Of a DNA stretch of 64,000 nt, positions 1-64,000 are shown one piece after another (position 1 is the stretch's first letter; every line of letters starts with the position of its first letter). The DNA is from Myxococcales bacterium (lineage in GTDB: Bacteria; Myxococcota_A; UBA9042), in assembly GCA_947499075.1 (NCBI GenBank), contig CANMNA010000002.1:1287-65286 (forward strand), in the 5' to 3' direction. The position numbers and the translations under genes are program-made. The notes below the pieces were generated by a model that was given only the letters and a program-made list of their open reading frames with translations, made no database searches and had not been told where the DNA came from.

Positions 1-1770
1 GCCGCCGAGACGCCGAGCAAGAAGCAAAACCCTGGGCGCCAGCAGCAAGCCCAAGGCGAAGGCAACAGCGAGGCTGATGAATTCAAGCAGGAGCTCGAAG
101 AACTGAACAAGCAGATCGCCGACAAGGGCCTGCCGGACGAAGCCAAAGACAAGATGGAGCGCGAGTTCAAGAAGCTCAAGATGATGAACCCGATGTCGGC
201 CGAAGCGGGCGTGGTGCGGACCTACATCGAGTGGGTGCTGTCGCTGCCGTGGAGCACGACCAGTCAAGACAAGCTCGACGTGACCGAGGCCCGCAGCGTG
301 CTCGATGCCGATCACTATGGTCTGGAAAAGCCCAAGGAGCGCATTGTCGAGTACTTGGCGGTTCAGCAGCTGCGCGGCGAGATCGGCAAGGGTCCCGTGC
401 TGTGCCTGGTCGGGCCGCCGGGTGTGGGCAAGACCAGCTTGGCCAAGAGCGTGGCCAAGGCGCTGGGCCGCAAGTTCGTGCGCATCTCACTGGGCGGCGT
501 GCGCGACGAAGCGGAGATCCGTGGCCACCGCCGGACCTACGTGGGCGCGCTCCCGGGCAAGATCATCGCGGCGCTCAAGCGAGCCGGAACTTCTAACCCT
601 GTGTTGTTGCTCGACGAAATCGACAAAATGAGCCAAGACTTCCGCGGCGATCCGGCAAGCGCCTTGCTCGAAGTGCTCGATCCTGAGCAGCACCACGCCT
701 TTGTCGACCACTACATCGATCTGGACTACGACCTGAGCAAAGTGCTGTTCATCACCACGGCCAACAACTTGCCCAACATCCCGTGGCCGCTGCAAGACCG
801 GCTGGAGATTTTGGAACTGGGCGGCTACACCGAGCACGACAAGCTGCAGATCGCCAAGCAATACCTGATTGTGCGCCAGTTGGAGGAAACCGGTCTGGGC
901 AAGGCGGCTGAGGTCAAGTTCAACGACGAAGCGGTGCAGACCGTGATCCGCAGCTACACCCGCGAAGCTGGCGTGCGCAACTTAGAGCGCCAACTCGGCG
1001 CGGTGCTGCGCAAGCTGGGCACCCAGCACCTGCTGGCCAAAGAGGGCAAGCAGAAGAGCGGCTACAAGGTCACTGCCAAGCAGGTCATCGAGCTGCTGGG
1101 GCCGGAGAAGTTTCGCAAGAACGATGCCGAGGGCCAGGACCGCGTGGGCGTGACCAATGGCCTGGCGGTCACGGCGACGGGCGGCGACTTGCTGCTGGTC
1201 GAAGTGGCGCTGGTGCCGGGCAAAGGCAAGATGACGGTGACCGGCAAGCTCGGCGACGTCATGAAAGAGTCGGTCGAAGCGGCGATGACGTATGTGCGGT
1301 CGCGCGCCCACTTGCTGGGTCTGGGCCGCGATTTTTCGAGCAAGATCGATGTGCACGTGCACTTTCCCGAAGGGGCGATCCCCAAGGATGGCCCGTCGGC
1401 GGGCATCGCAATTGCGACGGCGCTGTGCTCGGCCGTTACCCAAATTCCGGCGCGGCACGATGTGGCGATGACAGGCGAGATCACTTTGCGCGGCCGGGTG
1501 TTGCCGATTGGCGGCCTCAAGGAGAAGATCATCGCGGCCCATCGCTCGGGCATCAAGCGGGTGATCATTCCGCGCGACAACGAGCGCGATCTGCCGGAGA
1601 TCCCCAAGGACGTGCTCAAGGACATCGAGATCGTGGCCGTCGATCACGCCGATCAGGTGCTGCAAGCGGCGCTGCGGCTGGACGACCCCAAGGCGTTTCT
1701 GGCCAACCCGACGGCGCTGTCGCGCGACGATCTGGGCCTGCACGACACGCCGGTGGCGACCACGCACTAG
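1..1770 (+). CDS. lon: ATP-dependent protease Lon, 5'-truncated at the window edge
   Basis: The frame is open from nt 1. It carries the Walker A motif GPPGVGKTS and a protease domain with catalytic [10 protein letters not shown]. The C-terminal half of Lon is recognisable. Confidence 0.9.
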
Positions 1771-1873
1771 CCGTCTGGTGGGCATTTGGCCCCTTGAAAT
1801 TCCACGCCTCGCGGCTTAGTCTGCCGCCCGTTTTGCGCGACGCAGCTGGTCTGCGCGGGCCAAGGATTTCAAG

Positions 1874-3544
1874 ATGTTAGAGACAATCACCAAAGGCTTC
1901 CGCTCGGCTCGCCACCGCCTGCAGGGCTACCGCGAGCTAGACGAAGACACGCTCGAAGAAGTGCTGGGTGACATCCGCACCTCGCTGCTGGAAGCCGACG
2001 TCGAATTGGGCGTGGTCAAGCGGTTCCTGGCCGAGGTCAAGACCAAGGCATTGGGCGAAGTCGTCCAAGTCCGAGCCAAAGACATCGCCGGCAAGTCGCT
2101 CCAAGTCTCGCCGCAAGACCACTTCGTCAAGATTTGCCACGACGAGTTGATGGCGCTGATGGACCCGGGCGAGCCGGGGCTGCAGTTCAAGCCCAAGGGC
2201 ATCACCACGCTGATGATGGTCGGCCTGCAGGGCTCGGGCAAGACGACTAGCGCAGGTAAGCTCGCCAATCTGTACAAGAATGACGGCAAGAAGGTGATGC
2301 TGGTCGCGGCTGACATCTACCGGCCGGCGGCCATCGATCAGCTGCAGGTGCTGGGTCAGCGCTTGGGCGTGCCCGTGTTCTCGGTGCCGGGGCTGCAGCC
2401 GCCCGATCTGTGCGAAAAAGGCCTGGCCGAAGCCAAGAAACAGGGATGCGACGTGGTGATCTTCGACACCGCGGGCCGGCTGTCGATCGACGAGCAGTTG
2501 ATGAACGAGCTGGCGGAGATTCGCCGCCGTTCGCCGCCTGATCACGTGCTGCTGGTCATCGACGCCATGATCGGCCAAGACGCGGTCACCACTGCCAAGC
2601 ACTTCAACGAAAAAGTCGGCATCGACGGCGTGGTCCTGACCAAGCTCGATGGCGACGCCCGCGGTGGCGCGGCGTTGTCGGTCAAGATGGTCACCGGCGC
2701 GCCGGTCAAGTTCGTCGGCATGGGCGAAGGGCTCGACAAGCTCGAGCCGTTCCGGGCCGAAGGCATGGCCAGCCGGATTTTGGGCATGGGCGACGTGGTC
2801 AGCCTGATGACCGACTTCGCCAAGCATGTCGACGAGAAGAAGGCCGAGCAAGACGCCAAGCGCATGCTCAGCGGCAAGTTCACGCTGACGGACTTCCTCG
2901 ACCAGATTCGCATGCTCAAGAAAATGGGCAGCCTGCGCGATGTCATGGAGAAGCTGCCGTTCTTCTCCGATGCCCTGGCCGATGGCATGAAGTTCGACGA
3001 CAAGGCGCTGGTGGTGGTCGAGTCGATCATCCAGTCGATGACGCCCGGCGAGCGCAAGAAGCCGCAGATCCTCAATGCGCGGCGGGTGCAGCGCATCGCC
3101 CGCGGATCAGGGCGCAAGCCGCAAGATGTGCTGGACTTGATGCAGCGGTTTGACGTGATGCGCCAGATGATGGCGCGGATCGGCCAAGCGCCTGGGCTGC
3201 TGTCGCGGCTGCCGGGGTTCGGACAGATGGGCCAACTGGCCAAGATGAAGGGCATGGGCGTCGATGGCTTTTTCGACGAGGTCGAGAAGCTCGCGCCAGG
3301 TGGGCAGCGCTCAGGTCAGGGCGGTCAGCTGCCGATGGCCAATTTTGGCGGGATGCCTGGCATGGGTGGCTTTGGCGGCGGCATGGCGGGCATGCCTGGC
3401 ATGGACGCGATGGGCGGCTTGGCCATGCCGGGATGGGGCACTACGGGACCCAAGCTGCCGCCGCGACACGACATCGACCGCGACAAGCGCAAGCAGAAGA
3501 ACAAGCAGGCGGCGACTGCTCGCAAGAAGAATCGAAAAAAATAA
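1874..3544 (+). CDS. ffh: Signal recognition particle protein Ffh with a Gly/Met-rich and polybasic C-terminal extension
   Basis: An NG domain with GLQGSGKTT, DTAGR and TKLDGD motifs is followed by a Met-rich M domain. AAGGA lies upstream of the ATG. Confidence 0.9.
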   Translation: MLETITKGFRSARHRLQGYRELDEDTLEEVLGDIRTSLLEADVELGVVKRFLAEVKTKALGEVVQVRAKDIAGKSLQVSPQDHFVKICHDELMALMDPGEPGLQFKPKGITTLMMVGLQGSGKTTSAGKLANLYKNDGKKVMLVAADIYRPAAIDQLQVLGQRLGVPVFSVPGLQPPDLCEKGLAEAKKQGCDVVIFDTAGRLSIDEQLMNELAEIRRRSPPDHVLLVIDAMIGQDAVTTAKHFNEKVGIDGVVLTKLDGDARGGAALSVKMVTGAPVKFVGMGEGLDKLEPFRAEGMASRILGMGDVVSLMTDFAKHVDEKKAEQDAKRMLSGKFTLTDFLDQIRMLKKMGSLRDVMEKLPFFSDALADGMKFDDKALVVVESIIQSMTPGERKKPQILNARRVQRIARGSGRKPQDVLDLMQRFDVMRQMMARIGQAPGLLSRLPGFGQMGQLAKMKGMGVDGFFDEVEKLAPGGQRSGQGGQLPMANFGGMPGMGGFGGGMAGMPGMDAMGGLAMPGWGTTGPKLPPRHDIDRDKRKQKNKQAATARKKNRKK

Positions 3545-3550
3545 GCGCGG

Positions 3551-4393
3551 TTACTTGCTGTTGCGCAGCTTGATGACCATATTGGACGCCTGCTGCATCA
3601 GCGGGTCCTTGTGGTCGAGCACGCCGTGGGCTTGGGCCAGAAACGTGCGCAGTGCCTGAATCGCCGCGTCTTTGTCGCCCAGTTGCAACAGCGCCCCCGC
3701 CAGCGAGAAGCTCACTTGGGGCCGGGCGCGCGGCATTTGCTGAGCCGCCTCAAGCTCGATGCGCGCCTTGTCAGGCCGACCCAGATCGAGCATCACCAGA
3801 CCCAGCGCCTCGCGCAGCTCAACAGCTTCTGGATTGAATTTGAGACCTTGCTGCAGCACGAGCCGGGCCGAGTCATAGGCACCCACTTCGACGTACAGTT
3901 GTGACAGCATCTGAAAGGCCGGCACAAAGCCAGCGTCGCCAGCGACCGCCGCGCGCAGGGCCTTGTCGGCGATCGTCCGGTCTTTGGCGTCCAGGGCGAT
4001 GCGTGCAGCCAGAAAATGGCCTTGCGGATGCCCGATGTCGACCTTGAACAGCCCCTGCAGGGCCTCCAGCGCCGCCTTGGGCTGGTGCAGCTCGTACTGG
4101 GCCTTGGCCAGCGTCAGGTGCGCTTCAGGCCGACTAGGGTCGGCGGCAATGCTGGTCTGGAGGTTGTCTGAGGCTTCTTGAAACTGTCCGCCGCGCAACG
4201 CGATAATCCCCAAGTAGTAACGCACATCGGCATCGGCGGGCTTGAGCTTGAGCGCGTCGCGCAGGATCGCGTCGGCCCGCACGTAGTCTTCGCCGTCCAG
4301 GGCCTCGATCCCTTGGTTGCTCAGCTCGACAAAGCGCTTGTCGGCCTCGTTGCATCCGGACAGCAGCAATACCAGCACCAACGTCAGCAGCAT
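3551..4393 (-). CDS. TPR-repeat lipoprotein
   Basis: An internal ATG at 4393 precedes MLLTLVLVLLLSGC, a lipobox signal peptide. Repeated TPR-like A/L/Y-rich helices follow. The longer ORF starting at 4660 lacks signal features. Confidence 0.6.
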   Translation of the reverse strand: MLLTLVLVLLLSGCNEADKRFVELSNQGIEALDGEDYVRADAILRDALKLKPADADVRYYLGIIALRGGQFQEASDNLQTSIAADPSRPEAHLTLAKAQYELHQPKAALEALQGLFKVDIGHPQGHFLAARIALDAKDRTIADKALRAAVAGDAGFVPAFQMLSQLYVEVGAYDSARLVLQQGLKFNPEAVELREALGLVMLDLGRPDKARIELEAAQQMPRARPQVSFSLAGALLQLGDKDAAIQALRTFLAQAHGVLDHKDPLMQQASNMVIKLRNSK

Positions 4394-4428
4394 GGTGCGG
4401 GCGCGTGGCTGTACCAACGGAGGAGCGC

Positions 4429-6297
4429 TCAACTCGACTTGAACTGGAAGGTCTTGTTGACCTTGGTGTTGCCGCCGCCCTTGGCTTGGGGGAAGCGCCA
4501 CGACTTGATGTTGTCGACGATGCAGTTTTCGACCTGCACGTTGTCGATTGACGAACTCTCGATCTTGACGCCGACCACTTTGCCATCGGCGCCGATCATG
4601 AACGCGACCTTGATCGCGCCCGACAGATCGGGGTTCTTCTGGAGTTCTTTTTGGTAACACGCCTTGACAGCGCCGGCTTTGTCCGCCATGACTTTCTTGA
4701 TGATGTCGGGTGACAGTTCGCCATCAGCGGTGGGCGCGCCGCCCTTGATCGAGATGACCTTCTGGTCGCGCTTGCCCAAGTCGGCACCGATGGCGGGGTT
4801 CTTGCCGTCGCCGCCGACCGCGACTTTCTTGTCCAAACCGCCGGCCTGCGCTCTCGCGTCGTCCGCACTGCCGACGTCGGGTCCCGCGCGCCCGTTGCCC
4901 GGCGTGTCCGGACCGTCGCCAACGTTGGCGATGACAGCCGGGCCACCAGCAACGGCCGCAGCACTGTCATCGACTTCGCCAAACATCTTGGTGGTCGGCA
5001 AGTTGTTGAGCGCCTCATCAACCTTGGCGGTGGCCTTGTCGGCCTCGTTTTTGACGATCGCCTCGATCTTGGCCTGCTGTTCAGCGGTCGGCGCTTCCTT
5101 GATGACCTTGACCAGTTCGTCCTGTTTCTTGACGATGTCGTTGCGCTGAATCGGCACTTCGTTCTTGGGCGCCTCGGCCTTTTCCTCTTTCTTGTCCTCG
5201 GCCTTTTCTTCCTTTTTCTCCTCGATTTTTTCGACTTCGATGATCTCCGCCGTGCGCTCGTCCATCTCTTCCATGTAGGTCTTGGCGCGCCGATCGCGCG
5301 GATCAGTCAACTGAAAGCTGGCGATCACCGGCCCCAGGATAAAGGCCGCGGCGAGCAGCGCACACACCAAGAGCACCGAGTTTTCCCGGTCCCACAGAGC
5401 GGGCGGGGCCATCGGCGGGACTGCGCCGCGCGAGACCACAAACGTAAAGGTCCCAAACTCTAGGAACGCTTGGGTCTTGTTGCCCAGTGGCACCTTGTCT
5501 TTGTTCAGCGGAGTCTTGCCAGCTTTGATATCGGCGATGGCATAGACTTCGCTGCCCATGATCAACTGCCCGCTGATGGCGGCGTTGGCCAGCACCAAGG
5601 CAAATCCATCTTTGGCGTCCGGCACGACCAGGGTGTCTATGTCTCTGTTGCCCATGACATCTTCGGGCATGACGAAGGTGCCGTTTTTGCCGATCGTGAC
5701 CACAGCGGGCCGGGCGAAAAACCGCGCCTTGTGCAGTTCGCCTGACCAGCGCATCACAATGTCCAAGCCCAACGGGCCTTTGGATACTTCCGCTGGCTTG
5801 GCCGGCGGCGCGACAGCCATCGTCCGCACGTCCAAGGTCTTGTCAGCCAAGCTGTTGGTTGGCGGCGCGGCAGGTGCCCGCAGCGGCGCGGGCGCGGCAC
5901 CACCAGAAGGCGGGCGCGGCGCGTGGCCGGCGGATGGCGGTGGCGCCGGCACGGCCTTGACGAGCGTAGGCGGTACCTTGGGCTGGCTTGGAGGGTCATC
6001 GGCCAGACCCAGCGCAGCGACGTCGATCATGGCAGTGGGCGCATCGTCGCTGGATTTCGGCTCGCTCGGCCGGTGCAAACCGGCTGCAGGCGGGTCGACG
6101 CGCGACACCAGCGTGCCTTCGGGATCGCGGGGGGTCAGCGACGTGGCGTCACCACTGGTGTTCAAGCGACTGGAAGGCCCTAGCCGTAGCGTCGGTCCTT
6201 CGACAACGGTGACTTGGTCCCGGTCGGACTCAGAAGATGGCATCCGCTCGGTATTGTCGGCCGGGCCCTTGCCCGATCGGCTCTTTTTCGAGGACAT
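4429..6297 (-). CDS. Bitopic membrane protein with a C-terminal TonB-C-like domain and a degenerate FHA-like region. It resembles GltG/NfsG (or GltJ).
   Basis: The N-terminal part is cytoplasmic with a VTIGKNGTFV...NGT-like segment. One TM helix (VLLVCALLAAAFILGPVIASF) is followed by a Lys/Glu-rich coiled region and a C-terminal domain resembling TonB-C (AVKACYQKEL...VKIESSS...WRFPQ). The start lies 3 nt from the stop of the upstream small gene. Confidence 0.5.
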   Translation of the reverse strand: MSSKKSRSGKGPADNTERMPSSESDRDQVTVVEGPTLRLGPSSRLNTSGDATSLTPRDPEGTLVSRVDPPAAGLHRPSEPKSSDDAPTAMIDVAALGLADDPPSQPKVPPTLVKAVPAPPPSAGHAPRPPSGGAAPAPLRAPAAPPTNSLADKTLDVRTMAVAPPAKPAEVSKGPLGLDIVMRWSGELHKARFFARPAVVTIGKNGTFVMPEDVMGNRDIDTLVVPDAKDGFALVLANAAISGQLIMGSEVYAIADIKAGKTPLNKDKVPLGNKTQAFLEFGTFTFVVSRGAVPPMAPPALWDRENSVLLVCALLAAAFILGPVIASFQLTDPRDRRAKTYMEEMDERTAEIIEVEKIEEKKEEKAEDKKEEKAEAPKNEVPIQRNDIVKKQDELVKVIKEAPTAEQQAKIEAIVKNEADKATAKVDEALNNLPTTKMFGEVDDSAAAVAGGPAVIANVGDGPDTPGNGRAGPDVGSADDARAQAGGLDKKVAVGGDGKNPAIGADLGKRDQKVISIKGGAPTADGELSPDIIKKVMADKAGAVKACYQKELQKNPDLSGAIKVAFMIGADGKVVGVKIESSSIDNVQVENCIVDNIKSWRFPQAKGGGNTKVNKTFQFKSS

Positions 6298-6300
6298 GGA

Positions 6301-6615
6301 TCACAGATCCTCGGCCGAGCGGATCAACTCGGCGAAGAAGTTGGTGCGGATGCGGATCAGGCTGGCGCGCTTGTTCTTGTTGATGCCTTCGACATTGGCG
6401 GTGTCCGGTCGCAAATACGAGGTCTCGATGACGTCGTCCTCAAAGCTGTACTCTTTGGACTTCTTCTTGGCCCCAGCGCCGGCGGCTGCGGGCTTGTCTT
6501 TGCCCTGAGCCAGCGCCTCGGTCGGCAGCGCGGTCGCCGCAAACGCCAACACGGTGACCGTCGCCGTCAAGAATAATCCTGACTTCTTACAAAGTTGGGA
6601 CAGCAAAGCAGGCAT
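6301..6615 (-). CDS. Small secreted protein (104 aa), paralogous to the 18205..18462 product
   Basis: The ATG at 6615 is preceded by GGAGG. The signal peptide is MPALLSQLCKKSGLFLTATVTVLAFAATALPTEALA. The mature region KSKEYSFEDDVIE...RASLIRIRTNFFAELI aligns with KSKFYDFSDQLIDGE...RAKFDKLLRLKKSF of the other small protein. Confidence 0.5.
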   Translation of the reverse strand: MPALLSQLCKKSGLFLTATVTVLAFAATALPTEALAQGKDKPAAAGAGAKKKSKEYSFEDDVIETSYLRPDTANVEGINKNKRASLIRIRTNFFAELIRSAEDL

Positions 6616-6746
6616 AAACACCTCCGGGACCCAAAAGCCCGATGAAGTATAAGGCCAAGCGGCCGCGGGCCGCAATCTGAAGCCGTGGACGCGCCACAAC
6701 GCGCTTCGATCTAGGCCAAAACAGCCAGACGCGCTCGGGAGAGAAA

Positions 6747-8234
6747 TCACGTCACCCCGCCGATTCGGCTCGGATCGCCTCCCACAGCCCGCGCTAGCGC
6801 CGCCAAGACAGCCTGTTGCTCCGTGTCACTGGTGGCGTGGGCCCCCAGCGTGCGCACATCGAGCAACCACTGGTCGCCCTTGGCGCGACCGAGCACCGGT
6901 GGCAGCGCTGCCATGCCCATCCGCGCCAGGTCGGCACCGTCGCGATCGGGCAACTGCAGCGCCAGCGCCCGCGAAGGCAGGACATAGAGCGGATGGGTCC
7001 CGCCGCCGACCGCACAAGTCGAAGCGACGACCGTCACGGTGCCGCCGACCGGCAGCGCGGGCCCCAGCAGTGCCGCCCAATGCGCAGCCAATTGCGCAAT
7101 CTGAGCCGGGGTGATCGTCATCTGGCGCAAGGCGGGCAGGACAGCCGGGGCCTGCCCAAGTGCGTGCACGCGCAAAACCGCGGCCAAGCCAGCTAGCACA
7201 AGGCCACCGGGCCGCAGCGCCCGCAGCAGCGGATCGCGGTGCATGGGCGCCAGCAGGTCGCGCCGGCCGACCAGCAGCCCGGCTTGGGGTCCGCCGACCA
7301 GCTTGTCCCCAGAAAACGTCACGACGTCGGCACCTTGCGCCAGCGTTTGGGCCACGGTTGGCTCGATCGCTGCCCGCGATCCGTCCGGCAGCTCGGCTGG
7401 GGCAACCGGCAGCGGCACAAACGCGCCCGAGCCCAAGTCCACCACCAGCGCGGCACCGTGGTCGTGGGCCAGTTGGGCGAGATCGGACAGGGCGGGCTGA
7501 CCGGCAAACCCGATGATCGCAAAGTTACTGCGGTGCACGACCAGCACCGCGGCGGCGGGCCGACCCTGGGCCTGCAGGTCCTGCAGCGCCGCCGCATAGT
7601 CGTGCAGGTGCGTGCGGTTGGTCGCGCCCACTTCGACCAGCGTGCACCCTGCTTCGGCCATGACCTCGTGGACGCGAAAGCCGCCACCGATCTCGACCAG
7701 CTCGCCGCGCGACACCACCACGGGCCGGCCGCGCGCCACTGACCGCAGCGCCAAGAGCGCCGCGGCCGCGCCGTTATTGACGACCAGGGCGTCCTGCGCG
7801 CCCGTCAGCCAGCGCAGCAGCGGCGCACAATGATTTTGGCGCGAGCCGCGCTGGCCAGTGGCGATGTCCAGTTCCAGCGTGTTGTAGCCACTGGTCGCCG
7901 CTACCAGCTCTTGCTGCGCCGCTTGCGGCAGGGGCGCCCGACCGGCGTTGGTGTGCAGCAGCACGCCGGAGCCATTGAGCAGCGGCTGCAGCGTCGGGCC
8001 AGCCAGCACCACGACGCGGCTGCGCAGCGCAGTCGCTACCGCCACTTGCACGGCTACGACCGTGTCGACAGACCCTGCCGCAACCGCCGCGCGGACCTCG
8101 GCCACGACTTCTCGGCACACCGCCACCCGCAGGGCCTCTGGCGCAGCCACGCCGTGCCACGCCGCATCGCTGCACAGCGCCGCGATGGCGGGCAAGTGGC
8201 GAAGCAGGGCAGATGGGGCGGAAGGTGTCGGCAT
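6747..8234 (-). CDS. selA: L-seryl-tRNA(Sec) selenium transferase (selenocysteine synthase)
   Basis: An N-terminal LPAI motif matches the SelA N-terminus. A PLP fold carries the FSGDKLVGGPQAG lysine motif. Length is 495 aa. Confidence 0.8.
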   Translation of the reverse strand: MPTPSAPSALLRHLPAIAALCSDAAWHGVAAPEALRVAVCREVVAEVRAAVAAGSVDTVVAVQVAVATALRSRVVVLAGPTLQPLLNGSGVLLHTNAGRAPLPQAAQQELVAATSGYNTLELDIATGQRGSRQNHCAPLLRWLTGAQDALVVNNGAAAALLALRSVARGRPVVVSRGELVEIGGGFRVHEVMAEAGCTLVEVGATNRTHLHDYAAALQDLQAQGRPAAAVLVVHRSNFAIIGFAGQPALSDLAQLAHDHGAALVVDLGSGAFVPLPVAPAELPDGSRAAIEPTVAQTLAQGADVVTFSGDKLVGGPQAGLLVGRRDLLAPMHRDPLLRALRPGGLVLAGLAAVLRVHALGQAPAVLPALRQMTITPAQIAQLAAHWAALLGPALPVGGTVTVVASTCAVGGGTHPLYVLPSRALALQLPDRDGADLARMGMAALPPVLGRAKGDQWLLDVRTLGAHATSDTEQQAVLAALARAVGGDPSRIGGVT

Positions 8235-8276
8235 GGCGCGCGGCGATTGTGGAGCCCAAACCGGGTCGGCGCAAAT

Positions 8277-9329
8277 TCAGTCGGCGCGCAGACCGGCGAC
8301 CACGTCGATGACGGGGACGCCAGCGCCACCGCATACGTTGACCGCGGCGCGCACCTGCGCCAAAAAGGCTGCGGCATCAATGGCAGCGCCGGGCTGACGC
8401 CACGGGTTGCTGACCACGGCGCGAACAGGCACGGCGTGGCTGGCGACCACGGTGATGCCTTGCCGATCGGCCGCAGCCCAGCCGGCTTGCGACAACAGAA
8501 TTCGGCTGCTGTCGCGGACGAGCACGCTTTTGCTGCGACATCGTGCCAAAACAGTGTCAGTCAGCGCCCCACTGACGACGTAGGTGGCGGCTGATTCGGG
8601 CTGATCGCCCGCAAGGCCAACCAGCAGCGCACGCAAAGTCGGCACAGCCAAGGCCACTGCGTCTTGATCGCTGGGGGCAGCAATGGCCCCGACCGCGACG
8701 ACGATGGCCTGAGCCACCTGCGGATGCGCCGCCATCTGGCGGTGATAGGCGCCATCGACAAGCACCAGCGGCACCTGGGCAGCCAGCGCGGCAATGGCGG
8801 CAAGCAGGTCCTGGCGGTGCCCGATGCCGCACAGTTGGACGTGCAGCGGGGCCCGCGCCCGCGCCAGCACCGTGGGGCCCAGCGCAGTCGCGATCGGCAG
8901 GGTCGCCACGATTTGCAGCGCCCGGCCCGCTGCCGTGGCGAACGGCAGCGCCGTCACCATCCATCCGTCTTTTTCGAGCCTGACCTGCGGCTTGGATGCG
9001 TCGGACCAGGCGTCGCGCGCCTCGCCGTCCAGACCGACTGACACCAGGCCTACGGCCATCGCTTCGACCGAGGCCGCAGCACACAGCGCCAGCAGCGCCG
9101 TGGTCTTGCCGGCATTCTTGCCGGCGCCAATGACAGCCACCCGGCGCACGCCCGCGACCAGCACCGCTTGGCCCAGCAGGCGGCTGCCGGCAGCACTTGG
9201 ATGCTTGGGCAGATCGACTTCAGCGGGCAGATCGAGTTTAGCGGGCAGATCGAGTTTAGCGGGCAGAGCGACTTCAGCGGGCAGAGCGACTTCAGCGGGC
9301 AGAGCGACTTCAGCGGGCAGATCAACCAT
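8277..9329 (-). CDS. P-loop NTPase of unknown function (GAGKNAGKTT motif; CbiA/DRTGG-like N-terminus?). The start is uncertain.
   Basis: The Walker A motif is VIGAGKNAGKTTALLAL. The ATG ORF would encode an N-terminal (LPAEVA)n repeat from the 18-bp tandem array. Alternative GTG starts at 9164, 9149 or 9140 would leave the array intergenic. Confidence 0.4.
   Translation of the reverse strand: MVDLPAEVALPAEVALPAEVALPAKLDLPAKLDLPAEVDLPKHPSAAGSRLLGQAVLVAGVRRVAVIGAGKNAGKTTALLALCAAASVEAMAVGLVSVGLDGEARDAWSDASKPQVRLEKDGWMVTALPFATAAGRALQIVATLPIATALGPTVLARARAPLHVQLCGIGHRQDLLAAIAALAAQVPLVLVDGAYHRQMAAHPQVAQAIVVAVGAIAAPSDQDAVALAVPTLRALLVGLAGDQPESAATYVVSGALTDTVLARCRSKSVLVRDSSRILLSQAGWAAADRQGITVVASHAVPVRAVVSNPWRQPGAAIDAAAFLAQVRAAVNVCGGAGVPVIDVVAGLRAD
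9207..9327. repeat. Tandem repeat of 18 bp x ~6.7 (gggcagatcgacttcagc and variants)
   Basis: Direct reading shows two unit variants (atcgagttt / agcgacttc) arranged in blocks. Confidence 0.9.
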
Positions 9330-9416
9330 CGCCGCCAGACGCTACCACAAACACAGCATTGCGCTATGCTGCGGGCATGCCGGCTGCCCGGCGCGCCGAC
9401 CATGCCCAGCCCATCG

Positions 9417-9500
9417 CCCGCTATCACAGTGCCCGCTATCACAGTGCCCGCCGTCGCAGTGCCCGCCGTCGCAGTGCCCGCCGTCGCAGTGCCCGTGTCG
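9417..9500. repeat. Tandem repeat of 15 bp x ~5.6 (cccgctatcacagtg x2, cccgccgtcgcagtg x3)
   Basis: Direct reading. It lies 90 bp from the 18-bp array, between the divergent P-loop and ABC genes. Confidence 0.9.
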
Positions 9501-9512
9501 TCTGGTCGCCAG

Positions 9513-11324
9513 ATGGTCGCGGCTTTTGCCCAGCGCTACGCCTTGCGCTACCTGCCGTACTACCTGGCTGGCCTGATTTTTTTGGCCCTGACCAACTACT
9601 TGACGGTGGCCATTCCGCGCCTGCAAAAAGAAGTGTTTGACGAGCTCGCCGGGGCCCGCAATGCCGAAGTGGTCCACACCAACGCGCTGTGGATTGCGGT
9701 GGCGGCGGTGGCGGTCATCGTGGTGCGCTGGCTGTCGCGCATCCTGTTCTTCAACCCTGGACGCACCATCGAGTTTCGCCTGCGCAACGACATGCTGTCC
9801 AAGCTTTTGGCCATGTCGCCGGCATTTTACCGCACGTGGCCGATCGGCGACTTGATGGCCCGCGCCACCGACGATGCCGCGTTTGTGCGCGCGCTGGTGG
9901 GGTTTGCCGTCATCATGGCCCTAAACATGGTCATCGCCGCCAGCATGGCGCTGTGGCAGATGTGGCACACCGACGCTTGGCTGACGGTGTACTGCGTGCT
10001 GCCGGCGCTGGCGGCAGTCTTGATCCTGCGCAAGGGCGTGATGTGGGCGATGGCCTACATCAAGCAGACCCAAGTGGCGCTGGGCAAAGTCAGCGCGTCG
10101 GTACTTGAAGCGTACAAAGGCATCAGCGTGGTCCAGGGCGCGGCCGCCGAGCAAGCATTTCTGGCCCGTTTCGATGCGGCCAATAGCAACTACACCCAAC
10201 TGAACCTGCGGCAGGCTGCGATTCGGACATTCTTGATGCCGGTGGTGGGCGTGGTCGGCAACCTGTGTATCTTCTTGCTGTTGTGGCAAGGCGGCCAGCA
10301 TGTGGTGGCGCGCCAGATTACGCTGGGCGACATGGCGGCCTACGCCAGCTACGTCGCGGTGCTCGTGGGTGCGCTGGCTTCGGGGGGATGGGTCGTCGGC
10401 GTGCTGCAGCGCGGCATGGTCTCGCTGCAGCGCTGCTGGGACATCGCTGAACTGCAACCTGATTTGGGCGATGGCCCCGAGCAGATGCCCCAGCGGCCGG
10501 GCGGCGTCCACCTGCGGGTCAACAACCTGACGGTGTTTCAGCCGGGCGCTGCCTGCGATACCTTGCCGGTGCTGCGCGACGTCAGTTTTGACCTGCCGCC
10601 CGGCCACGTGCTGGGCGTGTATGGCGCGGTGGGCTCCGGCAAGTCGACGCTGGTGGCGGCGCTGGCGCGGATGCTGCCCGTGGCGTCCGGCAGCATCACG
10701 CTCGACGGGGTGGCGCTGCCTGACGTGCGCGACGCCGACCTGCGGCGTGCGGTGGCGGTGGTTCCCCAAGAACCCTTTCTGTTTTCGCGCAGCCTCTGCG
10801 ACAACATTGGGTTTGACGATGCGGCCGCCGATGTCGACTTGGCGCGGGTGCAGGCAGCGGCCGACGACGCCCAGCTGACCGCCGAAATCGCGCGCATGCC
10901 GCAGGGCTTGGCGACGGTGGTCGGCGAGCGCGGCTTGCTGCTTTCAGGCGGCCAGCGCCAGCGGGCGCAGCTGGCCCGGGCGCTGTACCGCGGCGGCCGC
11001 TTGTTGATCCTCGATGACGTGCTCTCGGCGGTCGACCATGAGACAGAAGAGCGCTTGCTGGCGGTCATCCGCCGACGGGTGGCAGCGCAAGGCATGTCGG
11101 CGGTCGTCATCTCGCACCGGCTATCGGCGCTGGCCCAAGCCGATGAAATCCTGGTGTTGGGCGACCCGGCATCGGACCAGCGCGGTACGGTGGTCCAGCG
11201 CGGCAGCCATGGGCAATTGCTGGCACAGGCCGGCCTGTACGCCCAAGTCTGGGCGGCGCAAAAGCAGGCAGAGTCGGGTCTGGATCAGCCCAATTCTGAG
11301 GTCTTGTCGGCGGCTGCGGCCTAA
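9513..11324 (+). CDS. Fused permease/ATPase ABC exporter (MsbA/ABCB-like)
   Basis: An N-terminal 6-TM domain is followed by an NBD with Walker A GAVGSGKST, the signature LSGGQRQRAQLARAL and Walker B LLILDD. The ATG at 9513 sits just before TM1. Longer starts at 9168 or 9361 would translate the repeat arrays. Confidence 0.8.
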   Translation: MVAAFAQRYALRYLPYYLAGLIFLALTNYLTVAIPRLQKEVFDELAGARNAEVVHTNALWIAVAAVAVIVVRWLSRILFFNPGRTIEFRLRNDMLSKLLAMSPAFYRTWPIGDLMARATDDAAFVRALVGFAVIMALNMVIAASMALWQMWHTDAWLTVYCVLPALAAVLILRKGVMWAMAYIKQTQVALGKVSASVLEAYKGISVVQGAAAEQAFLARFDAANSNYTQLNLRQAAIRTFLMPVVGVVGNLCIFLLLWQGGQHVVARQITLGDMAAYASYVAVLVGALASGGWVVGVLQRGMVSLQRCWDIAELQPDLGDGPEQMPQRPGGVHLRVNNLTVFQPGAACDTLPVLRDVSFDLPPGHVLGVYGAVGSGKSTLVAALARMLPVASGSITLDGVALPDVRDADLRRAVAVVPQEPFLFSRSLCDNIGFDDAAADVDLARVQAAADDAQLTAEIARMPQGLATVVGERGLLLSGGQRQRAQLARALYRGGRLLILDDVLSAVDHETEERLLAVIRRRVAAQGMSAVVISHRLSALAQADEILVLGDPASDQRGTVVQRGSHGQLLAQAGLYAQVWAAQKQAESGLDQPNSEVLSAAAA

Positions 11325-11405
11325 GGTGCGCTTGCTCAACTGCGGGCAAATGCGGTAAGTGAACTGTCAACGCAGGTCTGCACTTGCGGCGAACCGGGAG
11401 AGACG

Positions 11406-13640
11406 ATGCGGTCAGCAGCAATAGGGTTGGCAGCGCTGTGCACAGCACTGTGGTGCGCGGCCTGTGACCAAGCGGGACCCACTGGACCAACGGTTGGCGC
11501 AGGGACAACCGGTGCAGATGGCGCGGCCGCGGTGGGCGCTGACAGCCAAGCGCGCACGGACGGTGCCGAGCCACCGCTCGACCAAGTGGACGCCGCAGAA
11601 CCGTTGGACACGGCACCAGCAGAAACTGTCGACACGGTGGTCGAGGCTGCGGCCGAAGTTGGACCCAAGCCCACGGGATGTGCCAGCGACTTTGACTGCG
11701 GCGCCGCGGGCGCCCATTGCGTGGCTGGCCAGTGCCTGTTTCACACCAAGTGCCAAAGCGACAAGCAGTGCCAAAGCGTCGGCCAAGTCTGCGACCCCAT
11801 CCTGGGCGAATGCGTGCCTTGTGCCGGCGACGCCGACTGCGCCAAAGGCACTACCTGCAAGGGCCATGTCTGCCTGCCGCTGCCGCAAAGCTGCGCCAGC
11901 ACCAAGGAGTGCCCCAACGGCCTGGTCTGCAACAAGGCCACCAGCCAGTGCGTGCTGTGCGCCACTTCGGCCGACTGCAGCAGCAACCAGGGCTGCCTCG
12001 ACACTGTGTGCGTGCCCAAGGTGTGCAAGACGGCCGAGACCAAGTGCATCGGGCTGATGACCGTGGGGACCTGCAACGGCGAGGGCACCGCATTTGAGGT
12101 CAGCGAGTGTGGCGCCGGCAAGCACTGCGCGGAGGGCAAGTGTGCGGTCCAAGCGTGCACCCCAGACAAGCTCGACTGCCTGGCCGCCAAGGTCACCAAG
12201 TGCAACTCAGCGGGCACCGCCACCACTGTCGTCAAAGATTGTAGCCAGCAAGGCCAGTTGTGCAACGCCGGCCAGTGCCAGGCCACCCAGGTTTGCTCGC
12301 CGGGCAGTGCCAACTGCAAAGACAGCCAACTGCAAGTGTGCGAAGCCGACGGCACCAGCTTTAAGAAGATCGCCTGCGCCAAGGGTCAGGTCTGCATCGG
12401 CCAAGCCTGCGTCGAACCCGTATGCTTGCCCGGCGCGGTGACCTGCACCGGCGACAAGGTGATGCAGTGCGATGCGGTCGGCAGCCAGTGGAGCATGGCC
12501 AAGAACTGCGCGGACAGCGGCCTGGTCTGCAAGGCCGGATTTTGCGCGGCGGGGTGCACGGCGGGCATGGTCACGGCGGCCAAGAATTACCCAGCGACCA
12601 GCCCGTTCAACCTGTCAGCTGTGGCGGCGTGCAGCGACGGCGGATGGGCCATGGGCGGCGCGATCGAGGGCGGCAAGGCCCTGTTGGTGCGCGCCGACTC
12701 GGGCGGCACCAAGCTGTGGGAGAAGGACTTTGGCTGGACAGGTGGCTACTTCACCGCCGTGGCCGCCACTGCCAATGGTGGCATCGCCGCCGTCGGCAGC
12801 TTGGTCGACAAGAACCTGCTGACCTGCGGCGCGCTGGTCCTGGCCAACGCCGACGGCAGCAGCATCGCCGACTTACCCCAATGTGAGAGTGCCAACCCGA
12901 GCGCCGGCAATTGGGTGTTTTTGGGCATCACCAAACGCCCAGACGGCGGCCTGTACTTGATCGGCTTTCGACGGGTCGGCAGTGTGTTCACCACCGAGGA
13001 CTTTCTGGTCGTGCGCGTCGACGCAGCGGGCAAGCAGATCTGGCAAAAAACTGCGGGCGGCACGCTGTCTGACCGGGCAACCGATGCAGTGGTGCTCGCC
13101 GATGACTCGGTCGTCGCGGTTGGCTACTCGACCGTGCCGGTAGCCGGCACGAGCACGACGCTGGGCGCGATGCTGACGCGCTTGGACGCCGCGGGAGGGC
13201 CGATGTGGACCAAGACCGTCGGCACCTACTTGAACAGCAACGCCAGCGCGGTGACATTGACCAAAGGCGGCGACCTACTGGTGGTCGGCCAAGCCCAAGC
13301 CAAAGACGCCAAGTCGCAGTCGTGGGTGGCGCAGTACGCCATCGATGGCACGCTGAAGTGGCAGACGGTGGTCGGCACCACGCTCAACGCGCTGCTGGTC
13401 GATGTGGTCACGCTGCCCGACGGGACGTTTGCGGCCTACCAGTTCATGACCGAGGCCGCACCCAACGTCTTGCACCTCGACGCCAGCGCAGCGATTCTGC
13501 ACACGGTGGCGTTGCCGGGGACCAAGGACCAGCAGGCCACCCAGCTGGCGGCGGCAGCGTCTGGCGATATGGCGGCTGCGGTCTATAGCCAGTATGCGCT
13601 GAAACAACCGGGCAAGCTGATGCTGCTGTGCGGTTGGTAA
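11406..13640 (+). CDS. Secreted cysteine-rich repeat protein (myxobacterial Cys-rich-repeat type) with a C-terminal beta-rich domain
   Basis: A signal peptide is followed by more than 12 tandem CxxxxC...C modules (GQC, GEC, KVC spacing), then a Gly/Thr/Val-rich region. GGAGAG lies upstream of the ATG. Confidence 0.7.
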   Translation: MRSAAIGLAALCTALWCAACDQAGPTGPTVGAGTTGADGAAAVGADSQARTDGAEPPLDQVDAAEPLDTAPAETVDTVVEAAAEVGPKPTGCASDFDCGAAGAHCVAGQCLFHTKCQSDKQCQSVGQVCDPILGECVPCAGDADCAKGTTCKGHVCLPLPQSCASTKECPNGLVCNKATSQCVLCATSADCSSNQGCLDTVCVPKVCKTAETKCIGLMTVGTCNGEGTAFEVSECGAGKHCAEGKCAVQACTPDKLDCLAAKVTKCNSAGTATTVVKDCSQQGQLCNAGQCQATQVCSPGSANCKDSQLQVCEADGTSFKKIACAKGQVCIGQACVEPVCLPGAVTCTGDKVMQCDAVGSQWSMAKNCADSGLVCKAGFCAAGCTAGMVTAAKNYPATSPFNLSAVAACSDGGWAMGGAIEGGKALLVRADSGGTKLWEKDFGWTGGYFTAVAATANGGIAAVGSLVDKNLLTCGALVLANADGSSIADLPQCESANPSAGNWVFLGITKRPDGGLYLIGFRRVGSVFTTEDFLVVRVDAAGKQIWQKTAGGTLSDRATDAVVLADDSVVAVGYSTVPVAGTSTTLGAMLTRLDAAGGPMWTKTVGTYLNSNASAVTLTKGGDLLVVGQAQAKDAKSQSWVAQYAIDGTLKWQTVVGTTLNALLVDVVTLPDGTFAAYQFMTEAAPNVLHLDASAAILHTVALPGTKDQQATQLAAAASGDMAAAVYSQYALKQPGKLMLLCGW

Positions 13641-13785
13641 GCGCACAGCGGTCGCGACAGTGGTTGCGCTGTAAGTTCAAGGCCGTGAACAATGGGTGCG
13701 TCCAATCGGACAACCTTGACCCCGCCCGCCCTAGAGCGTATCGTCCGCGGTTGGCCGATCGCTCAAAACCGGCTGCGGAGCCCCC

Positions 13786-15201
13786 TTGAAGAACTTCGTG
13801 CTCGACACCAATGTGCTGTTGCATGACAGCAACGCGCTGCGCAGCTTCACCGACAATGTGGTCAATGTCCCGATCTACGTGATCGAGGAGATGGACACCT
13901 TCAAGCGCGATCAGTCCGAGCTGGGTCGCAACGCCCGCCGCATCGCCCGAGAGCTGGACGAGTACCGGGCGCTGGGCAACCTGCGCGAAGGGGTGCCGCT
14001 GCCCAATGGCGGCATCATCCGGGTGGTGATGGCGCGCGCCGACATGCCCGGCCACTTCTCGGTCGGCCACACCATGGACGACGCGATCCTGTCGGCGGCG
14101 CTGTTCCTGCACCGCGACGAGCCGCACCGGCCAGCGGTGTTTGTGACCAAAGACGTCAATTTGCGCATCCGCGCCGACGCCTTGGGCCTACATGCCGAGG
14201 ACTACGACCGCCAAGAAATCGAAATGAACGACATGTACACGGGCAACGCCGAGCTGTCGGTGCCGGTTTCGCTCATCGATGCCCTGTATGCCGAAGGCGG
14301 CTTCGATGTGCGAGAGCTGGAGGACCTCAAGGGCAAATTTTGGCCCAATCAGTACCTGATCCTGCGCGGCGAGACCAACCACGGCAAGATGGCCTACGCG
14401 CGGGTCAGCAACGGTCGGGTCGAGCACCTGCGCGGCGCCAAACAAACGGTATGGGGGATCCAGCCTAAGAATTCCGAGCAGATGTATGCGCTGGACATGC
14501 TGATGCGCGACGATCTGCAGCTGTGCACCCTGGTCGGCAAGGCGGGTACCGGCAAGACGCTGCTGGCGCTGGCGGCCGGCCTGCAGTCGGTCACCGATCG
14601 CGAGGTGTACCGCAAGCTCTTGGTGAGTCGTCCAATTTTCCCATTCGGCCGCGACATTGGCTTTCTGCCGGGCGGCATCGAAGACAAGCTCAACCCGTGG
14701 ATGCAGCCGATCCACGACAACATCGACTTTTTGGTGTCCGCCCAGTTCGGTGGCAAGGACGCCAAAGAGGCCGACAAGAAAGAGCGCGACAAGGGTGACA
14801 AGGGTGACAAGGGCGACAAGGGCGACAAGGGTGACAAGATCAATGGCCTGCGCGGGGGCAAGGTCTGGAGCTACGACGAGCTGTCGAGCTCGGGCGTGCT
14901 CGAAGTCGAGCCGCTGACCTACATCCGCGGCCGCAGCCTGCCCGGCGTGTTCATGATCGTCGATGAAGCCCAGAACTTGACACCGCTGGAGATCAAAACC
15001 GTGTTGACCCGGGTCGGCCACGGCACCAAGATCGTGTTCACCGGCGACCCGTACCAGATCGACCAACCGTACCTCGACAGCCTGAACAATGGCCTGACCT
15101 ATGTGGTCGAGCGCTTCAAGAATCAGCCGATCGCCGCCCACATGACCCTGACCAAGGGCGAGCGCAGCCCGCTGGCCGAGCTGGCCGCCAACCTTCTGTA
15201 A
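13786..15201 (+). CDS. PhoH2 (N-terminal PIN domain fused to a PhoH-like ATPase)
   Basis: The PIN domain begins VLDTNVLLHD. The PhoH Walker A is GKAGTGKTLLALAAG. The start is TTG. An internal (KGD)n low-complexity insertion is present. Confidence 0.8.
   Translation: MKNFVLDTNVLLHDSNALRSFTDNVVNVPIYVIEEMDTFKRDQSELGRNARRIARELDEYRALGNLREGVPLPNGGIIRVVMARADMPGHFSVGHTMDDAILSAALFLHRDEPHRPAVFVTKDVNLRIRADALGLHAEDYDRQEIEMNDMYTGNAELSVPVSLIDALYAEGGFDVRELEDLKGKFWPNQYLILRGETNHGKMAYARVSNGRVEHLRGAKQTVWGIQPKNSEQMYALDMLMRDDLQLCTLVGKAGTGKTLLALAAGLQSVTDREVYRKLLVSRPIFPFGRDIGFLPGGIEDKLNPWMQPIHDNIDFLVSAQFGGKDAKEADKKERDKGDKGDKGDKGDKGDKINGLRGGKVWSYDELSSSGVLEVEPLTYIRGRSLPGVFMIVDEAQNLTPLEIKTVLTRVGHGTKIVFTGDPYQIDQPYLDSLNNGLTYVVERFKNQPIAAHMTLTKGERSPLAELAANLL
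14788..14838 (+). repeat. 9-bp tandem repeat (gacaagggy) x ~5.7 encoding DKGDKGDKGDKGDKGDK inside PhoH2
   Basis: Direct reading. The array is in frame with the CDS. Confidence 0.9.
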
Positions 15202-15227
15202 CTCAAACACATCACTTGGATATCCCC

Positions 15228-15953
15228 ATGCCACGCTTGATTTCGCGCGTTGTAGGCACAGCGGTCGCCACGCTGTTGATCTCGACTTGGACCGCGCCGG
15301 CCTGGGCGGGCAGCAAGGCCGTCAAGGCCCCGTCGGGCCACCCGATCGTGCGACTGGTTGCCGAGAGCCAGTCGGCCTCGCCCAAAGACATCACCCTGCT
15401 GGCAGTCGCCAACCCGCTGGATCGCGAAAACTTGGCCGGCTCGGCAGCTGTGGTGCGCTTAGACGATGGCCGCGACGGTGGCGTGCCGATTTGTTGGCTG
15501 ATCGAACTCGCGGGCAAAGCCTATGGTCCCGGCAAGATCGACAGCCAGTTCCAGCTGTCGGTCTGCCCCGCCGGCCCAGCCAAAGGTGTCCAACTGGCGC
15601 GCGTGGCGATCTCGGGACGCCACGAAGCCTGGCAAGTGCGGATCGAGTCGGCGCGCTATGACAGCAAGGCCCAAGGTGTCGAATCGGCCGCGCTGTGGGG
15701 CCTGTACGGCAAGTATGGCACCACCGAGACGCGCGCCCTGTGGGAGCGGACCTCGACCACGTTCAAGTCCAAGACCGATGTCACGATGAACCAAGCCGAG
15801 ACCTGCGGCACGCCAGAGATCACCGCAGGCAGCCAGGAGCCCGAAGCAGTCACGGTGCACTGTGACACCGAGACCATGCTGGGCAAACTGCCCAAGCGCG
15901 CCAAGCAGAGTTTTCGCTCGGCGTGGATGGGCGACCGCTATTCGATGAATTGA
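15228..15953 (+). CDS. Secreted hypothetical protein
   Basis: The signal peptide is MPRLISRVVGTAVATLLISTWTAPAWA. The TGA stop is supplied by the first unit of the 19-bp repeat array. Confidence 0.5.
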   Translation: MPRLISRVVGTAVATLLISTWTAPAWAGSKAVKAPSGHPIVRLVAESQSASPKDITLLAVANPLDRENLAGSAAVVRLDDGRDGGVPICWLIELAGKAYGPGKIDSQFQLSVCPAGPAKGVQLARVAISGRHEAWQVRIESARYDSKAQGVESAALWGLYGKYGTTETRALWERTSTTFKSKTDVTMNQAETCGTPEITAGSQEPEAVTVHCDTETMLGKLPKRAKQSFRSAWMGDRYSMN

Positions 15954-16041
15954 GGCGTGGGCTAGGAATTGAGGCGTGGGCTAGGAATTGAGGCGTGGGC
16001 TAGGAATTGAGGCGTGGGCTAGGAATTGAGGCGTGGGCTAG
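15947..16041. repeat. Perfect 19-bp tandem repeat x5 (gaattgaggcgtgggctag) lying between convergent genes
   Basis: Direct reading. It contains TGA/TAG in several frames. Its first unit gives the stop of the upstream gene and its last unit gives the TAG of the minus-strand HAD gene. Confidence 0.95.
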
Positions 16042-16700
16042 CCGGACCCAAAGCCGCCGGAGCTGGGTCCGAGCACCAAAAGCGGCAGTCGGGCGACGTC
16101 TTCCAGCACGTAGTCGGCGCCCAGACCGTGGGCCATGCGGCTGTTGTCGTGATCGATAAGCGCACACCGCAGCCCGGCATAGCGTGCGGTATCGCGGTCA
16201 ATGCCGGAACTGCCAAACAGCAACGTATCCTGCGTCGTGCCACCGCAGCGCTGCATCAGCTCTTCGGCCCCGGCCGGGTCGGGCTTGCGCGGCACCTCGC
16301 CATCACCGGCCAGCAAGAACAGCAGCCACTTGTCGATGCCCATCTTCTGGACCAGCCGCAGTGACGGCTCCTGAGGCTTGTTGGTCAAGATCGCCAGCTT
16401 GGCGCCGCCGCGCACCAATGTCTCCAGCACTTCGGCGATCCCCGGAAAAAGCTTAGCTTTGGCGCCCAGTCGTGCTTCGTAGCGCTCGCGAAAGGCGTGC
16501 AGGATATCGTTGATCTCGAGATCTGTCGGCACCGGCCCGGTGGCCACCAACGCCGCCTTGAGCAGTGACCGCAGGTTCTCGCCGGGCCACTCAGCCACCT
16601 GGGCCCGGGTCAGGGTCGGCCGCGCCATCGCCAGCAATTGGTCATTGAGGGCATCGGTCAGGTCGTCGAGCGTATCGACCAAGGTGCCGTTGAGGTCCAT
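16038..16700 (-). CDS. HAD-superfamily hydrolase (phosphoglycolate phosphatase-like)
   Basis: Motif I is DLNGTLVD at the N-terminus. ILTNKP and GDG...D motifs follow. The start is assigned to the internal ATG at 16700, just before motif I. Confidence 0.7.
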   Translation of the reverse strand: MDLNGTLVDTLDDLTDALNDQLLAMARPTLTRAQVAEWPGENLRSLLKAALVATGPVPTDLEINDILHAFRERYEARLGAKAKLFPGIAEVLETLVRGGAKLAILTNKPQEPSLRLVQKMGIDKWLLFLLAGDGEVPRKPDPAGAEELMQRCGGTTQDTLLFGSSGIDRDTARYAGLRCALIDHDNSRMAHGLGADYVLEDVARLPLLVLGPSSGGFGSG

Positions 16701-16757
16701 GATAACGACTGAGAATCTCACCGGCGCCTCGGGGCGCAGTGGGCACCCGCCCAAGCA

Positions 16758-17852
16758 GTGTGGAACAATGCCCTGCGATTGCCAAGCGGCGCAGGCCGCG
16801 CTAACGTGCGGGTGCGCCGAATGCTTGCCGACGCGGCTATCACGCACCCCTACGTATCCGATTTTGGCAGCAGCTCTGGAATGCGAGGCAAAAGCCCGAT
16901 GGTGCAAGGCTCCGGCGCAACCCATCACAGCTGCGGACCACTTCGTGACAATTTGGGGCACCGGGGCGCTGCCACGGCGCTGCTGCGCGCCCCGCATCTG
17001 GTCGGCCTGACGCTGACGTGCCTCGCGCTACTCGCCGTGCGCGCGGTACCGGCAGGGGCGTTGCCGGCTGGCACCCGCATCGAGACAAGCGACGACGGCA
17101 AGATCGTGCAGATCCCCGGTGAACCGCTGCCACAGCCCGGCGCCAAATTGCCGGTGCCCAAGGTCAAGCGCACCGCAGCCGACAAGCCGATTGCGACCAA
17201 GGCCCCTGAGGCGGCCAAGCCCGTCGCAGGTCCGCGCGAAGTAGAGACGATCGCACAGCCTGCCGTCGAGTTTGGCGGCGGCTACATCGTGTTGCCGGAC
17301 AGCGTGCTGCGCCTCATCGCAACCGCGCGCAACCCGGGTAAAGGACAACGCGATCAGCACCCTACGCTGCAGGGCCTGGTCATCGAAGGCGGCTACCGGA
17401 TGCCCGTGTCGCCGCGCAGCTGGATCGTGGTGCGCGGGGGCCTGATTCTGCCGATGGTCCCCGACCAGAATTGGTGGGCGGCCAAAGGCAGCCCCGCGCC
17501 GCTGTACACTGCGATCAGCGTGGTCGGTATCGACATCACGGCCGATTACCTGCGCCGATTTGAAGTCAACGCGGTGCTCGGCGTGCTGCTCCGCGGGGGC
17601 CTCGGTCTGCAAGTGGTGGCCGGTGGCGCGACCCAAACGGAGACGCTGCCCAACTGCGCGGCGAGCAAGGCCGCAACCTGTGCGACGTGGCGCACCTTGG
17701 GCAAGACTGAGGTGTGGCTGCCGCCGGTGCTGCCTGCGCTGCGGGCCACCGCTGGCCTTGATCTGCGGCTGAGCAAGGAACTGGCGCTTCAGGTCGAAGG
17801 CGGACTGCGCAGCGCCCCGTACCTGGGCGGTGGCTTTGCCTACTCGTTCTGA
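16758..17852 (+). CDS. Putative outer-membrane beta-barrel protein (start uncertain)
   Basis: There is an internal signal-like segment LTLTCLALLAVRAVPAGA. Amphipathic beta-strand segments alternate, and the C-terminus is GGGFAYSF with a terminal aromatic residue. Confidence 0.4.
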   Translation: MWNNALRLPSGAGRANVRVRRMLADAAITHPYVSDFGSSSGMRGKSPMVQGSGATHHSCGPLRDNLGHRGAATALLRAPHLVGLTLTCLALLAVRAVPAGALPAGTRIETSDDGKIVQIPGEPLPQPGAKLPVPKVKRTAADKPIATKAPEAAKPVAGPREVETIAQPAVEFGGGYIVLPDSVLRLIATARNPGKGQRDQHPTLQGLVIEGGYRMPVSPRSWIVVRGGLILPMVPDQNWWAAKGSPAPLYTAISVVGIDITADYLRRFEVNAVLGVLLRGGLGLQVVAGGATQTETLPNCAASKAATCATWRTLGKTEVWLPPVLPALRATAGLDLRLSKELALQVEGGLRSAPYLGGGFAYSF

Positions 17853-18204
17853 GCGCTTGCGGTAGCAGGATAACGAAAACGCCGAACCCGGAGAAGTTTT
17901 CCCCAGCGTCACCGGGTCCGGCGCCGTCCGTTCCCGCAAGTCCCAGCGGCCGGCTGGGCAACAGTGCGGTGAGTCTGGCGAGCGCAGCGCTCATAGCCCA
18001 AGCGCGCGGTCGGCAGAGCGGCCACCGTGGCGCACTGCAAAGAACCGTACAGTGGCTAGTTCAAGAGCCGTGCCAACGCAGTGATCCTTAATTTTCTATG
18101 GTTTTTTCAGAATTCGCACCGCGAACACCTGGCCACAGGCGTCGGGCGGACACTGGTCGGACACAAGCGCGTCGGCAATCAGACTGCGTCGGTTCAGACG
18201 ACGA

Positions 18205-18462
18205 CTACTTGAGCAATCGCTCTTTGGCAGTCTCTAACATCGCAGGGCGAAACGACTTCTTCAGGCGCAACAGCTTGTCGAATTTGGCGCGCTGCCGGGT
18301 CTCGAGCACTACGGTCATCGGCTTTTTGATTTCGCCATCGATCAACTGGTCGCTAAAATCGTAGAACTTCGACTTTTCTTCGCCAAAAGCCGCGCCCGCC
18401 GGGGCCAGAAAGGCCAGCGCAGTGGCGCCCAGAATTGCGGCTCGGACAGTCTTGCGGGTCAT
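18205..18462 (-). CDS. Small secreted protein (85 aa), GltF/NfsF-position gene, paralogous to 6301..6615
   Basis: The signal peptide is MTRKTVRAAILGATALAFLAPAGAAFG. It is the last gene of the TPR operon. Confidence 0.5.
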   Translation of the reverse strand: MTRKTVRAAILGATALAFLAPAGAAFGEEKSKFYDFSDQLIDGEIKKPMTVVLETRQRAKFDKLLRLKKSFRPAMLETAKERLLK

Positions 18463-18538
18463 GATCGGTTCCTCGGGTGGCGCGCTGCCGCCAACAGTCT
18501 AGGTCTTTGTCGCCAAAGTGCAACTGCCATGCAAGGTG

Positions 18539-20644
18539 CTACGGTTTGGGTGTGGGCGCCGCGCCGTCCTTGGGCTGCGGTTCTTTGGCCTGCTTCTCCA
18601 ACGTCTTGGCCGCATCGATTTCTTGGATGCGCGACACAATCGCGACCAGGTTCTTCCACTTGACGTCGAGCTCCCGGGTCGCCTTGATCAACTCGGTCTT
18701 CTTCTGGACCCAGTCGGGGCCACCCTTCTTGGGCGCCGGTGTGGCCTGACAAATCGCCAGCACTTTGTCCCACTCCAGCGGCCCTTTCTTGGCGTCAACG
18801 GGCGGTTTCTTCATACCGACGTGGGCCTTGATCGCCTCGCGCGCCGCGTCACGGGCAACCTTGAGCTTGTCGGCCTCGGCCTGCGCGGTGTCCGGATCGG
18901 TGTTCAGCGCATCTTTGAGGTACTGCTTCCAGTACTTCGACGCCTTGTCCGAGTCGTTGAAGTGCTTGTAGTAAATGATCGCCAACCGCACCAAGATCGC
19001 GTAGCGCTTGGGATCTTTGATCAGCACCCGCTCGTAGATTTCAGCCGCCTTCTTGGGATCGCGCATGCCTTCCAGGGCCAGGGCATAGCCGGTCAGGCCT
19101 TCCAGATTCTCATTTTCTAGTTCGATGGCCTGCTTGTAGATGCGCACTGCGTCACGGTAATTCAAGTACTCCAAGTAGATAGCGCCCAAGTTCAGCCGCG
19201 CCGACACGCTGGACTTGTTCAGCTGTACGGCGTTCTTGAACGCCACGACTGCGCGCGGCAAGTCGTGCAGGTTGACGTAAACCATGCCCAAGTTGGCCCA
19301 CCCTTCAGCGTTGGCCGGGTCGATCGACAGCACCTTCTCTTCCAAAATCCAGCGCGCGATGTCGTACTTGCCCTGCTTGAGGTTGATGAGACCTCGGATA
19401 TTGAGCGCAATCGTGTCCTCTCGGTTGACGCGCAGCGCCTTGCGCAAGAACTCTTCGGCCAGCTTGAGGTCGTTTTGATGTAGCCAGTACAGCGACAACG
19501 CCACGTTGTTCATGGCGTTGTCTGGGTCTTGGCCCAGGATCGAGTCGCAGATGCCCTTGGCTTGCTCGGCCAGCGCATTGGCCTTGGCACTCTCGCCGGC
19601 TTCGACAAAGCGCTGCGCTTGGGCCAGCAGGGACCGGGCGATGTAGGCCTGAGCCGACAGCTGCAAGCCGCGCTCACGATCGTCTTTGGGCTCGATGGCT
19701 TTGGCCGTCTCGTAGGCCTTGCGGGCGTTGTCGTACTTGCCCAAGCGCTCGTAGGCCATGCCCAAGTTGAAGTAGGCCTCGTAGAAGCGCTTGTCCTGAT
19801 CGATGGCCTTTTGGAATTCTTGGGCGGCCGAAGTGTAGTCGGGCTCGCACTTGCTGCAGCGACCGTCGGCGGCCTTGCAGACTTGCGGGCACTCGTACTT
19901 GCTGCACTTGCCGCTGGACGTGTCGATGTATTCGCCGATTTTGCACGGGCCGGCGCCATCGGAGCTGCCCGACTCGAGCTCCTTTTCGCTGCACTCGCGG
20001 GCCACCAGATCGCACCCCTCGCTGCCGGCCTTACACCGGATGTAGCGGTCGTTGGGTGCGCCAGCTACGGGCTTGCTGGCTTCGTCAGCGGCGGGCGGGG
20101 CCTCGACCTTCTTGATCCAGTCGGCACACCAGCGCGATCCGCCGGCGATGAGCTTTTTGTCGCAGGCCTTGGTGTCTTGCTCACAGGCCAAATCGCGCAC
20201 GCCGCCCACCCACGGCTCGCACGGCACTTCAATGTCTTTCTCGACCTCTTCTTCTTTGCCGTCTTCGGTCTTGATCTTCTCTTTCTTTTTCTCGGTGCGG
20301 ACATAGGTGGCGCAACGATCGAGCACGCAGCCGTCGGGGTTGTCGATCGCCATTTCCGCGCATTGGTTGGGCGCGATCCGGGCACATGACCTACCCAGGC
20401 TGACAAAGCCGCCGGGGCAGCATTGGCCGTCTTCGAGCATCCGGTAGGGGCTGCACTTGGGCACAGAGCGCAGCGCTGAGGCGATGCCGGAGCGCATGGC
20501 GTCTTGGGCCTTGGTGTCGATGCCGGGCACGTATTCCTGGGCGAGGGCGGGGCTGGCCCACAGCAGGGCGATCACGCTGAGGCAGCCGACCGTGCGGGCG
20601 ACAAGGGCGGTTGGGTTCGATACGCTGGTGTTCGGGTGGCTCAC
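18539..20644 (-). CDS. Secreted TPR protein with an N-terminal Cys-rich domain (GltE/NfsE-position)
   Basis: A signal peptide is followed by ~17 Cys in the first 250 aa, then multiple TPRs (AYFNLGMAY..., GWANLGMVY...). The GTG start overlaps the stop of the upstream gene (GTGA). Confidence 0.6.
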   Translation of the reverse strand: MSHPNTSVSNPTALVARTVGCLSVIALLWASPALAQEYVPGIDTKAQDAMRSGIASALRSVPKCSPYRMLEDGQCCPGGFVSLGRSCARIAPNQCAEMAIDNPDGCVLDRCATYVRTEKKKEKIKTEDGKEEEVEKDIEVPCEPWVGGVRDLACEQDTKACDKKLIAGGSRWCADWIKKVEAPPAADEASKPVAGAPNDRYIRCKAGSEGCDLVARECSEKELESGSSDGAGPCKIGEYIDTSSGKCSKYECPQVCKAADGRCSKCEPDYTSAAQEFQKAIDQDKRFYEAYFNLGMAYERLGKYDNARKAYETAKAIEPKDDRERGLQLSAQAYIARSLLAQAQRFVEAGESAKANALAEQAKGICDSILGQDPDNAMNNVALSLYWLHQNDLKLAEEFLRKALRVNREDTIALNIRGLINLKQGKYDIARWILEEKVLSIDPANAEGWANLGMVYVNLHDLPRAVVAFKNAVQLNKSSVSARLNLGAIYLEYLNYRDAVRIYKQAIELENENLEGLTGYALALEGMRDPKKAAEIYERVLIKDPKRYAILVRLAIIYYKHFNDSDKASKYWKQYLKDALNTDPDTAQAEADKLKVARDAAREAIKAHVGMKKPPVDAKKGPLEWDKVLAICQATPAPKKGGPDWVQKKTELIKATRELDVKWKNLVAIVSRIQEIDAAKTLEKQAKEPQPKDGAAPTPKP

Positions 20645-23600
20645 TTGGCACCTGCCTTCTTGGCGTCGCTAACAGTCTTGGGCTTGTAAGAAACGGTGAA
20701 CTTGCCGCGGCGCACGCTGGTCACAAACGCCGCCGACGTCGCAGGGTCGGTCGACTCATTGGCCGACACGGTGGCCGCCGCTTTGGGCAAGTTGGGGTCC
20801 TTTTCGACAGTTGGGTACGCGTCCGGGCTGACCTTGGCCGCGTAGTCGCCGGCTTCTTTGGACCACTTGTTGTACACGCCCAGATTGTGCGCAATCTTGA
20901 TGGCGCTGCCCAACGCGGCCAGCGACTGCTCTTCAATCGGCACTGCTTTCTGCTCGATCGCCAGCTTGTACTGGTCGGCCAGCTCGGGGAAGCGCTCGAC
21001 CTCTGGCGGCACCGGGGCCTTGAACAGGTCTTCCTTGAAGTTGAAGTACAACAAGCCGATCTTGAACATGGCCGCCGCAGCCCAGCCACGGCCACCGCCG
21101 GCCGCCGCTTGGTCAAATACTTTGAAATACTCGGCCTCTGCCCGCTTGAGTGCTTCGGCTTTCTTTTGCAGCGTCGGCAGCAGCATCTTCATGTTCTTGA
21201 CGGTCTTGAGCGTGAGCACGTCAAAGTCATCGAACAGGTACTCGGTCTTGTAAAACATCGCCTGAGCCGCAAACACCGAAGCGCGGCCGGCCTTGCCCTT
21301 GCCATCGGGCCGATCAAAGGCCTTTTGGGCATCATCGGCGGCGCGCACCGCGTCTTTGCGGTTCTTGCCGGCATCAGACAGGCGCAGGTTTTCGACCTTG
21401 CGGCCCAACGCTTCGACGTGCAAATCCGGGCGATCTGGGTACTTGCCGACCACTGCGGCATAGGCACCGGCGGCGAGCTTGGCGCCTTCGCTGCCCATTT
21501 TTTCGTAGACGTGGCCTTTCTCCATCTCAGCGTCGGCGACCAAGCCCTTCAAGCGCTTGGTCTTGTCGTCATCGCCCTTCAGGTTGTTGGCCACGGTGAT
21601 GAACTTGTCGTAAGCAGCGGTGGCATCTTTGTACTGCTGCAGCGCGACCAGGATGGTGCCGGCGTTGATAAGGGCTTGAGCCGCATCGGCATTGTCGCGG
21701 AACTTGGCCATGTCCAGGAACGCATCGGCGGCTTCACGGAAGCTCGTCATCGCCTCATAGAGCATACCGACGTTGAACTTGGCTTCCGGCGCCACTTTGG
21801 CCTTGGGGAATTCTTTGACGACGCGCTCATAGGTGTCGATCGCGGTCTTGTCCTGCTGCTGCAGCTCGTACAGCGTGGCCTTGTTGTACAGCGCCGTCGC
21901 CGCCAGCTCAGGCTCGTCGGACTTGAAGCGCGCCAGGATCTTGTCGTACTTGGCGTGCGCACCGTCGTAATCTTTCTTTTCAGCCAGTTCGCTCGCCTGC
22001 TCGGCGACGGCCACCGCCACATACTTCTTGAGGTCTTTGACCTCGAGCACGATGTGAACCTTGCGCTTGATCATCAGCTCCGCCCACTCCTCGATCTTGG
22101 GCCACTCTTTGAGCCGGGCGTAGATGTCGATGAGAGTCTTGGCGGCGATTTCAGCAACCTTGTGATCTTCTTGGTACTTGTGCACCCGCTCGAAGCCACT
22201 GATGGCCTCTTTGTACTGACCGCGGTCGTAAAATGATGCTGCCGCCAAATACATGATTTCAGGTACTTTTTTGCCTTTGTTGCACTGCTTCTTCTTGCCC
22301 GCTGCGCAGTCTGTCTTGGCTTTCTCCATGAGCTCGACGTACTTGTCGGCGGCCTGCACGTAGCTCTTTTCGAGCACGTGCAACTCTTGGCGCGGCTTGG
22401 GCAGGTTGGCGTTCTTGATCTGCTCGTCGGTGAGCTCGGCTTTTTTGTCCTTCTTGAACGTGTGGGTCTTGACGCCGTCGCCTTCGACCGACGCCACCAG
22501 CGGCGCACAGTCGGCACGCTCGACCCACTTCTGATCTTTGTCGATCCAGCAGGCCTTGGTGTGGCGCATCAGCTCTTCGGTGGCGTAAATCACGCCGAGC
22601 GCCGAGTCTTCGACAAACTCGCCTTCTGGATCGCGGCGAATGGTCTCTTCGTAGCAAATCCGGGCCTTGTCGAACTCTTTGAGCTGGTCGTAGTAGATTT
22701 CAGCCAAGTAGAAGTTGACCAGGTACGCCTTCTTGGCGGTCGGCCAGCGGCGCAGGAACTCTTTGTAGTCTTCAGCAGCGCGGGCGTAGAACTGGCGCGC
22801 CTTGGCCTGATCCTTGGTCTCTTCTTCGGTCTTTTGAGCCAACTGGTGATAGTAGTTGGAGACGAACAGCAGGTAGTTCTCGCCCATCCGGTCGGCCTTC
22901 TCCAGCGCTTCTTTGGCCTTGGCATCGCCTTTGCTCTTCAGGGCCTGAATCCACGGCGAGGTGCGGTTGTCCGAAAACGCCAAGAACTTGCGCATCGCCG
23001 CTTCGATGTCGGGGAAGGCACCGAGCTTCTTGTAGATGTCGGTGATCGACTCATGCCAGTCGACGCAGCGCGGATCGGTCGGGCGCTTGTCGATGAAGTG
23101 CTGGTGCAGGTCGACCGCGTCTTTGTCCTTGTCGATCGAGATGTAGATCTCGGCCAGCTTGAACAGGCGGTCCCACATCTTGGCCTCGCCTTCGACGCTG
23201 GTGAAGTACTCCTCGGCTTTGGGCCACGCACCGTCGAGTTCGGCGTAGGCTTGGACCAAGTCCTTGAGCGCCTGATCGCGGAACTCGATCTTGCCGCGCT
23301 CTTTGCCGACGCCGATTTCCTTGACCACCATCTGGAAGGTATCGATCGTACGCTGGAATTCGCGCAAGTTGTAGTAGACCCATCCCAGCTTGTACAGCGC
23401 GTAGTTGAACAGTTCGCTGGTCTTGTAATTCTGGGTGATCTTTTCGTAGTTCATCTTGGCCAGCGTCAAGTTGTTGGCTTCGAAGAAGTATTCGGCCAAC
23501 GCCAAGTGCGCCTTGGGGATCAGCGGGCTGGTCTGGTGGTTCTGGATCAGGCGGTTGAGGTACTGCACGCCTTTTTGCGACAGCACTTTGTCGCCCAGCG

Positions 23601-24207
23601 CCTTGCCCTGCATCATGGCGGCTTTGCCCAAGCGGTACAGCACTTCAGCCATGCGGCCGTAGTTGGGGTGCTGCTGCAGGATTTTTTCGTAAAACGTAAT
23701 CGATTTCTGGTAGTTCTCGACCGGCTGCACCGGCTTCTCTTTGAGCAAGCCCTTTTCGAACTGCTCCACCTTGCGATCGTAGTCGCTGCGCTCCATCAGG
23801 TAGGCGAACTTGGTCGACTCCCACCACGCTTCGGCCAGCCGAAAGTAGTACTCCGGCCGATTCGGATCTTGGGGCACGGCCCGCTCCAGCAGGTCTTCCA
23901 GCGTCTTGATTGTGCGATCGCGGATCTTTTGCTTCTCGATCTGCAGCTTGCGCTCAGCCTCGGTAAAGCCCATCTGTTCCAGCTTGTCGACCTGAAATTG
24001 CCCCGTCGCCAGCTTGTCTTCGTCACGCTTGGGCTTGACCGGGCCCACCGGCTTCTTGTCGTCCTCGACCAGCGTGCCCTTCTTGTCGACCTTCTTGGTC
24101 GCCGCACCGGCCTCAATGTCCTCTTCTTGGGCGTGGACGGTCGGCGCCAGCAGCGTGACGATCAGCGCAAAGGCCTGCAAACCTTGGAGACGGGCAAATT
24201 TTCGCAT
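20641..24207 (-). CDS. Large secreted TPR protein (~1189 aa; GltD/AgmU/NfsD-like)
   Basis: The ATG at 24207 is followed by the signal peptide MRKFARLQGLQAFALIVTLLAPTVHA. There are more than 15 TPR-like repeats. Size and position match GltD-type proteins. Confidence 0.6.
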   Translation of the reverse strand: MRKFARLQGLQAFALIVTLLAPTVHAQEEDIEAGAATKKVDKKGTLVEDDKKPVGPVKPKRDEDKLATGQFQVDKLEQMGFTEAERKLQIEKQKIRDRTIKTLEDLLERAVPQDPNRPEYYFRLAEAWWESTKFAYLMERSDYDRKVEQFEKGLLKEKPVQPVENYQKSITFYEKILQQHPNYGRMAEVLYRLGKAAMMQGKALGDKVLSQKGVQYLNRLIQNHQTSPLIPKAHLALAEYFFEANNLTLAKMNYEKITQNYKTSELFNYALYKLGWVYYNLREFQRTIDTFQMVVKEIGVGKERGKIEFRDQALKDLVQAYAELDGAWPKAEEYFTSVEGEAKMWDRLFKLAEIYISIDKDKDAVDLHQHFIDKRPTDPRCVDWHESITDIYKKLGAFPDIEAAMRKFLAFSDNRTSPWIQALKSKGDAKAKEALEKADRMGENYLLFVSNYYHQLAQKTEEETKDQAKARQFYARAAEDYKEFLRRWPTAKKAYLVNFYLAEIYYDQLKEFDKARICYEETIRRDPEGEFVEDSALGVIYATEELMRHTKACWIDKDQKWVERADCAPLVASVEGDGVKTHTFKKDKKAELTDEQIKNANLPKPRQELHVLEKSYVQAADKYVELMEKAKTDCAAGKKKQCNKGKKVPEIMYLAAASFYDRGQYKEAISGFERVHKYQEDHKVAEIAAKTLIDIYARLKEWPKIEEWAELMIKRKVHIVLEVKDLKKYVAVAVAEQASELAEKKDYDGAHAKYDKILARFKSDEPELAATALYNKATLYELQQQDKTAIDTYERVVKEFPKAKVAPEAKFNVGMLYEAMTSFREAADAFLDMAKFRDNADAAQALINAGTILVALQQYKDATAAYDKFITVANNLKGDDDKTKRLKGLVADAEMEKGHVYEKMGSEGAKLAAGAYAAVVGKYPDRPDLHVEALGRKVENLRLSDAGKNRKDAVRAADDAQKAFDRPDGKGKAGRASVFAAQAMFYKTEYLFDDFDVLTLKTVKNMKMLLPTLQKKAEALKRAEAEYFKVFDQAAAGGGRGWAAAAMFKIGLLYFNFKEDLFKAPVPPEVERFPELADQYKLAIEQKAVPIEEQSLAALGSAIKIAHNLGVYNKWSKEAGDYAAKVSPDAYPTVEKDPNLPKAAATVSANESTDPATSAAFVTSVRRGKFTVSYKPKTVSDAKKAGAK

Positions 24208-24297
24208 GGGACTTCCTGCTAGCAAATCAAGGCGGTGGTCGACCACCCGAACAAACGAAACCTGAGCCGGCGCACGCGGGGCGTGGCGGACGACCGA

Positions 24298-26271
24298 CTA
24301 CGGCCCAGCGGGCTTTTCGCCACCCAGACCATGGTCTTCGCCGGTTTTGCACTTCGACTTGAGGTACGAGCGGTAGGCGCCAATTTCGTCCTTCCAGAAC
24401 TCGCCTTCAAACGGCCACGACATCGAATCCGATCCGGCGATCGCCACCGCGCCTTCTTTGGCGACCGCGTCGCCCAACTCCTTGGCGCGACCTGCCTGCT
24501 CCTCTTCGATCTCCTGGGTGCGAATTTCGTCGAGATCCAGCCGCAGCTGCGCCAGCTTGTCGAAGTACAGGTCGAGCTCCTTTTGGGCCTGACGCAGCGT
24601 TTGCTGAATCACTACGCCCGCTTCGGACACGCGCTCGGTGCGACGCTGGCCGAGTTTTTGCAGCAATTCCTGACCAGTCGGACCCAGCGCAGCCAAGTTG
24701 GCGCGGATGATCTTGTCCTCCTTGTCGATTTGCTTGACGGTCTGGTGCAGGTTGTAGAATTCGACGTTGCTCAGCACCGGGGCTTGCAGCTGCTTGGGCA
24801 GACCCGCGCCGGCCTTGGGGCTGTTCACCGTGGCCAAAAAGTTGTTGTAAAACTCTTCGGGGCGCTTGCTGCGCTTGAGGAAGTCACGCAGCGGCGGTCC
24901 GAGCACAAAGATCTTCTCTTCGAACATCTTCATGGCCAATTCGGCCTTGTCGGCGTGGCATAGGTTGACGTAGGCCGTGGCTTCGAGCACCCACAGCTCC
25001 GGATAAAACTGGTGCGAGAAGTACGGGCTGTGCAGGGCGTGGAAGGTGCCAAGCGCGCGCGAGGTGTCGCCTTTCAAGAAGTAGGTCCATCCGGACTCGT
25101 AAAATGCAGTTGCGAGCTTGGGCGAGTTCTTGCTGATCTTCTTGTAGTAGTAGATCGCCGCATCGAACTGCTGGATGTCATAGGCCAAGCGCGCCAGAGC
25201 CAGGTAGGCCAGATCGACCACAGGCCTGCCGTCGAGTTGCTGTTCGGCGGCGAGTACGGCCTTTTGAAACGCTTCGGAGGCATCTTTGACCTGGCCGCCC
25301 ACCAGCTTCTCTTCGGGGTTCTCCGGAATCGACATCAGGCCGATGAGGTACTGGGCACGCGCGTAGTCCGACGCTTTGGCTGAGACTTTCTCCAGGTAGG
25401 GTCGCGCCGCGTCCTTGACGCCAAAGTCGTTGAGCGCTTCACCCACGAAGTAGAAGTAGCCGTCTTGAAACGGTTGCTCAAACGACGACACCGCGATCTT
25501 GGTCAGCTCTTCGAGCTCAGGCGGACGGTAGATGATCTGCTTGCGCAGCTCGCGCAGTTGGTCAAAGGCTTGGACAAAGAACAGCTTGTCAGAGCCCGCG
25601 CGCACCACGTCGAGCAGCGTGTCCGCAGCCGATTGGACCAGGCCGGCCCGAGCCAGCGCGTTGGCGATGCCATACTTGGCGCTGTAGGCCTCAGCCGAGT
25701 CGGGGGCAAAGGCCACGCCATCGACACCCTCTTCGACAAACTCGGTAAACGTCTGAACCGCTTTGACGAATTCGCCATTGTTGGCATAGGCTTGTCCAGC
25801 AGCCAACACTTTGCCGGCGAACATGCGGCGACCCGCTTCTTCGCGCTTCTTCTGCTCTTCCAAAATCCGCAGCGACTCTTCTTTGAGCCGGGCCTCTTCG
25901 GCGGCTTTTTCGGCCTCAGACAGCTCGCGCTCCGGCCTTTTGACTTCCTTGGGCTTGTCCGCTTCGCCACCGCCCGCTGGCGCCTTGGCCCCAGAAGCCG
26001 TTCCGATCAAGAACTGGATGAGCTTTTGCGACGCCCCCCGCCGCTTGAGCTCCATGATCTCCTTGGGCCCCAGCGTGAATTTGCTGGCGTCTTTTTGGAC
26101 CTTTTTGATGATCGTCTCGTCGGGCACTTCGGACTCGAGCAGGACGAACACTTGGTCTAGCGTGATCGCCAGCACAGGTGTGGCGTAGCCCAAGGCCAGC
26201 GCCAGCACTGACGCAAAGGCCCCGGTGGTCAGGCGCCGCGCCAAGGGCGTGTGCGGTGTGTAGGTATCCAT
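24298..26271 (-). CDS. Secreted TPR-like protein (~657 aa; GltC/NfsC-like)
   Basis: The ATG at 26271 is preceded by GGAGG. A signal peptide is followed by a coiled Lys/Glu region and TPR-like helices (YYYKKISKNSPKLATAFYESGWTYF). Confidence 0.55.
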   Translation of the reverse strand: MDTYTPHTPLARRLTTGAFASVLALALGYATPVLAITLDQVFVLLESEVPDETIIKKVQKDASKFTLGPKEIMELKRRGASQKLIQFLIGTASGAKAPAGGGEADKPKEVKRPERELSEAEKAAEEARLKEESLRILEEQKKREEAGRRMFAGKVLAAGQAYANNGEFVKAVQTFTEFVEEGVDGVAFAPDSAEAYSAKYGIANALARAGLVQSAADTLLDVVRAGSDKLFFVQAFDQLRELRKQIIYRPPELEELTKIAVSSFEQPFQDGYFYFVGEALNDFGVKDAARPYLEKVSAKASDYARAQYLIGLMSIPENPEEKLVGGQVKDASEAFQKAVLAAEQQLDGRPVVDLAYLALARLAYDIQQFDAAIYYYKKISKNSPKLATAFYESGWTYFLKGDTSRALGTFHALHSPYFSHQFYPELWVLEATAYVNLCHADKAELAMKMFEEKIFVLGPPLRDFLKRSKRPEEFYNNFLATVNSPKAGAGLPKQLQAPVLSNVEFYNLHQTVKQIDKEDKIIRANLAALGPTGQELLQKLGQRRTERVSEAGVVIQQTLRQAQKELDLYFDKLAQLRLDLDEIRTQEIEEEQAGRAKELGDAVAKEGAVAIAGSDSMSWPFEGEFWKDEIGAYRSYLKSKCKTGEDHGLGGEKPAGP

Positions 26272-26364
26272 CAATCCTCCATTCGGGGGCTGCGCGGTCC
26301 GGGCCAAAACCCCGGGCGCCATCAGCCCAAGACGCGTTGGCAGCGCCAACGGTCTACGTTGCGG

Positions 26365-27294
26365 CTATTGTGGGGGCGCGGTGAACCATGTCAGCGCGGC
26401 GGTCACGGCCAGCGGCCGCGCCAGACCACCACTGCTGTCGTTCTTGGCGTCGTCAAAGGCCGGGTAAAACAGGTGGTGGTAATCCAGGCGCAGGGCGAAG
26501 CGCTCCGACAGGTAAAACTGCAGGTAGCCGCCGACGTTACCGGCAGCGTCGATCCGCATGATGCCGGCCGGAAACTGCTGCGTGGTGACCTTGGTCGAGA
26601 CCGCGCCCACGCCAAAGCACAGCGCCATGTCGAACTCACCCAGCTTGGTGCCGAAAAAGCCAATCTTGCCGTGCAGCAAGTTCCAGTCGATGCCTGCCGA
26701 GGTGTAACCGACCAAAGTTTGCGGCAAGCGCACTTGCAGCTCATAGCCCTCTGGCCGATTGCTCTCCAGCTTGGTGCGCAGCGAGGTCGCCTTGTCGTAG
26801 GTGTAGACGGCGTGGACGTTTAAGGCCAAGTCCTCTGAAAAGTAGTAGTTGTAGCCCAAGCCGCCGGAGATGTAGGTCCAGAAGTCGTCGTTGGGGACCA
26901 CGCCGGCGAGCACCGACAGGCCGTGGCGACCTTCCTTGACCACCTCGCGCTTCTGCACGACCCGAATGTCGCGGCGCTTGGCCCAATCCATCCGCGAGCC
27001 CGGCGGGACCAAGTCGTCGCCAATGCCGTACACGTCGACCTCGCCACCGCTGGCGCCGCCCAAATCCGGCATCGCTTCCTTGGTCTTTTTGGCCTTGGGC
27101 TCCGGTTTCGGCTGGGGCTTGGGCTCTGGCTTGGGTTCTTCGGCGGGTGGCGCCTCTGCCGGCACATCTGCCTGGGGCTCGGCTGGCTTGGCATCGCCGC
27201 CAGCTTCCTGGGCCAGCACAGGCAGGGCCAATCCCAGAGCGCCCGCCACCAGCGATAGCGCCATCGTAGTCCAAATCTTCGTACTATTTCGCAT
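26365..27294 (-). CDS. Outer-membrane beta-barrel protein (GltB/NfsB-like), paralogue of 27331..28065
   Basis: A signal peptide is followed by a Pro/Glu/Lys-rich linker and a beta-barrel region. The LHGKIGFFGTKLGEFDMALCFGVGA block is shared with the neighbouring gene. Confidence 0.55.
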   Translation of the reverse strand: MRNSTKIWTTMALSLVAGALGLALPVLAQEAGGDAKPAEPQADVPAEAPPAEEPKPEPKPQPKPEPKAKKTKEAMPDLGGASGGEVDVYGIGDDLVPPGSRMDWAKRRDIRVVQKREVVKEGRHGLSVLAGVVPNDDFWTYISGGLGYNYYFSEDLALNVHAVYTYDKATSLRTKLESNRPEGYELQVRLPQTLVGYTSAGIDWNLLHGKIGFFGTKLGEFDMALCFGVGAVSTKVTTQQFPAGIMRIDAAGNVGGYLQFYLSERFALRLDYHHLFYPAFDDAKNDSSGGLARPLAVTAALTWFTAPPQ

Positions 27295-27330
27295 ATCTAC
27301 CTCGCACGGCAGCCTGGGCCGCGGCGCGCG

Positions 27331-28065
27331 TTATTTGCTCAGGAAGGCCAAGCCGGCGGTGAACTGGACGGGCGCCAAGAACGTGATGCTCTCTTGGGGC
27401 TTGTAGATGTACTGCTTGTAGTCGATGCGGATGTTGAGAAACCGCGTCAAGTAGAAGCGAAAGCCGAGGCCCCAGCTGCCGCCGGCTTTGAGTCCGTTGA
27501 CCGGCGTCTTGTTGCCCAGCGACTCATCGATGTCGGCATTGATAAACGCCGCGCCGACCGAGCAATTCATGTCAAACGAACTGATTTTTTTGTCGAAAAT
27601 GCCGATTTTGCCGTGCAGCGGGCTGTAGGCGACGCCCAGCGTGCTGACCCAATGCAGCTTGGGGGCGTGCTGGGCGCCAATCGTCAGCGAGGCCGGCTCT
27701 TTGCCGGGACCGGCTGGCACGTGGCCCAAGAAGTTCAAGATCTTGGATTCTGACGACAACAGGTACGAGAAGTCGCCTTCCAGGGCCACCGTGTCGGTCA
27801 AGAAGAACCCGACCCGGCCGCCGATCGACTTGAACAGGTAGAAATTGTCGTTGGGAATGGCGCCACCGTGGATGGTGCCCTCGACGCCGTGCTTGCGCTC
27901 AAACAGCGGGTTGGTCAGCGACGGCACCGCCAATTCGGTGTTCCAGTACTTCTGCAGCTCGCGGTCGATCGGCTCATTGTCGGCGGCTGTGGCCGACAAT
28001 GGCACGGCCAACGTGGCAACAGTTGCCAGCGCGGACCACCAAGCGGCGATTGTCTTGAGTTGCAT
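27331..28065 (-). CDS. Outer-membrane beta-barrel protein (GltA/NfsA-like)
   Basis: The ATG at 28065 is preceded by GGAGAA. The signal peptide is MQLKTIAAWWSALATVATLAVPLSATA. The LHGKIGIFDKKISSFDMNCSVGAA block is paralogous to the adjacent gene. The C-terminus is AFLSK. Confidence 0.55.
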   Translation of the reverse strand: MQLKTIAAWWSALATVATLAVPLSATAADNEPIDRELQKYWNTELAVPSLTNPLFERKHGVEGTIHGGAIPNDNFYLFKSIGGRVGFFLTDTVALEGDFSYLLSSESKILNFLGHVPAGPGKEPASLTIGAQHAPKLHWVSTLGVAYSPLHGKIGIFDKKISSFDMNCSVGAAFINADIDESLGNKTPVNGLKAGGSWGLGFRFYLTRFLNIRIDYKQYIYKPQESITFLAPVQFTAGLAFLSK

Positions 28066-28112
28066 GATCTTCTCCAAACGGGTCGCTGCGTTGTCGCAGG
28101 AGGATGCCGGCA

Positions 28113-30098
28113 TCACTTGCACAGACCTTCGCACTTGGCCTCGCAGGTGCCCTTGCAGCACACGCTCTTGCCGTTGGGGCCGCACGGCAGGCCGTCGGGC
28201 GCAGGCGCGTTGCGGCACAGCCCGCCGGGCGTGCAGGAGTTGAGGCCGCACTCTTTGGCGCCCGCATCGCAGTCGGTGTCGACGGCGCAGGCGCGGCGGA
28301 ACGTCAGGCGGGTGTCGCGCTCGTTGTCGAGCTCTTCAAACCGGTAGTCGATCTCGGCGGTGCCGACAAAAATGTTCTCCAGGCTCTGAAACAGGTTGTT
28401 TTGATATTTCATGCGGCCGCGCATCGCCCGCATTTGGCCAATCGGCTCGCTCTTGACGTTGTTGTCGACAAAGCCGACGCGCCAAGTGCCGGCCAAGGCA
28501 TAGCGCACCTTGAGGATGGCGCGGCTCATGCTGTCGCTCCACTTCTCCGCGTCGCTGCGGTTAAACGAGGCGGTGCTGATCAGCTGGTAGGTGCCTTCGG
28601 ACCGGCACGCCAACTCTTGCAGGGTCTCGTCGGGCTCAGTGTGGCCTTTGGACTGAATCTGGATGACGTGGATATGAATGGGAAAGCCGTCTTGGGCCAT
28701 TTTGTGCAGCAGTTCTTTGTAGCGCACGGTCGTGAACGAGCACTCTTTGCGGCACTGGCCGCCGGCCTTGAACGGCTGGACGAATGTGAAATTGTCGTTG
28801 GGTGTGCAGGTGTCCGGACCGTCGGTTAGCAGCACAATGTGCTTGGCGTTGCCCTTGGTTTCAGGGTGGACAGGCCCGGCGGGGAACGCCTTGAGGAAGT
28901 CGTAGCCTGCTTGGATGGCCTCATACACCGGCGATCGGCCGTTGCCTTCGTACTTGGCCAAGGCTTCGATGCCGTACTTGTTGAAGGCTTTTTTCTGGGC
29001 ATTGGCGCCGTAGCAAAAGCTCAACTGGTCGTTGGGCGCACGATTGGGTACGGTTGCCTTGGTTTGGTCTGGGCGCGGCCCGCAGCGAAAATTTGAGCCG
29101 GCCTTGCTGCTGGTGATGCAGTCGGTGTCGCTGGTGCAGGCCAAGCCTTCGACGATGGTATAGCTGCCCGCACCATCGTCGGCTTGGCAGACCACATCAT
29201 CGGTGCACGCGGCGTAGACCTGCTCTTTTTCGGAGTAGCCCAGCGCGACAACGCGGTCCTGGGCGTTGAGCGAGTCGATGAGCTGGCGCGCGCCATCGAC
29301 GAGCACGTAGCGCGGATCTGAGGCGCACTCAATGAAGTCGCCGGGCGGCTTCAAGGTGCCCGGGGTGTCTTCAGCGAAGTTGCTGGCGTTCTTGCACAGC
29401 GGCTGATCGGTGGCCATAAAGCCCGACACTGAGCCGGTGTGGTCGACGATCACAGCGACGTTTTGGAAGGTATCGGACTTGTCCTTGTCGCAGCGCAGGG
29501 CATCGCGCCGGAAATTCACTGCTTTGGCCTTCTGGGAGGACTTGGTGCCGCCGCCCGCGCATCCGCCGCTGCCTTGGGTACCGGCGTGCTGCTCGTAACA
29601 ATCGAGCTCAAGGGTAAAGTGACCGGGGGCGACGGTGCTGAACTCTTTGCTGGTCGACAGCGACTGGAATTCGATGCGCTCGCCCTCCTTGATGCCGAAG
29701 TCCTTCTCGTTTGCGCACTTGGGCTTGTTCTTGCGGTTGTTGGGGTCAGACGACACCAAGTTGACGGTCAACTCCATGCCATTGGGATCGGCCTCAGTCT
29801 GGCCGGGCAACAGGTCGCCCGCCTCGTCGCGCAGCGGCGCACCGCACACGCGCTTGATCGCGCCGGTCTGGGTGTTGATGATCGCCGGAAACGCCGACAC
29901 CACCTGCACAGTCTGAAACGCGATCTGGTCCAAACTAAACCGGGCGGAGTAATCACAGGAGGCTAAGCCGCCGGTGATCGTCCAGACCGTGGCCGCGGTG
30001 CCAGCCAGCATCGCCCAAGGCAAAACTACGCGACGGGCGCCAGTGGCGGCGGCCGACTGGGTGCGGGCGGCCGAAGATTTGGGATGCAATTGTGCCAT
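28113..30098 (-). CDS. Cysteine-rich lipoprotein with a von Willebrand factor A domain (CglB-like adhesin?)
   Basis: The lipobox is LASC after a hydrophobic segment. A VWA core (VAVIVDHTGS ... HIVLLTDGPD) is present and more than 40 Cys are spread through the protein. It is the first gene of the Glt/Nfs-like operon. The start is ambiguous (ATG 30098, ATG 30011 or TTG 30125). Confidence 0.55.
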   Translation of the reverse strand: MAQLHPKSSAARTQSAAATGARRVVLPWAMLAGTAATVWTITGGLASCDYSARFSLDQIAFQTVQVVSAFPAIINTQTGAIKRVCGAPLRDEAGDLLPGQTEADPNGMELTVNLVSSDPNNRKNKPKCANEKDFGIKEGERIEFQSLSTSKEFSTVAPGHFTLELDCYEQHAGTQGSGGCAGGGTKSSQKAKAVNFRRDALRCDKDKSDTFQNVAVIVDHTGSVSGFMATDQPLCKNASNFAEDTPGTLKPPGDFIECASDPRYVLVDGARQLIDSLNAQDRVVALGYSEKEQVYAACTDDVVCQADDGAGSYTIVEGLACTSDTDCITSSKAGSNFRCGPRPDQTKATVPNRAPNDQLSFCYGANAQKKAFNKYGIEALAKYEGNGRSPVYEAIQAGYDFLKAFPAGPVHPETKGNAKHIVLLTDGPDTCTPNDNFTFVQPFKAGGQCRKECSFTTVRYKELLHKMAQDGFPIHIHVIQIQSKGHTEPDETLQELACRSEGTYQLISTASFNRSDAEKWSDSMSRAILKVRYALAGTWRVGFVDNNVKSEPIGQMRAMRGRMKYQNNLFQSLENIFVGTAEIDYRFEELDNERDTRLTFRRACAVDTDCDAGAKECGLNSCTPGGLCRNAPAPDGLPCGPNGKSVCCKGTCEAKCEGLCK

Positions 30099-30296
30099 GT
30101 CGCAACTCAGTTGGCGGCGGGTCAACCCGGCAGGTTCTTCAACCGTGTCGTGCAGTTCCAGCCAGTTCGGGCCCGGTGGGGCGTCACACCGCTACAGCGC
30201 AACCGGCAGTACCGGCGCACAAAAACGGGCCCGTAATGTTTCCCGCAAGGGGGCGGCAAGTCAAGCACAGGTCGACAGCTCCAGTGGGACCACCCA

Positions 30297-30446
30297 AATT
30301 CCCCACAGAAATCAACCGATGCCCCCGATTTGAGATGCAGATCAAGGAACAAGGAGCTGAAAGAGCGAGGCGTACTCTGGTACGCCGCAGCGAGAGAAGC
30401 GACGCAGTGACGCAGAGATGTGCTCAAAGCGGGGGATCGCGGGCCA
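30297..30446 (+). repeat. 150-bp dispersed repeat, copy 1 (upstream of uvrA)
   Basis: It is ~93% identical to 33452..33601 and contains a GGCGTAC-tctg-GTACGCC hairpin. It produces homologous spurious ORFs on the minus strand. Confidence 0.9.
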
Positions 30447-30517
30447 GGCCAGCACTGGACATGCGTTCAGGTCTGACATAGGCTGCGGCGCCGCGCCGGT
30501 GCGCAAATGCCTGTGCC

Positions 30518-33430
30518 ATGCCTGCTTCACCCCCAGCCGACCCACAAATTGTGCCTGCCGACACCTCAAGTGCCACGGGCATTGCGCCCCAGCCCAAGGA
30601 CTGGCTGACCGTGACGGGCGCTGCGCAGCACAACCTGCAGCACGTCAGCCTGCGTTTGCCCAAGAACAAGCTGCTGGTGTTTTCGGGGCCATCGGGCTCG
30701 GGCAAGTCGTCGCTGGCGTTTGACACGCTGTACGCAGAGGGCCAGCGCCGCTACGTCGAGTCGTTGTCGGCTTATGCCCGGCAGTTTCTGGGCCAGCTGG
30801 ACAAGCCGATCTACGACAAGATCTCGGGCCTGTCGCCGACCATTGCCATCGAGCAGAAGTCGGCCGGCAGCAACCCGCGGTCAACCGTGGGCACGGTGAC
30901 TGAGATCGCGGACTACCTGCGGGTGCTGTACGCACGGATCGGCGTGCAGCACTGCCCAACCTGCGATGCCACGGTGGGCAGCCAAGAGCCCACGCAAATC
31001 GTCCGCGAAATCCTAACATTGCCGCCAGGTGCGCGGATCTTGGTGCTGGCGCCCCTGTGCCGGCAGCGCAAGGGCACGTTTAAGGAAGAGTTTGCCCAAG
31101 CGCTGGCTGATGGCTTCGTGCGGGTCCGCCTGGGCGGTCAAGTACAAGAAATCACAGCGGGCATGGCCCTTGACAAGCACGGCAAGCACGACATCGATCT
31201 GGTGATCGATCGCGCGACCGTGCAACCCGAGGAGGCGCGGCGGCTGCAGGACAGTGTGGAGCAGGCCCTCAAGCGCGGTGGCGGCAAGTGCATCGTCGCA
31301 GTGGCGAGCACCGAGCCAGCGCCGCCGTGGACCGAAAAATCCTTCAGCGAAGAGCGGTTCTGCGACACTTGCAACCGCAGTTTTGGCGAATTGAGCCCGC
31401 TGGCGTTCTCGTTCAACAGCCCGGTCGGGGCCTGTGAAGCGTGCAAGGGCTTGGGCTTTGCCATGCAGGTCGATCCGGCGCTGGTCGTGCCCGATCCAGC
31501 GCTGACGCTGCGGCAGGGTGCCGTGGTGCCGTGGAAGGGCGTAGCCGATCTGGGCGGCATGACGTTTAAGATCTTGGAGAGCATGGCCAAGTCCCAAGGC
31601 ATTGCCCTGGATACGCCGTGGCGCGAGCTACCCGAGGCCGATCGTGAAAAAGTGTTGTACGGCAGCGACGGCCGCTTTCAGATCAGCTGGTCGGGTCAGC
31701 ACGGCCAAGGGACGTGGGGCGCACGCTTTGAGGGCGTGGTACCGCAGCTGCAGCGGCGGTGGAAGGACACCAAGAGCCAGGACCAGCGCGATTTTTACCA
31801 GGGCTTTTTCGTGCAGGCAGACTGCGCGGAGTGCAAGGGCGTGCGCTTGCGGGCCGATAGCCGCGCGGTGCGGGTGGCCGGGGTGTCGCTGCCGGAGCTG
31901 GGCGGTTGGTCGATCGCCCGGGCCCGGGCTTTTCTGGCAGACATGCCACTTGTCGGCGCAGCAGCCCAAATTGCCTTAGAGGTGCAAAAAGAGCTGCTGT
32001 CGCGGTTGGGCTTTCTGGAGCAAGTGGGCCTGGAGTACCTGACTTTGGATCGCGGCTCGGCCACGCTGTCGGGCGGCGAGGCCCAGCGCATTCGGCTGGC
32101 CAGCCAAGTCGGCTCTGAGTTGACCGGCGTGTTGTACATTCTGGACGAACCTTCGATTGGGCTACACCCGCGGGATAGCCGCCGGCTGGTCCAGACCCTT
32201 TTGCGCCTGCGCGATCTCGGCAACACCGTGCTGGTGGTCGAGCACGACGAAGACACCCTGCGCAGCGCCGATTACCTGGTCGATTTTGGGCCGGGCGCGG
32301 GTCGCCTTGGCGGCCACGTGGTGGCCCAAGGCACGCCGCAGGCGGTGATGGCCGATGTGGCATCGCGGACCGGTGGCTACCTCAGCGGGCGGCTGCAGAT
32401 CGCGCGACCGGCCCAGCGGCGGTCGCCCAAGGGATGGCTGGAGATCGCGCGCGCGACGAGCCACAACCTGCGCGACTTGTCGCTGCGGATGCCGATCGGG
32501 TGCATGGTGGCGGTCACTGGTGTGTCGGGCGCCGGCAAGTCCACGCTGGTTCACGACGTGCTGCTGCCCAACCTGCACGGTGTGCTCAACCGCTCGCGCG
32601 ATGGGTGGCTGCGCTGCCAATCGATCACCGGACTTGCGGCGTTCGACAAAGTCATCGAGGTCGATCAGCAACCGATCGGCCGCACGCCACGCAGCAACCC
32701 GGCGACCTACACCAAGGCTTGGGATCTGGTCCGGCAGGTGTTTGCCGAGCTACCCGAAGCCAGGGTCGCGGGTTATGGCCCGGGGCGCTTCAGCTTTAAC
32801 GTCAAGGGTGGTCGCTGCGAGCACTGCCAAGGCGATGGCGTGCTGCAGATCGAGATGCACTTTCTGGCCGATGTCTACGTGCCATGCGAGGTGTGCCAGA
32901 GCCGCCGCTTCAACGCCGCGACGCTGGCGGTGACCTACAAGGGCAAGTCGATCGCCGATGTATTGGAGATGACGATCGACGAGGCCGCCGAACTGTTCAA
33001 GGCCCACCCTGCAATTCTCAAGGTACTGTCGACGCTGCAGCAAGTCGGCCTGGGCTACATGGCACTGGGTCAATCGGCCACGACGCTGTCGGGCGGCGAA
33101 GCCCAGCGGGTCAAGCTCGCGCGCGAGCTGGCGCGGCCCGGAACCGGCAAGACCCTGTATATGTTTGACGAGCCTACGACTGGGCTGCACTACGACGACG
33201 TGGCCAAGCTGCTCGGCGTGCTCCAACGGCTGACTGACCGGGGCAACACCGTGCTGGTCATTGAGCACAACCTCGATGTGGTGCGCGCGGCCGACTGGGT
33301 CATCGATCTGGGCCCAGAAGGCGGCGGCGGCGGCGGCAAGCTCGTCGCCGAGGGCACACCGGAGCAAGTCGCAGGCGTGGCTGCCAGCCACACTGGGCAG
33401 GCCTTGGCCCAACACGCTGGCGGGCGGTGA
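30518..33430 (+). CDS. uvrA: Excinuclease ABC subunit A
   Basis: Two ABC ATPase modules (GPSGSGKSS; GVSGAGKST) and LSGGE signatures are present, with zinc-finger Cys pairs. Length is 970 aa. Confidence 0.9.
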   Translation: MPASPPADPQIVPADTSSATGIAPQPKDWLTVTGAAQHNLQHVSLRLPKNKLLVFSGPSGSGKSSLAFDTLYAEGQRRYVESLSAYARQFLGQLDKPIYDKISGLSPTIAIEQKSAGSNPRSTVGTVTEIADYLRVLYARIGVQHCPTCDATVGSQEPTQIVREILTLPPGARILVLAPLCRQRKGTFKEEFAQALADGFVRVRLGGQVQEITAGMALDKHGKHDIDLVIDRATVQPEEARRLQDSVEQALKRGGGKCIVAVASTEPAPPWTEKSFSEERFCDTCNRSFGELSPLAFSFNSPVGACEACKGLGFAMQVDPALVVPDPALTLRQGAVVPWKGVADLGGMTFKILESMAKSQGIALDTPWRELPEADREKVLYGSDGRFQISWSGQHGQGTWGARFEGVVPQLQRRWKDTKSQDQRDFYQGFFVQADCAECKGVRLRADSRAVRVAGVSLPELGGWSIARARAFLADMPLVGAAAQIALEVQKELLSRLGFLEQVGLEYLTLDRGSATLSGGEAQRIRLASQVGSELTGVLYILDEPSIGLHPRDSRRLVQTLLRLRDLGNTVLVVEHDEDTLRSADYLVDFGPGAGRLGGHVVAQGTPQAVMADVASRTGGYLSGRLQIARPAQRRSPKGWLEIARATSHNLRDLSLRMPIGCMVAVTGVSGAGKSTLVHDVLLPNLHGVLNRSRDGWLRCQSITGLAAFDKVIEVDQQPIGRTPRSNPATYTKAWDLVRQVFAELPEARVAGYGPGRFSFNVKGGRCEHCQGDGVLQIEMHFLADVYVPCEVCQSRRFNAATLAVTYKGKSIADVLEMTIDEAAELFKAHPAILKVLSTLQQVGLGYMALGQSATTLSGGEAQRVKLARELARPGTGKTLYMFDEPTTGLHYDDVAKLLGVLQRLTDRGNTVLVIEHNLDVVRAADWVIDLGPEGGGGGGKLVAEGTPEQVAGVAASHTGQALAQHAGGR

Positions 33431-33451
33431 AGTCTTGGGGCGCCGTTTCCC

Positions 33452-33601
33452 CAATTCCCCACAGAAATCTCCCGCGGCCTCCGATTTGAGATGCAGATCA
33501 AGGAACAAGGAGCTGAAAGAGCGAGGCGTACTCAGGTACGCCGCAGCGAGACAAGCGACGCAGTGACGCAGAGATGCGCTCAAAGTGGGGGATCGCGGGC
33601 C
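33452..33601 (+). repeat. 150-bp dispersed repeat, copy 2 (22 nt downstream of the uvrA stop)
   Basis: It is in direct orientation with copy 1 and has the same hairpin. Confidence 0.9.
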
Positions 33602-33695
33602 ATTTGCCCATTGTCCGCCGCCCATTGTCCCGCTACACTACTGGCCTCCGCGCTGCCCACTTGGGTACTCACTTTGCGCGACTACAGGACCCTCC

Positions 33696-34589
33696 ATGCT
33701 GCAATTTTCCCTTGTTGCCCTCGCTTGTTGCGCGGCGCTCGCCAACGGATGTGCCCAGACCACCAATGGCGGCGGCGGCTCAGTCGTTGCCGACACCGGT
33801 GGCACCGCGGCCGCTGACACCACCGGCGCCAAGACCGACACCGTCGCTGCCGGCGAAACTGCTGGCGGCGACAGCAGCACGGTCGGTGCCGAGAAAAACA
33901 TCATCGACTTGCAGAAGGCTTCGGCGGCGTGCCCGACGCCCAACCCAGACTTTTATGGCGCCTCGCTGGGCGTGACCATCCGCAACGCCATCGTGACCTC
34001 GCCCGGTCGCGACGAGGGCAATGCCAAGCCGGCGACCCTGATTGGCCTGTTTGTGCAGCAGAAGAGCGGTGGCCAATGGTCGGGGATGTACGTCACCGGC
34101 AAGAAGAGCGACGAGTTGGGCCAAGTCAAGGTCGGCGACGTCATCACCATGACCGGCGATGTCAAAGATTTTTACTGCTTTACCCAGATCCAGAGCAAGT
34201 TTACAACGATCGAGACGCTGGGCAAAGAGCTTGCGGTGGCCCTGACGGTGACCACCGCCGACTTGGGTGACATCGCAGGCCTGGAAAAAACCGAACCCTA
34301 CGAGAGTGTACTGGTCCAGTTGCACGACGTCGTCGTCGGCGAGGATGCGCTGGGCAGCGACGGCAAGGCCCATGGCGATGTCTACATCGGCAAGGACGAC
34401 AAAGACAAGGCCCTGCGCATGGGCTCAGGGTTCTACGGCGTGTACATGTCCGACAAGAAGGACGGCACGTTTACGCCGAAGTATCCCAAGGGTACCAAGT
34501 TGGGCACGGTGACCGGCGTCGTGGAATACAGCTTCAACACATTCCGTTTGGTGATCACCCGCGACCCAGAAGGCGTGGTCAAGCCGTAG
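33696..34589 (+). CDS. Secreted lipoprotein of unknown function
   Basis: The internal ATG at 33696 gives MLQFSLVALACCAALANGC, a signal/lipobox-like N-terminus. A Gly/Thr/Ala-rich linker precedes a beta-rich domain. Confidence 0.5.
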   Translation: MLQFSLVALACCAALANGCAQTTNGGGGSVVADTGGTAAADTTGAKTDTVAAGETAGGDSSTVGAEKNIIDLQKASAACPTPNPDFYGASLGVTIRNAIVTSPGRDEGNAKPATLIGLFVQQKSGGQWSGMYVTGKKSDELGQVKVGDVITMTGDVKDFYCFTQIQSKFTTIETLGKELAVALTVTTADLGDIAGLEKTEPYESVLVQLHDVVVGEDALGSDGKAHGDVYIGKDDKDKALRMGSGFYGVYMSDKKDGTFTPKYPKGTKLGTVTGVVEYSFNTFRLVITRDPEGVVKP

Positions 34590-34639
34590 GTGATCACCCG
34601 CGACCCAGAAGGCGTGGTCAAGCCGTAGTCAAGCCGCAG
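34551..34639 (+). repeat. Tandem duplication of 39 bp (x2.3) covering the last 12 codons plus the stop of the lipoprotein gene
   Basis: The unit gtgatcacccgcgacccagaaggcgtggtcaagccgtag is repeated exactly, then followed by tcaagccgcag. Confidence 0.9.
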
Positions 34640-34690
34640 TACTTGTCCCAATCTCGCCTGCTTTTGGCAGTGTTATTCTGAGGAACCACC

Positions 34691-35653
34691 ATGGAAAAGA
34701 GCAATCTGTACGCGCTGGCCGTTGTGCTAGCCGTGTCTGGCTTCGTTGTCGGCAAGCTCGACGTCGCGAGCCGTTCTGGGGCCAGCGCCCCAGCGGCTGC
34801 GCCCGCCACGTTGTCGCCCGGTGCCGTGGTTGTGGCGGCGCCATCGCCCGTGGCCGAAACTGCGCCAGCCCCTGCTGCGGCGGCACCGAGCGCGCCGATG
34901 CCGGCCGCCGCTGCTGCGGCCGAGGCGCCCAAGCAGCCGAGCTTGCTTGACTCGCAAAGCGATGAGGGGGCCGGCAAAGGCGTCGACGTCGCCAAAGCCG
35001 GCGTGTCTCCCAAAGGTATGGCCAGCCCGTACATTGGCGTCAAAGACGCGCTGGTCGTCGTCAATGTCTACAGTGACTTCCAGTGCCCGGTCTGCAAGCG
35101 ATCGGGCGATCCGATCAAGCAGTTGGCGGTCGATTTTCCTGGCAAGGTCCGGGTCTACTTCCGCAACAATGCGCTGGCGATGCACGGCCGCAGCAAGCCG
35201 GCAGCGCTGGCGGCGTGGGCCGCCAAAAATCAGGGCAAGTTCTGGCAATACCACGACAAGCTTTTTGCCACCGGCTTGCTCGACGACGGCAGCCTAGAGG
35301 CCGCCGCCAAGGACCTAGGCCTGAACATCGACCAGTTCAAGAAAGACATCGCTGATCCCGCCAATTCAGCGCGCCTGGATCAGGAAGCCAAGTGGGCCGA
35401 AGAAATGGGTGCGTCGGGCACCCCCGGCTTTTTCGTCAACGGCATTCGTCAGGTCGGATGGGGTTCGTACATGGCCCTGAAGTCGATGGTCGCGGGCGAA
35501 ATCAGCAAGGCCGAAGAGGCGTTGGCGCAAGGCGCACCCAAAGGCGAGGTCGTCAAGCGTCGCGTTCTGGCGGGCGCGCCCCAAAATACCAAGAATGAAG
35601 GCGAAAAGGGCATCTCGGCCGACACGTGGGCCAAGAACCTGACCGCGGAGTAG
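34691..35653 (+). CDS. DsbA-family thiol:disulfide oxidoreductase with an N-terminal membrane anchor and Ala/Pro-rich linker
   Basis: The CPVC active site lies in a thioredoxin-fold context (VVNVYSDFQCPVCKR). An N-terminal hydrophobic segment is present. Confidence 0.7.
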   Translation: MEKSNLYALAVVLAVSGFVVGKLDVASRSGASAPAAAPATLSPGAVVVAAPSPVAETAPAPAAAAPSAPMPAAAAAAEAPKQPSLLDSQSDEGAGKGVDVAKAGVSPKGMASPYIGVKDALVVVNVYSDFQCPVCKRSGDPIKQLAVDFPGKVRVYFRNNALAMHGRSKPAALAAWAAKNQGKFWQYHDKLFATGLLDDGSLEAAAKDLGLNIDQFKKDIADPANSARLDQEAKWAEEMGASGTPGFFVNGIRQVGWGSYMALKSMVAGEISKAEEALAQGAPKGEVVKRRVLAGAPQNTKNEGEKGISADTWAKNLTAE

Positions 35654-35657
35654 CCCG

Positions 35658-36068
35658 ATGCGACCGATTGCCTTGCCGATGGCTGTTGTGGCGCTGTTGG
35701 TGGCCGCGAGCACCAGCGCGGGCGCTGCCCCCAAGTCCACGCTGCTCGGGCGCTACACCTGCGCGCTGTCACAAGGCGAGTTCAAGTACCCAGCGCAGCC
35801 GTGCAGCATCACCGTCAAGCAGGCCAAAGACGGCAGTGGGCGCACCCTGTGGTTCGCCAAGAGCGGCGGGTCGCAGCGCCTCAGCGGTTGGGTCGCGCCA
35901 AAAGAGGACGGTTTTGAGGTCGATGGCCAGCTGCACTGCCCGAAAGGCGCTTGTGATCAGCCCATCCAAATTCGATTCGTGGCCGTGCCGGGCGGCTTCG
36001 ATGGCGCGTTCGACAGCAACCCCGGCGGCGAAGTCAAAGTCGTGATGCGCGCCCGCAGTTCGAAATAA
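35658..36068 (+). CDS. Small secreted Cys-containing hypothetical protein
   Basis: The signal peptide is MRPIALPMAVVALLVAASTSAGA, and six Cys are present. Confidence 0.45.
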   Translation: MRPIALPMAVVALLVAASTSAGAAPKSTLLGRYTCALSQGEFKYPAQPCSITVKQAKDGSGRTLWFAKSGGSQRLSGWVAPKEDGFEVDGQLHCPKGACDQPIQIRFVAVPGGFDGAFDSNPGGEVKVVMRARSSK

Positions 36069-36073
36069 GCCGC

Positions 36074-36102
36074 TAGGAGGCTGTCGGAGAACCTCCTTTT
36101 TG
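36074..36102. terminator. Putative bidirectional intrinsic terminator
   Basis: A GGAGG-ctgtcggagaa-CCTCC hairpin is followed by TTTTT. It lies between convergent genes in a low-GC gap. Confidence 0.5.
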
Positions 36103-36175
36103 AGCCATTTCTGCCGCGCAACTTATTGATAGCATTAATTCGAAAAACCAGAAACTGGAGTATTCCGACACCCAC

Positions 36176-38752
36176 CTAGGCCGCCAGCGTCACCGCCGCA
36201 GGCTCACTATTGGGCGCCAGCACCACCTCGACACAGTGGTCAATGTCCAAGAACCGCTGGGCGACATCGCGAATTTGCTCTTTGGTCACCGCAAGCAGCG
36301 AGTCGATTTGCCCGCGGTAGGCTTCGCGGCCCAGCCCGTACAGTTCGTTCAGGCACAGCGTTGCCGCCCGAGACGAGCGGTGCTGCAGGCCAATCGCGAA
36401 GCTGCCGGCCAGGCTCTGCTTGGCGCGATCGAGCTCTTCATCGCCCACGCCACCCTGCCGCAGCTTGTCGATCTCGTGGTACAGGCCAGCCAAAGCCTGA
36501 TCGACCTTGTCCGGCGAAGTGCCCATGTACAGGGTAAAGTAGCCCTCGTCCAAGCCTTCGACATGCATGCCACTGACACTGTAGGCCAGCGACTGCTTGT
36601 CGCGCAGCTCTAGGAACAACCGCCCCGACTGGCCCGACATGATGGTCGCTAACACGTCCAGGGCAAACCGCGCCGGGTCGTGCAGCCGCGCGCCGAGAAA
36701 GCCGACCGCCAAATGCGCCTGCTGCTTGGCGGCGTTGGGCCGCACGCTGAGGCGGCGGGCCGGCCGCGGCACCGGGCGATGCTGCGGCAGCGGCAACATC
36801 ACGCGATCGCTCGGACTGCGCGCCGTCAGCGTCGCCACCAACTGGTCAACATCGATGTCTCCCGCCGCTGCAAACACCAGCCGCCCTGGAGCCAGCTGAC
36901 CGCGGACGTACTGCAACAAGTCGTCGCGCTGTAGCCCGGTCACGCTGGGGATATTGCCCAACAAGTCCAAGGCGTACGGATGCTCGCCATACAGCGCCGT
37001 CGCCATCGCGCGGATGGTCTGCCGCGACGGTGCATCGGCTTGGTGGCGCAGGTCTTCGAGTTGGCTTTGGCGCTCTTGTTCGAGATCGCCTTCGGGTAAC
37101 ATGCACTCGAACAGCGAATCACAAAACAGATCGAGCACCTCGGTCTGGTGGCGCGCCAAGCCCATCGCTTGCAGGCCCAGCGAATTGCGGCCAGCCGAGC
37201 CGGCCAGCCCAGCTGCCAAGCTCTCGATCTCGTGGGCGATCATGTCCGAAGTGCGCCGCGTCGTCCCGCGTGTCAGCAGGTTGCCCAGCAGGTGGGTCCG
37301 GCCATTGTTGGCCACGCTTTCAGCCCGCAGGCCGCCCAGCGCCGCCACGCGCACCGCAAAAAGCGCGACTGAGCGGTCCGGTTGCACCACCAGCACGTCA
37401 CCCGAAGGCAGCTCGATGCGCTCGATGCCGTCGAGCACGTCGGGCGTGCGGATGGCCAGCGTAGGCCCCACCGGATGCAGGGCCTTGCGCACATCGTCCA
37501 TCAGCGTGTGTTGCAGCTGCAAGTCGGTGGCGTCCTGTCCAAAAAGCGAGACAATTTGCACGGTATCTGCGTTGAGCCAGCGCTGGGCCACCCGCACTAC
37601 GTCGGCGCGCGTGACTTCAGCGACACGCTGGGCGTAGGTGCGATCCCAGTGTGGATCGCCCGCCGCTACGGCGAAATAGCCCAGCGAGTTGGCCAGGCCT
37701 TGCATCGTTTCTTGCTTGTACGTCGACTCGGCGATCACGTTGTGCTTGGCCTTCTCGAGCTCCGCCTGATCGATGCCCTCGCGGCGCACAGTAGCGATTT
37801 CTTCGAGCGCGGCCTGCCACGCTGGCGGGATCCGCTCGGCCGAAGTCAGGATCGTCGCTGCGAACAGGCCACCGCGCTGCGGGGTCCAACTGGAAGCGCC
37901 AATGTCGTTGGCCAGCAGCAGCTCGCGCTCGACCCGCCGGACCATGCGCGACGAGTCGCCTTGGCCCAGGGCAATCGCCAGCACGTCGAGCGCGGGCACG
38001 TCCGGGTGCAGCATGTCCGGGATCGGCCACGCAATCAGCGACCGGCTCTCGCTAAACGTGCTGCGCTGGGTCGTCTCGCGCGCCGGATGGGTCGCGGCCA
38101 GACCGGCCGGCCGCTTGGGCGCCAGGCTGGTGCCCTGACTGGCAAACGCGGCCGCCACTGCCGTCTTGACGTCTTCGGCGTCGACATCGCCCGCCACCAC
38201 TACGGTGGTGTTGGGTGCGGTGTAGTGCTTGCGCCAGAAGGCCCGCATGCGCTGCGGTGTCATCGACCTGACGCTCTCGGCAGTGCCCAGCACCGGCAGC
38301 GCGTACGGATGCCCAGCGAACGCCTGCTCAAACAGCAGCCGCCAGCTGACTTGGCCCGGACTATCGGCGGCGCGCCGGATCTCCTCGATCACCACTTCGA
38401 TCTCGCGCGCCAGTTCTTCGGCATCGAACAGAGAGTGGCAGACCGCGTCGGCCAGCACATCCAGGCCTTGGTGCCAGGCATGGGCCGGCATGACGACGTG
38501 GTAGCAAGTCGCGTCGTTGCTCGTCCAAGCGTTGATTTGGCCGCCCACGCGCTCGACGCCGGCGGCAATTTCGCCCACGCCACGGCTCGGCGTGCCCTTA
38601 AACAGCATGTGCTCGTGCAAGTGGGCCAGGCCCGCTTCGTCGGGCAATTCGTCAAAACCGCCGGTCGAAATCCAGATCTGAACGGCGACAACCGGCGCGC
38701 CGGCCACCGGCTCGACCAAAAGGCGCAAGCCAGACTGCAAAACTGTATCCAT
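36176..38752 (-). CDS. Tandem M16-family zinc peptidase (pitrilysin-like, two M16 modules)
   Basis: The inverted zinc motif HLHEHMLFKGT (HxxEH) is near the N-terminus. A second inactive-type M16 repeat follows. Length is 858 aa. Confidence 0.75.
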   Translation of the reverse strand: MDTVLQSGLRLLVEPVAGAPVVAVQIWISTGGFDELPDEAGLAHLHEHMLFKGTPSRGVGEIAAGVERVGGQINAWTSNDATCYHVVMPAHAWHQGLDVLADAVCHSLFDAEELAREIEVVIEEIRRAADSPGQVSWRLLFEQAFAGHPYALPVLGTAESVRSMTPQRMRAFWRKHYTAPNTTVVVAGDVDAEDVKTAVAAAFASQGTSLAPKRPAGLAATHPARETTQRSTFSESRSLIAWPIPDMLHPDVPALDVLAIALGQGDSSRMVRRVERELLLANDIGASSWTPQRGGLFAATILTSAERIPPAWQAALEEIATVRREGIDQAELEKAKHNVIAESTYKQETMQGLANSLGYFAVAAGDPHWDRTYAQRVAEVTRADVVRVAQRWLNADTVQIVSLFGQDATDLQLQHTLMDDVRKALHPVGPTLAIRTPDVLDGIERIELPSGDVLVVQPDRSVALFAVRVAALGGLRAESVANNGRTHLLGNLLTRGTTRRTSDMIAHEIESLAAGLAGSAGRNSLGLQAMGLARHQTEVLDLFCDSLFECMLPEGDLEQERQSQLEDLRHQADAPSRQTIRAMATALYGEHPYALDLLGNIPSVTGLQRDDLLQYVRGQLAPGRLVFAAAGDIDVDQLVATLTARSPSDRVMLPLPQHRPVPRPARRLSVRPNAAKQQAHLAVGFLGARLHDPARFALDVLATIMSGQSGRLFLELRDKQSLAYSVSGMHVEGLDEGYFTLYMGTSPDKVDQALAGLYHEIDKLRQGGVGDEELDRAKQSLAGSFAIGLQHRSSRAATLCLNELYGLGREAYRGQIDSLLAVTKEQIRDVAQRFLDIDHCVEVVLAPNSEPAAVTLAA

Positions 38753-38761
38753 GTTGAACTC

Positions 38762-39868
38762 CTAACAGCCGTCGCGCCGCAGTTGCGCTGCAAGCACCAT
38801 CTGGCGCAGCGTTTCGGCAAACGGTGGCCGTGCCACGCCCTGCTCGGTAATGATGCCGGCGATGAGCTCCGCCGGCGCCACGTCAAATGCAGGGTTGAAC
38901 ACTGCCACGCCGTTGGGCGCGAATTGCGCCCCCTGTGGGCAAGTCACTTCACTGGGATGGCGCTCTTCGATGGGGATCGCCTGCCCATCTGGGCAAGTCA
39001 GATCGATCGTCGAGGTCGGCGCCGCAATGTAAAACGGAATCTTGTGGTACGCGCACAGGATCGCCACGCTGTAGGTGCCGATCTTGTTGGCGGAGTCGCC
39101 GTTGGCGGCGATGCGGTCTGCGCCGACAATCGCGGCTTGGATCAAGCCCTTGCCCATCACATGGCCGGCCATGTTGTCGCAGATGAGCGTCGCTTGCATG
39201 CCGTCCTTGGCGCACTCCCAAGCGGTCAGACGCGCGCCCTGCAGCAGCGGCCGGGTCTCATCCATCCACACGTGCAGCTGCTTGCCTTGGGCGTGCGCCG
39301 TGCGGATCACGCCCAGCGCCGTACCGATGCCACCGGTCGCCAGCGCCCCTGTGTTGCAGTGGGTCAGCACGCCACCCTTGTCCGGCAGCAGCGGCGCGCC
39401 GTGGCGGCCGATGTCGACACAGCACTGGGCGTCATCGGCGTGGATCGCCTGGGCTTCGCCGACCAGCGCCGCCTGCCGGTCAACCAGTGACTTGCCCGCG
39501 CTGTGCTGGCCTGCCGCCCACATCCGATCGATGGCCCAAAACAGGTTGACCGCGGTCGGCCGCGTCGCGGCAAATCGCGCACAGGCTTGGGTCAGCACGT
39601 CGTCGAATTCGCCGTCGGGGTAGACCAGCAAGTACTGCGCCACGCCATAGGCTGCCGCAATGCCGATCGCCGGCGCGCCGCGCACGGTCAGCGTCTTGAT
39701 GGCGTCCATCACCTGCTCAGGGCGCGCGCAGTCCAGATACTGTTCACTGCCGGGCAGTTGCCGCTGATCGAGCAGGCGCACGATCGGCGGCGGCCCGGGC
39801 AGCCAGAGCACCGCGGTGATGCCGGTGGTGGGGGTCACAAGGGCCTCATCGAATCTGCAAGTGGCCAA
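38762..39868 (-). CDS. mtnA: S-methyl-5-thioribose-1-phosphate isomerase / eIF-2B-like family
   Basis: LLDQRQLP, TVRGAPAIGIAAAYG and GADRIAANGD motifs are present. The start is TTG. Confidence 0.7.
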   Translation of the reverse strand: MATCRFDEALVTPTTGITAVLWLPGPPPIVRLLDQRQLPGSEQYLDCARPEQVMDAIKTLTVRGAPAIGIAAAYGVAQYLLVYPDGEFDDVLTQACARFAATRPTAVNLFWAIDRMWAAGQHSAGKSLVDRQAALVGEAQAIHADDAQCCVDIGRHGAPLLPDKGGVLTHCNTGALATGGIGTALGVIRTAHAQGKQLHVWMDETRPLLQGARLTAWECAKDGMQATLICDNMAGHVMGKGLIQAAIVGADRIAANGDSANKIGTYSVAILCAYHKIPFYIAAPTSTIDLTCPDGQAIPIEERHPSEVTCPQGAQFAPNGVAVFNPAFDVAPAELIAGIITEQGVARPPFAETLRQMVLAAQLRRDGC

Positions 39869-42800
39869 TGGTGGCCCGGTTGTCGCCGTGTTTGATCACC
39901 CCTGGGCCCGTCGCTGCAAGCACGGCCAAGCGCTGATCATTGCTCGGATTGTAGTAGCCGATGATGATCTCGTTGGGGCCCGAGTTGGTGCCCAGCGGCA
40001 CCTCCTGCTCGAACTCGTCGGCGATCAGGTCGCCCGGCATCCAGTGGTTGGTCTGAAAACAGCCGTTGCACGGCTTGTTTTCGTCTTCGCTGGGGTCAGG
40101 CTGGGTCAGCGGCCAGCGATCGAGGTGCAGCGGATGCGGGTGCATGAACAGCTTCCAGCTGGTCGGCGTGGCTTTGACGACCTTCCAATACAGCGTCATC
40201 TTGTACTTCTGCGACCGCGACACGCTGTGATCAGCCAGCTTGTAGCCAATCAGGTGGATGCAGTTGTCAAAGTTGACGAAAATCTTGCGCAGCGTCTTTT
40301 CCTTGGCCAGATCCACCTGAGTAATCAGGGCCTTTTTCAGCCAATTCTGATCCGGTTGGGTCGTCTGCAAGAAGTTGGTGGCGAGCACCAGCCGTGACGA
40401 GCTGGCATCGACTAGCGCGATGTGCTGACCGCCCTGGTGCTGCCGCATGGCGTGGTTGAGCTCGGAGAACGTGTCCTTGGGCAGCACGACGAACCGCTGC
40501 AGTGGCCCCGGCGCGGCAAATAGCTCTGGCTGCACGCCTTGTGGTCGGGCGGCAGACCACTTGTCCAGGGTCAGCCATCCGCGGGTTGCGTCATCGGCGG
40601 TGAGCAGCAGCGTGGCCGATAGCGTCAGCGTGTCCGCCGTGTTGTCGACCACCGTCGCTGTTTGGCCTTGGGGTGCGTACACCGCTGCACCTTGCCAGAC
40701 GCCGACGCTCCACCCAGCCTTGTCGACGCGCACCTTGGCGCCGTCGGCGGCCGACACCACGCCAAACCACGCAGATGCGTCGCGCTGCCCCGCTTTCTTG
40801 GTGTCCAGACCCGCGTGCCAACCTGGCACGGCCACCACGCGGCTGGTGCCACCTTGGCCCCCTTCGCTGATCCGCGCCGCGGCATTGGCGCCTGCCAGTA
40901 ACTGCAGGGTCGCTTGGCGATCTTCAAGCAACGGCATCGACTGCGTGTAGAAATTGTTGTCGTTGCCAGCCTTGGCAGCCCCGTGGGCAAAGGCGCGCGG
41001 CACACCGCGGTCATCGCTGGTGGTGCCGCCCGACTCGGCGATCCGCGCAACCAGATGCTTTTGCGAGAAGTGCACCGACAAGCCAGGCAACAGTGTCCAG
41101 GCGTAGCCGCCTGAGAAGCACACACCCGCCACCACAAGTGCTGTCGCCGCCCAGCGCGGCTGCTCGATGTGCCCGGCCAGGGCCAGCCCGCGATCGACCC
41201 ACCCGGCGACCACGGTTCGGCCAGCTACCCACCGATTGAGCGCGACCACCACTGCGGCGCCGACCAGCAGACCGCTATCCGGCGCGGCGATCAGCACTTT
41301 TGCCAAGTACTTGTAAGGTTCGGCTTGCGGGGTGACTTCGGTCACGTAGCGGCCAGCCAGTGGCCCAAACAGCACGAACAGCGCAAAGGCGCCGGCAGCC
41401 ACGGCTGGCCACGCATAGCCAGCGGCGTTCGCTTGCGCCCGGCCCACGACCGTGAGCACCGCCACTGCAGCCAGCCACCACGTGCCGATCAGGAACAGTG
41501 GAAAGCTCCACGTCCCCGCGGCTTGCGAGGCGCCAATGCCCAAACCCGCAACAGCCAGCAGCCCGACCATGCCAAAAACCAGCGGCGTGCGCTGGCGGGC
41601 CCCAGCGACCAGCGGCGCCCACAGCGAGTCTGTGTCTTGCAGCGGCTTGCCGACGACCAGGACCAGACCCACGGCGATCAGCAGGACCAGCGGTGTTAGA
41701 AATGCCGCCGAGCCCGCGCCTGCTGCCAGCGCACCGCCATAGCCCACCTCTGGGTGCAGCTGCACCAAGACGCCCAAGCCGCTGCCCAGCACCATCAGCA
41801 CGCCGATCGACCACGCGATCAGCGCCACCAGATCGCTGTGCAACGACTTGGCCAGCGTCAGCGTCAGCCGGTACCCGCGCTGGGTCGCCAGCCGCTCGCC
41901 CAGCACGGTGGTCAGCCCGGCCAGCGCCAGCAGCGTGGCGAACACGGCGGCTGCCGCCAGCACTTCGGGTCGGGTGTCCTGGATGACCACCCACAGGCGA
42001 TCATAGTTGTAACCAGTTGTCTGCGCTTGGGTCTTGAGCAACACGTCGAGTTTGCTGCCCAGAGACGCCAGCGCATCGATGGCCCAAATCAAGCCAATCG
42101 CGGCCAAGGTCCACGCCGCAGCCGTACGCGTCCGCAGCCACTGCACCGCGCGCTCGATCGTCGCCATCGGCTTGGCAGTACCCACCGCAAAGGCCAAAAC
42201 GGCCAATAGGGCCAGCACATGGGCTGGACGCGGCATGGCCAGCTCGGCCGGCCACGACGGATCACTGGTGGCACCGACCGCGGCAATCGGCGGGTCAAAG
42301 GCCAGAAACCGCGTTAAAGCATCGCCATTTTTGGAAATCTCCCGGTGCAGCAACAGCGTCGACAGGGCCACGAACGCCGCGGCGAGCCGCCCCGAGACCT
42401 TGCCCCGCAGCAGGTCCGCCAACAGCGCTGCCGCAGCGACCGCGCTCACGCCGGCAATCGGGACAACCAAGTGGTGAAAAGTCCGAATCAGCGTCGCGAC
42501 TACCGCAAACGGCACCACCACGCCGATGAGCAATGCGGCACCGACGTGGGCTGCCCGATCCGTGCTGCCTTCGTCTTGATCGCCGGCGAGCAAACGGCCC
42601 AAACCCAGGGCCACGGCCGCACCCCACGGGAACAGACCAAAGCCGGCTTGGCCGACGAACCAGGCAAAGTCACGGTGGTACTGATCGGGGCCGGCAGAAA
42701 ATGCGCCTTGGGTAAACCGCAGGCCGCGCAGCACCTGGCTATCGGGCTCGCCGAGCACCACGTACGCTGCGCCGCCGAGCAGGGCCAATGTGGCTACGGC

Positions 42801-44063
42801 CAGACTTACCGGTGCCGGTCGCCAGTCCGCGGCCGCCAGCACGTACGCCACGCACATGCCCGCGGCCATGGTCGCGCCGCCCAAGCCGCGGCCCAGCAAC
42901 AGGACTAGTGCGCCAGTCACGACCCACAGCGGCCAGTCGCGGCCGACTTGGACTGGCTTGCGGGCGGCCCCTTGGGCCAACCCCAACGCCACCAGCGTCA
43001 CCCCGAGCATGGGTGACACTTCCAGCGTCAAGATCCGGCCAAAGCCCATCGACATCGGCAACGTGGCGTAGACCGCCAGCGCGCACCACCCACCCGTCGC
43101 GCCAAACAGGCGGCGACTGCCCAGCACCACCAGCAGGCCAGTCAGAAGCGTCAGCAGTGCGCCACCCAAGCGGGCGCCGAACTCAGTTGGTCCGGCCGCG
43201 CTCAAACCGACAGCGGCCACCGCGGCATCAAGCCACGCGATCGGCAGGTTGTTGCCCTCGCGCTTGTGCACCGGCCATGCCCACGGCGATGGCACCGCGG
43301 TGGCCACCGCTCGGATCAACTGGGCCACTGGCACCACTTCGTCGCGGCCGCCCAGCAGCGGCCACAGCCCGGCCGCATCGCTGTCGCTGTCCAGCCAACC
43401 TGCGGTAGCTGCGTTCTTGTTGCCCTGCGCCAGCGCCTTGGCCCGCGCTTGCTGCACTGCCTTGCGCAAGCCCGCAGCGTCGCTGTCGCTGACCAACACC
43501 ATCCGCATGCCGCGGTTCTGGGCCTCGATGGCGCCCAGTTGGCTGGCCACTTCGGTCCATCCGCCGCCTTGCTGCTGACGCACGGCATCGGCATCGACCA
43601 CCAGCAAGTGCGCGACCTCGCGGCCCAACCGCTGCGCCGCACCTTGGAGCGAGGCCAAGGCCCCGGCGTCGAGCTTGGCCGAAGCGCGCACCAGCGCATA
43701 TTGGCCCGAAGCTTGTTTTTCTAGCGTTGCCAGCAGCTTGTCGCCGCTGCTCTCGGCCACCACCACCCGCGGTAGGCCCGCCATCCGCCGCGCGACTGCG
43801 GCGCGGTCCATCTCCCACGGGTCGAGCAACCCAGGCTTGCCCAGTCCGGGCAACAGCGCCGCGGCAAAAACAGCTGCTGCAAGCGCGAGCTGCCACGGGC
43901 GCAGCCGGGTTTCGAGGCGCTGCAGCGGGCTTGCAGGAGGGTCGGGCGCGGGCGGCATCATCGGCGGCTTGCCTCGCCGGCATGGCCGGCCGGAAGGGGG
44001 CGGCAATTTAGCAGGAAACGGCCACGGGGCAAGCGCACATTGCGCGCGCTCAGACGGCACCAA
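39846..44063 (-). CDS. Very large polytopic membrane protein (1405 aa), putative GT-C-type glycosyltransferase or polyprenyl-linked glycan processing protein
   Basis: More than 25 predicted TM segments are present, with a ~330-aa C-terminal soluble domain. It overlaps uppS by 14 nt in the same operon. The functional call is by inference only. Confidence 0.35.
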   Translation of the reverse strand: MVPSERAQCALAPWPFPAKLPPPSGRPCRRGKPPMMPPAPDPPASPLQRLETRLRPWQLALAAAVFAAALLPGLGKPGLLDPWEMDRAAVARRMAGLPRVVVAESSGDKLLATLEKQASGQYALVRASAKLDAGALASLQGAAQRLGREVAHLLVVDADAVRQQQGGGWTEVASQLGAIEAQNRGMRMVLVSDSDAAGLRKAVQQARAKALAQGNKNAATAGWLDSDSDAAGLWPLLGGRDEVVPVAQLIRAVATAVPSPWAWPVHKREGNNLPIAWLDAAVAAVGLSAAGPTEFGARLGGALLTLLTGLLVVLGSRRLFGATGGWCALAVYATLPMSMGFGRILTLEVSPMLGVTLVALGLAQGAARKPVQVGRDWPLWVVTGALVLLLGRGLGGATMAAGMCVAYVLAAADWRPAPVSLAVATLALLGGAAYVVLGEPDSQVLRGLRFTQGAFSAGPDQYHRDFAWFVGQAGFGLFPWGAAVALGLGRLLAGDQDEGSTDRAAHVGAALLIGVVVPFAVVATLIRTFHHLVVPIAGVSAVAAAALLADLLRGKVSGRLAAAFVALSTLLLHREISKNGDALTRFLAFDPPIAAVGATSDPSWPAELAMPRPAHVLALLAVLAFAVGTAKPMATIERAVQWLRTRTAAAWTLAAIGLIWAIDALASLGSKLDVLLKTQAQTTGYNYDRLWVVIQDTRPEVLAAAAVFATLLALAGLTTVLGERLATQRGYRLTLTLAKSLHSDLVALIAWSIGVLMVLGSGLGVLVQLHPEVGYGGALAAGAGSAAFLTPLVLLIAVGLVLVVGKPLQDTDSLWAPLVAGARQRTPLVFGMVGLLAVAGLGIGASQAAGTWSFPLFLIGTWWLAAVAVLTVVGRAQANAAGYAWPAVAAGAFALFVLFGPLAGRYVTEVTPQAEPYKYLAKVLIAAPDSGLLVGAAVVVALNRWVAGRTVVAGWVDRGLALAGHIEQPRWAATALVVAGVCFSGGYAWTLLPGLSVHFSQKHLVARIAESGGTTSDDRGVPRAFAHGAAKAGNDNNFYTQSMPLLEDRQATLQLLAGANAAARISEGGQGGTSRVVAVPGWHAGLDTKKAGQRDASAWFGVVSAADGAKVRVDKAGWSVGVWQGAAVYAPQGQTATVVDNTADTLTLSATLLLTADDATRGWLTLDKWSAARPQGVQPELFAAPGPLQRFVVLPKDTFSELNHAMRQHQGGQHIALVDASSSRLVLATNFLQTTQPDQNWLKKALITQVDLAKEKTLRKIFVNFDNCIHLIGYKLADHSVSRSQKYKMTLYWKVVKATPTSWKLFMHPHPLHLDRWPLTQPDPSEDENKPCNGCFQTNHWMPGDLIADEFEQEVPLGTNSGPNEIIIGYYNPSNDQRLAVLAATGPGVIKHGDNRATIGHLQIR

Positions 44064-44829
44064 AGCGGCGCTGGCGACGGGAGAATTCGGTCACCGCAGC
44101 CTGAAATTGCGGCTCGCCAAATTCCGGCCAGTCGCAGGCGGCGAAGACGAATTCGGCATAAGCTGCGTCCCACAGCAAGAAATTGGAGACGCGCTGCTCG
44201 CCCGAGGTGCGGATCACCAGATCAGGATCGCAGCCGACCTGCGAAGTCCACAGGGCGTTGGCCATGGCCCGCTCGTCGATGGCCGCTGGCTCCAGCGTGC
44301 CGGCCTTGACCTGTTCGGCCAGCGCCCGCGCCGCCTGCACCAGGTCTTCGCGTCCGCCATACGACAGGCACAGCGCCAGCGTCATGCCGCGGTGGTGGCG
44401 GGTGTCGGCGATCACGGCTTGCAGCGCCAACCGGGCCGGCAGCGGCAAGCGCGCCAGATTGCCCAGCGCCACCAGCCGGATGTGCTGCTTGTGCAGCTCC
44501 TGGCGCTCACTGGTCAAGAAGTCGACCAGCAGGGTGAACAGCCCTTGGACTTCAGCCTGCGGCCGGGCCCAGTTCTGCTCTGAAAAGGCATACAGCGTCA
44601 ACGCTTCGATGCCAAGCTTGCGGGCAGTGCGGGTCACGGCACGCACCGACTCGGCGCCAGCGCGGTGGCCGTCACTGCGACTCAGTCCCCGTTTTTTGGC
44701 CCAGCGGCCGTTGCCGTCCATGATGATCGCCACGTGGCGGGGCACCCGGGCAGCTTGCGTCGCCAGGTTCGACGATGGTGGCATGTGCGCGTTGCCCAGC
44801 ACGCTCGCGGTGGCTTCAGGGTGCAACAT
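44050..44829 (-). CDS. uppS: Undecaprenyl diphosphate synthase
   Basis: HVAIIMDGNGRWA, ALTLYAFSEQNW and RTSGEQRVSNFLLW motifs are present. The start is taken at ATG 44829 (alternatives are 44784 or 44865). Confidence 0.8.
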   Translation of the reverse strand: MLHPEATASVLGNAHMPPSSNLATQAARVPRHVAIIMDGNGRWAKKRGLSRSDGHRAGAESVRAVTRTARKLGIEALTLYAFSEQNWARPQAEVQGLFTLLVDFLTSERQELHKQHIRLVALGNLARLPLPARLALQAVIADTRHHRGMTLALCLSYGGREDLVQAARALAEQVKAGTLEPAAIDERAMANALWTSQVGCDPDLVIRTSGEQRVSNFLLWDAAYAEFVFAACDWPEFGEPQFQAAVTEFSRRQRRFGAV

Positions 44830-45802
44830 GGGTGACCTCCGGACGGGGCACAGCAGAAACCACAACCGGCCAGGCTTTGCCGCGCCACAGCACCCACGCC
44901 GACCCCAGCAACAACGGCACGCTGATCAACTGCGAGGTCGAGAACAGCCCGCCCAGCCACAGGCCGCGGTCGTCGGCACGCAGGTACTCCACGCCAAACC
45001 GAAAAAGGGCGTACAGCAGCATGAACAGAAAAAAGCCTTCCCCGTCGAAGCGCACGCCCTTGCGCACCCTGCGGTAACACACCACGCTGATGATCAAGCA
45101 GGCGATGGCTTCGTACAGCTGCGTCGCGTGCACTGGCAACGACGCGGTGGCGTAGTGGCTGATGCGGTGGTCGGCCAAGTGCTTGTCCCACGCTGGTGAA
45201 TACTTCGGAAAGGGCAGGCCGACCGCGGCATCGGTCACCGCGCCAAAGCAGCAGCCCGCGAGCAGACATCCGACGCGACCCCAGACCAAGCCTTGGGCGA
45301 TCCCAAAGCTGGCGAGGTCGGCCACGCGCCACATCGGCATGTTCTTCTTGCGCAAAAACCAGATCCCGGTCGGGACTGCCAGCAAAAAGCCGCCGTAGTA
45401 GGCGTAGCCGCCGTACCAAATCTTGAGCACCCGCAGGCAGTCTTGGCTTTGGCGGCACAGGCCGCTGGCACGCTCGCACACGTCGCCTAGCCCGGCTTCG
45501 AGACACTGGCTGTCGCTGGCGCACTTGATGCCGGGTCCAAGTGATAGGGCTGGGACTTGGCTGGGATCGGTGCACAAATGGACATAGTCCCAAAACATGC
45601 CGTCGGCAACGATGTGCAGCGCGCGCGCGCCAATCAAGCCACATGCCAGCATCAGCAGGCCGAGGTCCAAGATCGGGTTGCCGGCCATGCCCTGCTGCAC
45701 GCCCAGCTTGTGGGCCCACAAAATAGCGATCGTAAAGCCGATCATCAGCAGCGTGAAATACGCTGGCAGCGTGGCAAAGCCAAGATCAAACGAAGGGTGC
45801 AC
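44816..45802 (-). CDS. lgt: Prolipoprotein diacylglyceryl transferase with a Cys-rich periplasmic loop insertion
   Basis: The conserved Lgt N-terminus is HPSFDLGFATLPAYF...W. The G-rich signature is GRVGCLLAGCCFG. The GTG start is placed just after the lspA stop. An extra ~50-aa loop carries 7 Cys. Confidence 0.75.
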   Translation of the reverse strand: MHPSFDLGFATLPAYFTLLMIGFTIAILWAHKLGVQQGMAGNPILDLGLLMLACGLIGARALHIVADGMFWDYVHLCTDPSQVPALSLGPGIKCASDSQCLEAGLGDVCERASGLCRQSQDCLRVLKIWYGGYAYYGGFLLAVPTGIWFLRKKNMPMWRVADLASFGIAQGLVWGRVGCLLAGCCFGAVTDAAVGLPFPKYSPAWDKHLADHRISHYATASLPVHATQLYEAIACLIISVVCYRRVRKGVRFDGEGFFLFMLLYALFRFGVEYLRADDRGLWLGGLFSTSQLISVPLLLGSAWVLWRGKAWPVVVSAVPRPEVTHVAP

Positions 45803-45809
45803 GCGCGGC

Positions 45810-46766
45810 TCAGGTCGCCGGTTTGGCGGCAACAGTCGGCACTGGTTGCTTGCGGAACAACGACTCACCGGCGATGAGGATCACGCCAACGGTGATGCCA
45901 ATGTCGGCTACGTTGTAGACGGGCCAGCCGTGGGTCTTGCCGTCGATGATAATGAAGTTGTAGATGAAATCCATGACGACATGGTAATGCAGGCGATCCA
46001 CGACGTTGCCGACGGCGCCACCTAAAATGCCAGCCAACGCATACGATGACATGGCCGAGCCGAGTTGTCCTTTCCACAGCCACCACGACAGTGCCAGCGC
46101 CGCCAAACTCGAGATGACGGTAAACAGCAAGTGGCGCACCAGCGGCGGCGCGTCGGACAAAAAGCTGAACGCGGCCCCCGGGTTCTCGGCGTAGACAAAG
46201 TGAAACCACTTGGGGATCAACACGATCTGGCGCTCCATGACCGCCAGCGCTTGCCCCTCGGCCAGCGGCTTGTCCAGCGCGATGCCCTCGTCGGCCGGCT
46301 GCCAAGCCGTCTCGAGCAAGCCCTGTACGGTGCTTGGGTCGATGCGCCACACGTCGGCGATGACCTGCTGCAGTGGCTTGCCCAGATCACGGGGGCGCAG
46401 GTGCAGCGCCCGCGGGTTGGCAAAACCGGTGCCGTCGCTGACGACGATCTCACGGCCGACCTGATCGGCTGTGACTGCAGCAGTGCCCTGCCACTTGCCG
46501 CGCTGCAGCCGGACCAGTGCCATGTTATCTTTAATTTTTTGCGCTTCCTGACCGTCAATGCCACGCGCCGCCAGCAGTGCCGCCACACTCTGACCCGCCG
46601 CCGCATGCAGCAGCATCGGGTGGACGGGACTCGCCAGGTTGTCGGTCGCCCACGCCTTGGTGCCGAGATCGCCCGCGACCACCAGCAACGCGAAACCAAA
46701 CAGCAGCGCCGGGCGCATGTGGCGGGGCCGTGCCGGTAAGATGTCTTGTGATTCTAAGATGTTCAT
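45810..46766 (-). CDS. lspA: Lipoprotein signal peptidase II with a ~190-aa periplasmic insertion
   Basis: The C-terminal part has NPGAAFSF, LGGAVGNVVDRL and VYNVADIGI motifs. The ATG at 46766 is followed by TM1 (LLFGFALLVVAGDLGTK). A long non-LspA segment lies between TM1 and the NPGAAFSF region. Confidence 0.7.
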   Translation of the reverse strand: MNILESQDILPARPRHMRPALLFGFALLVVAGDLGTKAWATDNLASPVHPMLLHAAAGQSVAALLAARGIDGQEAQKIKDNMALVRLQRGKWQGTAAVTADQVGREIVVSDGTGFANPRALHLRPRDLGKPLQQVIADVWRIDPSTVQGLLETAWQPADEGIALDKPLAEGQALAVMERQIVLIPKWFHFVYAENPGAAFSFLSDAPPLVRHLLFTVISSLAALALSWWLWKGQLGSAMSSYALAGILGGAVGNVVDRLHYHVVMDFIYNFIIIDGKTHGWPVYNVADIGITVGVILIAGESLFRKQPVPTVAAKPAT

Positions 46767-46943
46767 GGCGTGATCGGGTTGCCTCAGGCGGTGACCAAGG
46801 GGGCAAAATTGTAAAACCAATCGCCGGTTGCCGTCAACGCATTTCTGCGGCGAGCACGCGGCCTCCAACACCACTGGCGTCGCCACATTCCCAAGCGAGC
46901 CAGCGTGCTTTTTCAGCCTCGAAAGTGCTAGCTTAGGCGCTCG

Positions 46944-47924
46944 GTGCCGCCGCGCCTGTGCCCCAACACCGTGCCAACCACTCCAGTCGTCAGCACATTG
47001 GCCATCGAGACAGGCGCGATCTGTCCCCACCCTTGGCCGCGCTTGGTGTGCCCCCTGTGCGGGCCAGCGGCCGAGCCCAACCTGACCGGCCGGATGGCCC
47101 ACAGCGCCGACGCAGCGACGGTCGCCGTGCTGGTCCAGCAGGCACTGCGCCTGCATCCGCAAAGTGTGGTGCTGCGCGGCGGCGAGACGTTGCTGCGCGA
47201 AGAGGCGCTGCAGATTCTGGCGATGGTCCGCGCTGGCAGCGTGGTTCAGTTGGCGGTGTGGACAGCCGGGCCTCTGCTGGCCCGGCCGGGACTAGCGGAC
47301 GCCGTGCGCAGCGCAGGTGCCACTGATGTCGCAGTCGTGCTGTTTGGCGAGACCGCGGCGGGCCATGATTATGTTGCGCAAACCCCTGGCCATTTCCAGC
47401 GGACGCTGGCGGGCGTGCAACTGGCTCGGCGCGCCGGGCTGCGCGTGCAAGCGGTGGTGCCGGTGCTGCGGCCAAGTTTTCGCGGGCTATCCGCGCTGGT
47501 GCAAAAGGCCGTGCCAGCTGGGATCGGCGCGCTGCGATTTTGGGTGCCACCGGGACCGGACCGGCCCGATCATCCGTTGCTGGCGCCGCTGCCGATGGTG
47601 GCGCCGTACCTGCAGGCGGCGCTGCATCTGGCGCGGACTGCCAACTTGGTGGTGCAGGTCGACGGGGTGCCGGCGTGCCAGCTCGGCCTGCACGCTTCGC
47701 TGGCCGATGCTGCGCACGCGGCGATCGCCGCCAGCTCGCCCGCAGACGATCCGCCTGAGTTTGGGTCACCTTGTGGCGCATGCACCTGGGGGTCGCGCTG
47801 TGTCGGCGTGCCGGCATCGCGGGTCAAGGCCCACGGCTGGGTCGGCGTCGCCGCCCGCAGCGACCCGCCAGCGTCTGCCAACTTGCCGGCGCTTGTGCCG
47901 GCCGGCGCAGTCAAATCGGACTAG
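46944..47924 (+). CDS. Radical-SAM-fold protein with a non-canonical Cys motif (C-x8-C-x2-C) and a C-terminal twitch/SPASM-like CxxC...C
   Basis: The spacing from CPLCG to LRGGETLL (39 aa) matches the spacing from CxxxCxxC to GGE in the neighbouring rSAM genes. The C-terminus carries SPCGACTWGSRC. The start is GTG. Confidence 0.45.
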   Translation: MPPRLCPNTVPTTPVVSTLAIETGAICPHPWPRLVCPLCGPAAEPNLTGRMAHSADAATVAVLVQQALRLHPQSVVLRGGETLLREEALQILAMVRAGSVVQLAVWTAGPLLARPGLADAVRSAGATDVAVVLFGETAAGHDYVAQTPGHFQRTLAGVQLARRAGLRVQAVVPVLRPSFRGLSALVQKAVPAGIGALRFWVPPGPDRPDHPLLAPLPMVAPYLQAALHLARTANLVVQVDGVPACQLGLHASLADAAHAAIAASSPADDPPEFGSPCGACTWGSRCVGVPASRVKAHGWVGVAARSDPPASANLPALVPAGAVKSD

Positions 47925-47948
47925 TTTGGTCTGGTTTGGACTGCAGGC

Positions 47949-50003
47949 GTGCAACGCGCGGCACTTTCTGCGATGCTGCCCGCAGCGACTGGCACCCGAC
48001 CCCTCGGTGCGATCGCCCAAACGTGCATGGCCAACCCTACAGACACCTTGAGCCTAAGTATCGACGGCATCGACATCGATGATCTGGTGCGTCAGGGCAT
48101 CTTGAACCGCGATGAAGCCTTGGCGCTGGCGTCCAGCCACCAAAACGAGACGGGGACCGCGCGGTTAGAGGCGATGCCCCAGACCGCGGGCGACACCAGC
48201 GACAGCGAAAACAAGGATCTGGTCAAAGAAGCCGCCGCCCACCACAAGCGGCACTGGGTCCGCGTGACCCGGTTGTGCAACCAGCGCTGCACGTTTTGCC
48301 TGGACTCGATGAACCAAGACGGCACCATGATCGACGTCGAGTCGCTCAAGGCCTACATCCTGCTGGGTCGCAAAATGGGCCGCGAGCGCCTGATCCTGTC
48401 GGGCGGCGAGGCCAGCGTTCACCCCAAGTACATTGAGTTGATTCGCTACGGGCGGCAGGTCGGCTACGACTGGGTCCAAACTGTGACCAACGGCATGATG
48501 TTCAGCTACGGCCGGTTCGCCAAAGCGGCTGCCGAGGCGGGCCTGAACGAAGCCACCGTGTCGATGCACGGCCACACCGCGCAATTGCACGACAAGCTGA
48601 CGGGCACCCCCGGCGCGTTCGTGACCGGCATCAAGGGCATCACCAACTTGCAGGCCACCGGCAAGGTCGTGGTCAACGTCGATGTGGTGATCAACAAGCA
48701 GAACTACAAGTATCTGCACGAAATCATTGGCTACTACTACAAGCTCGGCATCCGCGAGTTTGATCTTTTGCACATCGTGCCCTTTGGCCGCGGCTTTGAT
48801 GAGCACCGCCATTCGCTGTTTTTCGACTTGAACGACGCGGTGCCCTACTTCCGCAAAGCGTTTCAGTGGGCCAACCAGCCCGATCTGTACATTTGGACCA
48901 ACCGCCTGCCGGTGACGTACTTGGAGGGTGCCGAGCGTCTGATTCAGGATCCGCACAAGTTGGCCAGCGAGTTTGACGGCGGCCGCCACAATTTTGAGGG
49001 CTTTCTCAAAAAGGGCCTCAAGCCCGATTGTCACGGCGAGCGCTGCGACTACTGCTTTTTGGACGGCCCGTGCCGCCAGACCATGTTTCCGTACCGCGAG
49101 ATGCTGCAAGCGGGCACTTTTCCCAACCTACGGCTCGACAGCCAGCAAGGATGGGCGGGCACGCTGGCCCAGGACAAATTTGCGGCCCAGCATCCGCAGC
49201 GCGTGGTGCTCAGCGCGCCCTCGGGTACCGAAGCTGTTCAGGCTGTGGACCAATTGGGATTTGCCGATGTGCCGGTCACGGTGCGGCTCGCTGCCGGCGC
49301 GCGCTGGGAGCCTTTGTTTGGCCGGCCGACCGGTCGGCAGGTCGATCGGCTAGCGGTCAGTACCTTGGCCGACGCCCATGCGGCGCTGGTCGGCGCGACC
49401 GCGGTGCCTGCGCCCACCATCGTACAGATCGACCTCGACCAGTTGGTGGCGCAGTGGCTGCTGCAGCACCCCGAAGTGGCGCAAGCGGCAGGCGACCGGT
49501 TGGTGGCGATGCTGCCCAACCACGAGACGCTGTCGGCTTCTAAGGACAATGACCCCAGTCCCCAAACGCTGCGGCAGCTGGCGGCGCAGGGCATCCGGCT
49601 CAAAAACGTGCCCAAGTGTGTGGCGGGCGCCGAGACTGAGCCGGGCGATCACAACACGCTGCACGCCAATCTGCTCGACGCTGCCGGCGATCTGAGCCTG
49701 GATCGCTATGTGCAACACTATGTTGCGCAAGAGTATTATGCCAAGAGCGTGCGCTGTGGGCTGTGTGCTGAAGCCGATCGCTGCAAGGGCCTGCACATCA
49801 ACTACGTGCGCAATTTTGGCTTTGCCCAGATGACGCCGCTTGATGCCGATGGTGTGCCAATTGCCGATGCGGCCGGCTTTGATCAGTTGACCGATCGCCT
49901 CAAAGAGGCCAACGCCGCGCGGTCCAAGCGCGAGCAGCAAAAGGTCTACGGCCTGCACAAGCCGCTGGTTGCTACCGAATTGTCGATCGGGCGCCAGGCG
50001 TAG
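47949..50003 (+). CDS. Radical SAM enzyme (CNQRCTFC) with a ~95-aa N-terminal extension and a ~280-aa C-terminal Cys-containing domain
   Basis: CxxxCxxC and GGE are present with rSAM core spacing. A TGTPG motif is shared with the next gene. The C-terminal segment contains CGLCAEADRC. Alternative ATG at 48027. Confidence 0.7.
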   Translation: MQRAALSAMLPAATGTRPLGAIAQTCMANPTDTLSLSIDGIDIDDLVRQGILNRDEALALASSHQNETGTARLEAMPQTAGDTSDSENKDLVKEAAAHHKRHWVRVTRLCNQRCTFCLDSMNQDGTMIDVESLKAYILLGRKMGRERLILSGGEASVHPKYIELIRYGRQVGYDWVQTVTNGMMFSYGRFAKAAAEAGLNEATVSMHGHTAQLHDKLTGTPGAFVTGIKGITNLQATGKVVVNVDVVINKQNYKYLHEIIGYYYKLGIREFDLLHIVPFGRGFDEHRHSLFFDLNDAVPYFRKAFQWANQPDLYIWTNRLPVTYLEGAERLIQDPHKLASEFDGGRHNFEGFLKKGLKPDCHGERCDYCFLDGPCRQTMFPYREMLQAGTFPNLRLDSQQGWAGTLAQDKFAAQHPQRVVLSAPSGTEAVQAVDQLGFADVPVTVRLAAGARWEPLFGRPTGRQVDRLAVSTLADAHAALVGATAVPAPTIVQIDLDQLVAQWLLQHPEVAQAAGDRLVAMLPNHETLSASKDNDPSPQTLRQLAAQGIRLKNVPKCVAGAETEPGDHNTLHANLLDAAGDLSLDRYVQHYVAQEYYAKSVRCGLCAEADRCKGLHINYVRNFGFAQMTPLDADGVPIADAAGFDQLTDRLKEANAARSKREQQKVYGLHKPLVATELSIGRQA

Positions 50004-50015
50004 GGGCGGGCACAG

Positions 50016-51284
50016 ATGGCCAACATCGGCTACATCCAAATGGTTCGCCACTGTAACCAGAATTGCGGGTTTTGTAGCAACCCGGAGACGCCGTTTTTTC
50101 ACGATCTTGGTCAAGTCCATCAAATCGTAGATGACTTCGTGGCGCGCGACTATTTTGGCGTGATCATGACCGGCGGCGAGCCGACGCTGTCGCCCATCTT
50201 GCCCGACGCGATCCGCTATGCCCGCGAGCACGGTCTGCACGTGCGCATGATCACCAACGGCCAAAAACTCGCGGACTGGGACTACTGTGAATCGCTGTGG
50301 AAAGCCGGGCTGCAGCACGTCCACGTCTCGATCCACAGTTACAAGCACAAGCTCGAAGATTTTCTGACCGGCACGCCAGGTTCGCTGGCTTGGGCTGAAA
50401 AAGCTTTGGAAAATCTGGGCAAGACCGACATCGCGGTCAACATCAACACGGTCATCAACCGCTACAACTGCGATCACTTGCACGAGACGATCGACTGGTT
50501 TATCGAGAAATTTCCCTTTATTCGGCACTTTGTGTGGAACAACCTCGATCCGTCGATCGGTCGGGCTACGACCAACAACTACTTTACGGCGCGGCTGGGC
50601 GACATCGAAGTCAGCCTGAGCCAAGCCATGCGCCGCCTGCACCAGACTGGACGCAGCTTTCGGGTCGAGCGGGTGCCACTGTGCTATATGGCTGAATTTG
50701 CACATTGTTCGACTGAGACCCGCAAGATCGTCAAGAGCGAAGAGCGCATCGTGCACTTCCTGGACAACAAGGGCACGGTGCGCCAGACCGAGTGGGGCCA
50801 CCTGTATGCCGATGTCTGCGCTGCCTGCAGCCTGCGTGCGATCTGCGGCGGCCTATTTGATCGCGGCGATGCTTATGATCCCAAAGAGCTTTCTCCGGTA
50901 TTTGTCGATGCCCGGCCGATCGTGCAGCGCATCGTCAACGACTTGCAAAGCGACCCGGCGTGGCGGGTGGCCAAGTTCAAGAATTTGGCAACTTTGCCGG
51001 CTGCGCACCAAGGTCGCTCCGATCAAGGCGAATACCGCGCTGGCAAGGTGCAGGCACCCAGCGGCGATCGGTTGGTCGAGCCTGCCTTTGATCCGCGACG
51101 CCGCAGCGATGCGACGGCCAAAGACTGGACACCAGGAGAGAATTGGCATCCAGCTGACGATGAAGACGAAGTCGACGTCGGTCTGGCCGTGCCCGCTGAG
51201 CCTGTGGCGACCGCCAAGCTTGCTGTGTCACGATTGCGTCTTGGCGGCCGCCTTGGCCTTGAAACCAGCGCCGACCTCAAGTAG
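50016..51284 (+). CDS. Radical SAM enzyme (CNQNCGFC), a paralogue of the preceding gene, with SPASM/twitch-like CAACSLRAIC
   Basis: CxxxCxxC, TGGEP and TGTPG motifs are present. There is a 12-nt gap from the upstream gene. Confidence 0.7.
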   Translation: MANIGYIQMVRHCNQNCGFCSNPETPFFHDLGQVHQIVDDFVARDYFGVIMTGGEPTLSPILPDAIRYAREHGLHVRMITNGQKLADWDYCESLWKAGLQHVHVSIHSYKHKLEDFLTGTPGSLAWAEKALENLGKTDIAVNINTVINRYNCDHLHETIDWFIEKFPFIRHFVWNNLDPSIGRATTNNYFTARLGDIEVSLSQAMRRLHQTGRSFRVERVPLCYMAEFAHCSTETRKIVKSEERIVHFLDNKGTVRQTEWGHLYADVCAACSLRAICGGLFDRGDAYDPKELSPVFVDARPIVQRIVNDLQSDPAWRVAKFKNLATLPAAHQGRSDQGEYRAGKVQAPSGDRLVEPAFDPRRRSDATAKDWTPGENWHPADDEDEVDVGLAVPAEPVATAKLAVSRLRLGGRLGLETSADLK

Positions 51285-51328
51285 AAGCCGCACACCCCGC
51301 CGCCCCTGACTGTGGAGCATTTTTTGCC

Positions 51329-51802
51329 ATGAGCCTACCCCATATCGAGAACCTGGACGCCGCCGCGAGCCGCATGACACTGGCTCTGGACATCGGCCTG
51401 TACCCCACCGACGTGCTGTACGGCGCGGCCTACATCTTCATCGACCGCGCCTACGTGCTGTTGGACAAAGATGAAGGCGAGGGCCGCTCAGGTCGCTACT
51501 TGGTCCACCTGCGCGGCAAGACGGCGCTGTCTGAAGATCAGCTGCGCGCGCTTTCCGGCGAATTCGCCAACGAACTGCTGAGCCAAGCGCTGCGGCGCAA
51601 AGTCGTCAAAGCCAATCAGAAAATCATTGAAGAGATCGCGACCCAAGCGATCTCGGGCGCGGCTGGCGGCTCGCTGCCCAACGACTTTCTGGCGGCAGAC
51701 GACGACGGTCTGGATTTCTTGGACGATCCGCTCGGCATTGCGGTGCCGTGGGAAGAGAAGTTTAAGAAAAAGAAAGACGAACCGGCTGGCGATAAAGCGT
51801 AG
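51329..51802 (+). CDS. Hypothetical cytoplasmic protein (157 aa) in the rSAM cluster
   Basis: No signal peptide or Cys motifs are present. An acidic C-terminus is followed by a KKKK tail. Any HxsD-like relationship is speculative. Confidence 0.4.
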   Translation: MSLPHIENLDAAASRMTLALDIGLYPTDVLYGAAYIFIDRAYVLLDKDEGEGRSGRYLVHLRGKTALSEDQLRALSGEFANELLSQALRRKVVKANQKIIEEIATQAISGAAGGSLPNDFLAADDDGLDFLDDPLGIAVPWEEKFKKKKDEPAGDKA

Positions 51803-51811
51803 GGGGCGACC

Positions 51812-52057
51812 ATGAGCGAGACGACGCCAACTGCGCCTGTGGTGATAAAGCTCCATCGGGCGCTGTACATGCAGCAAGCGATCAAGGATGCCGCGGAAAC
51901 GTTTGCTGATTTCGCGAGCTTTTCGATCAAGCGTGACGGCGGGCACTACGCGGTCGCCATGACCGACATTTCGACCGAGTCCGATGGCGATGTCGTCGCC
52001 GAGTTTTGCAACTTCGCGCTGTTCAACACCATGCAACGCAAGCGCAAACGCCTGTAG
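51812..52057 (+). CDS. Hypothetical small protein (81 aa), possible RRE/PqqD-like or precursor partner
   Basis: It lies 9 nt after the preceding ORF. The C-terminus SDGDVVAEFCNFALFNT resembles a PqqD C-terminal helix. Confidence in this resemblance is low. Confidence 0.35.
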   Translation: MSETTPTAPVVIKLHRALYMQQAIKDAAETFADFASFSIKRDGGHYAVAMTDISTESDGDVVAEFCNFALFNTMQRKRKRL

Positions 52058-52111
52058 CCGCTCCATTGTACTGCTCTTGGTCCGTACCAACGCCCCCACT
52101 GTGAGGTTTGC

Positions 52112-53611
52112 GTGCAACTGTCTGATGTCGTAACGCTTGGCAAAGTCAAAGCCGATGCGCTGGTGCCGTTCAACCACCGCTGGGTCGGCAACCGCTTTCT
52201 GATTTCGAATGACTTGGGCGACCACCTGTTCGTGACGCCAGATGAGCTGCGCACCTATGTCGAAGGGCGGACCGTGCCGGGCGAGACGCTGCACGAGCAG
52301 CTGATGGCCAAGAATTTTCTGGCCGCTGGCGTCAACATCCAGGTCGAGGCGGCGCGGTGGCGGCGCAAGCGCAGCTTTCTGTTCTACGGCCCAACGTTGC
52401 ACGCTTTCGTGTTGACCCACCGCTGCAACCACGGCTGCCAGTACTGCCACAGCAGCATCGTCGGCATGGAGCGCACCGACACCGACATGTCGATCGAGAC
52501 GGCAGAGCGCGCGGTCGATCTGGTGTTTCAGACCACAAGCCCCGGCGTGACCATCGAGTTTCAGGGCGGCGAGCCGCTGGCGAACTGGGAGGTTTTGCAG
52601 CACATCGTCGAGTATTCGCGCCAGAAGAATGCCCTTGCCGGCAAAGCGCTGTCGTTCTCGCTGGTGACCAACTTGAGCCTGATGGACGACGAAAAGCTCG
52701 ACTACCTGCTCGACCGCAAGGTGCAGTTGTGCACCTCGCTCGATGGTCCGGCCGACTTGCACGACAAGATCCGCATCTACAAGCAGGGCTCGTCGCACGA
52801 GCTGGTGACCGGGTGGATGCGCAAAATCAATCAGCGTTACAAGGATATGGGGCTAGATCCGAATCTGTACCGCGTCGAAGCCTTGCCCACGATAACGCGG
52901 CCGGCTTTGGGTCGTTGGAAGGACGTGGTCGATACCTACATTGATGTTGGGTGCCGCGCGGTGTTTCTGCGCAAGCTCGATCCGTTTGGGTTTGCGGCGC
53001 GCTCGGCCAAGACGTTGGGCTACTCGATGGACGACTTCCTGACGTTTTACATCAACGCGGTCGAGTACATCCTCGAGCTCAACAAGCAGGGCACCCAAGT
53101 GATGGAGCGCCACGCGGCCATCATGCTGTCCAAGATCTTGGCCGATCAGGAGCCGAACTACCTGGACTTGCGGACGCCCGGCGGCGCTTGCATCGGCCAA
53201 ATGGGCTATGCCCCAGACGGCGCGATCTACAGCTCGGACGAAGGGCGGTTCGTGGCGGCGATGGGCGACGAGATGTTCCGCATCGGCGACGTCAACAGCA
53301 GCTACGTGCAGCTGATGACCAACGCGCAGACCCGCGCCTTGGTGATGGCGGGCATCAACGACGGCCAGCCCGACTGTGTCAACTGCACCTACAAGCCGTG
53401 GTGCGGGCAGCAGACTGAGTACAACTACAAGACCCAAGGCTCGCTGTCCGGGCGCATGCGCGACAGCGTGTGGTGCAAAAAGCACAAGTCGATTTTCGAC
53501 TACCTGATGGCCAAGGTCGAGAAGGCCGATCCGGTCGAGATGGCGATTTTTGAGCGGTGGACCACCAATCGGACGCTAGATCACTTTCTGCAGGAGCGCG
53601 GGGCGCTGTAG
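52112..53611 (+). CDS. Radical SAM / SPASM-domain enzyme (CNHGCQYC ... CVNCTYKPWCG) with a ~100-aa N-terminal extension
   Basis: CxxxCxxC and FQGGEP are present. C-terminal SPASM Cys clusters are GGACIGQ and CVNCTYKPWC. The architecture is anSME/peptide-maturase-like. Confidence 0.75.
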   Translation: MQLSDVVTLGKVKADALVPFNHRWVGNRFLISNDLGDHLFVTPDELRTYVEGRTVPGETLHEQLMAKNFLAAGVNIQVEAARWRRKRSFLFYGPTLHAFVLTHRCNHGCQYCHSSIVGMERTDTDMSIETAERAVDLVFQTTSPGVTIEFQGGEPLANWEVLQHIVEYSRQKNALAGKALSFSLVTNLSLMDDEKLDYLLDRKVQLCTSLDGPADLHDKIRIYKQGSSHELVTGWMRKINQRYKDMGLDPNLYRVEALPTITRPALGRWKDVVDTYIDVGCRAVFLRKLDPFGFAARSAKTLGYSMDDFLTFYINAVEYILELNKQGTQVMERHAAIMLSKILADQEPNYLDLRTPGGACIGQMGYAPDGAIYSSDEGRFVAAMGDEMFRIGDVNSSYVQLMTNAQTRALVMAGINDGQPDCVNCTYKPWCGQQTEYNYKTQGSLSGRMRDSVWCKKHKSIFDYLMAKVEKADPVEMAIFERWTTNRTLDHFLQERGAL

Positions 53612-53683
53612 TCGCTGGCCAGACTAGACCAGACTAAGTATGTTTGCTAGATTGCCCCTGCGGCTCATTCGCCGGGCCTTGGG

Positions 53684-53932
53684 GTGGCCATGCAAACAGT
53701 CAACATGCTCGAGGCCAAATCGTCGCTGTCCAAGCTCGTTGCCGCTATCGAAAGCGGCGATGAGACAGAGGTGGTGCTCGCCCGCAATGGCCGACCCGTG
53801 GCCCGGATTGTGCCGCTCGCAGCATCTGCGGCAGGTGCCCGCATCGGCATTGCCAAGGGCCATTTTGTGGTGCCTGCGGGTCTCGACCGGCAAGACCCCG
53901 AGATGGTTGCCTTATTTGAAGAGGGCGCTTGA
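53684..53932 (+). CDS. vapB: Type II antitoxin (Phd/YefM- or VapB-type)
   Basis: It is 82 aa with N-terminus MQTVNMLEAKSSLSKLV. It overlaps the downstream PIN gene by 4 nt. Confidence 0.7.
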   Translation: MAMQTVNMLEAKSSLSKLVAAIESGDETEVVLARNGRPVARIVPLAASAAGARIGIAKGHFVVPAGLDRQDPEMVALFEEGA

Positions 53933-54315
53933 ACTACCTGCTCGATACCCACATGGCGATTTGGGCGATTGCCGACAGCCCAGAATTACCGCCAGCTGCC
54001 CGGGCAGCCATCGGTCACCCACGCAACCAGATTTGGGTCAGCGCCGCTTCGATTTGGGAAATCGCGATCAAGCACGCCAAGCGCCCTAGCGAGATGCCGA
54101 TTACCGGTCACCAAGCGTTGGCGTACTTTGCGGGGGCAGGCTTCACCCTGTTGCCGATTGAGGGGCTGCACGCCGCCGCTGTCGATGGACTGCCCGGGGT
54201 CCACCGCGACCCGTTTGACCGCCTTTTGGTGGCCCAAGCTGTTGCTGAGTCGCTTCAATTGCTGACCCATGATGGCCTGTTGGCGGCGTATGGCCCCAGC
54301 GTTAGCGTCGTGTAG
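53929..54315 (+). CDS. vapC: PIN-domain toxin VapC
   Basis: The TTG start overlaps the antitoxin stop. The PIN motif is LLDTHMAIW, with the acidic residues ...D...E...D. Confidence 0.75.
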   Translation: MNYLLDTHMAIWAIADSPELPPAARAAIGHPRNQIWVSAASIWEIAIKHAKRPSEMPITGHQALAYFAGAGFTLLPIEGLHAAAVDGLPGVHRDPFDRLLVAQAVAESLQLLTHDGLLAAYGPSVSVV

Positions 54316-54602
54316 CCAGGTGCCTATGAACGCAGGCGCTGGCAGCTCCTGCGGGATCCGATGCGCGCACCCCGCTTCTTGCCAAAATGGCAAGCTCTAC
54401 CCTTGCCGACGCCGCTAGTCTGACCGCTGCGCCGATCTGGCATGGCATCTCAACGGACGCATTCCAGAAGTTTCGAGCAGTTGTGCCCGAAGCGATCTGG
54501 CACAACCCTTGCTTATGGAACAACGGTGGGCCCGACCGCGTTTGCTGCGGCCGGTCGCCTCGCCCACCGTCGTTGCCCAAGTCGGGCTCAGGCCAGCTGC
54601 TG

Positions 54603-55607
54603 ATGGAAACGCTGCTCAAGCGCCACTTCTGGATCCTGGCCCTCTTGGGCCTGGCGGTGTTGGCGTACCTGGCCGCGGGCTCGGTCAGCGCGCTGATTGG
54701 CGTTCAGTTGGCCAAAGGCTCGCGCGGCGACGAGAAGCCCCAGCTTGCCGCCGCCGGTGGCGAGTCGGGGCTGGCCAAGCGCCTGCGCGATGGTCGGCTG
54801 CGCGACGAGTCGGGCGCGGTCATGGCCGGCCGCTCAATGTTTCTGCTCGAAGAGCCGCCGCCGCCGCCCGAAGAAGGCACTGACGAAGAGCCTTCCGGCA
54901 GCGATGAAGCGGCAGCGCCACCGCCCGATCCGACTTACGAGCCGACAACGCTGCCGATCAAACTGATGGGCACGCTGGTCGTCACGCCGGATACGTGGTC
55001 GAGCGCCACCATCGAGTTGGAGAAGACCACCCAAAAGATTGTCACGGTCGGCATGGAGCTGCTGGACGGCAAGGCCACCGTGGTGGCGATCCGCCGCAAT
55101 TACCTGGTGCTGCGCGAAGGCGACAAGCTGACGACCGCGCGGATGTTCCAAAACGAAGGCGGCGACAAGACCGCGGGCGGCGAAAACCCGGGCGGTCGCC
55201 CGCCACCCGCGGAACCGCGCCCGACGCCGGCTCCTGCGCGCACCGCCGATGCAGAGCCGGCTGTCCAAGGCGTCAAGAAAGTCGGTGAGGGCACCTACAA
55301 CCTGGACCGCAGCCACGTCAACGACAAGCTCAAGGATGTCACGACGCTGGGCACCCAGGTCCGGGTAGTGCCCAACTACAAGGGCGGCAAATACGAAGGC
55401 TTTCGCATGATCGGCATGGGCGGCGAGAGTCTGTTCAAAGACATCGGCTTTAACAACGGCGACATCGTGCAGGCCATCAACGGCGAGCGCATCGACAGCC
55501 CGAACAAGGCGCTGGCGCTGTATGAGGCCCTGAAGAACAAGGCGCGGGTCACGGTGCTCATTGAGCGCGATGGCCAGCCCAAAACGTTGCGGTACACGAT
55601 CAAGTAA
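54603..55607 (+). CDS. gspC: Type II secretion system protein GspC-like (TM segment, Pro-rich linker, C-terminal PDZ)
   Basis: The internal ATG at 54603 is followed by a TM helix (WILALLGLAVLAYLAAG). A PDZ-like segment GFRMIGMGGESLFKDIGFNNGDIVQAINGERI is present. It lies immediately upstream of gspD. Confidence 0.6.
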   Translation: METLLKRHFWILALLGLAVLAYLAAGSVSALIGVQLAKGSRGDEKPQLAAAGGESGLAKRLRDGRLRDESGAVMAGRSMFLLEEPPPPPEEGTDEEPSGSDEAAAPPPDPTYEPTTLPIKLMGTLVVTPDTWSSATIELEKTTQKIVTVGMELLDGKATVVAIRRNYLVLREGDKLTTARMFQNEGGDKTAGGENPGGRPPPAEPRPTPAPARTADAEPAVQGVKKVGEGTYNLDRSHVNDKLKDVTTLGTQVRVVPNYKGGKYEGFRMIGMGGESLFKDIGFNNGDIVQAINGERIDSPNKALALYEALKNKARVTVLIERDGQPKTLRYTIK

Positions 55608-55619
55608 GGCTTAGCTCGC

Positions 55620-58475
55620 ATGAATTGTTCAAGAACCTACTTTCGATTGGCCAGCCTGTGTGGCGCAGCGCTGGCCGTGCTGGTGGCAGTGGCAGCCGAC
55701 GCCCAAGAAGCCGCGCCCGACGATGCCAAAGGTGGCGAGCGCGCCATTCCGGTCTCCGGCGGTGCCGGCAAGGTCAGCAAGAAGGCCAAAGACGGCGCGA
55801 TCAAGGCTGGCGGTGGCGGTGCGGGCGTCATCAAGCGCAAGGGCGGGGCCAAGCTTGATCCGGAGTCGGACCCGGCGGCCGCCAGTCGCCGTGCCGACAA
55901 AGCGGACCCAGCTGAGCCCGGCCTGCCGCCGCGTGCTGGCGACACCAAGCCGGACGCAGCGCCCGGTGGTGCTGGCGGCGGTGCTGGCTCACCCAAAGAC
56001 CTGGAGAAGCTCGAAGACGTCATCACGATCAAAAACAACTTCATGGACATCAAGTGCAAGAAGCTGCCGCTGCACTTCAAGGTCACCGTCGATTTTCAAG
56101 ACGCGCCGCTCGAGTCCGTGACCAAGCTGATGAGCTGCTGGATGGACCGCAACTTTGTGGTCGCCACCCAAAAGCGCGGCGGCAAGATCACCATCCTGTC
56201 GCCCCAGCGCGTCAGCGTCTACGAAGCCTACCGCGCGTTTCTGTCGAGCCTGGCGGTCAACGGCTTGTCGATCACCAAGAAGGGCGAGTTCCACCACATC
56301 GTCGATTCGCCAGACGCCCGCAGCAGCGGAGCGGAAATTTATGGTCCCAAAGGCAATGTCCCCGATTTGGACAACATCGTCACCCGGTTGATTCGCCTCA
56401 AGCACATCGAAGCCAAAGACGCCGAGCCGATCTTGAGCAAATTCAAGTCCAAGGGCGGAGATTTGTTCATCTACGCCCCGACCAACACGATTATCTTGAC
56501 CGATCAGGGCAGCAATATCCGGACCATTTTGAAATTGCTGCAGGAAATCGACCTGCCGCTGGGCTCGGACAAGATCTTTATCCGGCCGGTTCAAAACATG
56601 GATGCCGCGGAATTGGTCGAAAAAATCAACGCCGTGTTTGGCGAAGGCGGCGGCGGCGGCAGTCGGGGTGGCGCGCCTCCCCCTCAAAATGCCGCGTCGG
56701 CTGCCAAAGTCTCGCTGACCAAAGCGATTGCCGACGACCGCAGCAACCAGATCATCCTGATTACCACGCGGTCCAACTACCTCAAGGTCGACGCGCTGAT
56801 CCGGCGGCTAGATGTGCCAATCCCTGGTGAGGGGCAAATTCACATCCACCACTTGGAGAATGCCGACGCCGAAGACGTGTCGCAGACCCTGTCGTCGCTG
56901 ACCGGCGGCGGCGGGGCCAAGGGCGCCAAGGGCGGCAAAGGCGGTGGGGCCAAGGGCGGTGCCTCGACCGCGCTGTTTGGCGGCGAGGTCAAGATCACCG
57001 CACACAAGGCCACCAATGCGCTGGTCATCGAAGCGTCGCTCAAGGACTACATCGCGCTGCAAAAAGTCATCGGTGAGTTGGACCGCCGGCGCAAGCAAGT
57101 CTATGTCGAAGCAGTCATTATGGAAATCTCGACTTCGAAGAGCCGCAAGACCCAGATCGCGGGGTCTGCGGGCACCACGTTCGACATCGGCGGCGCGACC
57201 GTGCCGTTGCTGTTTGGCCTAGGCGGCTTGGGCATGTCCGGCGTATCGCTGCAGCAACTCAATCAGGGTGGCTTCGCGGCCGGCATGCAAGGTCCGCTGC
57301 TGCAGGTCAACGCCGGCAACAGCGGCAACAGTGGCGTGCCTGCTGGGGTGACACTGTCGATTCCAGCGTTTGGTTTTCTGATCCAGGCGATCCAGGAGAA
57401 TAGCGATGTCAACGTGTTGTCAACGCCGCACATCCTGACGCTGAACAACGAAGAGGCCGAGATTCAGGTCGGCCGCAAAGTGCCGTACCGCTCGCAGACG
57501 ATGGGCGGTCTGGGCGGTCTGGGTGGCGCACTCGGTGGTCTGGGCGGCGCCGCGGCAGGCGCGCTGGGCGGACTAGGCGCGCTGGGCGGCCTGGGTGGCC
57601 TGGGCGGAGGCACGGTGCAGTTCCTTGACGTCGACCTGACCCTAAAAATCACGCCGCAGATCAACGAGAGCGATTTCATCAAGCTCAAGATTGACCAGCA
57701 GTTGCAAGAAGTGGAAGGCATCGACCCCAACCTCGGGCCGACGACCAGCAAGCGCAAGGTCGTCAACACCGTGGTGGTGCGCGATCAGCAGCCGGTCGTC
57801 ATCGGCGGCCTGATCACCGACCGCGAGACCACCGGCGTGGCCAAGGTGCCGGTCTTGGGTGATTTGCCGCTGATTGGCATGCTGTTTCGCAAGTCGACCA
57901 AGCTCATCGAGAAGAAGAACCTGCTGCTGATCGTGGTGCCGCACATCATCAAGGATCCCAGCGATCTCGAAAAGATGCACGAGACCAAGATGGAGCAGAT
58001 TCGCCAGTTTGCCGAAGAGCTGGCGACCAAGCACAAGGAATACGAGGGCAAGTTCAACTACGCCAAGAAGAAAGGTTTTCTCGAAACCGTGTTCCAAGCG
58101 GTCGAGAAGAGCGCCAACCAGCGCAAGCAGTTGGAGAAGGCCTACTACGACAACCAGGACGTCGACAAGGTCGGCGCGCCCGACAGCCATGACTTGGAGT
58201 ACGACCCGGCCAAGGCCAAAGCGCCGGACAAGGACGCCAAGAAAGCCGATGGTGCTGGCAAGAAGCCAGACGAGGTCGAAGACACTACCGAGGATGGCCC
58301 CGGCATCGAAGTCATTGAATTGCCCGAAGATGGCACGCCCGGCACCGCACCCGCCACCAAAGACGGGCCAAAGTCGGAGCCCAAGGCCAAGCCAGCCGTC
58401 AAGCCGCCTGTGGTCGCGCCTGCCAAGGGCAAAGCGGCTGTGCCCGTCAAGAAGAAGAAGAAGGGTGCGAAGTGA
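55620..58475 (+). CDS. gspD: Type II secretion secretin GspD with Gly-rich inserts and a Lys/Pro/Ala-rich C-terminal tail
   Basis: A signal peptide and N domains are present. The secretin core is VLSTPHILTLNNEEAEIQVG ... GGLITD ... VPVLGDLPLIG. Confidence 0.85.
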   Translation: MNCSRTYFRLASLCGAALAVLVAVAADAQEAAPDDAKGGERAIPVSGGAGKVSKKAKDGAIKAGGGGAGVIKRKGGAKLDPESDPAAASRRADKADPAEPGLPPRAGDTKPDAAPGGAGGGAGSPKDLEKLEDVITIKNNFMDIKCKKLPLHFKVTVDFQDAPLESVTKLMSCWMDRNFVVATQKRGGKITILSPQRVSVYEAYRAFLSSLAVNGLSITKKGEFHHIVDSPDARSSGAEIYGPKGNVPDLDNIVTRLIRLKHIEAKDAEPILSKFKSKGGDLFIYAPTNTIILTDQGSNIRTILKLLQEIDLPLGSDKIFIRPVQNMDAAELVEKINAVFGEGGGGGSRGGAPPPQNAASAAKVSLTKAIADDRSNQIILITTRSNYLKVDALIRRLDVPIPGEGQIHIHHLENADAEDVSQTLSSLTGGGGAKGAKGGKGGGAKGGASTALFGGEVKITAHKATNALVIEASLKDYIALQKVIGELDRRRKQVYVEAVIMEISTSKSRKTQIAGSAGTTFDIGGATVPLLFGLGGLGMSGVSLQQLNQGGFAAGMQGPLLQVNAGNSGNSGVPAGVTLSIPAFGFLIQAIQENSDVNVLSTPHILTLNNEEAEIQVGRKVPYRSQTMGGLGGLGGALGGLGGAAAGALGGLGALGGLGGLGGGTVQFLDVDLTLKITPQINESDFIKLKIDQQLQEVEGIDPNLGPTTSKRKVVNTVVVRDQQPVVIGGLITDRETTGVAKVPVLGDLPLIGMLFRKSTKLIEKKNLLLIVVPHIIKDPSDLEKMHETKMEQIRQFAEELATKHKEYEGKFNYAKKKGFLETVFQAVEKSANQRKQLEKAYYDNQDVDKVGAPDSHDLEYDPAKAKAPDKDAKKADGAGKKPDEVEDTTEDGPGIEVIELPEDGTPGTAPATKDGPKSEPKAKPAVKPPVVAPAKGKAAVPVKKKKKGAK

Positions 58476-60196
58476 TCGACGCCCGCCCCATCGGCCAAAT
58501 CTTGGTTGCGCGCGGCCACTGCAGCGACGAGCAGGTGCGCAGTGCGCTGTTGACGCAGGGCGACAAGGGCGGCCTGCTGGGCGAGCTGTTGGTGCAGCAA
58601 GGCTCGACCACCAAGCTGCAGGTGCTCGAAAGCTTGGGCGCGCAGTTTGGCTTGTCGGTTCAGCCCAAGGTCGATGAAGAGGCGATTGACGTCAGCCTGG
58701 TCGGGCCGCTGTCGATCTCGTATGCGCGCGAAGCCGAAGTGCTGCCGATCCGCAACGACAATGGCGTGCTGACCGTCGCCATCAGCAATCCGCTGGCGGT
58801 GGGCGCCCTAGACGACCTGCGCGTGCTGTTTGGCGGCGTGCGGATCGACCCGATCTTGGTCACCCAAGACGTGCTCAACGCCGCCATCAACTACAGCTTC
58901 GACCGCCGGGCCCGCGCCGACCAAGTGGTCGACGACATGGAGAAAGGCGACTCGGGCGTGGCCGACATCGCCTTGGAGTTGGAAGACGCCAGCAAAGACA
59001 TTTTGGACGAGGACGACGAAGCGCCGATCATCCGGTTGGTCAATTCGGTGCTCAACCAGGCCGCCAAAGAGCGCGTCAGCGACATCCACATTGAGCCGAT
59101 GGAGAAGCACGTCATCGTGCGCTTCCGCAAAGACGGCGTGCTCAAGGAAGTAGTCAAGACTTCCAAGAAGTTTCAGCCGTCGATCACCTCGCGCGTCAAG
59201 ATCATGGGTGGCCTGAACATTGCCGAGAAGCGCTTGCCGCAAGATGGCCGCATCCGGATCAAGGTGGCCGGTCGCGACATCGACTTGCGCTTGAGCACGA
59301 TTCCGACGGCCCACGGCGAGCGGATCGTGATGCGTCTGCTGGACAAGACCAGCACTACGCTGGATCTCAAAGTGCTGGGTATGCGCGACGAAGTGCGGCT
59401 GGCGATTGACCAAATCGTCCATCGACCCAACGGCATTTTTCTGTGCACGGGCCCTACGGGTTCAGGCAAGACGACCACGCTGTATTCGGCGCTGATGACG
59501 ATCAACAAGCCCGATATCAACATCTTGACCATCGAGGACCCGGTCGAATACCAGCTCGAAGGCATTGGCCAGATGCAGGTCAACCCCAAGATCGAGTTCA
59601 CCTTCGCCCGCGGTCTGCGCGCCACCCTGCGCCAAGATCCGGATGTGGTGCTGGTCGGCGAAATTCGCGATTTGGAAACTGCGGAAATTGCAGTACAAGC
59701 CGCGCTCACCGGCCACTTGGTGCTCAGCACGGTGCACACCAATGACGCCGCCTCAACCTTTACCCGCATGATCGACATGGGCGTCGAGCCGTTTCTGCTG
59801 TCGAGCTCGATCTGCGGCATCTTGGCCCAGCGGCTGATTCGGACCTTGTGCAAGGATTGCCGGCTGCCGCATGTGCCGACCGGGCTCGAAATCGAGCAAC
59901 TAGGCATGGACAAAGGCGATCCTCGCCTGAAGACCGCGACGTTTTACCGCGCCAAGGGTTGTCCGCAGTGCTCGATGTCGGGCTACGCTGGGCGATCGGG
60001 CCTGCATGAACTCTTGATTCCGACAGAAGAAATCAAGCGCCTAGTCGTCAGCCGTGCCGACGCAGGCGCCATCAAGAAGGCGGCGGTCGCCCAAGGCATG
60101 CAGACGCTGCTGACCGACGGCGCCATCAAGTGCATGTTGGGCAAGACCACGGTCGAAGAAGTCATGCGCATCGCCAACGCCGACGAGGCCGAGTAA
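58472..60196 (+). CDS. gspE: Type II secretion ATPase GspE
   Basis: An N-terminal GspE_N-like domain is present. The Walker A is GPTGSGKTTT. The Asp box, His box and the zinc tetracysteine (CKDC...CPQC) are present. The GTG start overlaps the gspD stop. Confidence 0.85.
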   Translation: MIDARPIGQILVARGHCSDEQVRSALLTQGDKGGLLGELLVQQGSTTKLQVLESLGAQFGLSVQPKVDEEAIDVSLVGPLSISYAREAEVLPIRNDNGVLTVAISNPLAVGALDDLRVLFGGVRIDPILVTQDVLNAAINYSFDRRARADQVVDDMEKGDSGVADIALELEDASKDILDEDDEAPIIRLVNSVLNQAAKERVSDIHIEPMEKHVIVRFRKDGVLKEVVKTSKKFQPSITSRVKIMGGLNIAEKRLPQDGRIRIKVAGRDIDLRLSTIPTAHGERIVMRLLDKTSTTLDLKVLGMRDEVRLAIDQIVHRPNGIFLCTGPTGSGKTTTLYSALMTINKPDINILTIEDPVEYQLEGIGQMQVNPKIEFTFARGLRATLRQDPDVVLVGEIRDLETAEIAVQAALTGHLVLSTVHTNDAASTFTRMIDMGVEPFLLSSSICGILAQRLIRTLCKDCRLPHVPTGLEIEQLGMDKGDPRLKTATFYRAKGCPQCSMSGYAGRSGLHELLIPTEEIKRLVVSRADAGAIKKAAVAQGMQTLLTDGAIKCMLGKTTVEEVMRIANADEAE

Positions 60197-60198
60197 CC

Positions 60199-61467
60199 AT
60201 GCCGGTCTTTGAATACAGCGGCAAGGACGCCACCGGGCGCACCGTCAAAGGCACGCTCGACGCCGACAGCGTGCGCGGTCTCAAGACGATCTTGCGCCGC
60301 GACAAGGTGTTCCTGACCGAGTACCGCGAAGCCGCAGCCAAGGGTGCCAAGGGCCAAAAGGTCAAGGCCGGCGGCGAGCAAAAGGCGGGATCGCGCGAGG
60401 TCGACTTCTCCGAGCTCTTCAACGGCATTTCGCCGCAGGACATCGCCGAGATGACGCGCCAGCTGGCGACCTTGCTCAAGGCGACGGTGCCGCTGGTCGA
60501 AGCGCTGGGTGCGATCACCGAGCAGGTCGAAAATCCCAAGCTCAAGCGGGTCATGGCCAAAGTCAGGACCGATGTCAACGAGGGCGCGCCGTTCTGGCGG
60601 TCGTTGGCGGTCCACGACCGGGTGTTTGAGAACACCTATTACAACATGGTCCGCGCCGGTGAGTCGGCCGGCAATCTGGACATTGTGCTGCTGCGGCTGG
60701 CCGACTTTTCGGAGAGCCAGGTCAAGCTGCGCAACAAGCTGATTGGCGCCTTGACCTATCCAATCATCATGTTGTGCATCTCGCTGCTGATTGTGACCGG
60801 CATGATGATCTTCGTGGTGCCCACGATCACCGCGATGTTCACCGACTTGGGCGCCGACTTGCCGTTGATCACCAAGATGTTGATCGCGTTTTCGGCGGCG
60901 CTGACCAAGTTCTGGTGGCTGGGCGTGGTCGGGGCCTTTTTCGCCTGGCGCGGCTTTGTCCGCTGGAAGCGCAGCGAGGCCGGCGCCGAGCGCTGGGACA
61001 AGAGCATCCTGAAAATTCCAGTGCTGGGCGACTTGCTGCGGCGCATTGCGATTGCACGGTTTTCGCGCACGCTGGGGACCCTGCTGAGCTCGGGCGTGCC
61101 GCTGCTGACGGCGCTGGAAATCGTCGAGAACGTGGTCGCCAACCGCATTCTGGCCAAAGTGGTGGCCGAAGCGCGCAACGCGATTCGCGAGGGCGACAAC
61201 ATTGCCGGGCCGCTCAAGCGGTCGGGCGAGTTTCCGCCGATGGTGGTGCACATGGTGGCGATCGGCGAGAAGTCGGGCGAGCTCGAAGGCATGCTGCGCA
61301 ACATTGCCGAGAGCTACGAAAACCAAGTCGATACGCGGGTGCAGGCGCTGACCAGCTTGCTGGAACCGCTGATGATTGTGTTCATGGGTGTCGTGGTTGG
61401 CTTTCTGGTGGCAGCGATTCTGCTGCCGATGATGAAGCTGACCCAAGCAGTGCAACAAGGAGGTTGA
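60199..61467 (+). CDS. gspF: Type II secretion inner-membrane platform protein GspF
   Basis: Two GspF repeats are present, with 3 TM segments. The start is assigned to the ATG 3 nt after the gspE stop (MPVFEYSGKD). Confidence 0.85.
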   Translation: MPVFEYSGKDATGRTVKGTLDADSVRGLKTILRRDKVFLTEYREAAAKGAKGQKVKAGGEQKAGSREVDFSELFNGISPQDIAEMTRQLATLLKATVPLVEALGAITEQVENPKLKRVMAKVRTDVNEGAPFWRSLAVHDRVFENTYYNMVRAGESAGNLDIVLLRLADFSESQVKLRNKLIGALTYPIIMLCISLLIVTGMMIFVVPTITAMFTDLGADLPLITKMLIAFSAALTKFWWLGVVGAFFAWRGFVRWKRSEAGAERWDKSILKIPVLGDLLRRIAIARFSRTLGTLLSSGVPLLTALEIVENVVANRILAKVVAEARNAIREGDNIAGPLKRSGEFPPMVVHMVAIGEKSGELEGMLRNIAESYENQVDTRVQALTSLLEPLMIVFMGVVVGFLVAAILLPMMKLTQAVQQGG

Positions 61468-61468
61468 G

Positions 61469-61918
61469 ATGCAGTTCAACAGCAAGGATTTTCAGCAGAT
61501 TGCCATTTTGGCACAGCGCCAGAGCGGCCCGGCGCAGCCCAATGACCCAGCACAGCGCGGCATGACGCTCATCGAGATCATGGTGGTCATCGTCATCATC
61601 GGCGTGCTCGGATCGGCGCTTGCGTACGGCGTGTTCGGGGCCTTGGGCGAAGCCAAGGAAGACGTGTGCAAGGCCCAGATTGCCAACGTCGGCCAAGTCG
61701 TCGAGGCCTACGAGGCCAAGAACGGCGAGTACCCGCAGAGCTTGCAGATGCTGTCTGAGGGCAAAAAAGCCAAGCTCAAGCCCGACAACCTCAAGGATCC
61801 GTGGAAGCGCGACCTGCAGTACTCGGCCAGCGGCGATGCCTTTACGTTGTGCAGCAGCGGCACCGACAAGAAGTCGGGCACCGAAGACGACATCTGCTAC
61901 GGCGGCAAGGGCAAGTAG
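61469..61918 (+). CDS. gspG: Major pseudopilin GspG (unusually long 31-aa leader)
   Basis: The prepilin site is RG|MTLIEIMVVIVIIGVL with Glu at +5. The Ca-loop-like region is GDAFTLCSSGTDKKSGTEDD. Confidence 0.75.
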   Translation: MQFNSKDFQQIAILAQRQSGPAQPNDPAQRGMTLIEIMVVIVIIGVLGSALAYGVFGALGEAKEDVCKAQIANVGQVVEAYEAKNGEYPQSLQMLSEGKKAKLKPDNLKDPWKRDLQYSASGDAFTLCSSGTDKKSGTEDDICYGGKGK

Positions 61919-61921
61919 GCC

Positions 61922-62554
61922 ATGAAGTCCAGCCGCGGCTTTACGCTGATCGAATTGGTCGCCACCGTGGCGATCATCGGCATCGTCACGGCGGCCGTTG
62001 CGACCGGCGTCAACAACATCCGCGGCGCCTCGGTCCAAGCCGAAGCAGGCAAAATCGCGGTCGCGGTCCGGTACTTGTACAACTTGGCGGTCGTCTCCGG
62101 GCGCAACCAGCGCTTGGTCATCGACATCGATGGCAAGGCGTGGTGGGGCGAAGAGCAGACCAGCGACGACCCGTGCGAAGCGTTCTTGCTGCCCGGCAAG
62201 GACGAAGTCGAGCCCGACAAGCCCAGCGGCAAGGGCGAGACAGTGGAAAAAACTGTTAATTCTGGCGGATTTGAGCCGAGCAAGTCGACACTGTTGCAGA
62301 AGACCGAGCTCGACAAGGGCATCACGTTTTCGGGCGTGATGACCACCCACCAGCAGCAGCCGACCGAAAAAGGCATCGCTTACGTCTACTTTTTTCCCAA
62401 CGGCACCACCGAGCATGCTTACGTGCAGGTCAAGGGCGACGAGGACGACACCACCAGCGTCGAAGTAATTGCCTTACAGGGCACCGCCAAAGTGCACAAC
62501 GAGCCCATCGATCTCAAAGACCTCTACCGCGAATTTCAGCGCGAGGACCAGTAG
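61922..62554 (+). CDS. Minor pseudopilin (GspH-like)
   Basis: The prepilin motif is RG|FTLIELVATVAIIG. Length is 210 aa. Confidence 0.65.
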   Translation: MKSSRGFTLIELVATVAIIGIVTAAVATGVNNIRGASVQAEAGKIAVAVRYLYNLAVVSGRNQRLVIDIDGKAWWGEEQTSDDPCEAFLLPGKDEVEPDKPSGKGETVEKTVNSGGFEPSKSTLLQKTELDKGITFSGVMTTHQQQPTEKGIAYVYFFPNGTTEHAYVQVKGDEDDTTSVEVIALQGTAKVHNEPIDLKDLYREFQREDQ

Positions 62555-63421
62555 ATGCGCAAGGGCTTTACGCTGATGGAAGTGATGGTGGCGATGGCCG
62601 TGCTGGCCTTTGCGCTGACCATTATTACCGGCGCGGCCTCGTCGTCATCGGCCTACTCCAAGCGCGTGTACCGCAGCACGGTGGCGGCTTTGCTGTTGCG
62701 CGGGACCATGCTCGACATCGAGGAGAAGTACCGCAAAGAGGGCTTTCCGACCAACGACCTGCAGGGCCGAGACTGCGAGTTGCCCAAGAGCTACGCCAAG
62801 CAGTTCCGCTGCAAGTACGACTTAATCGGCTTAAACCTGGACGACGCGTCGATCGCCGACATGACGACCCAGGCCAACACCCTGTTGGCCAAAGCCCAGG
62901 AGACCATGGCCCAATCGGGCGCGCTGGACAAGCTCTCCGGCGAAGGTGGGCCCAAGAAAACCGCCGACCTGAGCAACGCGGCGGCGCAGGCCCAGAGTGC
63001 CGGGCTCGACTTGACCGGCATGTCCAAGGGCGGCGACCTGATGAGCCTGCTCACGGTCATCTTGATGTCGGGCGATGCTGGCCTGAACCTGCTGCAACTG
63101 TGCGATATCAACATCAGCGTGCTGCAGATGTCGATGGGCCTGATGATCAGCGAACTCTTGCCGCGGGTGCTCAAGCGCGCCAGCGACCGCACCCGCAAGG
63201 TCATCGTGCGCCTGCAGTGGAAAGACGAAGAGGGCGACCAGCGCACCCTGGAAATGGAGACGTTTTCGACCGCGGTCAGCCAGGAGGAAGCCGAGGCGAT
63301 CCGCGCCATGAAGCAAAACGAGAAGATCGAGAACGCGGTCGACCCCAATGGCACGATGCAGCCGCAGATTCCGGGGTTGAACAAGATTTTGGGCACGCCG
63401 CGGCCGGGGGCACCGCGATGA
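62555..63421 (+). CDS. Minor pseudopilin (GspI/J-like, 288 aa)
   Basis: The prepilin motif is KG|FTLMEVMVAMAVLAF. Confidence 0.6.
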   Translation: MRKGFTLMEVMVAMAVLAFALTIITGAASSSSAYSKRVYRSTVAALLLRGTMLDIEEKYRKEGFPTNDLQGRDCELPKSYAKQFRCKYDLIGLNLDDASIADMTTQANTLLAKAQETMAQSGALDKLSGEGGPKKTADLSNAAAQAQSAGLDLTGMSKGGDLMSLLTVILMSGDAGLNLLQLCDINISVLQMSMGLMISELLPRVLKRASDRTRKVIVRLQWKDEEGDQRTLEMETFSTAVSQEEAEAIRAMKQNEKIENAVDPNGTMQPQIPGLNKILGTPRPGAPR

Positions 63422-63432
63422 GGGCAACCGCG

Positions 63433-64000
63433 ATGTTTGACCGTGATTTCGCCGCTGCGACCTCACCCCCTAACCCCCTCTCCCTGAAGGGAGAGGGGGG
63501 ACCGGACGGGGTATCGGCCGTGACGAATCGGCAGGTAGTTAGCGGCACCAAAGTGGCGCTCGCTAAGAGTTTCCGGAGACTTGCTACAGACGCGGAGGCT
63601 CAGGCTTGGGGAATTCTACGCAATCGGGGCGTTCTGGGTCTCAAGTTTCGTCGACAGCAGGTCATTTGCGGGTTTGTCGTGGATTTCTACTGTGCTGCCT
63701 TGCGACTGGCGCTCGAGATCGACGGCGAGGTTCACGATTCCGCTGAGGCGATGTGCTTCGACCACGCGCGCTCCGACGTCCTGCGTGCCCATGGAATTCG
63801 AGTCGTCCGTGTTCCGAACCACAACGTGACAGAAGCCGGGCTGTCCGCTGTGCTTTCCCTCTCCCTTCAGGGAGAGGGCCGTTCGGTGCCGGAAGGCACC
63901 GAACGGGGTGAGGTCGGGGCGGGGGCCCACCAGCGCGAACTCGGCTTCACCCTCATCGAAATCATGGTCGCCGTCGCGCTCTTGGCCATGTTGGGCATCA
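63433..64000 (+). CDS. 3'-truncated ORF in which a DUF559 (Vsr-like endonuclease) domain is fused in frame upstream of a prepilin leader/cleavage site (G|FTLIEIMVAVALLAML)
   Basis: A manual frame-1 translation from ATG 63433 has no stop codon to the window end (about 189 codons were checked). Residues ~30-140 match the DUF559 pattern (LRNRGVLGLKFRRQQVICGFVVDFYCAALRLALEIDGEVHD...GIRVVRV). The last 25 codons encode RELGFTLIEIMVAVALLAMLGI. This ORF is absent from the supplied ORF track because it has no stop in the window. Confidence 0.6.
   Translation, partial: MFDRDFAAATSPPNPLSLKGEGGPDGVSAVTNRQVVSGTKVALAKSFRRLATDAEAQAWGILRNRGVLGLKFRRQQVICGFVVDFYCAALRLALEIDGEVHDSAEAMCFDHARSDVLRAHGIRVVRVPNHNVTEAGLSAVLSLSLQGEGRSVPEGTERGEVGAGAHQRELGFTLIEIMVAVALLAMLGI
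63474..63499. repeat. Perfect 11-bp-stem hairpin (ccccctctccc-tgaa-gggagaggggg), the left boundary of the DUF559 cassette
   Basis: Direct reading. Its reverse complement recurs at 63857..63878. Confidence 0.9.
63857..63878. repeat. Hairpin (ccctctccc-ttca-gggagaggg), the right boundary of the DUF559 cassette; inverted copy of 63474..63499
   Basis: Direct reading. Confidence 0.9.

Follow-up and report, generated by a model that had tools for sequence, protein, structure and literature searches.

A hairpin-ended DUF559 nuclease element in frame with the leader of a GspJ pseudopilin, and related units in metagenomic loci

In REP/RAYT systems (REPtrons), a small gene, encoding a Y1 (IS200/IS605-type) transposase, lies between inverted hairpin repeats that are also dispersed without the gene, and these repeats are species-specific. 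Classical pairs of MITEs and insertion sequences have terminal inverted repeats and comprise long autonomous and short deleted forms found in many contexts. The element described here resembles both arrangements, and is far smaller than any insertion sequence known to us. Rickettsia palindromic elements (RPEs), one kind of intragenic MITE, are to our knowledge non-autonomous and carry no gene. Like our element, RPEs are palindromic hairpin repeats that lie in frame in genes and add a tolerated peptide, and a conserved peptide ORF is described for them (PMC10969869). VSR, DUF559 and DUF2726 nucleases form one superfamily clade that includes I-Bth0305I and proven homing endonucleases (PMC3424549), and the DUF559 protein VsrA of Caulobacter is functionally tied to a cytosine methyltransferase (PMC12907096). 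The leader of prepilins is cytoplasmic and varies in length, and prepilin peptidase acts on it at the cytoplasmic face (PMC10191384). Searches of the literature on DUF559, on Vsr-like or very-short-patch nucleases with inverted repeats, and for the stem sequences themselves returned no description of a hairpin-ended DUF559 element like the one reported below.

The window, i.e., the whole stretch of 64,000 nucleotides analysed, is part of the 102-kb ENA contig ERZ27280213 k141_2614728 (L001). The host is a Myxococcota-like bacterium, and the element lies in DNA that encodes the leader of the minor pseudopilin GspJ of a type II secretion system (T2SS). The features of the locus are given here with the evidence for each.

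62555..63421, + strand: third pseudopilin gene, at the GspI position, 288 aa (ORF list; Pfam N_methyl, E 5.6e-7; gene order).
63418..64000, + strand: 5' part of a single ORF with leader, DUF559 and pre-GspJ (stop-free translation; 469-aa call on L001).
63418..63420, + strand: probable ancestral gspJ start codon, in an ATGA overlap with the gspI stop (same overlap at L004).
63433-63435, + strand: second in-frame ATG of the fusion ORF.
63459..63915, + strand: the insertion, a DUF559 unit with hairpin ends that spans 457 nt (family-consensus ends; absent from 62 orthologous gspJ genes; GC3).
63459..63499, + strand: left end, GACCTCACCCCC-TAA-CCCCCTCTCCCT-GA-AGGGAGAGGGGG, with the outer motif and the hairpin 63474-63499 (inverted repeats; exact 21-mer elsewhere).
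63520..63855, + strand: DUF559 (Vsr-like PD-(D/E)xK nuclease) domain, apparently intact (Pfam, conserved columns, AF2, Foldseek, PDB profile).
63857..63878, + strand: hairpin of the right end, the left hairpin in reverse complement, encoding LSLSLQGEG (100% complementarity).
63879..63906, + strand: extra perfect hairpin of 28 nt with a 12-bp stem, flanked by the right hairpin and the terminal motif (only in this copy).
63905..63915, + strand: right terminal motif GGGGTGAGGTC, whose TGA is out of frame here (this TGA is the stop of many family members).
63934..63999, + strand: prepilin cleavage/methylation motif, with a predicted cut between G176 (63943-63945) and F177 (63946-63948) (Pfam N_methyl, TIGR02532; ortholog-like motif).

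The frame of ATG 63433 holds no stop codon up to base 64000, the end of the window. A preliminary description of this DNA had claimed that the ORF runs without a stop through DUF559 into a prepilin motif, and both the translation and the gene call on the parent contig bear this out. When the contig was extended, as had been suggested, the ORF was found to end at window-equivalent position 64842 (L001 12288); it was called there as a single gene of 469 aa that has DUF559, N_methyl and T2SSJ domains (T2SSJ, PF11612, 31.8 bits versus a cut-off of 28). An ORF can start 12 nt past the third pseudopilin gene (ATG 63433), as the preliminary description had it. Another in-frame ATG at 63418 forms an ATGA with the TGA of the upstream pseudopilin gene and is likely, judging from the arrangement in orthologs, to be the ancestral gspJ start. 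The fusion is 474 aa long from ATG 63418 and 469 aa from ATG 63433. The motif QRELG|FTLIEIMVAVALLAMLG is present downstream of DUF559, as had been reported, with G176|F177 at 63943-63948, and is matched by Pfam N_methyl (PF07963, E 2e-6) and NCBIfam TIGR02532 (IV_pilin_GFxxxE). No other Pfam domain than DUF559, MTES_1575, N_methyl and T2SSJ was found in the fusion, and no promoter- or terminator-like site was found on the + strand of 63000-64000. The initial observation of a single frame, an intact DUF559, a prepilin motif and inverted hairpins is thereby confirmed.

The nuclease domain matches the Pfam DUF559 profile (PF04480, E 1.1e-23, 83.6 bits versus a cut-off of 20.6), which answers a check proposed at the outset. 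Across the window sequence and 23 relatives, 19 columns are invariant, including D55, E66 and H72, and 14 are invariant across 60 sequences; the core and catalytic residues (D of VDFYC, E of EIDG, H, and the R/Q cluster) are kept in the window copy. An AF2 model, covering the 194-aa N-terminal part of the fusion only, reached a pLDDT of 93-97 for the greater part of residues 41-155 and 86 in a single block of 10 residues. Its top Foldseek matches were 3hrl (E 1.4e-5), 3r3p and 1vsr, and PDB profiles gave 3hrl (E 1.5e-25) and also 3r3p (I-Bth0305I). By the conserved residues, the profile match, the model and its fold matches, the nuclease looks intact. The segments encoded by the hairpins are modelled as disordered linkers, with disorder from about residue 156 to 178 and G176|F177 at the end of that stretch, followed by a helix from residue 179. 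The element lies in a coding region and is neither embedded in an intron or intein nor free-standing between genes; an intein or intron was rejected, because neither a Hint/splicing domain (Pfam) nor any other signature was found.

The fusion gene occupies position J, between gspI and gspK, in a gsp cluster with the order D-E-F-G-H-I-J-K on the parent contig, and its N_methyl motif and T2SSJ domain are those of a GspJ. All surrounding genes of the T2SS are intact, as is the GspJ body, and identity with the closest orthologs is 80-83% at a query coverage of at least 91%. DUF559 is absent from all 62 GspJ orthologs found (175-324 aa). N-termini were read in the 19 closest, where the G/A|F(T/S)L(I/V/M)E motif of the fusion recurs; 18 of them are intact and have leaders of 4-25 aa. 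Unlike these, the leader of the fusion has 171 or 176 aa (depending on the start) and a folded nuclease, in place of the short hydrophilic leader typical of GspJ. At L004, the locus of the closest ortholog, the gspI stop and gspJ start overlap by 4 nt in an ATGA as at 63418, and at L005 and L008 they overlap by 1 nt. The lack of DUF559 in the 62 orthologs, their short leaders and these overlaps together point to a lineage-specific insertion into leader-coding DNA. The earlier claim of an insertion in a pseudopilin leader thus holds, the host being GspJ and the frame being open through the complete protein. In-silico removal of 456 nt gives MRATAMFDRDFAAAGAGAHQRELG|FTLIE, a 24-aa leader inside the ortholog range. 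GspJ provides a single occupied lineage, with no near-identical empty allele among the 62 orthologs.

The hairpins at 63474-63499 (12-nt arms) and 63857-63878 (10-nt arms) are reverse complements, as had been noticed, and their 22-nt cores (63476-63497 and 63857-63878) are perfect inverted copies with 100% mutual complementarity. This hairpin pattern occurs twice in the window, versus 0.00 times expected (100 shuffles). The inverted repeat reaches outward to GACCTCACCCCC (63459) and GGGGTGAGGTC (63915), and both ends fit the family consensus GWC|CTCACCCCC...GGGGGTGAG|GWC. The left end encodes the peptide TSPPNPLSLKGEGG, and the frame across the right terminal motif reads R-G-E-V-G. Further outward, 63452-63458 and 63916-63922 are complementary at 5/7 nt, probably by chance. 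The unit measures 457 nt, which is no multiple of three, and its insertion boundaries are placed to ±1 nt. GC3 is 0.63 in DUF559 versus 0.79-0.88 in the gsp genes, to which its composition is foreign. The 28-nt hairpin 63879-63906 is an insertion relative to six aligned family members, contains an in-frame GTG at 63886, and occurs as a separate repeat in no other fetched locus and no viral contig. The window hairpins and eight short units from elsewhere had no Rfam family, only sub-threshold generic matches to miRNA-like hairpins.

The preliminary description had likened the unit to a small mobile cassette, and the same inverted-repeat ends were indeed found around DUF559 genes in many unrelated loci. 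A second copy of the element, the hairpin or DUF559 was found neither in the window, nor in L001, nor in 74 kb of this genome, so the search suggested for further hairpin-DUF559-hairpin units yielded none here and many in metagenomic loci. The end motif lies on both sides of DUF559 in 37 of 80 metagenomic loci (38/81 with the window), in unrelated contexts; the count of 37 comes from a search pattern and comprises mostly canonical ends and a few looser matches. Family members are about 450-600 bp long and have inverted repeats of about 40 nt, each with a GC-rich hairpin, around a DUF559/Vsr-like nuclease as the only gene. Their end consensus is GWC-CTCACCCCC-NNN-CCCCCTCTCC-loop-GGAGAGGGGG, inverted on the opposite side, and the inverted repeat ends exactly 3 nt outside CTCACC. 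In many of the 37 loci, the two hairpin loops are also mutually reverse-complementary. Elements match in 562 of 703 pairs, and flanks share DNA in 11 of 528 upstream and 4 of 300 downstream pairs. No direct repeat indicative of a target-site duplication was enriched (64 boundary offsets, lengths of 2-9 nt), no empty/filled allele pair was found for the element, and it encodes no recognised transposase, its sole gene being DUF559.

In several family members, an ATG of the element's own lies 117-141 nt from the left end. Of the 37 other elements, 13 close their ORF with the terminal TGA, and 6 use a TAG that lies 39 nt upstream of the right end. A start and a stop codon of their own are thus typical of family members. 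The window copy has neither, can be read through in the host frame with no stop, and is shorter by about 75 nt on its 5' side; it is an atypical, shortened member of the family. Since it has lost its own start and stop, the only possible product of its nuclease gene is a fusion to pre-GspJ.

The ends are more widespread than the nuclease. The exact 21-mer at 63462-63482 was located more than 120 times in genomes from many phyla, and is identical in cyanobacteria, Chloroflexota, Planctomycetota, Bacteroidota, Myxococcota and candidate phyla; Oscillatoria sp. PCC 10802 is one of the complete genomes that carry it. It was rejected as a marker of DUF559 genes, with DUF559 within 900 nt of only 3 of 125 occurrences. 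The remaining occurrences lack DUF559 and consist of hairpins alone, some solo and others paired; they are found in many phyla, and many are paired as units of 75-200 nt. Hairpin-only and hairpin-DUF559 units are both found in frame within host ORFs. Of 120 orthologous methyltransferases of the Mod type, 4 carry a unit of this kind, all at one site, and the methyltransferase of L202, minus its insert, can be aligned over its whole length with the listed orthologs, which measure about 655 aa. Other relatives lie inside HsdM, Eco57I/MmeI-type methylases and one GT2 glycosyltransferase. In-frame residence in host proteins thus recurs in the family, which makes the GspJ leader insertion a special case and no one-off.

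With a little more than even confidence, we lean towards a reading in which the fusion is translated, the nuclease stays in the cytoplasm, the leader is cleaved to give a normal GspJ and the selfish element is nearly neutral. A tiny hairpin-ended nuclease element would have inserted in the leader-coding DNA of gspJ, giving the order leader, linker, DUF559, linker, G|F and GspJ. Translation of this fusion would be coupled to that of gspI. The hydrophobic pseudopilin helix would serve as an N-in signal anchor and keep the folded nuclease in the cytoplasm, where prepilin peptidase would cut after the conserved Gly at G176|F177, on the cytoplasmic face, to release the normal 298-aa mature GspJ and a freed nuclease domain. 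Secretion would then be almost unaffected by the insertion, and selection would have kept only in-frame, stop-free variants; instead of being neutral, the insertion may also be of recent date and slightly harmful. The nuclease is presumed to drive the spread of the element, by homing or by hairpin-directed cleavage. On topological grounds, removal of a 176-aa leader by prepilin peptidase, as the preliminary description had suggested, is plausible, and the interpretation given there is supported in part; we know of no reported leader of about that size. A crude motif search for the prepilin peptidase motif GxGD[VF]K found none in 74 kb of the genome.

An unlikely alternative is that gspJ has been effectively disabled, the fusion being mis-targeted or left uncleaved, as a recent deleterious insertion that has not been purged or in a dispensable T2SS. 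The foreign composition of the element suggests a recent arrival, the insertion in gspJ is known from one lineage only, and no leader near 176 aa exists among the orthologs read, the longest being of 25 aa. Against this stand the integrity and the ortholog-level identity of the surrounding T2SS genes and the GspJ body. The 5' deletion, the loss of the stop and the 28-nt insertion in the element are, moreover, all frame-preserving, and several such changes argue for time spent under selection. Relatives also persist in frame in diverged methyltransferase orthologs.

Rather unlikely as well is a functional GspJ made from an internal start, GTG 63886 (20-aa leader MPEGTERGEVGAGAHQRELG) or GTG 63850, with the upstream frame incidental and the fusion a minor or unstable by-product. 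Both codons are in frame between the DUF559 domain and G|F, the Shine-Dalgarno-like GGGAGAGGG precedes GTG 63886 by 7 nt, and the resulting 20-aa leader falls inside the ortholog range. As stops arise at only about 1.7% per codon, a GC-rich linker of about 30 codons would also have an appreciable chance of being open. These starts are poorly placed, however: GTG 63886 sits in a 12-bp stem, the only Shine-Dalgarno-like sequence belongs to the neighbouring hairpin, whose 3' arm it forms, and both are held in very stable stems, the 28-nt hairpin being buried in an RNA fold of -65 kcal/mol (63845-63950, z = -4.5). The operon otherwise uses stop/start coupling with weak Shine-Dalgarno sites, and here no upstream stop would allow re-initiation. 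The leader from GTG 63886 would be acidic, versus basic leaders in the orthologs. Selection better accounts for a frame that is open on both sides of DUF559 in a copy that no longer has the start and stop of its family.

We consider it improbable that the right-hand junction, from the second and third hairpin to gspJ, was mis-assembled across a repeat and that the in-frame fusion is unreal. Two short contigs from other samples (L002 and L003) back the left junction, and L002 also backs DUF559 up to the second hairpin; these two independent contigs do break within the element, L002 exactly past the right hairpin. The stretch that fixes the frame into gspJ (63883-63945) is backed by one metagenomic assembly, and the gene index holds no further record of the 469-aa product. 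The 102-kb contig is nevertheless collinear with orthologous T2SS clusters on both sides, the right end has the family terminal motif at its expected position, and there is no nearby repeat copy that could have caused a collapse. Very improbable, finally, is a domesticated, host-beneficial Vsr-type mismatch-repair nuclease with unrelated hairpins and a regulatory co-option of the gspJ position: the link of Caulobacter VsrA to a cytosine methyltransferase and the many in-frame relatives in DNA methyltransferases would fit it, but the gene always moves with the same inverted-repeat ends into unrelated contexts, is missing from all gspJ orthologs found, and has no apparent mismatch repair-pseudopilin link.

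Taking the favoured reading, in which GspJ is released from a translated fusion, the element can be set against the described systems. Unlike RPEs, it has an apparently intact nuclease gene, belongs to a family spread over many phyla instead of one genus, and would form a segment cleaved off by the host. It resembles Vsr-like homing endonuclease genes in its superfamily clade, with a profile and fold match to 3r3p (I-Bth0305I), in the patchy occupancy of one site that its relatives show in methyltransferase orthologs and, as proposed for GspJ, in the removal of the insert after expression so that the host gene remains functional; unlike them, it has inverted-repeat hairpin ends, and the proposed removal would act on the protein, through a host signal peptidase. 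In contrast to REP/RAYT, its gene encodes a PD-(D/E)xK nuclease with no Y1 HUH domain and its repeats cross phyla, and in contrast to MITE/insertion-sequence pairs, it shows no target-site duplication and no recognised transposase family. A broader proposal, which we hold tentatively and rate as possible but doubtful, is that the hairpin-ended DUF559 units are undescribed, cross-phylum minimal mobile elements with a Vsr-like nuclease as their sole gene, stop-free linker-coding ends that permit residence inside host proteins, and numerous gene-less hairpin derivatives, and that the window copy shows a new persistence strategy: placed in a leader that resembles a signal peptide, it would be excised by a host signal peptidase that frees an active nuclease, as a functional intein analogue without self-splicing.

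Should the fusion prove to be both produced and processed, prepilin peptidases would be able to handle a leader about 10 times longer than any seen here, and one with a folded domain. Selfish DNA would then have a route into an important gene at almost no cost, and the arrangement would be a natural design by which a membrane-targeted precursor sets a cytoplasmic protein free. Independently of cleavage, the comparison exposes a family of small hairpin-ended units, through which DUF559, a large family (17,753 representatives at E ≤ 0.001), gains a testable role. This family also explains many odd peptide tails of the "PLSxxGEGG" type and inserted domains in annotated proteins, especially in DNA methyltransferases.

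The frame of the ATG at position 63433 was open to the last base of the window (64000), and its translation contained a DUF559 domain (Pfam PF04480, 83.6 bits, E = 1.1e−23) and ended in the prepilin motif QRELG/FTLIEIMVAVALLAMLG, which matched PF07963 and TIGR02532, bearing out the stop-free ORF of the preliminary description. A second in-frame ATG, at 63418, shares the sequence ATGA with the TGA that ends the pseudopilin gene before it. The gene for this 288-aa pseudopilin was found on ENA contig ERZ27280213 k141_2614728 (102 kb), which agrees with the window at 9,998 of its final 10,000 bases. On this longer contig the ORF ran on to a stop codon and was called as one gene of 469 aa, the product of which matches DUF559, N_methyl, and T2SSJ, within a cluster whose genes run secretin, GspE, GspF, G, H, I, J, K, and L-like. 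The in-frame DUF559-gspJ architecture is established. Short contigs from other samples, L002 and L003, also contain the left junction of the unit. Since L002 ends directly past the second hairpin, and the 469-aa product had no record besides ERZ27280213 k141_2614728, the ~60 nt that set the reading frame into gspJ (63883-63945) come from one assembly. Elsewhere in the cluster, the GspI-position pseudopilin (62555-63421) is unusually long for its position, and the secretin (951 aa; 55620-58475) carries long Lys/Ala/Pro/Gly-rich tails at both ends; a PhdYeFM antitoxin/PIN toxin pair (53690-54315) lies directly upstream of this type II secretion cluster.

Both hairpins said to bracket the domain (63474-63499 and 63857-63878) were borne out, with 22-nt cores that are mutually 100% complementary, and the pattern occurred twice in the window versus never in 100 shuffles. 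The hairpin-bounded unit stood, and the inverted repeat reaches further out than had been noted. The features that complete the picture are as follows (residues numbered from the ATG at 63418).

From 63459: outer left extension of the inverted repeat beyond the hairpin, GACCTCACCCCC
To 63915: outer right extension of the inverted repeat beyond the hairpin, GGGGTGAGGTC
63879-63906: third hairpin, perfect, 28 nt, missed in the preliminary description
63943-63948, + strand: predicted prepilin cleavage site G176/F177, from the motif

A search with the GspJ body retrieved 62 other proteins (26-83% identity, 175-324 aa; source names in Myxococcota and "Deltaproteobacteria"), none of which carried DUF559. 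Leaders measured 4-25 aa in 18 of the 19 closest orthologs, the 18 being those with an intact N terminus (e.g., MKRG/F, MNARRA/F, and MTYRHTMAAKGFPALPSRQPERQAG/F). In the three closest ortholog loci, the gspI stop and gspJ start share 4 nt (L004) or 1 nt (L005 and L008), and because the ATGA at 63418 follows this arrangement, 63418 is the likely ancestral start, giving a leader of 176 aa. The start formerly placed 12 nt after the pseudopilin gene (63433) is in the same frame. Deletion of 456 nt regenerates MRATAMFDRDFAAAGAGAHQRELG/FTLIE and with it a leader of ordinary length (24 aa); measured strictly from end to end the unit has 457 nt, which leaves a one-base uncertainty in its boundaries. 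The GC3 of the DUF559 coding part (0.63, versus 0.79-0.88 in the gsp genes) points to a foreign origin. With the unit located downstream of the ancestral start and upstream of the cleavage site, the comparison with orthologs establishes an insertion into the leader-coding DNA of gspJ.

The DUF559 relatives are free-standing proteins of ~100-210 aa (at most 64% identity over the aligned part), many of which end in peptides such as SPPNPLSxxGEGG and PLSxxERGLGGEV, which are translated hairpins. A pattern search of 80 metagenomic DUF559 loci found the gene flanked on either side by an end motif in 37 (38 of 81 when the window is counted), most with canonical ends and a few with looser matches. 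The consensus upstream unit is GWC/CTCACCCCC-NNN-CCCCCTCTCC-loop-GGAGAGGGGG, and the downstream unit is its reverse complement, including, in many loci, the loops. End-to-end complementarity was 97, 88, and 85% at the first three positions beyond CTCACC, then dropped to random; no target-site duplication was found in these loci at any boundary offset. Flanks matched in 11 of 528 upstream and 4 of 300 downstream pairs, all of them the same loci resampled, and the elements themselves matched in 562 of 703 pairs. Unrelated flanks around matching elements are the signature of a mobile unit, here of ~510-600 bp, so that the mobility suspected of the cassette is, on these alignments, established for a whole hairpin-DUF559 family. 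Rfam holds no family for the hairpin units, and we found no description of hairpin-ended DUF559 or hairpin-only units in the literature. Partial copies of their own ends directly adjoin many elements (L140, L142, L145, L159, and L162), which suggests nested or tandem insertion into existing copies, or longer composite ends.

The exact left-end 21-mer TCACCCCCTAACCCCCTCTCC (63462-63482) was found over 120 times in species-representative genomes of Chloroflexota, Cyanobacteria, Planctomycetota, Bacteroidota, Gemmatimonadota, Myxococcota, and candidate phyla, among them the cultured Oscillatoria sp. PCC 10802 and Hymenobacter telluris. DUF559 lay nearby in only 3 of 125 occurrences; the remaining sites were solo hairpins or two-hairpin units, mostly of 75-200 nt, the latter looking like internally deleted derivatives. 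Many of the sites fall directly past stop codons. In Alloprevotella (L113, 2790-2936; L087), two inverted end motifs enclose a conserved AT-rich segment of ~100 nt devoid of DUF559, which may be other cargo for the same ends.

In-frame residence recurs in this family. One locus (L202, 43-2682) encodes an 880-aa ORF in which an N6_N4 methyltransferase is interrupted by a hairpin-DUF559-hairpin unit; minus the insert, its full length (100%) aligned with the ~655-aa orthologs listed. The unit occupies the same site in four Mod-type methyltransferase orthologs 64-99% identical to the query (P0184, P0188, P0190, and P0300) and is absent from closer ones (72-76%). The unit-bearing proteins also hold a second, hairpin-only in-frame insert (e.g., HPPLHEGEGPGLPAGQAGV). 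Among the best 150 representatives of 17,753 DUF559 matches, nine have at least 350 aa, and the seven that were read include methylases of the Eco57I/MmeI type (one of them with two inserts), a split HsdM methylase domain, and a split GT2 glycosyltransferase (split hosts: P0305, P0328, P0383, P0436, P0401, and P0390). Hairpin peptides border the inserts in most of the seven, and hairpin-only units likewise reside in frame in both the methyltransferases and the long proteins. DNA methyltransferases are strongly favored as hosts. Two further proteins, P0446 (1018 aa) and P0304 (377 aa), hold nine and three DUF559-like stretches and may be tandem element arrays read through as one ORF. Given this recurrence, the gspJ case is one instance of a general tolerance; what is special to it is that the insert sits in a segment normally cut off by the cell.

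The window copy is, by its sequence, an atypical member of the family. Several members have an ATG of their own, 117-141 nt in from the left end, and ~70% of the 37 other elements terminate inside the element or within 6 nt past it, at a TGA inside the terminal GGGGGTGAG (13 of 37) or at a TAG that precedes the right end by 39 nt (6 of 37), among others. The window copy is missing ~75 nt downstream of the left hairpin, ahead of the domain, where the family start would be, as well as the pre-hairpin TAG; its terminal TGA is out of frame, and the 28-nt third hairpin is private to it. With its own start and stop lost, the nuclease can be made only when fused to the N terminus of pre-GspJ. Its domain appears intact: all 19 invariant columns of an alignment with 23 relatives are conserved in it, most of residues 41-155 are modeled with a pLDDT of 93-97, and both its sequence profile and its fold match those of 3hrl, I-Bth0305I (3r3p, a homing endonuclease), and Vsr. 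The kinship with I-Bth0305I and the same-site occupancy in methyltransferases suggest movement by a homing-like or hairpin-directed nuclease mechanism; classical transposition fits poorly, because target duplications are absent.

The operon is packed stop to start with weak Shine-Dalgarno sites, and translation from 63418 or 63433 would be coupled to gspI. The pseudopilin helix (from residue 179) would insert N-in, and the nuclease domain would stay cytoplasmic, tethered by a linker modeled at low confidence (~156 to the cleavage site), until prepilin peptidase cut after G176 to release a nuclease of ~19 kDa from a mature GspJ of 298 aa. This topology is compatible with published knowledge, since the leader and the peptidase active site are both cytoplasmic and leader length varies (PMC10191384), and we consider the whole predicted route, from coupled fusion to release, somewhat probable. 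A recent deleterious insertion disabling gspJ is unlikely. Production of GspJ from an internal GTG (63886 or 63850) is doubtful, as GTG 63886 and its only Shine-Dalgarno-like sequence are buried in a structure of −65 kcal/mol. Mis-assembly of the right junction is improbable, and a domesticated repair nuclease, for which Caulobacter VsrA offers the comparison (PMC12907096), is very improbable.

The finding is real and the preliminary reading was largely right. The DUF559 domain is a bona fide family member and the host gene a bona fide gspJ. Tried as an intein, an insertion sequence, or a REPtron, the unit fails tests that define each. Rickettsia palindromic elements are, to our knowledge, geneless, whereas the hairpin-DUF559 unit carries a gene; they are likewise palindromic and tolerated in frame in proteins (PMC10969869). 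With inteins bearing homing endonuclease genes it would share restoration of the host protein after expression, but it has no splicing domain, and removal would be via the host peptidase. Like REP/RAYT and MITE/IS pairs, the family combines a gene-bearing form with many gene-less hairpin forms, but without a Y1 transposase, the hallmark of REP/RAYT, or a DDE transposase, and without target duplication. That the unit in gspJ is something categorically new is a reasonable possibility; we regard it as a variation on known kinds of selfish DNA.
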